Positions 1 through 64,000 of a stretch of 64,000 nucleotides of DNA are shown here, one piece after another. A program made the position numbers and the translations under genes. This DNA is from Octopus vulgaris. Taxonomy: Eukaryota. Positions within the stretch are counted from its first letter, which is position 1, and every line of letters begins with the position of its first letter. The notes under the pieces are model-generated. The model saw only the letters and a list, made by a program, of their open reading frames with translations. It was not told the origin of the DNA and made no database searches. The stretch is from positions 22,506,001 through 22,570,000 of the forward strand of contig OX597840.1 of NCBI GenBank assembly GCA_951406725.2. The letters run 5' to 3'.

Positions 1-390
1 TATTTCACAGTGGAGGTGAGGACAGTATTAGGTGTTGTATATAGACAGACACATAGTTTCTAACTGTGCACAGACTATATTCTTTATTATGTCATTACTG
101 CACCTAATCACCTGCATATACCACTTCAGTATCATCCATCCACTTCACTGCTACATTGCAGCTGCACTTAGTCACCTGCATATATCACTGCAGTATTATC
201 CACCTACCTCCCTGATTCATCATTGCTGCACTTAGTCACCTGCATGTACCACTGAAGTAACATACCCACAACTATGCTATGCTATTACAGCACTCACTCA
301 CCTTTTGTATCAAACATGTTTTCTTTCTTCCAAAAGCTGCAAATGTGTTGCTGCATTATCAGTGTTGATAAGATCAGATAGATAAATATC

Positions 391-905
391 CATCCATCAT
401 TCGCAGGCCGACAACCTGCCCGTCACCCGCAGGCCGGCAACCCGTCCATCACCCGCAGGCTGTCACCTGCAGGCCGGCAACCCACCCGTCACTCACAGAC
501 CAATAACCTGCCCATCACTCACAGACCAATGTCCATCGCTTGCAGACTGATATCCTGTCCATCACGTACAGACCAATACCTCATCCTTCACTCACAGACC
601 AATATCCATCCCTCACCCGCAGACCAATATCCTATCCATCACACATAGGCCAATACACCATCCATCACATGCAGACCAATATCTCATCCATCACTCACAA
701 ACTGACCTCTATCCATCACCCACAAATTCATCACATCCATCATACACAAATCGATATCCATCACACACAGACCAATAGCCATCATATGAAGGCCAACACA
801 GACCAATGTTCATCCCCCATAAATCTACAATATTCATCACCTGCAGGTCCACCATATCCATCCTATGGAGACCAATATCTATCACACACCGATCAATATC
901 CATGA
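391..905. repeat. Degenerate ~26-bp minisatellite (CCATCACNCACAGACCAATA-type)
   Basis: Recurrent ccatcac(c/t)c(g/a)cag(g/a)cc units, GC-rich on the left and AT-richer on the right. The overlapping ORFs only echo the repeat. Confidence 0.7.
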
Positions 906-2599
906 CACACAAAGATCTATATTCACCTCCAATATTTCCAACACTGTAAAATCATGCTAAGCCTCAGAGCATCATTATTAGTAATACAGCACTACTATGA
1001 AGGAGCCACAGAATGTCACAGGAAATTCATCACTCACAAAGCTGTAATAACTGGAGTAATGCTATATGTTGTTCTCCATCCTATTCTTAATATGAGTATG
1101 TGCAGTAAATGAGTGGTATTAATAAAATGTGCTTGCCATTTCTATCTTGAGAACAGTTTTGGTGTTCTACATTGATAACATTAGTGAACTGTAAAAAATT
1201 TGAACTTACTGGATTACCTACTCTATTTTCTATTACCACATGTCATCATTTTACTTGGCTGAGCAAATTACTGAAGTAGACATATTGAAGATGTATTGAA
1301 GCAACACACATATGAATAGAAGCTGTATAGTTTGATCACTTTGTGAGGAAGCCACCCTCCTACTTTATTTTTTCAGAATAACCAGCTGGCAGCATTAAAC
1401 AACCTGCTGATTTTTATAACAATTACAAACAGAGGACACTCAATGATTATAAGTGGTTTCCACTGTTTATACATACAAACACATACACAAATATACAAGG
1501 GCTGACCTGGGACTAAAAAAAACAGTAAGGAATAATATATTAGATAATGTAGTCCTAAATACCACAATGTATCAATATAGAATAACAGACTTAACTGGAG
1601 TACACTTCATCATAAATATGCTAACCTGGAGCATATAACAAAACTATAAAGCAGAAGGAACACATTAGATAATGTAGCCACAAAAACATCAGACAAGATA
1701 GTCACAGTTGGAACATTTTTAGAGCTGACCTGGAGCTGAACAACAATTACCAACCATCTAATACCCAATATAAATTTCAGTCTTAATACCAAACCAACCA
1801 CCTAATACCTATTATAACCTTCAGTCTTAATACCAAATTACATCAGTCAAGCATTTCCTTATCACCATAGGGCCCTGTAAGACAGTGTACATATTCATTC
1901 ATAGAGAAACATTGAAATAAAACAAAAAATAAATACAAACACAAATAATGAAATAAAGACAATCCTGCAAATAAATTTTTTAAAAATTCTATTAACTTTA
2001 CTGTTGTCTCCAGTATCAATAACACCATCTATCCTTCCCACTCCTGTATCAACACCTCTGCAAGCTCTTTTGCAGTAAAATGCAATTAGAATGGTGCAGT
2101 TAGCTGAAATTTTTTGTCAAAGACTTAGTGTTTGAAATTGGCAAACATTCCTAAACCAATTATGGAGACGGAAAAAGAAAGGAAATTGGTTTTGTATCTT
2201 GCTGCAATATGAAAAGATTTCAGTAGCAACACCTTGCAGCACAATTTTGCAGAATTCACAAATACATTGAAAATTTGTTATTTATTAAATATGCCGTTTC
2301 AAAGAGAACAGGATAAAACCTTCCCTTCCCCTTTCCCCCATAGCCAAGGAAGATACTTTAGTGGATGAAAAGCAAGATGAGAGACTGTGATACAAATGAC
2401 ATGATTAAAAGTGATGTGGATTATTAATAATAAAAGAACAAGTAGGAAAGGTTTCCAAGACTGAAGTAGGGGGGAGATTGATTTGAAAGTTTAATAGAAT
2501 AAAAAAAAACATTTACTTTCAAAGAAAATTGTATTAACTGCCATAAATAACAGTGTAATATATAGATTTCTGTTAAAGCATTTCTTTGATGTGGTGCTG

Positions 2600-3210
2600 G
2601 TTGTTTAACCCCAGGTTAGTCCTGGCCAAGCAGATCTATCAAAGACATGCCAGCTGTGATCATCCAGTCTTTTCATATGCAGTTCACTTGGACAAATTTG
2701 AAGGAAGTATGGCTGCTATTACTAACAAGTTAAGTGATGATAGAAAGGCTCCCTCATTCACTCTGTAATATGCTTTCTAGCTTGATGTTGCCACTAAAAG
2801 GAAAAGCATTAACCCACAAGTTCTCACCCTGCACTTCATAACTGAAGAACTTAGAATAGATTAAAGAGTTAATTATTGTTCCTATTTCAAAGTTATTTCA
2901 TGCCACTTATGTTGTAGTTTAGCCCCAGGATTACTTTGATATAGCAGATCTATGATCAAAGACTTTCAGCAGCGATCATACTATCTTTTATTCAGACATA
3001 TTACATCTAAGACTACATTATGTAATGAGTTCTTCCTTCATAATGTTGTTTGACCCCAGGTCAGCCCTAATGAAGTAGGCCTATAATTAAACAAGTTTCA
3101 GATATGTCCATCATGCTTTGTATATTTAATATTACATTATCCAATGTATCCCATTTTAGGGAGATTTGGTTATTTCTAGTAGTTGAACAACCAAATAAAT
3201 GGCTTCTTGT
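2600..3210 (+). repeat. Three decayed copies of a short interspersed repeat (gttgtttaaccccagg...gcagatctat...tttggctgctatttctag family)
   Basis: Similar blocks begin near 2600, 2911 and 3044. The tttggctgctatttct motif recurs near 2710 and 3165 and, reversed, in 10962-11378. Confidence 0.55.
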
Positions 3211-3419
3211 TGATTCATTTTTGCTCATATTGATAGAATAAAGAAGAGGTGTGAATATCACAACTTCCCATTCCTGCAGAACCTATCCAAGAATATTACA
3301 TTAAAACAATAAAAATACATTCATTCTTAAAGAAATTATTTGAAATCTGAACACATTACTTTCTTGTTTTTTTTTCTTTGTTAATTAAAGAGAGTTGTAT
3401 TAATTACTTTATATTCCAG

Positions 3420-3556
3420 ACTTGAAACAACAACCAAAAGAGGCAATTGGCCCTTTATTTGGTTAGAAATGAGAACTGTTATGATCTCCCTTTGCATTCT
3501 TGCAACTGGTCTTGGTATAAGCCTTGTGGTAATTCTCAGCATGAAGAACCAGAAAG
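3420..3556 (+). CDS. Internal exon encoding a single transmembrane helix of an unidentified single-pass membrane protein
   Basis: Pyrimidine-rich acceptor ttccAG (3418-3419) and consensus donor AAG|GTAAGT (3557). The 137-nt open frame reads LETTTKRGNWPFIWLEMRTVMISLCILATGLGISLVVILSMKNQK, a ~20-aa hydrophobic stretch followed by basic residues. Confidence 0.6.
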
Positions 3557-4495
3557 GTAAGTCAGAAGACATGAATATTAACAGGTTTTGTTACTTCATA
3601 GAAAAGGCAGAGTTACCACAATTCCAAGTTCAAATCTTACAGAGCTTGACTTTGTCTTTCATCCTTGTAATAGTTAGAATAAATCTCAAGGATATATTAC
3701 AGATCAGTTCAATCAACAGCCATAACAAAAAGTGGCTTTATGTTGAATTAAAATCTATGTTGTTAATCCTATAACATTTAAACTGGCTAAATCAGGTTAA
3801 TGATATGGCCACTTCTTAAAACTAGCCACAGTTGGTTTCATGAAATGGAACTGCCAATCTAGATGTATAAGATATCCAGATTGAAAACTGGCAGATAGCC
3901 ATTTGCTTTAAATACAAACATCTATTCTTTATACTTTTCAAACTGAGATTGTAGGTTTTTAGCTGAATAAATAATCATATCATGAGGTACTGGTTGTGTG
4001 ATTAAGACATTCACAATCACTTAGTTTTGAATTCAGTCCCACTGTGCAGTACTTTGAGCAAGTACATTTTACAATGGCTCTGGGCTGATCAAAGCCTCAT
4101 GAGTAAATTCGTTGGTAAAAACTGAAAAGATACTAGTACATGTGTTTTGATAAAACATACCACTAAACATACTCATCATCATTATTTTACATCCACTTTC
4201 AATGCTGGCACGAGATGGACAGGATTCACCTGAGCTCCAATGTCTCAGTTTTCATTTCCAGTGGCCTAACGTGTAAAAATTTAGTCCAAAGACTATGTAT
4301 TAGTCATAACATACAATGTACATTTAAACACATAAGGAATCCACTCGTGAGATTTAACACGCTAGAAAGAACAGCTAGGTTCTATGACCACAAAAATTAG
4401 GGATAAAATTTGATAGGAACAAAATGAAAAAATTAAAATATTTTACCATCAAGTTTCCTGGACCAATTGGTATATATATATATATATATATATAT

Positions 4496-4631
4496 CATCA
4501 TCATCATTGTTTAACGTCCGCTTTCCATGCTGGCATGGGTTGTACGTTTTGACTGAGGACTGGCAAGCCAGATGGCTGCACCAGGCTCCAATCTGATTTG
4601 GCAGAGTTTCTACAACTGGATGCCCTTCCTA
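4496..4631 (-). mobile_element. 3' terminal fragment of RTE-clade LINE with (TGA)n tail
   Basis: Reverse complement of the LINE 3' end at ~18240-18372 (aagggcatccag...ggacgttaaacgatgatgatg). Confidence 0.8.
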
Positions 4632-5550
<919 letters not shown>

Positions 5551-6952
5551 TATATATATATATATTTTTTTTTTTTCATATATACGACAAGCTTTTTTTC
5601 TGTTTCCGTGTACCAAATCCACTCACAAAGCTTTGGTCTGTCCGAGGCTATATTAGAACACTTGCCATTGGTTTCTGAACCAGAAACCATGTCTTTGGTA
5701 AGCAATATACTTACCACAAACCACTCCTACGACTATATATTTACATATGCATGCAGTCCTCTTTCAGCTTCCGTCTAGAAACCCACTCACAAGGCTTTGG
5801 TCGGCACGAGGCTATAGTAGAAAATACTTGCACAAGGTGCCACGCAGTGGGACTGAACCCCGAACCATGTGGTTAGTAACCAAGCTACTTCCCATACAGA
5901 AATCATGTTTGTTAAACTAACAAGTTCAACATGAGCTCTGATTGGTTGTATGCAAATGAGTTCATTAATGGGGTCTGGAAGTCTCGTGGGTGAAACAGAC
6001 TTTCGCGGTTGGGTCACATTAGCCGATGCGACCACCTTGGGTATGTGTGGACTGTGCTCACACACGCACAAATACCCACACTTCCGCACTCATGCAACAT
6101 AGATACATGCAACGACGCAAACTCGTAGCTATTTATGTTTTAAATATGTTGACCTTAAAACCGTGACATTCTGAAGAAATTGTATGAGTGTCTGGGTCAG
6201 CCAATATGTGTGCTTTCATCTCTGTGTCTGTTTGCGCGCGCGCTTGTCTGTGAGAGTGTTTGCTCATGAACCGCAATGTGCTGGGTTCAATCCAACAGCG
6301 TGGCGCCTTCGGCAAGTGTATTCAACTATACCCACGGGCCGACCAAAGTATTCTAAGTGGAGTTGGTAGAGGGAAACTGAAAGGAGCCCGTCGTATATAT
6401 GAATATCAGCGCAGGAATGGCTATGTGGTAAGTAGTTTGCTTACGAACCACATGGTATCAGTTTCATCCCACTGCCTGGCATCTTGTACAATTGTCTTCT
6501 ACTGTAGCCCCGGGCCGACCAAATCCTTGTGATTGGATTTGGTGGAAGGAAACTAAAAAAATCCCGTCGTATATATGTTTATATATGTATGTGTTTGTTC
6601 GCACTGGAAGGGCCCACGAGCAAACACGCACGAACCATCAGACATACAAATGCAAGTATTCTTACAAGTGAAAGAACTCCCGTTAATCCATTACAGTTTC
6701 GTGTTCATTACCACTGCCTGGCATCTTATGCAATTGTCTTGTACTATAGGCCCGGGCCGACCAAAGCCTTGTGATTGGATTTGGTGGAAGGAAACTAAAA
6801 TAATCCCGTCGTATACATGTTTATATATAGTCTTTAGTCGAGCAGATCGTCCGCAGCACTTCTTCTTTGTAAGCCTAGTATTTATACTAACTTATTCTCT
6901 TTTGCCGAACTGGTAAAATATAGGGAGTAAAACACACCAGCATCGGTAAAAA

Positions 6953-7204
6953 ACATCAACAACTACAGTCAATCGAAGATAACGACCAAACTGTCTACTC
7001 TTATCCACCAGTTCCAACAAGATTTAACAAAAAAGAAGACAAATTGCTTGACTAGATTTGATTGCAAAGCCAGTAACGTCTGTGGACTTCCCAAAATCTA
7101 CAAAATTTAGTCCATAAACGAAACCTGTAACAAGTTAACTTCTATAGTCATAAATATTCCACACCCGAGAGATCTTCGAATGAGGCCAATTATGGCCGAT
7201 CCAG
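6953..7204 (+). pseudogene. Penelope-like element reverse transcriptase fragment
   Basis: Translates as ...LTKKKTNCLTRFDCKASNVCGLPKIYKI*SINETC...PHPRDLRMRPIMADP. This matches the GLPKxHK...LRPI motif at the start of the Penelope RT domain and contains an in-frame stop. Confidence 0.7.
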
Positions 7205-7614
7205 GTATGTAGATACGGGGGGGGGGGGGGCATTGGGTGCTTAGCACTCCCAGTTAGAATAACATTATCGCCATCTGAGAAAAATATTAGCAATATCTGA
7301 AATCGCTAAATATGCAATAAATTGAACTTCTTTTCATTTAGTAGTTAGTGATCTGCAAATATGGGTAGTTTAGAGATGCTTAAAGTGTTTGTTGTAGCTG
7401 TAATTGTCGCACACACAAAAACGAATAAACACACACAGTCGCTCACACACACGTACACACAGAAATAAAAACACTCGCACACATACACACACACAAACAC
7501 TGAAATGAAAATACCCACACACACTTTCACACACTCACACACACATAAATAAAAACAGTCCCACGCACAAAAACACTGAAAAAAAACACTCACACGCACA
7601 CACACACTCACATA

Positions 7615-7674
<60 letters not shown>

Positions 7675-7869
7675 AATGAAAATACACAGCTACACATACA
7701 AACACTCACACACACGGACAAACACATACATGAAAACACTCACTCACACACACTCACACATGCACAAACACACACACACATAGAAATGAAAATACAGTTA
7801 CGCATCCAAACACTCACACACGCCCAAACTGAAAGAAGAGTGTCGTATATATGTATATGTAAATATATA

Positions 7870-8266
7870 GGCGTAAGAGTGGCTGTGTGGTATGTAGCTT
7901 GCTGCCCAACCACATGGCTTTTGGTTCAGTCCCACTACGTTGCACTGCGGGCAAGTGTCTTCTAATATAGCCTCGGACAAACCAAAGTTTCTGAGTGGGT
8001 TTGGTACACGGAAATAGAAAGAAGCCCGTCGAATATATGAATATATATATATATATGTATGTTTGTGTGTGTATGTTTATGTGTCCCCAAAACCGCTCCA
8101 CAACTGATGCTGGTGTGTTTACGCTCCCGTAAATTAGCGGTTCGGCAAAGAGGACAAATGGAATAATACTAGACTTAGAAAGAATAAGTCCTGGTGTGGA
8201 TTTGCACGACAAAAGGCGGTGCTCCAGCAGAGGCACAGTCAACTGACGCAAACAAGAAAAAGAGTA
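7870..8266 (+). mobile_element. Full-length tRNA-derived SINE (octopus-type)
   Basis: Head ggcgtaagagtggctgtgtgg (A-box-like) and ggttcagtccc (B-box-like), central TA/TG microsatellite, 3' half ending aaacaagaaaaagagt. Collinear with 27352-27747. Confidence 0.8.
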
Positions 8267-8304
8267 CTTGTGTATGTGTCACCTCTTCATTATTCTACAA
8301 AATA

Positions 8305-8528
8305 CCTTGTAGAGTTACATCCCTTGCATATTATAATTGAATAACATTACTAACATAATTATATGCTAGGGAAATAACTCTAGAATGCATATTGTAGTTA
8401 ACTATATAATTAAGATATAACTACAAATTATATTCTTCAGTTAGTTCCCTTGCATATTTATTATTGTTATTAAATTATATGCAAGGGAAGTAACTCTAGA
8501 TATATTTTGTCGTTATCTCCCCTAAATA
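8305..8528. repeat. Imperfect fold-back (inverted) repeats built on AGTTAYNTCCCTTG / CAAGGGAAGTAACT
   Basis: tagagttacatcccttgcata ... tatgctagggaaataactcta, and agttcccttgcatat ... atatgcaagggaagt. Paralogous blocks lie near 38.95, 41.28, 43.56, 48.59 and 50.45 kb. Confidence 0.6.
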
Positions 8529-8924
8529 TGTAGTTCTCTTACAGGGTAAATGTTTTTAAATTTTCTCCTGGTTTACTGAATTAACTTTTATTTGCGGTTG
8601 AAGCTTTGGCTGTTATTTCTAGTGGGTGAATGGCCTATTATGGCCGTTCCTTTATTGTTGATGTTGAACTTAAAAATGGTCTATGACTATTTTAATTTTT
8701 TCCTACTAGGCCGCTGGTGGCAAAAGAATTCTACAAAATGTTTTTTGCCACCCTATATTGATTAATTATGAATTTTCTGGTTAATTCCGTAATGGAATCG
8801 ACGGCTTATATTTATTTGCTGCCGATAAATTTGGCGCGAGTGCGACGATTTGAAAATTTTAGGTCAGATATTAACTTGGCAACGTCGGAAATGCCTCGTG
8901 AAAATATCTGTTCCGTCTTGGGCT

Positions 8925-9031
8925 ATTTCTTACTGATGAATCTGAGAGCCTGTGGAAGATTGGCTTGATTTAATTTAATCAGGTTAGTTTACCATTAATC
9001 AGCAGATGAAACGGTATATCGTATAAGAAAT
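8925..9031 (+). ncRNA. Type I hammerhead ribozyme, copy 1
   Basis: Stem I ATTTCTTA (8925-32) / TAAGAAAT (9024-31). CTGATGA at 8933-39. Stem II ATCTG (8940-44) / CAGAT (9003-07) with a long insert. GAAA at 9008-11. Stem III A-CGG-TATA-TCG-T. GUA cleavage triplet at 9021-23. Confidence 0.9.
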
Positions 9032-9416
9032 TACAGGGTAAATGTTTTAAAATTTTCTCCTGGTTTACTGAATTAACTTTTATTTGCGGTTGAAGCTTTG
9101 GCTGTTATTTCTAGTGGGTGAATGGCCTATTATGGCCGTTCCTTTATTGTTGATGTTGAACTTAAAAATGGTCTATGACTATTTTAATTTTTTCCTACTA
9201 GGCCGCTGGTGGCAAAAGAATTCTACAAAATTTTTTTTGCCACCCTATATTGATTAATTATGAATTTTCTGGTTAATTCCGTAATGGAATCGACGGCTTA
9301 TATTTATTTGCTGCCGATAAATTTGGCGCGAGTGCGACGATTTGAAAATTTTAGGTCAGATATTAACTTGGCAACGTCGGAAATGCCTCGTGAAAATATC
9401 TGTTCCGTCTTGGGCT

Positions 9417-9523
9417 ATTTCTTACTGATGAATCTGAGAGCCTGTGGAAGATTGGCTTGATTTAATTTAATCAGGTTAGTTTACCATTAATCAGCAGATG
9501 AAACGGTATATCGTATAAGAAAT
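9417..9523 (+). ncRNA. Type I hammerhead ribozyme, copy 2
   Basis: Same sequence as 8925-9031, offset by +492. Confidence 0.9.
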
Positions 9524-9908
9524 TACAGGGTAAATGTTTTAAAATTTTCTCCTGGTTTACTGAATTAACTTTTATTTGCGGTTGAAGCTTTGGCTGTTAT
9601 TTCTAGTGGGTGAATGGCCTATTATGGCCGTTCCTTTATTGTTGATGTTGAACTTAAAAATGGTCTATGACTATTTTAATTTTTTCCTACTAGGCCGCTG
9701 GTGGCAAAAGAATTCTACAAAATGTTTTTTGCCACCCTATATTGATTAATTATGAATTTTCTGGTTAATTCCGTAATGGAATCGACGGCTTATATTTATT
9801 TGCTGCCGATAAATTTGGCGCGAGTGCGACGATTTGAAAATTTTAGGTCAGATATTAACTTGGCAACGTCGGAAATGCCTCGTGAAAATATCTGTTCCGT
9901 CTTGGGCT

Positions 9909-10015
9909 ATTTCTTACTGATGAATCTGAGAGCCTGTGGAAGATTGGCTTGATTTAATTTAATCAGGTTAGTTTACCATTAATCAGCAGATGAAACGGTA
10001 TATCGTATAAGAAAT
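9909..10015 (+). ncRNA. Type I hammerhead ribozyme, copy 3
   Basis: Same sequence as 8925-9031, offset by +984. Confidence 0.9.
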
Positions 10016-10171
10016 TACAGGGTAAATGTTTTTAAATTTTCTCCTGGTTTACTGAATTAACTTTTATTTGCGGTTGAAGCTTTGGCTGTTATTTCTAGTG
10101 GGTGAATGGCCTATTATGGCCGTTCCTTTATTGTTGTAGTTCTCTTAATATATACTTTGTCGCTCTATTAC

Positions 10172-10310
10172 ACTCTTTCAGTTATTTCACTGCGGCCATG
10201 CTAGAGCACCGCCTTTAGTCGAGCAAATCAACGCCAGGACTTATTCTTTGTATGCCTAGTACTTATTATGTCGGTCTCTTTTGCATAACCGCTAAGTTAG
10301 AGTGACGTTA
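10172..10310 (-). mobile_element. 3' half of tRNA-derived SINE
   Basis: Reverse complement of the SINE tail (ctgcggccatgctagagcaccgcctttagtcgagcaaatc...ccgctaagtta). Confidence 0.75.
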
Positions 10311-10417
10311 TGTTCGATGTGTGTGAGTGTTTGATTGTGGAACTGTGTATTTTCATTTCTACGTGTGTGTGTTTGTTTGTGCGTGTGTGAGTGTGTGTGA
10401 GTATTTTCATTAGAGTC

Positions 10418-10457
<40 letters not shown>

Positions 10458-10961
10458 GGACTGCTTTCATTTATGTGCCTGCGTATTTGTATGTGTGGGT
10501 GTTTTCATTTGTGTGTGTGTGTGAGTGACTATGTGTTTTTATTTGTTTGTGTGTGTGCATGTATGTATTCATGTATATATTTATGTATATATGTATATAT
10601 GCATATATATATTTATATATATGCCCGACTTATAGGACTTATTCTTTGGAAGCCTAGCACTTATTCTAACTTTTTCTATTTTGCCGAACCGTTACGTTAC
10701 GTATGTGTGGACTGTGCTCAAACACGCACAAACACACATACGTCCGAACACACACACAGATACATGCAAAGATGCACACTTGTAGGTATTTATGCTTTAA
10801 ATATGTTGACCTTAAAAACCGTAACATTCTGAAGAAATTGTATGTGTGTGCAAGTCAGCCAATGTGAGTGGGTGTGCGTGTGTGCTTTCATTTCTGTGTC
10901 TGTGTGTGAGCGCGCATGTGTGACAGTGTTTCTAGTTCAATTTTTGTACGTGCGCGTGTAT

Positions 10962-11378
10962 ATGAGCCAATGAGGGGGACCTCTACATGGTAGCTAGACC
11001 TGGTAGAAATAGCAGCCAAATTTCCCCCAAATCACACCTTACTGTCTTATCTATGTATATATGTATGTATGAGCCTATGAGGGAGACCCCTCATGGCAGC
11101 TAGACCTGGTAGAAATAGCAGCCAAATTTCCCCCAAATCACACCTTACTGTCTTATCTATGTATATATGTATGTATGAGCCTATGAGAGAGACCCCTACA
11201 TGGCAGCTAGACCTGGTAGAAATAGCAGCCAAATTTCCCCCAAATCACACCTTACTGTCTTATCTATGTATATATATATGTATGTATGAGCCTATGAGGG
11301 AGACCCCTACATGGCAGCTAGACATGGTAGAAATAGCAGCCAAATCTCCCTCAAATCACACCTTACTGTCTTATCTTT
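10962..11378. repeat. Four tandem ~107-110-bp units derived from a short interspersed repeat
   Basis: gagcc(t/a)atgaggg...ctagacctggtagaaatagcagccaaatttcccccaaatcacaccttactgtcttatct at ~10962, 11070, 11177 and 11287. Confidence 0.9.
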
Positions 11379-12257
11379 CTGCTACTTGGATATAGGTATT
11401 ATATTCGTCGTAAAAAAACTTTCCTGTCACACACTCACGCACACGCACACACACACACACACACACGCACCCTCACACACACACACACACACGCGCACAC
11501 CCACACCCACCCACTCACACACACGCACGTTAGCTTACAATTTTATTTATATATTTGCGTGTCTGTGTGGAAAGAAGAAGTGGGAGGCAGAGTGAAAGAA
11601 TCACTCACTACAGTAAGTGAATTAGTTTCATTTTATTCGTTGCCCACTGTGTGTGTGCGTTTGCGTGTGGTGTAAACCAGACTAAGAAAAGCATTTGACA
11701 CACACACCAGAATGTGAGTTTTCTGTAAATTTTGCTTAACTGGAGTTTAAATTTTAAAAACTGGAGCTGGCATGACGCAATGCATTGTACTCTTAAAAAT
11801 GCAAGGTAAATTGTAATTGAAGAAATCCTATATTGTAGATTTGTATAACTCCCAAAGGGAGGCAGATAAAATCTGCCTTTTATAATAAGAGATACACACG
11901 ACTGGTTTTATTCATTTTCCAGGTACCCAATAGACTCAAAATGTCATGCAATGGGATAATGGTGATAATTCAGAGATTTAAAAGAAATAAGGATGATTAT
12001 AGTTGGAAGGGCAACTCTACTGAAACAAAAAGCATCAAGTCCTCAATACCTTTTGGTAGCAGCAACATTAGCATTTTGGATATAATTCATCTGTTTTTGT
12101 GGATCATAGAATCATCCATGAAGGACGTGTAGAAGTCAGTTATGTATACTAAAAAATATATCAACATCATTTAACGTCTGTCTTCCTATAACAGTTGACT
12201 ACAATGCTGCTATGCCAGTCATTGGGTATAATACCTTTCTATATATCCTGATTAACT

Positions 12258-12872
12258 ATATGGGTGAAGTGTGTCAGACTGCCAGAAGGGAAGCTAGGAG
12301 GCAGGTTTATTTAGCCATAGGAGAAGCAGATAAGAAAAAATTTGCCAATGTTCTGCGCTGTGAGGACAAAAGACTTGAGATATTTCGTGTTGCAAGACAG
12401 TGTGTGAGAGAGAATCGTGATGTGGTAGGAGAGAAATGTGTTCGCATGGATAATGGTTCACTTGCGCTAAATGTGGCTGCAAAGAGAGAGGTTTGGAGAC
12501 GCCACTATGAAAGGTTGCTGAATAAAGACAATGAATGGGAGAAAGAGAGTCTGCCGAATGTCGACCCAACTGAGGGACCAGCTATCCGAGTTGACAGTTC
12601 TTTGGTAGATAAGATAATTAGAAGTATGAAGACAGGGAAAGCCCCAGGTCCATCAGGAATTACTGCAGAGAGGCTCAAAATATCTGGCAGTGTTGGTTAT
12701 AGCCTAGTCACCCGTATAGTTAACCAGTTGATACACGAAGGAGTCATACCCAATGACTGGTGTAGCAGCATAATAGTCAACTGCTACAAAGGTAAAGGTG
12801 ACGCTTTAGATACAAATAAATACAGAGGTATCAAGCTGTTGGATCAGGTAATGAAGGTTACGGAGAGGGTCA
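12258..12872 (+). pseudogene. RTE-clade LINE ORF fragment (linker to start of RT)
   Basis: ...MKTGKAPGPSGITAE...IPNDWCSSIIVNCYKGKGDALDTNKYRGIKLL, the typical non-LTR pre-RT motifs. Breaks into microsatellite. Confidence 0.85.
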
Positions 12873-15800
12873 TATGTTTGTATATATATTTGTATGTATA
12901 TGTTTGTATATATATTTGTGTATATATGTTTGTATATATATTTGTATATATGTGTTTGTATATATGTTTGTATATATATATATATGTTTGTATATATATA
13001 TTTGTATATATATGTCTGTATATATATATTTGTATATATGTTTGTATATAGATTTGTATATACATGTTTGTATGTTTGTATATAAACTTAGATAAACCTT
13101 GATATGTTTCGACCAAAGATTGGTCCAGGCCATGTCTAACTTAATAGCACCACCTGATAGGATTATTTGAATCCTGTTTAAGTCAAGTTTTGTTTATGGT
13201 CCATTCAAGTAGTGAGTTTTTATTGGGTGAGTTGTATCCAATTATGGGTGGCTTATCTGGTATTCCTTGAAGGAATCTATCCAGACTCCGTTTAAAGTTG
13301 ATGGGATCCTGTTCCTCTTTGATCTCTTTCGGGACAATGTTAAATAGGGCAGGGCCTGTTGAGGAAAAGAAATTATGTTGCAGTGTACATGTATGTTGTG
13401 ATCTTGAATTGGGCAGGGGACGTATAGCCCGTGGTCCAAGTCTTGGATGAACCTTGAAGCTAATGTTTAGGTCGTTTGGGCTTAGTTGGCGGTATATTTT
13501 CCACATCGTACAAATGATGTACCGCTCACGGCGATGCTGGAGGGAGTAAAGGTTCAAGGCTTTAAGGCGATCCCAATAATCGACAGCAGCCATGCCTTCA
13601 ATTCGTTTAGTGAGTGCCCTCTGGGGTGACTCAATTCTGGAGATGTTTTGTCTTGTGTGAAGAGACCACAGTGGGCAGCAGTATTCGAGGTGTGGCCGTA
13701 CAAAGGAGGAGAAAAGTGGTATGATGACACCTTGTTCTCTGGACCGGAAAGTTCTTAAGATCCAGGAACTCATCCTACGTGCTATATCGACCTTCTTGTT
13801 GATGTGTGCACTCCAACTGAGATCGTCATCAACAATTACACCCAGGTCTGATATTGTTAGAGGCTGTAAGCGGTTCCCCTTTTATTGAGGAATTTCTTCC
13901 AAAATGCATCAACTCAAATTTTCCCTTGTTCAGTTGCATTTTGTCTCTGTGTGCCCATTGACTCACAGCATATAGATCAGACTGGAGTTGAGTTCGGTCT
14001 GCTTCTTCATTGACGATTTGCTGGAGCTTAGTGTCATCAGCAAATATTTTCACTTTGCAGTAATGTACGACACTGGAAAGGTCGTTTATGTAAATTATGA
14101 AGAGTAGCAGACCCAAAATAGTCCCCTGGGGGACACCGCTGGTGACTTATGCTGGGCTTGAGTGGACTCCATCAACTACAACATGTTGTTATATTCGCCT
14201 GGAAATACTTGATCTAGTGTAGAACTTTTCCACGGATTCCAACATTTGCCAATTTTGAGAGTAGGATATTATGGTCTACCCTGTCGAACGCTTTACTGAA
14301 GTCAAGATATATGACATCAGAGTTCGAACCTGTTCCCAAGGCTTTGAGTACATCTTCAATGTGGTGTAAGAGCTGTGTTAGACAGTCCCTGCCTCAGCGA
14401 AAGCCATGCTGATTTGCATTTAGGAGTTTGTGGGTCTCCAGGAAGTCAGCTATCCTTGATCTTAACACTCTTTCAAACACTTTGATGATGTGGGAGGTGA
14501 GTGAGATTGGGCGATAGTTGAGTGCGAGGGATCTGTTTCCCTGTTTGAAAACCGGGATGACTGACTGGGATAGAAACTGTTTCGGTATATAACCTGCGTC
14601 TAACGAATTTCTCCAGAGGTTGGTCAGAGGGACTGCAAGTTGGTGTCTACATTCCTTCAGGAGACTAGCAGGGAATCTATCAGGGCCTACAGCAGAGTAG
14701 TATTTGATCTCATTTATTGCTGCTGTGATGTCAGTGGCAGTGAAGGTTATGTCTGAGATTTTATGTTGAGGGTCAACTTCGGTCGCTTCTCTTGTGTCAA
14801 TATCAGACAAAGCAATATTATTTCTGCAGTATTTCTGCCATTTCTTTAGTATCGTGTTGTGGAATGCCGTTATCATCAATCAATGGCCCAATGGGTGAGA
14901 CAGTGGTTCTATGCTTATTTGCATAAGAATAGAACACTTTTTGGTTCTGTTTGATGTTTTTGATTACCCACTGTTCCTCCACAGCTCTTTGATTTTCAAT
15001 GGAGGTTTTCATGTCGTTCTGTAGATGAAGTTTTTCCAGCTCTAGCCTTTTCATTGTTGTTGAATTTGGATGTTGTATGTGGGAATATTTTAATTGGTTG
15101 ATTTTGTTTGTTGAGTCTTTTGATGCGCCTGATGAGTGTTTTTTTCTTTTTAGGGAGCCGGTTTCTGTTTGTGTTAGTAGATTTCATGGGAGCGTGTTTA
15201 GCGCATGTATAGGTGACAATGTTTTCAAAGTGCTGCCATGCGGTCTCAGTATGGATGGAATTGAGAGTGAAAGACAAGTCGATGCAAGACAGATCCTTTC
15301 TGGTTGCTCCCCAGTCCGCTTTGTGGAAGTTTATGTTGTCAAATGAGTGCCATGGAGTGGTATTGGCTGGTTTGGTTTTTATATGTCGGGAATTGAAATT
15401 GCAGAGTATCATGTCGTGGTCTGAGAGGATAGTTTTTTCAACTGAAATACTGTGAACGAAGCTAGAGTGATTGGTCAATACCAGATCCAAGATCGTTTTA
15501 TTCTGTCTCGTTGGTTCGAGCACTAGCTGAGTCAGCAAGTATTCATCCATTAGATTAAAGAGCAGTTCTGCTGCTGCTCTATCTGATGTAGAGCATTTGC
15601 CTAACTTCAGAGTATTTGTGGGCCAGTTCACATAAGGGAGGTTAAAATCACCCATCACTAGTATGTTTCCGGAGTTGTACTTCCGAATGAAGGACTTGAC
15701 TTTACTAAGGCACTCTTCAAAGCACTTTAGAGGTGCTTGGGGAGGCCTGTAAAGACCAACAATGATTATGTCCTTGGCCTTGCTGAATAGTGATACCGAT

Positions 15801-16565
15801 TCCCAATAGCCATTGGAAAATATGTCTTTGGCATCAAGTGAAAAGGAGTCATGGATAAAGATGGCTGTCCCTCCCTTATTTCGGTCTGTGCGATCCACAC
15901 GAACAATGGTGAAATCTTTTATTTTCACCTCGGCGTCCATATGGGTGTTGTTCATGTGAGTCTCAGTAAGGATAAAGGAAGGGAAGCAATGTGCCGTTTC
16001 AGCAAGCCAACTCTCTATATATGGGATCTTCCATTTTTGGGCAATAATTGATGGGTTGATGCCACGTACATTTAACAGGAATGTCGAGGTAAGGGGAGTT
16101 TGATGTTTGCCTTGTTCTAAGTTGTGTTTTATGTTGTTCAGTGGTAACAATGTGGGTAGTTCTTATATGGAGCTGTGTGTGTATGATTTTCTTGTTGGTA
16201 GTGGGTGTGTGGTCCTTGTGATTTGCATAGGTGGTTGCTGATAGCTCGTTGGATATCCTGGCTTAGGTCGGCCTTCATATTTTCTAGGTAAGACAGTAAA
16301 AAAGAGTTACCTATTTGATTTGCCACTTTGTCAGAGGATACATATTTCATGTTGGTGTTATTGGGTGTTTAGTAGTTTGGTATGTGTATACAGGTGTGTA
16401 TCTCATTATCGCTATTATCAGATATATGCATACAACCTACCACACACACACACAGCATTCTTACTTTGGACTCTTTATTAATTCAAAAGTGTTAACAGAT
16501 CAAGTTACCAATTCCGGAATATTCTGTCTTCGAGGTCATCATATTTTATTTGGTATTTTGTTGTC
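12873..16565 (-). mobile_element. Near-complete but frameshifted CR1/Jockey-group LINE (ORF1 remnant, APE endonuclease, RT, simple-repeat tail)
   Basis: APE motifs LNVRG, LTETH, GLYRPP, MGDFNLP, LDLVLTN, SDH (14996-16150). RT motifs NYRPISLTS, QHGFR, YLDFSKAFDRV, GVPQG, FADD, RPHLEYCCPLWS (13183-14879). Tail of (ACAAATATATAT)-like repeats at 12875-13085. Confidence 0.92.
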
Positions 16566-16641
16566 CCTATGTATGTATGTATGTATGTATGTATGTATGT
16601 ATGTATGTATGTATGTATGTATGTATGTATGTATGTATGTA

Positions 16642-16702
<61 letters not shown>

Positions 16703-16705
<3 letters not shown>

Positions 16706-18372
16706 GAAGAATTCCTGGTAGAAGTAGGTGTACACCAAATCTCAGCCCTCAGTCCCCTTTTATTCATCATAGTCCTCCAGGCAATAACAGAGGAATTCAA
16801 AACAGGTTGCCCCTGGGAGCTCCTCTATGCTGATGACCTGGCTCTCATAGCAGAATCACTACCGGAACTAGAAAAGAAATTTCGGGTGTGGAAACAAGGG
16901 TTAGAGTCAAAGGGCCTTAGAGTAAATGTAGCAAAGACCAAAGTTATAGTAAGCAGAAAGGCGAACTCAGCACACACCCCATCGGGCAGGTGGCCCTGCT
17001 CGATCTGTAGGAAAGGTGTAGGTAGAAACTCCATAAGATGCATCCAGTGTAAGCTATGGACGCATAAGAGGTGCAGCAACATCAAAAGGAAATTAATTGA
17101 TAAGATAGCTTTCATGTGCGGCAGATGCACAGGGACAATAGACACCACAAATACTCAGAAAACAGATTCCATCACACCCCAGGGGGAGAAACTAGAAGTA
17201 GTTGATAGTTTCCGCTACCTGGGTGACCAAGTTAGTAGTGAAGGTGGATGCTCAGAGAGTGTCACCACTAGAATACGAATAGCCTGAGCAAAGTTTAGAA
17301 AGCTCCTACCCCTACTGGCGACAAAGGGTCTCTCACTCAGAGTGAAAGGTAGATTGTATGATGCATGTGTGTGAACTGCCATGCTTCACGATAGTGAAAC
17401 ATGGGCCGTGACTGCAGAGGACATGCGTAGACTTGAAAGAAATGAAGCTAGCATGATCCGCTGGATGTGTAATGTCAGTGTGAACGCACGACAGAGTGTA
17501 AGCACCCTGAGAGAAATGCTGGGCATAAGAAGCATCAGATGTGGTGTGCAAGAGCGACGCTTGCGATGGTATGGTCATGTACTGTGGATGGATGAGGAGA
17601 GATGTGTGAAGAAGTGCCGCTCCCAAACAGTTGAAGGAATCAGGGGGATAGGTAGACCCAGGAAGACATGAGATGAGGTTGTCAAGCATGACCTCAGAGC
17701 GTTGGGCCTCACTGAGGCAATGGCGAAGGACCGAGATCTCTGGAGATGTGCTGTGACTGCAAAGACCCGGGATGCTTCCGGCACCAGTTCCGCATAGCCC
17801 CTGCCCATTCAAAGTACCTTGGATCCCAGAACATCTCGCTGTGCTTGAGGAGACCTGTTGAGTCAAGTGCATGTACATGAACATCGAAACAAATATCAAT
17901 GGAAATAGTAGTTGTGATACCTGTGCCGGTGGCACATAAAAAGCACCATCCAAACGTGGCCGTTGCCAGCGCCGCCTCGACTGGCTTCTGTGCCGGTGGC
18001 ACATAAAAAGCATCATCCGAACGTGGCCGATGCCAGCGCCGCCTCGACTGGCTTCTGTGCCGGTGGCACATAAAAAGCACCATCCGAACGTGGCCGATGC
18101 CAGCGCCGCCTCGGCTGGCTTCCGTGCCGGTGGCACGTTAAAAGCACCAACCAATCGTGGCCGATGCCAGACCCCCCTGGCACCTGTGCAGGTGGCACGT
18201 AAAAAGCACTCACTACACTCGCGGAGTAGTTGGCGTTAAGAAGGGCATCCAGCTGTAGAAACACTGCCAGATCAGACTGGAGCCAGGTGCAGCCCCTGGC
18301 TTCCCAGACCCCAGTCGAACCGTCCAACCCGTGCTAGCGCGGAAAACGGACGTTAAACGATGATGATGATGA
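16703..18372 (+). mobile_element. 3' part of RTE-clade LINE (RT C-terminal half, Cys-rich insert, 3'UTR, (TGA)n tail)
   Basis: GVHQISALSPLLF, LLYADDL, WPCSICRKGVGRNSIRCIQCKLWTHKRC, FRYLG, RLRWYGHV, GRPRKT. In-frame stops at ~17285 and ~17372. Ends ggacgttaaacgatgatgatgat. Confidence 0.92.
17922..18210 (+). repeat. 67-bp tandem repeat (~4.3 copies) in the LINE 3'UTR
   Basis: gtgccggtggcac recurs at ~17923, 17990, 18057, 18124 and 18186. Confidence 0.9.
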
Positions 18373-18374
18373 TA

Positions 18375-18456
<82 letters not shown>

Positions 18457-19791
18457 ATCTATATTTATATAGGCGTAGGACTGACTGTGAGGTAAGTAGC
18501 TCGCTTACCACCCATAGAGTTCCGGGTTCAGTCCGACTGCGTGGCATTTTGGGCATACATATATATAATGTATGTATGTGTGTCTATACTTATATCTTCA
18601 GCTTTATGTGTGTGTTTGCCTGTGTGTGTGTGTACGTGAGGTGTGCATGTCTGTGTGTGTGTACATTGTGAACATAGAGATGACTGAATTTTCATGTTCT
18701 GATTATCGCCTTGTTGAACATGCCAAAGGGCCTTTATCCGATCATATTTGCCGTTAGGTAATATTTTCGCGCGCGCGCACACACACACACACTCACACTC
18801 ACTCACTCACTCACTCACTCACTCACTCACAGGGTTAAATGCATTTTTAAAACCTTTATCAAAATTCGAGTGCACCTAAAAAGATCAGTTCCGGCACCTG
18901 TGTAGACCATACATGCCATCACATATGTCATACACACGGCAGCTTAAAAGAGAGATGATAAAAAATGCTATATAGGTTTGATATTATTTAACCCTAGGTA
19001 AGTATTGATCGACCTCGCCGATGATCCCAACCAACCATATCTTCCCGTACTTTTTGTTTTTCGATTTCACTGCATTTAAAACTACCTTATACCACGTGAC
19101 TCTTCTAAACACTATGCTACGATTCGAGGAAGATGTGGCTGCAATCTGTGTGTAGGCGCAGGCGGCTCTGTGGTATAATATTTGCTTTCCGACGAAATGG
19201 TTCCGGTTTCTGTTCCACTGCACTGTACTTTGTGCAACTGTCTTTACTATAGTCTGGTGGATTTGGTATATGGAAACTAAAAGAAGCCTGTCGCATATAT
19301 ATATATTATTATTGTTATTTCGTGTTATTTTTGTATTCATATTCGTATAACATCGTCCGTTTTTCTGTCCTTGTTTCGTATACATTCGAAGCTTTTTTCC
19401 AAGGAATCTAATGCGCTTAGCTTAGTTTTTCCTTGGGGCTGGTCAGATTGGAGCAATCTCAAAATTAATCAGCCGAAATTGCGAGGATGATCCGGTTCTT
19501 CACTGAAGATTGAAGGCTTCGAATGACCCGTCCGTGTTTTTTGTATCGTCTTCTGAATGTTTTGCTAATTTTTCAGCGAGTTTACTGTAAACATTAGCTT
19601 TTACACAATCGTTTTGGTGAGTGTACCAAGCGTTTATCAGTGAACTGATTACATTTTCAACCCAGTAGTGTTTTGGAATATTATTGGCCATATTCAGTGG
19701 ATATATGCGTGTGTGGGTAAATGCACGTATATATGTATGTAAATATATATAAATATATATATGTATATATCTATGTATGTATATGTATGTG

Positions 19792-19850
<59 letters not shown>

Positions 19851-19902
19851 ATATTGATATGTGTATGTTTGCATATATATATACTTGTATATATATGTAT
19901 AT

Positions 19903-21700
19903 AGATGAAGTAATGACATCAATAATTAAATTGAATCTTGGTAGGGCACCTAGAAAGGATGGAATTTGTGCTGAGGTCTTGCGATTTGGTGGTAATTGCA
20001 TCACGCAGTCCCTTCATGAACTTATTAGTGCAGTCTGGAGGGATGGTGCAATCCATAAAGACTGGAAGGATGCAATTATTCTTCCTCTATATAAAGGAAA
20101 AGGAGCCAGAACAATGTGTGGTAACTACAGAGGTATTGCTCTACTATCAGCTGCTGGTAAGGTTCTGGTAAATATTCTTCTTGCCCGTCTGAATGGGTGT
20201 CTCGTAAATGATGTCCTATCTGAATCTCAATGTGGCTTCCGATCTGGTAGAGGGACAATGGATATGATTTTCACAGCAAGACAGATGCATGAGAAGTGCT
20301 ATGAGCAGAATATGGATCTTGTCCAGGTATTCATTGATTTAGCTAAGGCCTTAGATACCGTAAATAGGGCCTTTCTATGGAAAATACTTGGCAAACTTGG
20401 ATGTCCGGATCACTTTGTATCTATAATTAAATCATTTCATGATGGGATGGAGGCTTAGGTCAATGTTGGTGGTGCCATGGTGGGACCCATTCCTGTAGAG
20501 AATGGTGTCAAGCAGGGTGACATCCTTGCCCCAACTCTCTTTTCTTTGTACTTTGCTGCTACTTTTACTCATGCTTTTGCTAAGGTTAGCTCTCTGGGAA
20601 TATATATCAGATATCTATCTTCTGGCCGCCTCTTTAATCTTCGCCAATTTGCTGCCAATTCAAAGGTTTTCCAGACTATTATTCGTGACCTCCTTTATGT
20701 AGATGACTGTGACTTAGTCACTCATACAGTAGATGACATGCAAATAATCATGAATTGCATTTCTGCTTCTTGCAGAGCATTTGGACTCAGCATTGGCCTG
20801 GACAAGACTGTTGTAATGTTCCAGCCTGCACCCGGAAATCCATATATAGAACCAGCTATCTTCGTTGAAGGAACAATTCTGAAGGTAGTAGACAAGTTTG
20901 TCTATCTGGGCAGCACACTCAGCCGTTCTTGCTCCTTGGATGAGGAACTATCTTTCAGGTTGCAGAGAGCAACTAATTCCTTCCAGTCTCTTCAGTCTCG
21001 TGTCTGGTACCAACATGGCATCGCAAGGAGAACAAAAGTTGCTGTGTACCGTACTTATGTACTGACATCGCTTCTCTACTCATGTGAGATATGGACTCTG
21101 TACAAACGTCAGGTAAGGGTCCTTGAACGTTTTCATCAGAGATGTCTCAGACACATTCTCAATGTTGGCTGGACTTCAAAAACTCCCGACACACAGATCC
21201 TGAGGACAGCTGATATCTTGAGTATTGAAGCGGTGGTGCACAAGCACCGGTTGCGTTGGACTGGACACCTTATTCGAATGAAGGATAGAAGGATTCCTAA
21301 GCAGATGCTCTATGGAGAACTTGTGAATGGAAGGAGAGTCCGGCAGAAACCAAGGCTGCGATTTAAGGACTGTGTCAAGTCCTCATTAAAGGCCTGTGAT
21401 ATGCAGGACACTGACTGGGAGAGCAATACCTGTCATCGCCACAGATGGAGGACACTTTTGAGAGAGCACGTATCCAGCATGAAGAACTTAAGCGAGCTGC
21501 GCGAAAGCACACGGCTCGTATAGTGAATGGGGAAAGCTTGGTCTGCAATGTTTGCAGTCGTGTATGCTTGTCAAGAGCAGGGCTCATTAGCCACCAACGG
21601 AGCCGCAAATGCAAAATATAAGTTAGTCCTAGAGCGCACAATGTTCCTGAAGGTCGGCAATGGTCTTCCTCGGTCATGAGTGGAGGCCATTATTATTATG
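19903..21700 (+). mobile_element. 5'-truncated RTE/BovB-like LINE (second RTE family): RT, C-terminal C2H2 finger, (TAT)n tail
   Basis: [83 protein letters not shown]. Stop at 20456-58 and a frameshift near the 3' end. Confidence 0.92.
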
Positions 21701-21723
21701 TATTCACACACACACACACACAC

Positions 21724-21787
<64 letters not shown>

Positions 21788-23754
21788 CCCGCGCACCGTC
21801 TTTAGTCAAACAAAACGTACTCTAGGACTTATTCTTTGGAATGCTAGTACTCATTCTAACCGTTACGTTACGGCAGCGTATGTGTGGACTGTGCTCAAAC
21901 ACGCACAAACACACATACGTCCGAACACACACACACATAGATACATGCAAAGATGCACACTTGTAGGTATTTATGCTTTAAATATGTTGACTTTAAAACT
22001 TTGACATTCTGAAGAAATTAAATGAGTGTGTTTGTAAGCCAATATGTGTGTGTGTGTGCTTTAATTTCTGTGTCTGTGTTTGCGCGCACCTGTGTGACAG
22101 AGTGTTTCCGGTTCAATGTTTGTGCCTGAGTGTGTGTGTGTGTGTGTGAATGAGTGAGTGTGTACATGTGTGTTTTCATTGCTAGGTGTGTGAGTTTGTA
22201 ACTGTGTTTTCATTTCTGTGTGTGAGTATGTGTGATTATTTTCATTTCCGTGCGTGTGTGTGAGTGAATGTAATTATTTCTATGTGTTCGAGTTTGTGCG
22301 TTTGTGAGTGTGTAACTGTGTGTTTTCATTTCTGTGTTTGTGCGTGTGTGTGAGTGAGTGTTTTCATTTCTGTGTTGGAAATAGGTCAGATAGCAATATC
22401 AATCAGGATACGTTGAAGTGACCCCTGACCTGTTGGGAGTTTGGTAATTTGGTGCACTACGTTCATTGACAAGTGTTGATATGTGCGTGTGGAAAACTGG
22501 AAATGATCTTACGATCTCTTGTATTTTATCTTTGATCTGTTTTACAGATCCAGGTACTGTGTGCGCATACGTTTGTGTGTGAGTGAATGTATTTATTTCT
22601 ATGTGTTCGAGTGTGTGCGTTTGTGTTCCTCCTACTACTACTACAGTCTACCTATCTCTCTCTCTCTCTCTCTCTACCACCACCACTATCATTCGTACAC
22701 TGTAACCGCTCACCACCACTCCCACCATCATTATACAGTCGCTATCACCACCCCATCAGTAGAGTAACTTCTCCCCACCACTATCACCATCATCGGTACA
22801 CCGGTATCTCCCGCCAGCCCCACATCAGTTCTGAGTAACTTTCACCACAACCACAACAGTCACCATCACCACTCTCATCGGTACAGAGTGTTCTATCACG
22901 ACATTATCTCTCACCACACCACAACACCGTCACCACCATCAGTACAGAGTGACTTCATCTCACCACGACGCACTTTTTACCTTTTACTACCACCACCATC
23001 AGCAGCAGCTCTTAGTGCAATGTTTAAAAGCCATTATCAAACTCACTACAAGGATTATTATGTTGCTATCTCTTCCGCTCGTGTGTCCAAATGGTCACCC
23101 TGTCGTGGACTTACGATCACCCCCACACTGAATGAAGCCTTAGGCCAGTCCCTTACCTCCACCTTGGACAATGAAAAGGTCAGTATATTACACATTTAAA
23201 TACATATAAACATTGTAAACAACACGGTTTTAGTTTGTTTCCTTATGGTGCGTGGTTTTTGCTGAAATCCGCGTTGTCGATCATGTTTAAAACCCCTACT
23301 TCTACAGTCTTTACTGAACCAGTAGGTGGATTATGGGTGATCGGAGAGACGTTCCAACCGTGACCGATCGGAAAACTATGTCATCGATGTATATGGCTCT
23401 TTCTATACATATATATGACAATTTTTCCAAGGACAATGGTTAAAATTCAAACTTGTTTTATTTTATTATTTTTTTAAAATATATTTTACATGCATACATA
23501 TATAATACATATGTATATTTACACATGCTCATATGTGCATGCATGTACATATTTATACACAAATATACACAACATACGGCACACACATACCCAGACACGT
23601 ATACACACATATACATCTACACATACGTACATACATATCAAACAATGTACGCTCGCACGGTTATATATAACTGCATATATGTATTTTAGTACCATGCGTT
23701 TCAACATTTATGCATGGATTACTACATGTAAAGAGAGAGAGAGAGAGAGAGAGA

Positions 23755-25513
23755 CTTGAGTGGACTCCATCAACTACCACATGTTGTGTTATATTCGCCA
23801 GGAAATACTTGATCTAGTGTAGAACTTTTCCACGGATTCCAACATTTGCCAATTTTGAGAGTAGGATATTATGGTCTACCCTGTCGAACGCTTTACTGAA
23901 GTCAAGATATATGACATCAGAGTTCGAACCTGTTCCCAAGGCTTTGAGTACATCTTCAATGTGGTGTAAGAGCTGTGTTAGACAGTCCCTGCCACAGCGA
24001 AAGCCATGCTGATTTGCATTTAGGAGTTTCTGGGTCTCCAGGAAGTGAGCCATCCTTGATCTTAACACTCTTTCAAACACTTTGATGATGTGGGAGGTGA
24101 GTGAGATTGGGCGATAGTTGAGTGCGAGGGATCTGTTTCCCTGTTTGAAAACCGGGATGACCGGCTGGGATAGAAACTGTTTTGGTATATAACCTGCGTC
24201 TAACGAATTTCTCCAGAGGTTGGTCAGAGGGACTGCAAGTTGGTGTCTACATTCCTTCAGGAGACTAGCGGGGAATCTATCAGGGCCTACAGCAGAGTAG
24301 TATTTGATCTCATTTATTGCTGCTGTGATGTCAGTGGCAGTGAAGGTTATGTCTGAGATTTTATGTTGAGGGTCAACTTCGTTCGCTTCTCTTGCGTCAA
24401 TATCAGACAGAGCAATATTGTTTCTGCAGTATTTCTGCCATTTCTTTAGCATCGTGTTGGGGAATGCCGTTTTCATCAATCAATGGCCCAATGGGTGAGA
24501 CAGTGGTTCTATGCTTATTTGCATAAGAATAGAACACTTTTTGGTTCTGTTTGATGTTTTTGATTACCCACTGTTCCTCCACAGCTCTTTGATTTTCAAT
24601 GGAGGTTTTCATGTCGTTCTGTAGATGAAGTTTTTCCAGCTCTAGCCTTTTCATTGTTGTTGAATTTGGATGTTGTATGTGGGAATATTTTAATTGGTTG
24701 ATTTTGTTTGTTGAGTCTTTTGATGCGCCTGATGAGTGTTTTTTTCTTTTTAGGGAGCCGGTTTCTGTTTGTGTTAGTAGATTTCATGGGAGCGTGTTTA
24801 GCGCATGTATAGGTGACAATGTTTTCAAAGTGCTGCCATGCGGTCTCAGTATGGATGGAATTGAGAGTGAAAGACAAGTCGATGCAAGACAGATCCTTTC
24901 TGGTTGCTCCCCAGTCCGCTTTGTGGAAGTTTATGTTGTCAAATGAGTGCCATGGAGTGGTATTGGCTGGTTTGGTTTTTATATGTCGGGAATTGAAATT
25001 GCAGAGTATCATGTCGTGGTCTGAGAGGATAGTTTTTTCAACTGAAATACTGTGAACGAAGCTAGAGTGATTGGTCAATACCAGATCCAAGATCGTTTTA
25101 TTCTGTCTCGTTGGTTCGAGCACTAGCTGAGTCAGCAAGTATTCATCCATGCGATTAAAGAGCAGTTCTGCTGCTGCTCTATCTGATGTAGAGCATTTGC
25201 CTAACTTCAGAGTATTTGTGGGCCAGTACACATAAGGAAGGTTAAAATCACCCATCACTAGTATGTTTCCGGAGTTGTACTTCCGAATGAAGGACTTGAC
25301 TTTACTAAGGCACTCTTCAAAGCACTTTAGAGGTGCTTGGGGAGGCCTGTAAAGACCAACAATGATTATGTCCTTGGCCTTGCTGAATAGTGATACAGAT
25401 TCACAATAGCCATTGGAAAATATGTCTTTGGCATCAAGTGAAAAGGAGTCATGGATAAAGATGGCTGTCCCTCCCTTATTTCGGTCTGTGCGATCCACAC
25501 GAACAATGGTGAA
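23755..25513 (-). mobile_element. Internal fragment of the CR1-type LINE (equivalent to 14157-15913)
   Basis: Almost identical to copy 1 at an offset of ~9600 bp, with the same ORF breaks. Lacks both termini. Confidence 0.93.
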
Positions 25514-27351
25514 TGCTTGTCAAGAGCAGGGCTCATTAGCCACCAACGGAGCCGCAAATGCAAAATATAAGTTAGTCCTAGAGCGCACAATGTTCATGAA
25601 GGTCGGCAATGGTTTTCCTCGGTCACGAGTGGACGGCCATTATTATTATTATGTATTCATATATATATATATTTATGCCCGCGCACCGTCTTTAGTCAAA
25701 CAAAACGTACTCTAGGACTTATTCTGTGGAATGCTAGTACTCATTCTAACCGTTACGTTACGGCAGCGTATGTGTGGACTGTGCTCAAACACGCACAAAC
25801 ACACATACGTCCGAACACACACACACATAGATACATGCAAAGATGCACACTTGTAGGTATTTATGCTTTAAATATGTTGACTTTAAAACTTTGACATTCT
25901 GAAGAAATTAAATGAGTGTGTTTGTAAGCCAATATGTGTGTGTGTGTGCTTTAATTTCTGTGTCTGTGTTTGCGCGCACCTGTGTGACAGAGTGTTTCCG
26001 GTTCAATGTTTGTGCCTGAGTGTGTGTGTGTGTGAATGAGTGAGTGTGTACATGTGTGTTTTCATTGCTAGGTGTGTGAGCTTGTAACTGTGTTTTCATT
26101 TCTGTGTGTGAGTATGTGTGATTATTTTCATTTCCGTGCGTGTGTGTGAGTGAATGTAATTATTTCTATGTGTTCGAGTTTGTGCGTTTGTGAGTGTGTA
26201 ACTGTGTGTTTTCATTTCTGTGTTTGTGCGTGTGTGTGAGTGAGTGTTTTCATTTCTGTGTTGGAAATAGGTCAGATAGCAATATCAATCAGGATACGTT
26301 GAAGTGACCCCTGACCTGTTGGGAGTTTGGTAATTTGGTGCACTACGTTCATTGACAAGTGTTGATATGTGCGTGTGGAAAACTGGAAATGATCTTACGA
26401 TCTCTTGTATTTTATCTTTGATCTGTTTTACAGATCCAGGTACTGTGTGCGCATACGTTTGTGTGTGAGTGAATGTATTTATTTCTATGTGTTCGAGTGT
26501 GTGCGTTTGTGTTCCTCCTACTACTACTACAGTCTACCTATCTCTCTCTCTCTCTCTCTCTCTACCACCACCACTATCATTCGTACACTGTAACCGCTCA
26601 CCACCACTCCCACCATCATTATACAGTCGCTATCACCACCCCATCAGTAGAGTAACTTCTCCCCACCACTATCACCATCATCGGTACACCGGTATCTCCC
26701 GCCAGCCCCACATCAGTTCTGAGTAACTTTCACCACAACCACAACAGTCACCATCACCACCCTCATCGGTACAGAGTGTTCTATCACGACATTATCTCTC
26801 ACCACACCACAACACCGTCACCACCATCAGTACAGAGTGACTTCATCTCACCACGACGCACTTTTTACCTTTTACTACCACCACCATCAGCAGCAGCTCT
26901 TAGTGCAATGTTTAAAAGCCATTATCAAACTCACTACAAGGATTATTATGTTGCTATCTCTTCCGCTCGTGTGTCCAAATGGTCACCCTGTCGTGGACTT
27001 GGGCCAGTTCCTTACCTCCACCTTGGACAATGAAAAGGTCAGTATATTACACATTTAAATACATATAAACATTGTAAACAACACGGTTTTAGTTTGTTTC
27101 CTTATGGTGCGTGGTTTTTGCTGAAATCCGCGTTGTCGATCATGTTTAAAACCCCTACTTCTACAGTCTTTACTGAACCAGTAGGTGGATTATGGGTGAT
27201 CGGAGAGACGTTCCAACCGTGACCGATCGGAAAACTATGTCATCGATGTATATGGCTCTTTCTATACATATATATGACAATTTTTCCAAGGACAATGGTT
27301 AAAATTCAAACTTGTTTTATTTTATTGTTTTTTTTTTAATATATTTTACAT

Positions 27352-27747
27352 GCGCAGGAGTGGCTGTGTGGTAAGTAGCTTGCTAACCAACCACATGGTT
27401 CCGGGTTCAGTCCCACTGCGTGGCATCTTGGGCAAGTGTATTCTGCTATAGCCCCGGGCCGACCAATGCCTTGTGAGTGGATTTGGTAGACGGAAACTGA
27501 AAGAATCCTGTCGTATATATGTATATATGTATGTATGTGTGTGTGTCTGTGTTTGTCCCCCTAGCATTGCTTGACAACCGATGCTGATGTGTTTACGTCC
27601 CCGTCACTTAGCGGTTCGGCAAAAGAGACCAATAGAATAAGTACTGGGCTTACAAAGAATAAGTCCCGGGGTCGATTTACTCGACTAAAGGCGGTGCTCC
27701 AGCATGGCCGCAGTCAAATGATTGAAACAAGTAAAAGAGTAAAGAGT
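27352..27747 (+). mobile_element. Young full-length tRNA-derived SINE
   Basis: gcgcaggagtggctgtgtggtaag (A box) ... ccgggttcagtccc (B box) ... tail (aaagagt)n. Absent at the paralogous site 23490. ATGC on both sides (27350-53, 27748-51). Confidence 0.92.
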
Positions 27748-27964
27748 ATGCATACATATATAATACAATGTGCATGCATGTACATATTTATACACAAATA
27801 TACACAACATACGGCACACACATACACAGACACGTGTACACACATATACATCTACACATATGTACATACGTATCAAACAATGTACGCTCGCACGGTTATA
27901 TATAACTGCATATATGTATTTTAGTACCATGCATTTCAACATTTATGCATGGATTACTACATGT

Positions 27965-28002
<38 letters not shown>

Positions 28003-28162
28003 GCTTATAGAATACTTGTTCTAAACGATTATCAAGAACACACACTCACACATGAATCATAAACTCCGTATTTTTGTACGTGTTCCGCAAAAAAAAAAAC
28101 AGAAGAAAATAAGCTGTAAATGTATCTATTTTACAATTTATGAACCAAGCAAATACGAAACT

Positions 28163-28308
28163 ATGGCGGCTAAAAACTGGTGTCTGACTTTTCGCAAAGC
28201 ATTGTGGGATTGTTGTCGTATGCTTTTCAATGGCGACGGTCTCTGTTTTTTTATTGAATTTTCGTCTTTGAATGTTTTTCCTGCAGCTAACAATTATGAA
28301 AGAAGTAG
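28163..28308 (+). other. Candidate first exon / promoter-proximal region of a host gene
   Basis: Non-repetitive, locally CpG-richer segment with ATGGCGGC and ATGGCGAC (YY1/initiator-like) and a strong donor AG|GTAAGA at 28309. The frame MAAKNWCL... is open to the donor but not recognisable. Confidence 0.35.
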
Positions 28309-30294
28309 GTAAGAAATTATTATTATTGTTATTGTTAATATCTAGAAAAAATAAGTGAGAGTAGTTGGTGACGATGTAAAGAGAAAAGCTGAAGGAAGTC
28401 TGTTGTGACGGAAGGCCGCTCGGTTTTCATTTTATTTAGTGGCAAAATGTATAAAAAGTTTGGAGTTGAGGTTCATAATTAAGATGTTGGTTAAAACGAA
28501 AGATTATCTTTCGTTTCTAGTAGACCTTTCCGTCGATTTCGTAAAAAACTTTTATTTTTTTTTACATATGGGTTTGCGGGAACTTTTGAAGTAATGAGAG
28601 CGAAAGAGACTAAGAGGAAGCGATTGTATGAGGAGGGAATTTCTTTTTGAAGTTACCGCGAATGGGAAGCTTTGATGTACATGTGTGTGTGTGTGTGTGT
28701 GTGTGTTTGATGGGGTGTGCGAGACAGAAAGTATGTTGTGTAAGTGAAGTGCTTCTGTTAGTGTGTGTGAAGAGACAGAGAGAGATAACTGAAATTTTTT
28801 ACTCGGTGTATGTGTATATGTATGTATGCATGTATGTGTGTGTGTGTGTATGTATCTATCTATGTATGTGTGTGTGTGTGTGTATGTATGTATGGCCGAT
28901 TCAGTGTTTACATTATTTCGAGTTAAAACGAGAGATTACCTTTGCCTGTTTATGTAACGGTCTGCTATGTAGAAAACAATGAGGTTGACTCAATGGAATA
29001 ATGACATTGATCGAAGATATAGACACATTTTTTTTTATTTAATCGTTATACATGCCTTGTCGACTGCTATTGTGCAGCCTTAATGTCTCTGTTGATGTGA
29101 CGATGGTGATATGGTAAGAAAAAGACGGGAGAGTTATAAAATGAGGAGGAGATATTCTTCTCATGAGAAAAGAGTTGCATGCAAAGGAAAAAAAAAGTTA
29201 AGTCTATAGATGTGCACAGAAACTGGGTGCAAGCATGCATATATATGCATGTAACATGAGACATGTAAAAGTTTCCATTTGCATAATACTTGGCTGCTTG
29301 TCACTTCAAATAAAGAGTATTGAACTGATATTAAAGCCAAAATTTTCCTTTCGCTACTATTAGGAAGTTTTTCATTTTTACTTTCAGAGTTAAAAAATGA
29401 ATGATTACACTTATTTGTTTACATGCGAACTTTTGTTTATTTTATATCCTTCTATATGTTGGATATGCAAATTTCACGAAGCGGGGATAGACACAACTGT
29501 CTTCACACAACCCACTTCAGATTACTCTACTAAACACAATACTTCTAATAAATATAAACTCTGAACAATGTCAACAACTTCCATGAACTCCCAATGACTC
29601 TCTTTGTCTCAACCAATATGCTAATTTTTTTATAAGAGTTTTGCTAGTCCATTCTTCCAATCCCATAGGGGTGCCAATGACTCTCACCACAACAGTTTAT
29701 ACATGTAGACTTTTCTTTATACATGTAGATTTTACCAAGCAAGTAGCCCATGCGAAGCTTCACCTATATGTAAGTACATAATTTTTTTGTTAAATTAAGT
29801 TTTCTGTTAGTTAACCATAGCTGTTTGTAAATTGAACAACTGTTTCTCTGTGTATATTGAACAATTTCCATAAGACATATATGTTTGCAAATTTAAAATA
29901 TGTTTGTTTCCCAATGCCATGGTTTAGGGTCTAGTTCTACTGTGTGGCATTTTGGGCAAGAGTCTTCGACTATAGGTAGGGACCAACAAATGCATTTTTA
30001 GTGAAAGTGGTTGATGGGAACTATATGAAGCTTATTGCATGTGTGTGTATACACCATATCAATTATGTGATGCATGTTATAGGTAACTGTTGACAAAAAG
30101 TGCAAAATACTCATTGAAAAATCAAAATAATTTAGAGTAATGTCAAGAAGGGATGTGGAATGGATAGTGAAAGGTCTGGCTTGGAAGGTGTCCCACAGTA
30201 TTGCTGCCTGGGCCTATGTGTCATCTTGCTACTGCAAGAGAGTACAGACCATTGAATGTTTGTGAAATATTGGCATCTAAGATTATGAACTCTT

Positions 30295-30560
30295 TGGATT
30301 TACTGATTACCTTGATGTCAGTGAGATTGCCATTGTCAAACAAGAGATTTGTTACCTTAGTAAGTGTCTACCCTCCAACCATGTGTTCCTCTGAAGAGAA
30401 AAAAAGGACTAATATTTTATCTTTCATGAAAAAAGCTTCTGTGCAGTATTCTTTCTGCTTATAAAATCTTCATACTTGGTGATTTCAGAGATAAAAAAAA
30501 TTGGGATATAATTGGGAAACATGAAGCCAGAAAATGCAATAGTAATGGCTTGTTTAGTAC
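30295..30560 (+). pseudogene. Old RTE-type APE endonuclease remnant
   Basis: LMSVRLPLSNKRFVTLVSVYPPTMCSSEEKK, followed in shifted frames by ILGDF and IGKH...CNSNGL. Confidence 0.65.
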
Positions 30561-31039
30561 TGCAAATGTGTTCGATTTTTGCATATACTGGGTAACTGTC
30601 AATCTCCTAGTGTGGAGCATGCTGTATTTGAGCACCAAATATGTGGGAGTATTTATGTGATCAAGATGAAAGGCAATTAGGTCTCATTAATTTCTGTTTG
30701 GTGAGTTGGCCCTGAGGAAAAATCTAGGGAACAAATTGAAATTAAGGCATGAATGCATTAGAGACACTTAGAGGATCTAGATCAAATTAGAGACAGTGAA
30801 AACATCACTAAGTTTTTGATGGAAAAAATTGTTTCATGTTGGAATGAGTGAATTTGAATGAATGTCAATAAAATCTTAGTGTGCATGAAAAGCTTGAGAG
30901 AGATTTTTGAAAAGGTCTTAATATTAATGTTTCCATTGTGTTTTGCTTCAAAAACTACATAGACATGACAGAATTAAATAGACATCCTTATAATTGTTAA
31001 AATTTATTTAAATTATTTATTAATTATTATAATGTGAAT

Positions 31040-32040
31040 ATCTAATATTTAGTAGACAGGCTCCTTGCATTTTTGAATGCAAGGACCCTAGCAGGCATGC
31101 TACTGATCTGATGAATATTCTCTTCATGATTTTCTTGCCAAGTTTCTTGCAGTAATATCAAAAGATCTGGCTTTAAGGATGCTTTCTTTTTCTTTTTAGG
31201 AAGTATCCCATCCATCATGCCTCAGATGTGTTCAGTAGGGTTCATATCTGGTGATTGGCTTAGCTATGGAAGCTTTTTAATGCCATTCTCTTCCAACCAA
31301 TCCTGGGTCTTTTAGTTGTGCAAGAAAGCCCTATCTTCCATAAATAGTGTTATTTAATCATTTTACTCCTGGAGGTTATAGGAAGAAGATTTTTCTATAA
31401 TATGGACACATATTTATCTGAGTTTATGTATCCCTCACATTCCACCATTTCTGATTGACTATTGCTCCAAACTGCTCTCTAGACCATCACATGTTTCATT
31501 GTTGGCTGCAATATATTCACGTGAAAATATTGGTGACTGATTCTCCAGACCCACATTCGATCAGTGTCAGAAAATACAGCAAATCTGGATTCATCAGAGG
31601 ATTTGACTGTGTCCCAAAGTGCTAGTGACCTCTCTACCATTTCACTTGTCCAATCTTTTCTCCATTTGATATTGGCTGGTCGAAGCAGTGTCTTCTTTCT
31701 TGCTGCTCTGCCATAATAGCCAATTTTGCGGAGATAACTGACAGCTATTCTGGGACTGACATCAACTTATTCTGCTATATTGGAGGCCTTGCAATGAGGA
31801 TTATCTTACACACTTCTCTTAAGAAAGCAAAGTGTTGTCAGAGGGCCTTAGTCTACCTGGGTAAGGTGATATGGACTACTTTCCCGTTTAGTGAATTGAA
31901 AAATTACTCTATTTACTGTAGAAAGTAGAATCACAATGTTTTCTGTGGTTTTAGGCTAAGTCAGCCTTGAAATAGGTGCAGCATATGGCCTCTTTGTAAA
32001 TTGGACATTTTTAAGGCTTCTTTTGTACATGGCATGATTA
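31040..32040 (-). pseudogene. Decayed Tc1/mariner transposase
   Basis: Minus-strand motifs SDESRF (~31583-31600), VMV*RAV, LFMEDRAFLH (~31317-31346) and SQSPDMNP.EHI (~31225-31262) correspond to the DD34E catalytic blocks. Many stops. Confidence 0.75.
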
Positions 32041-32894
32041 AACAGTTACATATAGAACCTGAAACATATAAATGTCAATTAATAAAAAAAATATAAACCT
32101 CTTCAAGTTATAATAACAATGTGTTAATGGGTATCTATTTACTTTTGTCATGTTTGTGTACAAATGTATCATTTGTTACAACTGCACTTTGAAAGAAAAA
32201 GAAAACCTTTAGTAGAAAATTAGCATTAGCTACGACAACGTTACCCAACTATTAAATCTTATATTTTTCAAACTCATGCTAGGATGGAAAAATGAACGTA
32301 GGTATGAGACTTATTTTTACACATGTATTGATGCATATAAAACATGAAATTATGTTGTCTACATACTTAAATACTTGCAATTAATTCATTGTAAGAACAT
32401 AGAATTTTGACAGGTTTTCTTGAGTTGTTGCTCATCTACAATAATCTGATAAATTTGAGGTTATTGTTGGTTGCATAAGATTGTCACTGAATTTTCTCTC
32501 GACAGAAATATCTAATCATTTTATCCATACTAGCATGGGTTGTGTGTGTCATGTTGATATCTGTTTCAGTTTAATTCCCTCTGCAATAGTTTCTTTTTTT
32601 TGTGTTTATGCAATATGGTACTCTCATAAAATACAGTTGTCTCTTGCCTTACACAGTATTCTGTTTCTTAGTTCACTTTTGCACAATTTTGCTCATTTTC
32701 CTCTATTTGTTTCTTTTTGTTTTTACAAATATAGAAGTAGTACTTGCTTCAGTTTCTCATTATATTTTGTTAAATATTTTTGAATTTGAAATATTAAAAT
32801 TGATTTCACTGGAAATGAAAATTCAATGTATAAAATTAACTTTAAACTAGATGTTCAGCATCAAATGCAAAAGTTTTACAAAAAGAATTGTCCT

Positions 32895-33750
32895 CATCAT
32901 CATCATCATCATTTAATGTCCATTTTCTATGCTGGCTTGGGTTGGACAGTTTCATCAGGGCTGTAAGCTGAGGGTCTGCAGCAGACTCCAGTCTTGATTT
33001 GTCATTGTTTCTATGGCTGGATGCCCTTCTTAACATCAAGCACTCCATGAGTGTTGTGGGCAGGGGTTGTGAAAAAATTAATTGATGGGAAATTAATTAC
33101 AATATATTGTCTTCTAAGGCACGGCATGTCATGAAAGGTGTCAGTCATTAGTCATTGCCTTTATAAGTTCCAACAGTCAAAGATCATGCATTACCACCTT
33201 GTCCAATGCCTTCTTATATGTCTACTTCTTCTGCCATGTAGCATAGTTGTCTGCACAGGTATAATAAATCTGGCTTTCACTCTGAAGGAGAGACCCTTAG
33301 TTACTAAACAGAGGAAGGAGCTCTCTGAATTTGCTCAGCCTATTTTTATTCTTGCAGCCTCACTCTTGGTTCATCCACCTCTGCTACTGACTTTGTTGCT
33401 CAACAATCTTTATCGTACTCCTCTGGTATTTGATGAAGCCCATTTTCTGTACACTTTTAGTGTTTACTGTACATGTGCACCTTCCACATGCAAAAAATAT
33501 TTTCCCAGTTTACCTTCCTCTGATATTGCTACACCTATTATGTGTTATACAGAGTACATCTACCTACCTGTTTCCTTCATATTGAGGATGGCCATGTACC
33601 TGAAGGGCTTTACGATTTATCTGTTTTCCTACTTACTAAGACTTTGTGTTAGGGTTGGGTAGGTTAATTCTGTGACCTTTCAATTCTAGACCTTGCTTCC
33701 GTACGCACAATTTGTTCTCTAGTTCTGGTAGTGATTTAGCTATAAGAAGA
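32895..33750 (-). mobile_element. Decayed RTE LINE 3' portion (same family as 16703-18372)
   Basis: (cat)n tail at 32895-32912. Minus-strand AKFRELL...TKGLSFRVK near 33275-33340, and YPCSICR-like sequence. Confidence 0.75.
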
Positions 33751-34149
33751 AGCTCATTAGTAAATAAGTGTGAAAACTCTTTGCTTTCACAAACACTTTA
33801 TGTACACTGATTGAAGCAATGAAAAAGAAGGTCCTCGGTATACATGAAACGTGAAGGAAAATATTTGGATAATGAAACTAATAATGTATGGCTAATTGAA
33901 TGTAATGTAATAAATGATAATATATGAGTGTTCAGTTGTCATCCTCTATGCCCTCCCCAATTCCTTTGAGAGAAGCAAAGAAGACTAATAATATGTATTA
34001 AATGATTAACGAAAATAATAATTAGTGCAAGAGACCCTTAATCAATATTGACGGTGTGACGATCAAGGAGCAACGTGTCAGTTGTGCATCAGGCTTTTGT
34101 GTCAGTCTTTGCGAGTCTGGCAGAGCGACAAACAGGACAATTGCTGGAT

Positions 34150-35500
34150 GGAGGATAAACTGCATCAGGCAAGGGTCACTTTTGGAAAGCAGGGGTTTCA
34201 AGGGGTGTTGGGGTATGACCACTTGTGGTAAAGGTGGGGTAAGTTGGCGTGGCTCTGTGGGTAGGCGGTGAGATGCTTTTCTGGTCATGGTAATTTTGGA
34301 ATCGGGAAGTGGGCATTGGTGTTGCAGCTGCATGAGGTGCTGTTAAAGTCGGTTGAGAAGGTAGTCTCATCACTGGTGTTGGCGTAGGGAACGCATGTGG
34401 TCCAGACACCATGAGCAGTGGGCCATGGGGAAGAAGCAGTAGATACTTCCAGAGGAATTTTGTTGCACAGTGTGACTTGGCCTGATCCATCCACTCTCAA
34501 CATGTACAGATCGAAATGACGTACATCTAAATGGCACCAGTTTTCCCCCCATTTGTAGGATTGGGTCAAACTTGGCTCTGGATTAGGACATAGTTCGAAA
34601 GAAGTGAGCATGTGTGTTTTGACAACCGTTCAGTAGCACTCATGTTGTGTTTACGCAGGTCTTCTTTTCAATAAGTCATAGTTTCATGCCATGTGGAATG
34701 TAGCTTGTACTTGCCGGGATGGATGGGAATAAAGTATTGTATAGGGCTGCCAAAGATGCACATGGCTGGGGACAAGTGTGTGTCCCAGTCAGGTGTATTT
34801 CTTTATTGTAGCATTGTGCACTGGAAACTGTCAGTGTTAAGGAAGCCATTGGTGTCAGTGTTGTCTGTAACGAGGCCCTTTATTGTCTCAATACCGACTT
34901 TGGCGCGGCAGTTGTCATGGGGAAATGCAATGGCGGTGATTCTCCCCAATTGTGGAAGAAGGTACAATGTCAGCTCATAGCTGATAGGGCAGTGTTAAGT
35001 GCCTGTGCGCCATTCGATGCTCCTTTAAGATGGTTTTCCAGACCTGTTAGGACATACCACCATTGTCTGTCACCAATTGACAGATGTACCAATGGGAATA
35101 GGCTTGATAACTCCAAGTGGAACATTCCGGTCGAGACCTGCTTTTACTTCCTCTTGCCAATGAACCAGGACTGGTATGGGCGTATGGTGGGCGACTGGTT
35201 TAGCATTAAGCGGATCGGTTGGTCAGACATCTTGGAGAATTGCCGATGGTTGCAGACGTTGAATGTGCTGGAGCTGTAGTATTGTAGCAGCTACTTCCTC
35301 AGGCGACAACGTTTTTCCTCAGTGGCTGGGAATGGTAGTGTAGTTGGAGGAGGGGGTTGTATTTGTTGTAGGTGGCAGGTGCATACATTCTGTGTCATTG
35401 TTGCAGATGATCGATGAGGCTTGTCAGTACTCTCTCCCATGGATTGTTTACAGGCCAACTCATGGCACAATCAGGTGCAGGACAGGGTACGTTGGTCATA
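34150..35500 (-). pseudogene. Ty3/Gypsy LTR-retrotransposon pol (integrase-region) remnant
   Basis: Minus strand [56 protein letters not shown] (~34725-34895), followed by DVRHFDLYMLRVDGSGQVTLCN and a Pro/Thr-rich tail. These are typical of Gypsy integrase C-termini. Confidence 0.75.
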
Positions 35501-36593
35501 CTGACTCGCTTTTTGTCATAAATAAGTCTGACAACTGTTTGCTTTCACCAATATTTTATGCAGTCTGAAGCAATGAGTAAAGGGTCTTCAGTATACCTGA
35601 AATGTGAAGGGAAAGATGATGGATAATAAAATGAATAATATATGGCGAATTGAATGTAATGTAATAAATTGTAATATATGTGTGTTTAGTTGTAATCCTG
35701 TAATCAGCATAGAGGAGTTGCTAGGGTCTGCCTGTTTTATATTTATCTGTTATTACCTGAATGATTATGATACCAACAAAAGTCAAGTACATAGGTTTAT
35801 ACTTGGTTAGGTACTTCTCCTGGGGTTTCTTACCAGAAATATATCATGACTGGTGTTTCTTCCTGATACAAAACCAAATTGCATCTCATCTAGATTAAGT
35901 CTTTTCCTAATAAGTTGGGCTATGATCCTCTCCGTGATTTTCATCATCTGAAGAAATTAGTGCCAGTGCAAGCACTTTATTTTTAAAGCACACATCAGGC
36001 ATATGTTAACATATTAGCAATGAGAAAGCGCTCTAATCGATGTCTACCTATATACATACATATATGCAGGGTAGCCATGTACTTTCTCTACAGCGACACA
36101 CCTCTGCCTGTCTCTCTATCATACTACAGGTTAGGATGAAGCCACCTCTCTCACTACTAGCAGTCCACTCATCCTTGAAATTTACTTTTTAATTTTACTA
36201 GTGTCAGTGTTACCAAAACTTTTCTCAGACATAGAAACCATGTGAAAACAGACATTAGATGTACGTGTAGTAATTCATCTCAGATAGTGTGAAATAGTCC
36301 AACCCATGACAACATGAAAAACGAATGTTAAATGATGATGACACACATACACGTTAATTGTATTTCTTATATTAATTTCAATAATTAATTTGTTTCTATT
36401 TATAAATAAAAACAATTGATTTCGCATCAGAATGATTAGTTTGATGACTTGTGGAAGCAATGTACTGTGTAAATGTAAGGACAACTGTATTTATTAAACA
36501 AGTGTATATCATGATTCGACACAGATAAAACTTGACTTTCAAATGTTGGTTGATATTTTGCTTGTTGTTTGCATATCATGCCTTGTATTATAG

Positions 36594-36610
36594 ATCCCAA
36601 ATGGCCAAAG
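36594..36610 (+). other. Candidate 17-nt micro-exon (ATCCCAAATGGCCAAAG)
   Basis: T-rich acceptor ...ttgtattatAG and consensus donor AAG|GTAAGT. Contains ATG GCC AAA G. Confidence 0.25.
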
Positions 36611-36828
36611 GTAAGTGGTCTTTCTTATTTTGGTGTGGGTTTACTGTTAGGATTGGTTTTCAGAGTTTAGTCTATATTAGGGTCAGCTTGAGGATTTGTG
36701 AAGGGTTTTTAGAGAGAATAGTCAAGTAAGAGATCAAAGTTTGAACTAGAGGTTGGGATTTGGGGTGATGAGGAGAGTAGAGATTGAACAGGTTTATTTA
36801 TAGTGTTGATGACTGTTTTATATCGGGT

Positions 36829-37290
36829 TTAGCATTGAAAAGCAGGGATGGGGGCTGGGTGCTTGGATAAGATGCGGATGTCAGGTTGATCCAAGTTATC
36901 TCCATGGTGGTCTTTGGCATGTTGGTAGAGTATAGAAGACTGTTTTCTGTCGTCAAGTTGTCTTAAATGTTCATTTATCCGTTCCGCAATGCTCTTAGAC
37001 GTCTCTTCTATGTACATCATGTTCATGTCCTTACAAGCACCTTCTATGCATCTTATATTGTAAACTACATTTCGAGTTCTACAGTTAATACCAGGGCTAA
37101 TTCTACATGCCATGCAGTTATCAATTGTGCATATGGTATTCTTAAACGGGCATGTCCTTCATAATTGTGACCTGACGGAGTTCCTTGGCTTTTCAACAAT
37201 TTTAATGTTGAGTTTGGTCTCTTTCAGAGCTTTTCTAAATCTACGGGCTAGTTCTCCATGGGCTCTGGCCTCTACTAATATCACTCCTTG
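36829..37290 (-). pseudogene. Penelope-like element GIY-YIG endonuclease fragment
   Basis: C..C...NCRTRNVVYNIRC...C...MYIEETSKSIAERINEH...SILYQHAKDHH. This is the Penelope VVY...YIGET...R..EH signature preceded by the Cys-rich linker. Confidence 0.85.
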
Positions 37291-37383
37291 AATTTTTACT
37301 GGTGAGTGTGTATTTAATAATAAGGCACTAAAAGAGAAAGACTATCCCCAGACACAACAGAATATACACTGTTTTCGCTAATT

Positions 37384-37622
37384 ACTCTTTCACTCACTTT
37401 TGCTACTTTCAGTTATTTGACTGCGGCCATGTTGGAGCACCGCCTTCAGTCAAAGAAATAGAGCCCAGGACCTATTCTCTTTTGCCGAACCGTTCAGTTA
37501 CGGGTGCGTGAAAACAGCAGCATCGTTTGTCAAGCACTGTTCGATGGATAAAGAGGCATACAAACGTATATGTATATATATATATATATGTATGTATGTA
37601 TATATATATATATGTATGTATG

Positions 37623-37657
<35 letters not shown>

Positions 37658-37826
37658 ACACACACGATGGGCTTCATTTAGTTTCCGTCTACGAAATCTA
37701 TTCACAAGGCTTTGGTCACCCCGAGGCTATAGTTGAAGACACTTGTCCAAGGTTCCACGCAGTGGGACTGAACCCAGAACACAGTGGTTCGTAAGCAAGC
37801 TACTTATCACAAAGCCGCTCCTACGC

Positions 37827-37828
<2 letters not shown>
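37384..37828 (-). mobile_element. Full-length tRNA-derived SINE
   Basis: Reverse complement of the 27352-27747 element, ending gccgctcctacgcct. Confidence 0.8.
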
Positions 37829-37877
<49 letters not shown>

Positions 37878-37999
37878 CTATTTATAAAACTGAAATGCGA
37901 AAAGTTTGTTTGTTTGTTTGTCTGGAACGGTTTAAAGACCACTATATCCCGTCGGATTGACTCCAAAATTTACCGTTCGTGATCAATCATTCTCACAGA

Positions 38000-44060
<6,061 letters not shown>

Positions 44061-45685
44061 AGTGGCTTCAGATGTTGCTCATATTTTTCCCATGTGTCGT
44101 CAATGTATTAATTTCACAAGTGGATGACAGAAATTCTAATATAGGCGTGGAGGGAGTTGATATTCTAACTGCGAGTGCAAAGCACCCAATGCCCCTCTAC
44201 ATTCTGAATAAATTGTATGTTTGTGCTAGTTACGGTTAGGGTTTTATGTGTGAGTGTGTAACTGCGTTTTCATTTCTGTGTGTGGGTGCTTATGTTTGTG
44301 TGTTTGTGCGTATGTTAGTGTGTGAGAGTTTGGATATGTTACCGTATTTTCCATTTGTATTTGTGTGTGTCTGTGTTTGTGCATGTGTAGGTATGTAACT
44401 GTTTTCATTTCTGTGTTTGTCCGCGTGTTTGAGTGTGTGAATATGTATCTGTATTTTTATTTGTGTTTGTCTTTGTGTGTATGTGAGTGTTTTTGTGAGA
44501 ATTTTTTTCAGTGTTTGTGTGCGTGGGACTTTTTATATGTGTGTGTGTTGCTATTTTCATTTAAGTGTCTGTGTTTGTGTGAATGTTTTTATTTTTGTGT
44601 GTACGTGTGTGTGAGCGACTGTGTTTTTATTCGTTTGTTTGTGCGACAATTACAGCTACAACAAACACTACTGTACCCCAAGGCCGACCTAATCCTTGTG
44701 ATTGGATTTAGTGGAAGGAAACTGATAAAATACCATCGTATATATGTTTAAATGTGTGCGTGTGTGTGTGTGCGTTTGTTCGCACTTGAAGGGCACAACT
44801 TATTGAAAACATAAAATAGCTTTGCATGTATCTATGTGCGGAAGTGTGGGTATTTGTTCGTGTGTGAGCACACTCCACACATACCCAAGGTTGTCGCATC
44901 GGCTGTGACCCAACCGCGAAAGTCTGTTTTACCCAGACATACACATACAGATATACGTGTATATACCCACGCACGTATATGTAGTGTCTAAAACAAAAAA
45001 GAAGCTAAGGGATGGAATGTGAGTTCTTTCCGTTTTATTAAGAAAACTTGCATCTACATGTGTGATAGTACGTGAATGCATTCTCGTGTGCCCTTCGAGT
45101 GTCATTATTACTTTATTACAGATATTACAACATGAAACGTATTATATGACGTTAGGGAAGTAACTCTAGGAGATATTTTCTGCTATCTCCCTAGTGAACA
45201 TGGACTTTTCTCGTTATTTACTCTTTTACTCTCATTTGTTTCAGTCATTTGACTGTGGCCATGTTGGAGCACGACCTTTAGTCGAGCATACCGACCCCAG
45301 GACTTATTCATTGTAGGCCTAGTGCTTATTCTATCAGTCTCTTTCGCTGAACCTCTAAGTTATGGGGACGTAAACAGACTAATATCCGTTGTGTAGCAAT
45401 GTTTGGGAACAAAGACACACACGCACACATAAACATATATATGACTGGAGTTTTCCAGTTTCCTTCCACCAAATCCAATCACAAGGCTTTGGTCGGCTCG
45501 GGGCTATAGTAGATTTTTCAAACGATGCTGGTGTGTTTTTCGCCCTGTATTTCAGCGGCTCGGCAGAAAAGAATAAGTTAGAATAAATACTAGGCTTAGA
45601 AAGAATAAGTGCTGCTGACGATGTGCTCGAAGAAGATAGATTGGTATATATATATATATATATATTTATAAAGATATATCAGATA

Positions 45686-47106
45686 TATATAAACTTAGAT
45701 ATGTTTCGACCAAAGATTGGTCCAGGACATGTCTAACTTAATAGCACCACCTGATAGGATTATTCGAATCCTGTTTAAGTCAAGTTTTGTTCAAGTAGTG
45801 AGTTCTTGTTGGGTAGAGTTGTATCCAGTTTTGTTCAAGTAGTGAGTTCTTGTTGGGTGAGTTGTATCCAGTTTTGTTCAAGTAGTGAGTTCTTGTTGGG
45901 TGACTTGTATCCAATTATGGGTGGCTTATCTGGTATTCTTTGAAGGAATCTATCCAGACTCTGTTTAAAGTTGATGGGATCCTTTTCCTCTTTGATCTCT
46001 CTCGGGACAATGTTAAATAGGGCAGGGCCTGTTGAGGAAAAGAAATTATGTTGCAGTGTACATGTATGTTGTGATCTTGAATTGGGCAGGGGACGTATAG
46101 CCCGTGGTCCAAGTCTTGGATGAACCTTGAAGCTAATGTTTAGGTCGTTTGGGCATAGTTGGCGGTATATTTTCCACATCGTACAAATGATGTACCGCTC
46201 ACGCTGGAGGGAGTAAAGTTTCAAGGCTTTAAGGCAATCCCAATAATCGACAGCAGCCATGCCTTCAATTCGTTTAGTGAGTGCCCTCTGGGGTGACTCA
46301 ATTCTGGAGATGTTTAGTCTTGTTTGAGGAGACCACAGTGGGCAGCAGTATTCAAGGTGTGGCCGTACAAAGGAGGAAAAAAGTGGTATGATGACACCTT
46401 GTTCTCTGGACCGGAAAGTTCTTAAGATCCAGGAACTCATCCTACGAGCTATATCGACCTTCTTGTTGATGTGTGCACTCCAACTGTGATGGTCATCAAC
46501 AATTACACCCAGTTCTCTGATATTGTTAGAGGCTGTGAGCGGTTCCCCTGAAGGAAGAGAGTATGGCTGTTTTAGTGAGGAGTTTCTTCCAAAATGCATC
46601 AGCTCAAATTTTCCCTCGTTTAGTTGTATTTTGTTTCTGTTTGCCCATTGACTCACAGCATATAGATCAGACTGGAGTTGAGTTCGGTCTGCTTCTTCAT
46701 TGACGATTTACTGGAGCTTGGTGTCATCAGCAAATATTTTCACTTTGCAGTAATGTACGACACTGGAAAGGTCGTTTATGTAGATTATGAAGAGTAGCGG
46801 ACCCAAGACAGTCCCCTGGGGGTCACCACTGGTGGTGACTTTTGCTGGGCTTGAGTGGACTCCATCAACTACAACATGTTGTGTTGTATTCGCCAGGAAA
46901 TACTTGATCCAGTGTAGAACTTCAATGTGGTGTAAGAGCTGTGTTAGACAGTCCCTGCCACAGCGAAAGCCATGCTGTTATGCATTTAGGAGTTTGTGGG
47001 TCTCCAGGAAGTCAGCCATCCTTGATCTTAACACTCTTTCAAACACTTTGATGATGTGGGAGGTGAGTGAGATTTGGCGATAGTTGAGTGCGAGGGATCT
47101 GTTTCC
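45686..47106 (-). mobile_element. Third copy of the CR1-type LINE (3' part), with an internal deletion and a 39-bp triplication near the ORF end
   Basis: Matches ~13080-14540. ORF 45835-46656 contains RPHLEYCCPLWSP. Deletion junction agtgtagaac|ttcaatgtgg at ~46921. agttttgttcaagtagtgagttcttgttggg occurs three times at 45783-45910. Confidence 0.92.
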
Positions 47107-48058
47107 ACAAACAAGCCTCGTTCACACATGCGTCTATACAAACAAGCCTCGTTCACCCGTCATGCGTCCATACAAACAATCCTTGTTCATCGTCATGCGT
47201 CCATACAAACAATCCTCGTTCACCCGTAATGCGTCCATACAAACAAGCCTCGTTCACACGTCATGCGTCTATACAAACGAGCCTCGTTCACACATGCGTC
47301 CATACAAACAAGCCTCGTTAACACATCATGCGTCCATACAAAAAGCCTCGTTCACCCGTCATGCGTCCATACAAACAAGCCTCGTTCACCCGTCATGCGT
47401 CCATACAAAGAAGCATCGTTCACTGTCATGCGTCCATACAAACAAGCCTCGTTCACCCGTCATGCGTCCATTCAAACAAGCCTCGTTCACACGTCATGCG
47501 TCCATACAAACAAGCCTCGTTTACACGTCATGCGTCCATACAAAAAGCCTCGTTCACCTCGTTCACACAAGCCTCGTCATGCGTCTATACAAACAAGCCT
47601 CGTTCACCCGTCATGCGTCTATACAAACAAGCCTCGTTCACCCGTCATGCGTCTATACAAACAAGCCTCGTTCACCCGTCATGCGTCTATACAAACAAGC
47701 CTCGTTCACCCGTCATGCGTCCATACAAACAATCCTCGTTCATCCGTCATGCGTCCATACAAACAATCCTCGTTCACCCGTAATGTGTCCATACAAACAA
47801 GCCTCGTTCACCCGTCATGCGTCTATACAAACAAGCCTCGTTCACACATCATGCGTCAATACAAACAAGCCTCGTTCACACATGCGTCCATACAAACAAG
47901 CCTCGTTCACACATCATTCGTCCATACAAATATGCCTAGTTCACATCATGCGTCCATACAAACAAGCCTCGTTCACACATCATTCGTCCATACAAACAAG
48001 CTTCGTTCACACATCATGCGTTTATACACACAAGCCTCGTTCACACATGCGTCCATAC
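47107..48058. repeat. 34-bp minisatellite (ACAAACAAGCCTCGTTCACCCGTCATGCGTCCAT), ~28 copies
   Basis: Directly visible tandem units. Confidence 0.95.
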
Positions 48059-48073
48059 ATAGATTTTCATACA

Positions 48074-48215
48074 TTCAGGGGCTTTTAATTCAGGGATAGG
48101 TAATTCAGGGGCACGTAATTCATGGGACGGTAATTCAGGGGCAGGTAATTCAGGGGCATGTAATTGAGGAGCAGGTACTTCAGGGGCATGTAATTCAGGG
48201 GCATGTAATTCAGGG
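48074..48215. repeat. Short array (~9 units) of the 15-bp satellite
   Basis: gtaattcaggggca(t/g) units following the minisatellite. Confidence 0.9.
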
Positions 48216-48411
48216 TTAGTGAGTGTAACTGTATTTTTCATTTCTATTTGTGTGTGTCTGTGTTTGTGCATGTGTACGTATGTAACTGTTCTAATTTCTG
48301 TGTTTGACCGCGTGTTTGAGTGTGAATATGTATTTGTATTTTCATTTGTGTGTTTGTGTTTGTGCGTATGTGAGTGTGTGTGTCTGAGTAGTTTTTTTCA
48401 GTGTTTGTTTA

Positions 48412-48450
<39 letters not shown>

Positions 48451-48464
48451 TATATGTTTAGGAG

Positions 48465-48502
<38 letters not shown>

Positions 48503-49316
48503 ATGGCCATAATGGGACATCCGACTCACTAGAGAGAGCAGTTAAACTCCAAAAAATCGTAAAAGTGTGTCATATCTGAATAATATAATTGAGAGTTACT
48601 TCCCTCGCATATTATAATTTAACGAAAGTAATTAAATTACATTTACGGAAAGTAACTCTGGAAGATGTTATCTAGTTATCTCCCTTCCGAGAGTTAATTT
48701 CCTAAAATATAATTTTATTATTGTTAAAATATAATATTCAAGGGAAGTAACTGTTAGAAGATACTGTGTAGTTATCTCCCTTAAGTATGTAGTTATCGTA
48801 ATATACACTTTGTCGCTCTTAGACTCTTTCAGTTAATTCACTGTGACCATGGTGGAGCACCGCCTTTAGTGAAGCAAATCAACCACAGGAATTATTATTT
48901 GTAAGCCTATTACTTAATGTATAGGTCTCTTTTGCAGAACCGATAAGTTACTGCGTTTTCATTTCTGTGTGTGTTTGTGCGTATGTGAGTGTGTGAGAGT
49001 TTGGATGTGTAACTGTGTCTTTTTCGTTGCTATGTGTGTTGTGTGTGTTTGTGCGTGTGTAGGTATGTAACTGTTTTCATTTCAGTGTTTGTGTATGTGT
49101 GAATGATTTTATTTCTGTGTGTAAGTGTGTGTGAGCCTCTGTGTGTTTGTATTCGTTTGTGTGTGTGCGACAATTACAGCTACAACAAACACTTTAAGCA
49201 TCTCTAAGATACCCACATTTGTATATCCCTAATTTCTAAATGAAAAGAAGTTCAATTTATTGCACCTTTAGCGACTTCAGATTTGCGAGTGTTAAGCACC
49301 CCGTATATACATACCT

Positions 49317-49570
49317 TGATCGGCCATAATTGGCCTCATTCGGAGATCTCTCGGGTGTGGAATATTTATGACTATAGAAGTTAACTTGTTACAGGTTTTG
49401 TTTTTGGCTCAACTTTTGTAGATTTTGGGAAGTCCATAGATGTTACTGGCTTTGCAGTCAAATCTAGTCAAGCAATTTGTCTCCTTGTTTGTTAAACCGT
49501 GTTGGAACTGGTGGATAAGAGTAGACAGTTTGGTCATTATCTTCGATTGACTGTAGTTGTTGATGCTTTT
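49317..49570 (-). pseudogene. Penelope RT fragment, paralog of 6953-7204
   Basis: Reverse complement of 6953-7204 with the same boundaries and flanks. Confidence 0.7.
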
Positions 49571-49698
49571 AACCGATACAGGTGTGTTTTACTCCCTGTA
49601 TTTTAGCGGTTCGGCAAAAGAGAACAAGTTAGAATAAATACTAGGCTTACAAAGAATATGTGCTGCGGACGATGTGCTCGATTAAAGGCGGCGCTCCA

Positions 49699-49739
<41 letters not shown>

Positions 49740-51907
49740 CACATACAGATATACGTATATATACCCACACACGCATATATATATAATCTAAAACAAAAAT
49801 GAAACTTGATTATGTCCGAAGAGTAGTACTAGATAACATTATTACTTTATATATTTGTGGGGTGTAGTGAAATGTAAATGATCAGCTGGTCAATATTTAT
49901 TTGACGTGTGGGTGTTTGTGCGTGTGTGAGGACAGTCCACCCATACCCAAGATTGTTGCGTTGTCTTATGGGACCCAGCCGCGAAACTTCCGGACCCCAT
50001 TAATGAACTCATTTGCATATCAACAATTAGGGCTCACATTGAAGTTGTCCGGTTAACAAACAGTAGTGTCTGAATGGGAATTAGCTTGCTTACCTAACAA
50101 TTACTTCCGAGTTCAGTCCCACTGAGTGGCACGTTAGGCAAATGTCTTCTACTAGCATATAGGCTCGAGGCGATAATAACTGTCTCGAGTCTATATGATA
50201 TTACTTTTCCAAATCCACCACTTTCGCGTGGTTTTCTCAGCAGTAAATATAAACCAGATAGATATTTATATATATGTTTCTGTGTCCCCAAAACCGCTTG
50301 ACAACCGATGCTGGTCTTTTTACACTCCAGTAACTTCGGGAAAAGACGACCAATAAATAATATTCTAGGCTGTCATAGAGTAAGTCCTAGTGTCGATTTG
50401 CTCTAGAAAAGCGTTAAAGGGTGTGTGTCACGTCTGAATTATATATTCTAGAGCTATTTCTCTCGCATATTATAATTTAATAAAAGTAAAATAATTATAT
50501 GTAAGGAAAGTAACTCTGGAAGATGTTATCTAGTTATCTCCCTTCCGAGAGTTAATATCCTAAAATATTTTATTGTTAAAATATAATATTCAAGGGAAGT
50601 AACTGTAGAAGATACTCTGTAGTTATCTCCCTTAAGTATGTAGTTATCGTAATATACGCTTTGTCGCTCTTATACTCTTTCAGTTATTTCACTGTGACCA
50701 TGGTGGAGCACCGCCTTTAGTCAAGCAAATCAACCCCAGCAATTATTCTTTGTATGCCTATTACTTCACGTATAGGTCTCTTTTGCAGAACCGATAAGTT
50801 ACGGGGACGTAATGTTCGATGTACTGATTTAGTAGGTATTTATTTATTGTAAGAACTTCAATTATTATAAATTATGTGCTAGGAAAAATACTAGAAACTT
50901 TTTTGACAGACCTATTGGGGCTCCTTGTGTGTGTGGGACTGTTTTTATTTATGTGAGTATGGGTATTTTCATTTCAGTGGTTGTTTGTGTGTGTGTGAGA
51001 GTGTTTTTATTTCTGTGTGCGCGAGTGTGTGAGCGACTGAGTGTTTCTATTTGTTTGTGTGTGTGCGACACTTACAAATGCAACAAGCACTTTGACCATT
51101 TCTAAGATACCCACATTTGAGATCACTAACTACTAAATCAAAATAAGTTCAATTTATTGCACCTTTAGTGACTTCAGATGTTGCTCATATTTTCCCCATG
51201 TGTCGACAATGTATTAATTTCACAAGTGGATAAAAGAAATTCTCATACTGGCGTGGAGGGGGCTGATATTCTAACTGCGAGTTCAATGCACCCAATGCCC
51301 CTTTACATTCTGAATAACTTGTATGTTTGTGCTAGTTAGGGTTAGGGTTTATGTGTGAGTGTGTAACTGTGTTTTCATTTCTGTGTGTGGGTGCTTATGT
51401 TTGTGTGTATGTGTGTTTGTGCGTATGTTAGTGTGTTAGAGTTTGGATGTGTTACCGTATTTTCCATTTGTATTTGTGTGTGTCTGTGTTTGTGCATGTG
51501 TAGGTATGTAACTGTTTTCATTTCTGTGTTTGTCCGCGTGTTTGAGTGTGTGAATATGTATCTGTATTTTTATTTTTTGTGCGTATGTGAGTGTTTTTGT
51601 GAGAATTTTTTTTTCAGTGTTTGTGTGCGTGGGACTTTTTATATGTGTGTGTGTGTTGCTATCTTCATTTCAGTGTCTGTGTTTGTGTGAATGTTTTTAT
51701 TTTTGTGTGTACGTGTGTGTGAGCGACTGTGTTTTTATTCGTTTGTTTGTGCGACGATTACAGCTACAGCAGACACCTTAAGCATCTCCAAGATACCCAC
51801 ATTTGCAGATCCCTAAGTTCTAAATGAAAAGAAGTTCAATTTATTGCACCTTTAGCGACTTCAGATTTGCGAGTGTTAAGCAGCCAATGCCTCCCGTATC
51901 TACATAC

Positions 51908-52152
51908 ATGGATTGGCCATAATTGGCCTCATTCGGATATCTCTCGGGTGTGGAATATTTATAACTATAGAAGTTAACTTGTTACAGGTTTTGTTTATGG
52001 CTTAACTTTTGTAGATTTTGGGAAGTTCATAGATGTTACTGGCTTTGCAGTGAAATCTAGTCAAGCAATTTGTCTCCTTTTTTGTTAAATGGTGTTGGAA
52101 CTGGTGGATAAAAGTAGACAGTTTGGTCATTACCTTCGAACGACTGTAGCTG
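51908..52152 (-). pseudogene. Penelope RT fragment, second paralog of 6953-7204
   Basis: Collinear with 49317-49570. Confidence 0.7.
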
Positions 52153-52869
52153 TTTTACTCCCTGTATTTTAGCGGTTCGGCAAAAGAGAATAAAATACTA
52201 GGCTTACAAAGAAGTGCTGCGGACGATGTGATCAACTAAAGGCGGCGCTCCAGTATTATATATATATATATATATATACTTACAGATATACGTGTATATA
52301 CCCACATACGCATATATACTATATAAAACAAAAAAGAAACTTGATTATGTCATTATTACTTTCTTACAGATATTACAACATGAAACGTATTATATGACGT
52401 TAGGGAAGTAACTCTAGGAGATATTTTCTGCTATCTCCCTAGTTAACAGGTCATGGACTTTTCTCGTTATTTAACTCTTTTACTCTCATTTACTTGTTTC
52501 AGTCATTTCACTGTGGCCATGTTGGAGCACGACCTTTAGTCGATCATATCGACCCCAGGACTTATTCATTGTAGGCCTAGTGCTTATTCTATCAGTCTAT
52601 TTCGCTGAACCTCTAAGTTATGGGGACGTAAACAGACTAGCATCCGTTGTGTAGCAATGTTTGGGAACAAAGACACACGCACACATAAACATATATATGA
52701 CTGGAGTTTTCCAGTTTCCTTCCACCAAATCCAATCACAAGGCTTTGGTCGGCTCGGGGCTATAGTAGATTTTTCAAACAATGCTGGTGTGTTTTCCTCC
52801 CTGTATTTCAGCGGCTCGGCAGAAAAGAATAAGTTAGAATAAATACTAGGCTTAGAAAGAATAAGTGCT

Positions 52870-53302
52870 GCCTCGTTCACCCATCATGCGTCCATACAAA
52901 CATGCCTCGTTCACACATCATGCGTCCATACAAACATGCCTCGTTCACACATCATGCGTCCATACAAACAAGCCTCTTTCACACATGCGTCCATACAAAC
53001 AAGCCACGTTCACACATCATGCGCCCACTCATACACACCTCGTTCACACATCATGCGTCCATTCAAACAAGCCTCGTTCACACATCATGCGTCCAAACAA
53101 CCAAGCCTCGTTCACACATCATGCGTTCATACAAACAAGCCTCGTTCACACATCATGCGTCCATACAAATATGCCTCGTTCACATATCTTGCGTCCATAC
53201 AAACAAGCCTCGTTCACACATCATGCGTCCATACAAACAAGCCTCGTTCACACATCATGCGTCCATACACACAAGCCTCGTCCACACATCATGCGTCCAT
53301 AC
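52870..53302. repeat. 34-bp minisatellite, second array (~13 copies)
   Basis: acaaacaagcctcgttcacacatcatgcgtccat units. Confidence 0.95.
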
Positions 53303-53317
53303 ATAGATATTCATACA

Positions 53318-56300
53318 TTCAGGGACATGTAATTCAGGGACAGGTAATTCAGGGGCAGGTAATTCAAGGCAGGTAATCCAGGCGCAGGAAATTCAGGGGC
53401 AGGTAATCCAGGTGCATGTATTTCAGGGACAGGTAATTCAGGGGCATGTAATTAAGGGGCAGGAAATTCAGGGACATGTAATTCAGGGCCATGTAATTCA
53501 CGGGCAGGTAATTGAGGGGCATGTAATTCAGGGGTATGTAATTCAGGGTCAGGTTATTCAGGTGTAGGTTATTCAGGGGCAGGTAATCCAGGGTTAAGTA
53601 ATTAAGGGGCATGTAATTCAGGGGCATGTAATTCAGAGCAAGGTAATTCAGAGGCAGTTAATTGAGGGGCATGTAATTCAGGGGCAGGTAATTCAGGTTT
53701 ATGTAATCCAGGTGCAGGTAATTCAGGGGAATGTAATTCAGGTGCATGTAATTCAGGGGCATGTAATTGAGGTGCAGGTAATTGAGGGGCATATAATTCA
53801 GGTGTATGTAATTCAGGGGAATGTAATTCAGGGGAATGTAATTTAGGGGAAGGTAATTCAGGGGTAATTCAGGGACAGGTAATTTAAAGGAATGTCATTC
53901 ATGGGCAGGTAATTCAGGGTTAGGTAATCCAGGGTATGTAATTCAGGGGCAATTAATTCAGATGAAAGGTAATTCAGGGGCAGGTAATCTAGGTGCAGGT
54001 AATTTAGGGATAGATAATTCAGAGGCATGTCATTCAGGTGCATGTAATTAAGAGGCATGTAATTGAGGGCCATGTAATTCAGGTGTTTGCAATTCAGGGG
54101 CAGGTAATTCAGATGCCTGTAATTTAGGGGCAGGTACTTCAGGGGTATGTAATTCAGGGGCAGGTAATTCAGGTGTATGTTATTCAGGGGCATGTAATTA
54201 AAGGGCGGGCAGGTAATTGAGGGGCATGTCATTCAGGGGCATGTAATTTAGGGGCAGGTAATTCACGGGCATGTAATTCAGGTGTATGTGATTCATTGGC
54301 AGGTAATTCATTGGCATGTAATTTAGGGGCAGGTAATTCACGAGCATGTAATTCAGGTGTATGTAATTCAGGGGCAGGTAATTCAGGTGCAGGTTATTCA
54401 GGGACTCAGGGGCATGTAATTGAGGGGAAGGTAATCCAGGTGCAGGTGATTTAGAGGAATGTCATTCATTGGCAGGTAATTCAGGGGCAGGTAATTCAGA
54501 GGAATGTAATTCAGGGGCATGTAATTCAGGGGCATGTAATTCAGATGAAAGGTAATTCAGGGGCAGGTAATTTATAGGAATGTCATTCATGGGCAGGTAA
54601 TTCAGGGTTAGGTAATTCAGGGGCAGGTAATTTAGGGGCATGTCATTCACGGGCAGGTAATTTAGGGATAGATAATTCAGAGGCAGGTCATTCAGGTGCA
54701 TGTAATTAAGAGGCATGTAATTGAGGGGCAGGTAATTCAGGTGTTTGTAATTCAGGGGCAGGTAATTCAGGGGAAGGTAATTCAGGGTCAGGTTATTTAG
54801 GGTTAGGTTATTCAGGGGCAGGTAATTCAGATGTATGTTATTCAGGGGAAGGTAATTCAGGGGCAGGTAATTCAGGGGCATGTAATTAAGGGGCAGGTAG
54901 TTCAGGGGCATGTAATTCATGGGCAGGTAATTGAGGGGCATGTAATTCAGGGGCATGTAATTGAGGTGCAGGTATTTGAGGGGCATGTAATTCAGGTGTA
55001 TGTAATTCAGGGGCATGTAATTCATGGGTGGGTAATTCAGAGGAATGTAATTCAGGGAAGGTAATTTAGAGGATTGTCATTCAGGGGCAGGTAATTCTGG
55101 GTAAGGAAATCCAGGGGCATGTAATTCAGGGGTAATTCAGGGACAGGTAATTTAGAGGAATGTCATTCATGGGCAGGTTATTCAGGGGCAGGTAATTCAG
55201 GGGCAGGTAATTCAGGGGCAGGTAATTCAGATGTATGTTATTCAGGGGAAGGTAATTCAGGGGCAGGTAATCCAGGGGATGTAATTAAGGGGCAGGTAGT
55301 TCAGGGGCATGTAATTCATGGGCAGGTAATTTAGGGGCATGTAATTCAGGGGCATGTAATTGAGGTGCAGGTAATTGAGGGGCATGTAATTCAGGTGTAT
55401 GTAATTCAGGGGCATGTAATTCATGGGTGGGTAATTCAGAGGAATGTAATTCAGGGAAGGTAATTTAGAGGATTGTCATTCAGGGGCAGGTAATTCTGGG
55501 TTAGGAAATCCAGGGGCATGTAATTCAGGGGCATGTAATTCAGGGGCAGGTAATTCAGGGGATGGTAATTTAGGGATAGGTAATTCAGGGCCATGTCATT
55601 CAGGGGAAGGTAATTGAGGGTCAGGTTATTCAGGTGTAGGTTATTCAGGGGCAGGTAATCCAGGGTTAAGTAATTAAGGGGTATGTAATTCAGAGCAAGG
55701 TAATTCAGTGGCAGGTAATTGAGGGGCATGTAATTCAGGTGCAGTTAATTCAGGTTTATGTAATCCAGGTGCAGGTAATTCAGGGGAATGTAATTCAGGT
55801 GCATGTAATTAAGGGGCATGTAATTCAGGTGTATGTAATTGAGGTGCATGTAATTCAGGGGTAGGTAATTAAGGGGCACGTAATTCAGGGGCATGTAATT
55901 CATGGGTGGGTAATTCAGAGGAATGTAATTCAGGGGCATGTAATTCAGGGGTAATTCAGGGAAGGTAATTTAGAGGATTGTCATTCAGGGGCAGGTAATT
56001 CAGGGTTAGGTAATCCAGGGGAAGGTAATTCAGGGACAGGTAATTTAGAGGAATGTCATTCATAGGCAGGTAATTCAGGGGCAGGTAATTCAGGGGTATG
56101 TAATTCAGTGGATTGTAATTCAGAGAAAATGTTATTCAGGGGCAGGTAATCTAGGTGCAGGTAATTCAAGGGCAGGTCGTTCAGGTGCTTGTAATTAAGA
56201 GGCATCTAATTGAGGGCCATGTAATTCAGATGTTTGCAATTCAGCGGCAGGTAATTCAGATGCATGTAATTTAGGGGCAAGTACTTCAGGGGTATGTAAT

Positions 56301-59300
56301 TCAGGGGCAGGTAATTCAGATGTATGTAATTCAGGGGTAATTCAGGGGCAGGTAATTCAGGGGCATGTAATTAAGGGGAAGGTAGTTCAGGGGCATGTAA
56401 TTCATGGGCAGGTAATTGAAGGGCATGTAATTTAGGGGCAGGTAATTCACGGGCATGTAATTCAGGTGTATGTAATTCTTGGGCAGGTAATTGAGGGGCA
56501 GATAGTTCAGGGGCAGGTAATTCAGGTGTATGTAATTCAGGTGCATGTAATTCATGGGCAGGTAATTCAGGGGTATGTAATTCAGGGACATGTCATTCAG
56601 GGAAGGTAATTCAGGGGCATGTAATTCAGGGGCATGTAATTCATGGGCGGGTAATTGAGGGGAAGGTAATCCAGGTGCAGGTGATTTAGAGTAATGTCAT
56701 TCATTGGCAGGTAATTCAGGGGCAGGTATTCAGAGGAATGTAATTCAGTGGCATGTAATTCAGGGGAAGGTAATTAAGGGACAGGTAATTTATAGGAATG
56801 TTATTCATGGGCAGGTAATTCAGGGGCAGGTAATTCAGGGGTATGTAATTCAGGGGCATGTAATTCAGATGAAAGGTAATTCAGGGGCATGTCAATCACG
56901 GGCAGGTAATTTAGGGATAGATAATTCAGAGGCAGGTAATTCAGGTGTTTGCAATTCAGGGGCGGGTAATTCAGATGCATGTTATTTAGGGGCAGGTAAT
57001 TCAGGGGCAGGTACTTCAGGGGTATGTAATTCAGGGCAGGTAATTCAGGGGTATGTAATTCAGGGCAGGTAATTCAGGGGAAGGTAATTCAGATGTATGT
57101 TATTCAGGGGAAGGTAATTCAGGGGCAGGTAATCCAGGGGCATGTAATTCAGGGGCAGGTAATCCAGGGGCATGTAGTTCAGGGGCAGGTAGTTCAGGGG
57201 CATGTAATTCATGGGCAGGTAATTGAGGGGCATGTCATTCAGGGGAATGTAATTTAGGGGCAGGTAATTCACGGGCAGGTAATTCACGGGCATGTAATTC
57301 AGGGGTATGTAATTTATGGGCAGCTAATTCAGGGGTATGTAATTCAGGGGAATGTCATTCAGGGGCAGGTAATTCGGGCATGTAATTCATGTGCGGGTAA
57401 TTGAGGGGAAGGTAATCCAGGTGCAGGTGATTTAGAGTAATGTCATTCATTGGCAGGTAATTCAGGGGCTTGTAATACAGAGCAATGTAATTCAGGGGAA
57501 GGTAATCCAGGGGGGGAGGTAATTTATAGGAATGTCATTCATGAGCAGGTAATTCAGGGTCTTGTAATTCAGGGGCATGTAATTGAGGTGCAGGTAATTG
57601 AGGGGCTTGTAATCCAGGTGTATGTAATTCAGGGGCATGTAATTCGTGGGTGGGTAATTCAGAGGAATGTAATTCGGGGGAAGGTAATCCAGGGGCAGGT
57701 AATTCAGGGACAGGTAATTTAGAAGAATGTCAATTCATGGGCAGGTAATCCAGGGGCATGTAATTCAGGGGCAGGTAATCGAGGTGCATGTAATTTAGGG
57801 GCATGTAATTCACGGGCAGGTAATTCAGGGGCTGGTGATTTAGGGATAGATAATTCAGAGGCATGTCATTCAGGGGCAGGTCATTCAGGTGCATGTAATT
57901 AAGAGACAGGTAATTCAGGGCCATGTAATTCAGGTGCTTGTAATTTAGGGGCAGGTACTTCAGGGGAAGGTAATTTAGGGGCATTTAATTCATGGGCAGG
58001 TAATTGAGGGGCATGTCATTCAGGGGCATGTAATTCACGGGCAGGTAATTCACGGGCATGTAATTCAAGTGTATATAATTCAGGGGCAGGTAATTCAGGT
58101 GCAGGTTATTCAGGGACTCAGGGGTAGATACTTCAGGGGCATGTAATTCTGGGGCAGGTAATTCAGGGGCATGTTATTCAGGGGCATGTCATTCAGGGAA
58201 GGTAATTCAGGGGCAGGTAATTCAGGGTTAGGTAATTCAGCGGCATGTAATTGAGGTGCAGGTAATTCAGGTGTCTGTAATTCAGGGGTAGGTAATTCAG
58301 GGGCATGTAATTCAGGGGCATGTAATTCGTGGGTGGGTAATTCAGAGGAATGTAATTCAGGGGAAGGTAATCCAGGGGCAGGTAATTCAGGGGTAATTCA
58401 GGGACAGGTAACTTAGAGGAATGTCATTCATCTGCAGGTAATTTAGGGGCAGGTAATCCAGGGGCATGTAATTCAGATGAAAGGTAATTCAGGGCATGTC
58501 ATTCACGGGCAGGTAATTCAGGGGCTGGTAATTTAGGGATAGATAATTCAGAGGCATGTCATTCAGGGGCAGGTCATTCAGGGTCATGTAATTTAGGGGC
58601 AGGTAATTCATGGCCATTTAATTCATGGGCAGGTAATTGGGGGGGCAGGTAATATATGGGCAGGTAATTGAGGGGCATGTCATTCAGGGGCAGGTAATTT
58701 AGGGGCAGGTAATTCAGGTGTATGTAATTCAGGGGCAGGTTATTCAGGGACTCAGGGGTAGATAATTCAGGGGCATGTAATTCAGGTGTATGTAATTCAG
58801 GGGCATGTAAATCAGTTGCATGTAATTGAGGGGCATGTAATTGAGGGGCATGTAATTCAGGTGTATGTTATTCAGGGGCAGGTTATTCAGGTATAGGTTA
58901 TTCAGGGGCAGGTAATCCAGGGGTAACTAATTAAGGGGCAGGTCATTCAGGGGCATGAAATTTAGGGGCTGGTAATTCACGGGCAGGTAATTCACGGGCA
59001 TGTAATTTATGGGAAGGTAATTCAGGGGTATGTAATTCAGGGGCAGGTAAATCGGGCATGTAATTCATGTGCGGGTAATTGAGGGGAAGGTAATCCAGGT
59101 GCAGGTGATTTAGAGTAATGTCATTCATTGGCAGGTAATTCAGGGGCAGGTAATACAGAGCAATGTAATTTAGGGGAAGGTAATCCAGGGGGAGGTAATT
59201 TATAGGAATGTCATTCATGGGCAGGTAATTCAGGGTCTTGTAATTCAGGGGCATGTAATTGAGGGGCTCGTAATCCAGGTGTATGTAATTCAGGGGCATG

Positions 59301-62300
59301 TAATTCGTGGGTGGGTAATTCAGAGGAATGTAATTCGGGGGAAGGTAATTCAGGCGTAATTCAGGGACAGGTAATTTAGAGGAATGTCATTCATGGGCAG
59401 GTAATCCAGGGGCATGTAATTCAGGGGCAGGTAATCGAGGTGCATGTAATTCAGGGGCATGTCATTCACGGGCATGTAATTCAGGGGCTGGTAATTTAGG
59501 GATAGATAATTCAGAGGCATGAAATTCAGGGGCAGGTCATTCAGGTGCATGTAATTAAGAGGCAGGTAATTCAGGTGCTTGTAATTCAGGGGCACGTAAT
59601 TCAGATGCATGTAATTTAGGGGCAGGTACTTCAGGGGAAGGTAATTTAGGGGCATTTAATTCATGGGCAGGTAATTGAGGGGCATGTAATTTAGGGCCAG
59701 GTAGTTCACGGGCAGGTAATTGAGGGGCATATCATTCAGGGGCAGGTAATTCACGGGCATGTAATTTAGGGGCAGGTAATTCACGGGCATGTAATTTAGG
59801 GGCAGGTAATTCACGGGCAGGTAATTCACGGGCATGTAAATTCAGGGTATGTAATTCAGGGGCAGGTAATTCACGTGCAGGTTATTCAGGGACTCAGGGG
59901 TAGATACTTGAGGGGCATGTAATTCTGGGGCAGGTAATTCAGGGGCATGTAATTCAGGGGCATTTAATTCAGGTGCATGTAATTCATGGGCAGGTAATTC
60001 AGGGGCATGTAATTCAGGGGCATGTCATTCAGGGGCATGTCATTCAGGGAAGGTAATTCAGGGGCAGGTAATTCAGGGTTAGGTAATTCAGCGGCATGTA
60101 ATTCAGGTGTCTGTAATTCAGGGGCATGTAATTCGTGGGTGGGTAATTCAGAGGAATGTAATTCAGGAGCATGTAATTCAGGGGAAGGTAATCCAGGGGC
60201 AGGTAATTCAGGGGTAATTCTGGGACAGGTAACTTAGAGGAATGTCATTCACCTGCAGGTAATTTAGGGGCAGGTAATCCAGGGGCATGTAATTCAGAGG
60301 AAAGGTAATTCAGGGGCATGTCATTCACGGGCAGGTAATTCAGGGGCTGGTAATTTAGGGATAGATAATTCAGAGGCATGTCATTCAGGGGCAGGTCATT
60401 CAGGGTCATGTAATTTAGGGGCAGGTACTTCAGGGGCAGGTAATTCATGGGCAGGTAATTGAGGGGCAGGTAATTCAGGTGTATGTAATTCAGGTGCAGG
60501 TTATTCAGGGACTCAGGGGTAGATAATTCAGGGGAGTGTAATTCAGGTGTATGTAATTCAGGGGTATGTAATTCAGGTGCATGTAATTCATGGGCAGGTA
60601 ATTCAGGGGCAGGTAATTCAGGGGCATGTCATTCAGGGGCATGTCATTCAGGGGCATGTCATTCAGGGAAGGTAATTCAGGGCTAGGTAATTCAGGGGCA
60701 TGTAATTCAGGTGTATGTAATTCAGGGGCATGTCATTCACGGGTGGGTATTTTAGGGATAGGTAATTCAGGGGCACATCATTCAGAGTCAGATCATTCAT
60801 GTGCATGTAATTAAGAGTCATGTAATTTAGGGGCAGGTAATTCAGGGGAAGGTAATTCAGGGGTAATTCAGGGACAGGTAATTTAGAGGAATGTCATTCA
60901 TGGGCAGGTAATTCAGGGGCTTGTAATTCTGGGTTAGGTAATCCAGGGGCATGTAATTCAGGAGCATGTAATTCAGGGGCAGGTAATCTAGGTGCCGGTA
61001 ATTCAGGGGTATGTCAATCACGGGCAGGTAATTTAGGGATAGATAATTCAGGGGCAGGTCATTTAGGTGCATGTAATTGAGGGGCAAGGTAATTGAAGGC
61101 CATGTAATTCAGGGGCAGGTAAATCAGGGGCATGTAATTCTGGGGAAGGTAATTCAGGTGTATGTTATTCAGGGGCAGTTAATCCAGGGGTATGTCATTC
61201 ACTGGCAGGTAATTCAGGGGCAGGTAATTTAGGGATAGATAATTCAGGGGCATATCATTCAGGGTCAGATCATTCATGTGCATGTAATTAAGAGGCATGT
61301 AATTGAGGGGCAGGTAATTCAGGTGTTTGTAATTCAGGGGCAGGTAATTCAGATGCATGTAATTTAGAGGCAGGTAATTCAGGGGTATGTAATTCAGGGG
61401 CAGGTAATTTAGAGGTATGTCATTCATTGGCAGATAATTCAGGGACATGTAATTAAGGGGCAGGTAGTTCAGGGGCATGTAATTCATGGGCAGGTAATTG
61501 AGGGGCATGTCATTCAGGGGCATGTATTTTAGGGGCAGGTAATTCACGGGCAGGTAATTCACGGGCATGTAATTCAGGTGTATGTAATTCATGGGTAGGT
61601 AATTGAGGGGCATGTAATTTAGGGGCAGGTAATTCACGGGCATGTAATTCAGGGACTCAGGGGCTGATAATTCAGGTGTATGTAATTCAGGGGCATTTAA
61701 TTCAGGTGCACTTCATTCAGGGGCAGGTAATTCAGGGGCATGTAATTCGGGCATGTAATTCATGTGCGGGTAATTGAGGGGAAGGTAATCCAGGGGCAGG
61801 TAATTCAGGAGCAGGTGATTTAGAGGAATGTCATTCATTGGCAGGTAATTCAGGGGCAGGTAATTCAGAGGAAGGTAATTCAGGGGTAATTTAAGGACAG
61901 GTAATTTATAGGAATGTCATTCATGGGCAGGTAATTCAGGAGCTTGTAATTCAGGGTTAGGTAATCCAGGGGCAGGTAATTCAGGGGCATGTAATTCAGA
62001 TGAAATGTAATTCAGGGGCAGGTAATGTAGGTGCAGGTATTTCAGGGGTATGTCATTCACGGGCAGGTAATTCAGGGGCAGCTAATTTAGGGATAGATAA
62101 TTCAGAGACATGTCATTCAAGGGCAGGTCATTCAGGTGCATGTAATTAAGAGACATGTAATTGAGGGGCAGGTAATTCAGGGCATGTAATTCAGGTGTTT
62201 GTAATTCAGGGGCAGGTCATTCAGATGCATGTAATTTAGTGGCAGGTAATTCAGGGGCAGGTACTTCAGGGTTAAGTAATTAAGGGGCATGTCATTCAGG

Positions 62301-64000
62301 TTTATGTAATTCAGGTGCAGGTAATTCAGGGGCATGTAATTCAGGGGCATGGAAATGAGGTGCAGGTAATTGAGGGGCATGTAATTCAGATGTGTGTAAT
62401 TCAGGGGAAGGTAATTCAGGGGCATGTAATTCAAGGGCATGTAATTCGTTGGTGGGTAATTCAGAGCAATGTATTTCAGGGGCATGTAATTCAGGTGCAT
62501 GTAATTCAGGGGCATGTAATTGAGGTGCAGGTAATTGAGGGGCATGTAATTCAGGTGTATGTAATTCAGGGGTAGGTAATTCAGGGGCATGTAATTCGTT
62601 GGTGGGTAATTCAGAGCAATATATTTCAGGGGAAGGTAATTTAGGGGTAATTCAGGGACAGGTAATTTAGAGGAATGTCATTCATGGGCAGGTAATTTAG
62701 GGGCAGGTAATCGAGGGGCATGTAATTCAGGGGCATGTAATTCAGATGAAAGGTGATTCAGGGGCATGTAATTCAGATGAAAGGTGATTCAGGGGCAGGT
62801 AATCTAGGTGCAGGTAATTCAGAGGCATGTCATTCACGGGTAGGTAATTCAGGGGCCGGTAATTTAGGGATAGATAATTCAGAGGCATGTCATTCAGGGC
62901 AGGTCATTCAGGTGCATGTAAATAAGAGGCAGGTAATTCAGGGCCATGTATTTCAGGTGTTTGTAATTCAGGGGCAGGTAATTCAGATGCATGTAATTTA
63001 GGGGCAGGTACTTCAGGGGTATATAATTCAGGGGCAGGTAATTGAGGGGAAGTTAATTCAGGTGTATGTTATTCAGGGGCAGGTAATTCATGGCCAGGTA
63101 ATTGAGGGGCATGTAATTTAGGGGCAGTAATTCACGGGCAAGTAATTCACGGGCATGTAATTCAGGTGTATGTAATTCATGGGCAGGTAATTGAGGGGCA
63201 TGTCATTCAGGGGCACGTAATTCAGGCGCATGTAATTTTGGGGCAGGTAATTCACGGGCATGTAATTCAGGTGTATGTAATTCAGGGGCAGGTAATTCAG
63301 GTGCAGGTTATTCAGGGACTCAGGGGTAGATAATTCAGGGGCATGTAATTCAGGGTCAGGTAATTCAGGGACAGGTAATTCAGGGGCATGTAATTCATGG
63401 GCAGGTTATTCAGGGGCATGTAATTTAGGGGCAGGTAATTTAGAGGAATATTGGCAGATAATTCAAGGACATGTAATTAAGGGGCAGGTAGTTCAGGGGC
63501 ATGTAATTCATGGGCAGGTAATTTAGGGGCATGTAATTCATGGGAAGGTAATTGAGGCGAAGGTAATCCAGGGGCAGGTAGTTCAGGTGCAGGTGATTTA
63601 GAGGAATGTCATTCATTGGCAGGTAATTCAGGGGCAGGTAATTTAGAGTGTAATTCAGGGGAAGGTAATCCAGGGGCAGGTAATTCAGGGGTAATTCACG
63701 GAAAGGTAATTTATAGGGATGTTATTCATGGGCAGGTGATTGAGGGGCAGGTAGTTCAGGGGCAGGTAATTCAGAGGAGTGTAATTCAGGGGAAGGTAAT
63801 TCAGGGGTAATTCAGGGACAGGTAATTTATAGGAATGTCATTCATGGGCAGGTGATTGAGGGGCATGTCATTCAGGGACAGGTAATTCAGGGGCCCATAA
63901 TTTAGGGGCAGGTAATTCAAAGGCATGTAATTCAGGTGTATGTAATTCAGGGGCAGGTAATTCAGATGCAGGTTATTCAGGGACATGTGACTCAGGGGCA
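53318..64000. repeat. 15-bp satellite GTAATTCAGGGGCA(T/G), >10.6 kb, continuing past the window end
   Basis: Uninterrupted divergent 15-mer array with occasional 10- and 14-bp units. Confidence 0.97.

Follow-up and report, generated by a model that had tools for sequence, protein, structure and literature searches.

The 64,000-nt stretch of Octopus vulgaris DNA analyzed here, called the window throughout, holds a non-LTR retrozyme, a known kind of element. Its family is best explained, at a probability of about three in four, as a non-coding retrozyme mobilized in trans by a Penelope-like element (PLE) through double rolling-circle copying of one ring. Hundreds of young insertions supply base-level start sites, a rule for their pairing and evidence for a single template, and intact PLE frames lie in the same genome. 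These data bear on questions posed in the available text of PMC7229834, PMC8557442, PMC11167929 and 10.64898/2026.07.22.740005, namely how retrozymes return to DNA and how the tandem and inverted insertions of PLEs originate.

The insertion in the window and its hammerheads

The array, whose features are collected in Table 1, has a period of 492 nt over 3.2 copies with 99% matches. When numbering of the unit begins immediately 3' of the predicted ribozyme cut (9024 = position 1), its four copies mismatch at positions 26 and 209 only, in agreement with the first-pass annotation, which had described 3.25 copies of a 492-nt unit with few differences. The 3' end of the array lies at site 131. The two 13-mers that flank the array are identical, and the last 3 nt of the left copy and the first 2 nt of the right copy fall within the element. 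They form a real target-site duplication, as had been proposed, because the uninserted state is seen in L166, a paralog of the host repeat, where the left flank runs through a single 13-nt site directly into the right flank (38 of 40 bases identical). The window copy is atypical of its family in having a single arm, an end at site 131 and a target that is not a microsatellite, and it is this last property that makes its duplication visible. The host repeat at 8270-8541 has internal palindromic structure, and several copies of it are found close to contig ends.

Table 1. Features of the retrozyme insertion, in window coordinates
Feature	Position	Strand	Remarks
Host repeat (target)	8270..8528	.	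resumes after 10147; other copies without insertion
Target-site duplication, left copy	8529..8541	+	last 3 nt also unit positions 8-10; empty site in L166
Retrozyme insertion, one arm	8539..10136	+	starts at unit position 8, crosses three ribozyme junctions, ends at position 129
Type I hammerhead 1	8925..9031	+	predicted cut after 9023; long hairpin in loop II
Predicted monomer / RNA ring	9024..9515	+	492 nt, 35% GC, folding z = -5.2
16-nt motif common to families A, B and C	9098..9113	+	about 40 nt before start site 1
Hairpin 1 (9120-9141) and putative RT start site 1	9120..9154	+	unit position 131 = 9154
107-nt "tail" between start sites	9155..9261	+	contains hairpin 2 (9208-9244)
Putative RT start site 2	9261	+	unit position 238
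Hammerhead 2	9417..9523	+	predicted cut after 9515
Second full monomer	9516..10007	+	
Hammerhead 3	9909..10015	+	predicted cut after 10007
Target-site duplication, right copy	10135..10147	+	first 2 nt also unit positions 128-129; L166

The unit is non-coding: it has no ATG-started frame longer than 66 codons, a longest stop-free stretch of 68 codons and no reverse transcriptase (RT) or GIY-YIG open reading frame. It folds far more stably than shuffled sequences. Its type I hammerheads, low GC content, pure tandem structure without LTRs and target-site duplication longer than 4 bp where visible are those of non-LTR retrozymes, and the earlier identification is strengthened by a family of dispersed, non-coding, tandem type I hammerhead units. 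A plant LTR retrozyme, with its type III hammerhead in LTRs and 4-bp duplication, was considered and rejected on account of the type I topology and 13-bp duplication seen here. The impression that a 492-nt unit is longer than usual does not hold against the range of 51-972 bp reported in the available text of 10.64898/2026.07.22.740005.

The elements of the hammerhead lie where the first-pass annotation had placed them at each full junction. In hammerhead 1, stem I pairs 8925-8932 with 9024-9031, the core occupies 8933-8939, stem II pairs 8940-8944 with 9003-9007, and GAAA (9008-9011) is followed by a self-complementary stem and loop III (9012-9022) and the cut triplet at 9021-9023; the same elements recur at +492 and +984. 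An Rfam scan returned only Hammerhead_3 (type III) matches, three times and below threshold (27.2 bits against a gathering score of 48.5), and the type I assignment therefore rests on sequence and covariation rather than on the Rfam score. Sample 2, which spans older subfamilies, is made up of 20 insertions, those with the first 20 ends listed on C1 at unit position 238; they are 85-99% identical to the unit in the window. Counted with one vote per insertion, changes at the invariant core positions number 0 of 159, against 4.37% elsewhere. N7 varies over all four bases in this sample, and H17 is A or C. A double change in stem II exchanges G-C and A-U, and another at the center of loop III exchanges A-U and G-C while keeping its self-complementarity; drawn from 13 distinct related sequences and two pairs, this covariation carries modest weight. 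The conserved core with compensatory stem changes that had been predicted for other copies is thus present in the family alignments. Selection on the ribozyme is observed, and the family would almost certainly be one of functional, self-cleaving ribozymes.

The best predicted fold of a lone ribozyme is not the hammerhead, lying 3.4 kcal/mol lower (-29.9 versus -26.5 kcal/mol), while two stem III segments together are predicted to pair at -11.4 kcal/mol. Because stem III is short and self-complementary, the units would probably be cut as double hammerheads. Both the fold preference and the stem III pairing are consistent with the double hammerhead described in PMC4209133, which, in the available text, cuts multimers and spares monomer rings. 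A palindromic loop III is also found in sister families B and C, described below.

Each unit further carries what we take to be an E2F-like site (9322-9329 in the window), a possible internal promoter; similar CG-rich motifs occur in the 3' regions of two PLE copies (L104, L110). None of the listed sequencing runs containing the unit is recorded as RNA; a 523-nt contig, from one of four runs guessed to be RNA, spans the unit plus about 30 nt, as either a ring or tandem DNA would. Elsewhere in the window lie 34-bp minisatellites (47107-48059 and 52870-53303) and a 15-bp G-rich satellite of about 720 copies that runs off the window (53317-64000).

Insertion ends, targets and sister families

A genome search with the monomer gave 245 matches on many contigs (39 scored of 1124 candidates), nearly all of them, among the matches listed, 97-100% identical to it; the dispersed copies with other targets that the first pass had anticipated do exist. 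Exact-pattern counts found at least 681 ends at unit position 238 adjoining (TA)n and 181 ends of the youngest type at position 131 adjoining (TA)n, with reversed-pattern controls at 0 for both. The site-131 ends are fewer because subfamilies vary in sequence at that site. At least 681 insertions are known, nearly all in (TA)n. Duplications measure 13 bp in the window and about 11-15 bp in L031, and are masked inside (TA)n elsewhere.

In most insertions the layout is head-to-head, with two outward-pointing arms that meet at scattered 5' truncation points. The outer ends of the arms fall at two fixed positions of the unit, 131 and 238. These ends coincide with two internal sites and not with the ribozyme cut. 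Two samples establish how they are combined. Sample 1 comprises 38 insertions, biased toward long young copies (L039 was dropped as a duplicate of L038). In it, 28 of 38 have one arm ending at 131 and the other at 238, in 2 a 131 arm is accompanied by only 16-18 nt left of a 238 arm, 2 pair a 238 end with an off-site end, and 6 have no second family A arm. In sample 2, the partner end falls at 127-136 in 15 of 20 insertions, is a 7-nt remnant in one and is missing in four single-armed copies. Across the 58 insertions both ends lie at the 131 and 238 sites in 45, and all 45 are mixed; no homotypic pair (131/131 or 238/238) was found in the two samples.

A hairpin precedes each of these sites, and both hairpins are kept in family B, with a G-C/A-T exchange in hairpin 2. 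Unit position 131 also recurs at 8662 and 9646. Positions 131 and 238 are read as RT start sites bounding a 107-nt tail because of the hallmarks of PLEs and the behavior of an anole PLE, both discussed below. The 16-nt motif upstream of start site 1 is a candidate protein-binding element. Its exact matches number 24,251 in the genome, compared with 2 for a control; the larger figure includes other repeats and is not a count of retrozymes. One such repeat lies in the window itself (10961-11376, minus strand), where 106-bp tandem units carry the motif about 40 nt before a TA-rich stretch and no hammerhead was noticed.

The sister families share this organization. Family B (L045:3119-3594, L069-L088; 2423 candidates) has a 467-nt unit about 68-73% identical to that of family A, hammerhead stems that differ from those of A, and the same two end sites. 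Its uncurated match list contains two apparent 238/238 pairs (L069/L077, L075) against about seven mixed ones, so the pairing of start sites is not absolute. Family C (L051:5427-6003, L160-L164, L168; 2702 candidates) has a 575-nt unit, its own hammerhead and two ends about 100 nt apart. Both families were considered as the ORF-bearing partner and rejected, being tandem retrozymes themselves. In L051, an arm of family A breaks off at the cut site next to a family C copy; this may reflect either a chimeric insertion or integration into a copy that was already there.

Several insertions depart from the simple layout. Short fillers from unit positions ~55-87 occur at the arm junction in two (L047:5090-5122, L048:5312-5342) and internal discontinuities in two others (L034, L065), suggesting template switches. 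L038 and L039, 63 kb apart on C11, have identical flanks and a long arm that differs in unit number, reflecting either a segmental duplication with a change in the array or an assembly effect.

The template of each insertion

The arrays in sample 1 carry 46 substitutions fixed in all covering units of an insertion (three homopolymer stretches excluded). Thirteen of these are private to one insertion, in 10 insertions, and a fixed minority variant is present on both arms in 17. Private variants common to both arms indicate that all units were made at once from one sequence. Divergence tells the same story, at 0.29% within an arm, 0.30% between arms and 0.67% between insertions, and at 0.53, 0.64 and 6.24%, respectively, in seven older insertions. 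A single template molecule per insertion is strongly supported by these variants; the earlier proposal of copying from circular or multimeric RNA is also supported. The shared source would most simply be a monomer ring, and a circular template is likely; we moderately favor two starts on one RNA molecule. Near period-3 variant patterns in L056, L064 and at unit position 26 of the window copy hint at trimer rings, each requiring an extra unit or resting on one site.

Three other accounts of these arrays can be weighed against the ring. The arrays might have begun as short PLE-type insertions that were later expanded and homogenized locally by unequal exchange or conversion, as in the satellite model set out in the available text of 10.64898/2026.07.22.740005. 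The equal flanks and unequal unit numbers of L038 and L039 fit this account, as do a few variants common to adjacent units (L064, L065). The variant spectrum is, however, star-like, with 67 singletons and 7 shared-but-unfixed variants at positions covered by at least four units, whereas gradual mixing would give about 60 of the latter. Opposite arms are as similar as units inside one arm, and the family consists of hundreds of short dispersed arrays with fixed ends. Local expansion is thus highly improbable. Hardly more credible is a pseudo-rolling circle, in which RT jumps from end to end on a cleaved linear monomer without ligation. It would likewise yield single-template arrays and would place 5' ends at the cut site, and the fillers and discontinuities show that RT can switch template. 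Such jumping usually adds or loses bases, as established for the R2 RT, yet 161 of 168 unit junctions are exact over 24 nt, six have one substitution and one is altered.

The most serious competitor, although still an unlikely one, is a PLE-mobilized linear template, an uncut or partly cut multimer from a homogeneous source array, with any rings as by-products. The 5' ends of arms or segments fall at unit positions 1-16 in 10 of 73 cases (P ~1e-4), including that of the window copy, which starts at position 8. This excess implies that some templates were linear at the cut, that rings were re-opened or that RT stalled at stem I, and it lends the linear multimer some probability. The anole PLE, moreover, inserts in vitro without a ribozyme (PMC11167929, available text). 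Against the linear multimer, an extra step would be needed to fix the 13 private variants in all units, and arrays should shrink with each round, yet arms reach nine units. Only 1 of the 67 singletons was found again in another insertion, at a different unit index, a comparison that covers 58 of at least 681 insertions, so that sources may lie among the rest.

Proposed mechanism, candidate partner and known systems

The double rolling-circle reading of family A can be set out as a series of steps. The array would be transcribed and its hammerheads would cut the transcript into units, probably as double hammerheads, which would close into rings by analogy with the retrozymes of coral, mussel and axolotl. 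A PLE RT/GIY-YIG protein, probably a dimer, would bind one ring at the hairpin-flanked sites 131 and 238 and nick the two strands of an AT-rich target, mostly (TA)n, with a spacing of about 11-15 bp in the readable cases. One DNA strand would prime at site 131 and the other at 238; the targets, the ends and the pairing of the ends are observed, and the enzyme is presumed. Both RTs would then travel round the one ring, completing at most about nine turns, and the two cDNAs, joined 5' to 5', would form a palindrome of head-to-head arms in which only one side carries the 107-nt tail. The window copy would be a one-armed product primed at site 131. A read-through (AU)n tail was considered as the priming device and weakly rejected, in that the window copy and L031, which lie outside (TA)n, gained no TA run.

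Judged from insertion anatomy, PLE machinery very probably mobilizes the family. The fuller reading is about evenly balanced. It holds that the genome preserves, in this family, the products of double rolling-circle target-primed reverse transcription, with the ring held by a PLE dimer at sites 107 nt apart, and that B, C and probably more families form a large superfamily with a common protein-recognition module, served by an autonomous element that has no detectable sequence in common with them.

A young PLE family with intact 781-aa frames encoding RT and GIY-YIG (L119:3745-6090, L120-L137), which we take to be Neptune-type from its domain layout, is present in the same genome. It inserts in (TA)n and has two ends 40 nt apart, which are mixed in L124, the one two-arm copy read. 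Its median pairwise divergence of 0.65% (14 frames) is like that of the youngest retrozymes, both samples being biased to top matches, and it carries what looks like a degenerate U3-A8 variant of the hammerhead core. No sequence in common with the retrozyme unit was detected in it, and we propose it as the partner only tentatively. Several older, related PLE families also end in (TA)n, and the window contains short PLE RT-region fragments (6964-7206, 49322-49555 and 51906-52166) that are 41-51% identical to the young family. Searches of 50 GIY-YIG-anchored loci, drawn from the best 150 of 6136 candidates, with the unit (blastn) and with an A+B profile found inserted retrozyme pieces only and no pLTR homologous to the unit; the Naiad and Poseidon families fall outside this survey. 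A tblastn search of the retrozyme loci with two PLE proteins gave no PLE match joined to any family A arm, and three widely spaced motif pairs were rejected as pLTR-ORF-pLTR units. Naiads target (TA)n and have been reported from Octopus (PMC8557442, available text).

Non-LTR retrozymes, their circular RNAs and a proposed PLE-driven rolling-circle reverse transcription are covered in the available text of PMC7229834 and likewise of PMC7761336. The retrozymes of coral, mussel and axolotl (PMC7229834) resemble the octopus family in their non-coding tandem units, type I hammerheads, GC below 45%, target-site duplications longer than 4 bp, highly self-paired predicted RNA and co-occurring PLEs. Fixed internal ends, insertions of two inverted arms, targeting to (TA)n and analysis of variants within arrays are all absent from the available text, as are cephalopods. 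Circles have been demonstrated for those retrozymes, whereas the octopus family is known here from DNA. The vertebrate retrozymes of 10.64898/2026.07.22.740005 are tied to PLE pLTRs, with molluscs unmentioned in the available text; they share with the octopus family a dependence on PLEs and a unit size within 51-972 bp. The case made there is built on co-occurrence and homology to pLTRs and favors local amplification, whereas the insertion anatomy of the octopus family argues against it. A literature search found neither a retrozyme from a cephalopod nor an account of retrozymes with paired fixed ends or single-template arrays, although the supplements of PMC7229834 and of the bioRxiv papers may include the former, and supplements or repeat databases the latter. 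The insertion anatomy and its mechanistic reading thus appear to be undescribed. If the double rolling-circle reading is true, it would account both for the spread of animal retrozymes and for the inverted arm and one-ended tail of PLEs, and the copying of a ring RNA over several turns into both strands of a nicked target would be a new reaction for an RT.

The closest likeness is to PLEs themselves. In the available text of PMC8557442, EN+ PLEs are marked by an arm that is inverted and 5'-truncated, by a one-ended tail and by insertion into (TA)n; the octopus family has two fixed internal ends, a tail on one side, an inverted 5'-truncated arm and microsatellite targeting. Chlamys PLEs such as MRC1 (PMC8557442) are likewise non-autonomous and multicopy and form head-to-tail PLE-type insertions. 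They differ, in that text, in resembling autonomous families at their 3' end, and most Chlamys elements lack hammerheads. According to the available text of PMC11167929, the anole Poseidon PLE PAc, a predicted dimer, nicks and extends both strands of AT-rich DNA and initiates synthesis at two internal positions of the RNA, one at either border of the tail; its ribozyme mutants insert normally, with unprocessed RNA as the main substrate. PAc and the EN+ PLEs thus share with the octopus family two internal starts bounding a tail downstream of the hammerhead cut, nicking and extension of both strands, an inverted 5'-truncated arm, a one-ended tail and AT-rich or (TA)n targets. The octopus family differs from them in having no ORF, a tail of 107 nt rather than 30-40 nt, and multi-turn arms. 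Its start sites are strictly paired in the insertions sampled, whereas those of PAc are the same on both strands in vitro.

Follow-up and report, generated by a model that had tools for sequence, protein, structure and literature searches.

A 492-nt hammerhead retrozyme family of Octopus vulgaris with two fixed 3' ends and a likely Penelope-like mode of insertion

The insertion in the window and its repeat unit

We analysed a 64,000-nt stretch of the Octopus vulgaris genome (hereafter the window; OX597840.1, positions 22,506,001 to 22,570,000), which lies mid-contig on contig C27 of a 2.8-Gb assembly. Near its left end are 3.25 tandem units of 492 nt, which differ from each other at only 2 positions (Table 1). 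These units are flanked by two copies of a 13-bp word, TGTAGTTCTCTTA, which occurs exactly twice in the window. The last 3 nt of the left copy (TTA, unit +8..+10) and the first 2 nt of the right copy (TG, +128..+129) also match the element, so the target-site duplication is 8–13 bp long, the 5' end of the element is at +8 to +11, and its 3' end is at +127 to +129. (Unit positions are counted from +1 = window 9024, the first base past the predicted ribozyme cut at 9023/9024.) The sequence-only reading had proposed a duplication at both ends of the insert and a 5' end 8–11 nt past the cut, and both proposals agree with our measurements.

Table 1. Positions of the insertion, its predicted ribozymes and 3' end sites, and the empty paralogous sites in the window.
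Feature	Positions	Strand	Details
Target-site duplication, left copy	8529..8541	+	last 3 nt also match the element
Insert, single arm, 3.25 units of 492 nt	8542..10134	+	unit +8/+11 to +127/+129; no ORF >68 aa, no tRNA
Type I hammerhead 1 (predicted)	8925..9031	+	8-bp stem I, CUGAUGA at 8933-39, long stem II, GAAA, 4-bp stem III; predicted cut after 9023
Site B, internal in the window copy	9208..9261	+	hairpin at unit +185..+221, then fixed 3' end +233..+238; also found one unit to either side
Type I hammerhead 2 (predicted)	9417..9523	+	predicted cut after 9515
Type I hammerhead 3 (predicted)	9909..10015	+	predicted cut after 10007
Site A, the end used by the window copy	10104..10136	+	hairpin at unit +97..+118, then fixed 3' end +129/+131
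Target-site duplication, right copy	10135..10147	+	first 2 nt also match the element
Empty paralogous site	39122..39134	+	alignment across the site
Empty paralogous site	41462..41474	+	alignment across the site
Empty paralogous site	48788..48800	+	alignment across the site
Empty paralogous site	50639..50651	+	alignment across the site

As had been claimed, four paralogous blocks in the window lack the insert: each has a single copy of the word (with 11, 10, 11, and 11 of 13 letters identical, in the order of Table 1). The string that had been quoted for these blocks is exact at 39122 and 48788, but it is 2 letters off at 41462 and 1 letter off at 50639. Since the blocks are only ~76–85% alike to the flank of the insertion, they show the ancestral state and not an allele. 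Elsewhere in the assembly, the best match to the flank is 85% identical (40 of 123 candidates scored). We also looked for filled and empty sites in four DNA runs (X1, X3, X8, and X12; contigs were built from partial reads). X1 has the filled left junction with 0 differences. The empty joint was seen in X12 only, where a contig covers 8315–8528 with 3 differences (214 nt) and joins 10135 via 13 shared letters; this is a near-identical empty site, but the contig's depth is 1209, versus ~45 for the other joints of that run, so it may represent an amplified close paralog instead of the allele.

The host block (window 8297–8530 and its paralogs) is itself a repeat family, whose copies are often near contig ends (on C3, C4, C5, C6, C10, C12, C13, C20, C22, and C24, with 40 of 123 candidates scored). 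The left flank (8297–8510) is an imperfect inverted repeat that ends ~20 nt before the insertion site. Farther away, a 15-bp satellite with ~720 copies (53317–64000) runs off the end of the window, and 34-bp arrays (47107–48059 and 52870–53303) adjoin it.

Each unit contains one type I hammerhead motif, with the predicted cut following GUA. For hammerhead 1, the constrained fold has an energy of -28.0 kcal/mol, versus -29.9 for the free fold, so it lies 1.9 kcal/mol above the minimum; the 492-nt unit folds better than all 100 of 100 shuffles (z = -5.2). Across the family, the free core position N7 has four alleles (50 of 267 differ), and the remaining core positions differ in 6 of 3365 cases versus 819 of 139278 elsewhere, although our search for core matches in part selected for the 3' half of the core. 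One pair in stem II is either G-C or A-U (21 loci), which is probably a single inherited change. A search of Rfam at the gathering score gave no match for the unit, and below it there was a weak match to Hammerhead_3 (type III; E = 0.0018). So we also considered a type III fold with a cut near +386. It has a weak stem I, its U is an A in 31 units, and only 2 ends fall within the 4704 nt at risk downstream of that cut, which leaves its cut site without genomic support; we therefore rejected this fold.

The unit has a GC content of ~0.35, and its longest stop-to-stop frame is 68 amino acids. Within the window's insert we found no protein and no LTR or tRNA part (a tRNA search found none), nor an ORF with a reverse transcriptase (RT) plus GIY-YIG, so this is not an autonomous Penelope-like element (PLE). 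Contigs that loop back over one unit were seen in two of four runs that are presumed to be RNA; a tandem transcript or DNA would give the same contigs, and neither ends nor strand can be read from them. We infer that the RNA cleaves itself and that circular RNA forms.

Fixed 3' ends and paired arms across the family

The assembly has 835 exact matches to the core (versus 2 for a control), and the family comprises several hundred or more young, dispersed, non-coding copies, with arrays of up to 9.3 units. Our first loci were 38 from the best DNA matches and 31 more from core matches on C1 and part of C2. To these we added whichever loci were still missing from the first 76 consecutive matches among 188 to the A end (see below); these 76 form a set which is unbiased for 5' ends. 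We dropped L039, which duplicates L038, and 118 loci were then classed by their 3' ends. A second sample has 47 of the 52 B-end matches on C1 (40 new and 7 already in the first set, two of these among the 76); it is mostly from a sister subfamily that is ~90% alike. Counts of ends exclude arms whose 3' end is neither A nor B, as well as one arm that ends in an N gap.

In nearly all arms, the 3' end is at +129–131 (site A) or at +233–238 (site B), nearly always in (TA)n. Both sites are preceded by a hairpin and by a similar word, C-T-W-T-A-T-T-G; the mapped start sites are 8–17 nt past the hairpin, and A and B are ~107 nt apart. Exact patterns of end plus TA were found 188 times for A, 429 times for the A of the sister subfamily, and 703 times for B, versus 0 for reversed controls.

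Most loci are two head-to-head arms, one ending at A and the other at B. The 118 loci divide into 84 AB, 1 AA, 0 BB, 22 A only, 4 B only, and 7 with an end elsewhere (three of which are fetch-edge or BLAST-split artefacts). The sole AA locus (L097) ends in a short piece of B, and several of the apparently single-arm loci conceal a B stub of 6–20 nt. If we consider only the 68 loci that were chosen on neither end, 49 of the 50 classed two-arm loci are AB (P = 5e-14 against a rate of 0.5). The second sample has 32 AB loci, 9 with B, 4 with B plus another end, and 2 that are truncated. This paired two-site, Penelope-type footprint was absent from the sequence-only reading, and it is a stronger finding than the cleavage-linked 5' ends described below.

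(TA)n flanks both sides of 94 of 116 loci, one side of 20, and neither side of 2. These last two are the window array and L031; each has a clean 13–15-bp duplication, and they have the haplotype 341T, 406T, 416A in common (n = 2 for both statements). Duplications are unreadable at most other loci because the target there is (TA)n: five of the 116 loci gave a match, and the three besides the window and L031 correspond to the 5% rate of the control. The window copy is thus atypical, as it is a single arm in a non-TA target, with neither an inverted arm nor a microsatellite. Since it nonetheless ends at A, a start at A does not need TA homology.

Where two arms meet, 42 of 80 clean joints have an overlap of 1–5 nt. 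In each of 15 short loci, the stretch +1..+131 was copied into both arms, which needs either displacement or two matched molecules. Two loci on different contigs and with different flanks (L117 and L120) have the identical arm-arm joint (+215/+215). A relative with 73% identity (L045:19–494) also has two inverted arms, which start at +12 and +31; this suggests that the two-arm pattern is old.

The window element is a real, recent retrozyme insertion and not a satellite amplified in place, as originally read from its sequence: besides the duplication and the empty sites, there are hundreds of dispersed copies that are ~99% alike and that have fixed 3' ends. Furthermore, we propose that the family is a non-LTR retrozyme with two fixed internal 3' ends and that, as its footprints make likely, it is copied in by a borrowed Penelope-like RT/GIY-YIG enzyme that primes at these sites.

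The predicted cut and the state of the template

The 5' ends of 43 of 132 arms lie at -3..+27 relative to the predicted cut, a zone that holds 6.7% of the bases at risk (P = 8e-19) and whose boundaries were drawn after we inspected the data. The ends are ~7-fold enriched just past the cut, with a sharp upstream edge: there are 0 ends at -19..-4 (unit 474–489; 2720 nt at risk), 5 in the 30 nt upstream of the zone, and 6 in the 30 nt downstream. The zone has 7.4 ends per 1000 nt, versus 2.7 in the best other 30-nt window. Counting one arm per locus, 26 of 75 ends are in the zone, as are 14 of 78 in the B-anchored sample (P = 5e-4). The two arms of a locus stop in the zone together above chance (13 of 57, odds ratio 11, P = 2e-4).

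On reaching its first cut, an arm stops there in 35 of 115 cases (~30%), which means that ~70% of arms continue past the first ribozyme on their path. At later cuts, the rate is 8 of 98 in the unbiased set (P = 0.016 versus ~3.3%) and 16 of 164 across all loci (P = 1e-4). We infer that about a quarter of the events used a template that began at the cut and that the rest read through. The sequence-only reading had called for a genome-wide plot of the ends and had named random 5' ends as the outcome that would count against it; the ends are not random relative to the cleavage site. Its claim that self-cleavage made the template's 5' end is borne out as an excess across the family, but two-thirds of the 5' ends lie outside the zone. 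The window copy passed three ribozymes before stopping at the fourth cut zone it met. Stops of this type occur at 8–10%, versus a background of ~3%, which puts the chance that cleavage made this end somewhat above even; so its 5' end (+8..+11) is probably the end of a cut template.

The variants within loci bear on the form of the template. Units differ by 0.34% within an arm, by 0.41% between the arms of a locus, and by 1.10% between loci. Minor alleles agree between the two arms of a locus in 68 of 81 comparisons (13 disagree), versus 647 of 10828 (6%) across loci. Most variants are either fixed across all units of a locus (75) or present in one unit (116), and 8 are partial. Where arms read from one unit into the next, 276 of 283 junctions are identical and 281 preserve length. 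Template jumping between linear monomers is not favoured, as the junctions are exact (although our pattern would miss large deletions). The haplotypes and junctions favour a monomer circle, though uniform multimers fit too. The window copy also carries two recurrent partial sites at the edges of homopolymers (T,A,A,T and G,T,G), the first of which varies in 14 loci; a single monomer circle explains these only by repeated error. In L064, L056, L138, and L066, locus-private variants recur without a period (for instance, in 5 of 8 units across both arms of L064). These could reflect a damaged or modified base that was read repeatedly on one RNA.

An alternative is that mobilisation is the same but the template is always linear, a partly cut multimeric transcript of a genomic array, with no circle. 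We consider this possible but unlikely. It would account for the excess of stops at later cuts and for the partial variants, including the window's T,A,A,T pattern, and multimeric RNAs are described in salamanders in the accessible text of PMC7229834. However, most variants occur either in a single unit or in every unit of the two arms, 6 fixed variants are private to one locus, and so are most of the partial variants that lie outside homopolymers. Also, the arrays, which reach 9.3 units, would shrink with each round without re-entry.

Could the pile-up of 5' ends arise without cleavage, from RT stalling at the folded stem I or from joining-prone, palindromic A/T words? The window end lies right at the base of the 8-bp stem I, and 25 of the 43 zone ends (+9..+27) are in palindromic A/T sequence that could itself favour joining, with TTTAAA-like overlaps and slippage fillers at the joints. 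But the other 18 (-3..+8) are inside stem I, with none in the 16 nt upstream, and no more than 2.7 ends per 1000 nt are seen at stronger hairpins or other A/T palindromes. Moreover, stops are rarer at later cuts (8%) than at the first (30%) although the structure is the same, and both arms stop together. Overall, this explanation seems improbable.

It is more doubtful still that a single unit inserted and afterwards multiplied at the site through unequal crossover, the satellite scenario raised in bioRxiv 10.64898/2026.07.22.740005. The tandem units are near-identical, and the partial variants could be conversion tracts. Against this, arms in opposite orientation have common haplotypes, the +1..+131 arms contain no repeat within them that could expand, one full unit or more is already present in 40 of 76 young loci, and the X12 site is empty instead of containing a single unit.

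Comparison with Penelope-like elements and the proposed mechanism

We propose that the retrozyme RNA would be transcribed and would then cleave itself. A Penelope-like enzyme would nick both strands of the target, and the two strands would prime on the same RNA, one from A and the other from B. With a cut linear monomer, both cDNAs would stop near +1, giving short two-arm copies that lack the ribozyme; with a circle or an uncut multimer, they would extend across several units before falling off or before the RNA is cut. The two cDNA ends would then join by short homology, and repair would fill in. At the window copy, only the A arm would have been kept and joined to the second nick 8–13 bp away, much like an ordinary target-primed insertion. 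With both starts internal, the ribozyme cannot be transmitted from a cut monomer, only by read-through.

More tentatively, a Penelope-like dimer might load one ribozyme RNA asymmetrically (at A and at B, 107 nt apart), prime opposite strands, roll both cDNAs round the same circle, and join them head to head without second-strand synthesis by the RT. Circularisation would then be obligatory for inheritance of the ribozyme, and about a thousand genomic copies would preserve, in their 5' ends, the in vivo mix of cut monomers (about a quarter) and read-through templates.

The least credible explanation is that a LINE enzyme mobilises the family, with inversions via L1-type twin priming: microsatellite-targeting LINEs exist, and the window copy alone (short duplication, 5' truncation) resembles an ordinary non-LTR insertion, but the family has no poly(A) or 3' repeat tail, has two fixed internal starts, has inverted arms as the rule, and has arms that overlap on the template in the 15 short loci, which arms from L1 twin priming are not known to do. 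As in L1 twin priming, both target strands would prime and the head-to-head joint is by short homology; unlike in L1, the second start does not vary in position and the stretches copied by the two arms overlap.

Several features of this Penelope-like proposal have precedents. According to the accessible text of PMC11167929, the Penelope-like protein of Poseidon from Anolis cleaves both strands, extends them, and initiates at two internal sites, which define the tail; the enzyme is predicted to be a dimer. PMC8557442, as far as its text is accessible, describes Neptune and Naiad as having an inverted arm and a 30–40-bp tail at one end and leaves the mechanism open. Tandem Penelope flanked by inverted repeats is described for D. 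virilis (PMC2377424, accessible part). Like these elements, the 492-nt family has two internal starts with a tail at one end only, an inverted and 5'-truncated arm, AT-rich or (TA)n targets, and start sites downstream of the hammerhead. Unlike them, it has no ORF, its unit is small enough for up to 9 rounds of copying, and its tail is ~107 nt instead of 30–40; the A–B distance, three times the PLE tail, counts against the Penelope-like reading. For Poseidon, the same text reports that ribozyme cleavage is not needed for insertion in vitro and was not seen in RNA reads, whereas the 492-nt family has a genomic footprint of cleavage.

The family also resembles the metazoan non-LTR retrozymes, as described in the accessible text of Cervera and de la Pena 2020 (PMC7229834), where retrozymes form circles and an RT of unknown origin makes tandem cDNA. 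Both consist of GC-poor, non-coding tandem units that each contain a type I hammerhead, both have a duplication of >4 bp when it is visible, and for both a circular intermediate and a PLE partner are proposed. The unit is 492 nt instead of ~300, although that range is descriptive and not defining. Li, Clavereau, and Pollet (bioRxiv 10.64898/2026.07.22.740005) address the PLE origin by phylogeny in the part of their text that is accessible. The words "inverted" and "octopus" do not occur in the accessible text of PMC7229834, nor do "cleavage site" and "target site" in that of the bioRxiv paper, and the accessible text of neither describes fixed 3' ends, inverted arms, or 5' ends at the cut, all of which are found in the 492-nt family. 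Our literature search, which covered the main texts of open papers, turned up no description of this family and no mapping of retrozyme ends.

The family is a new combination of known ingredients: a hammerhead retrozyme with a paired two-site Penelope footprint. How animal hammerhead repeats spread, and where the inverted arms and one-sided tails of PLEs come from, are called open in the accessible texts of PMC7229834, PMC8557442, and bioRxiv 10.64898/2026.07.22.740005. The 492-nt family links the two questions via insertion footprints rather than phylogeny. It shows a Penelope signature with a strict A/B rule and with arrays that are born at insertion, and its 5' ends are genomic evidence for self-cleaved RNA as a template. 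A 492-nt RNA with two mapped start sites would also be a small substrate for the existing in vitro assay.

The genome has two young autonomous Penelope-like families, whose proteins (781 and 775 amino acids) combine an RT with a GIY-YIG at the C terminus; the GIY-YIG scores above and RVT_1 just below the Pfam cut-offs. Both have the motif CxxxxCxxC, which the accessible text of PMC8557442 assigns to Neptune and Nematis. Copies of both autonomous families terminate in (TA)n at either a short or a long site, ~30–35 nt apart, and all 8 two-arm copies with both ends seen (L184, L186, L239, L254–256, L262, and L266) have one short and one long end, although several of these were picked for their opposite-strand ORFs. 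Neither family has a canonical hammerhead by a simple descriptor.

We searched for a partner by three routes (the GIY-YIG family, one PLE protein, and Rfam Hammerhead_1). No autonomous partner with retrozyme-related sequence turned up among 81 PLE-bearing loci or 6 Rfam hammerhead loci, and no pLTR sequence common to the retrozyme and a PLE was found in the fetched loci (150 of 6136 GIY-YIG candidates scored). As neither autonomous family has sequence in common with the retrozyme, the link to PLEs is by footprint only. The apparent neighbours at L110/L151, L242, and L257 are separate insertions that share TA tracts.

The two autonomous families (L179–L195 and L239–L269) are very young and (TA)n-targeted, and each has an upstream ORF and partial tandems with a period of 4.27 kb. 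For the second, we scored 76 near-identical copies. Finally, L271, L272, and L275 belong to a second, unrelated, and older hammerhead family; in L271, two inverted arms end at the same site, against the A/B rule of the 492-nt family.
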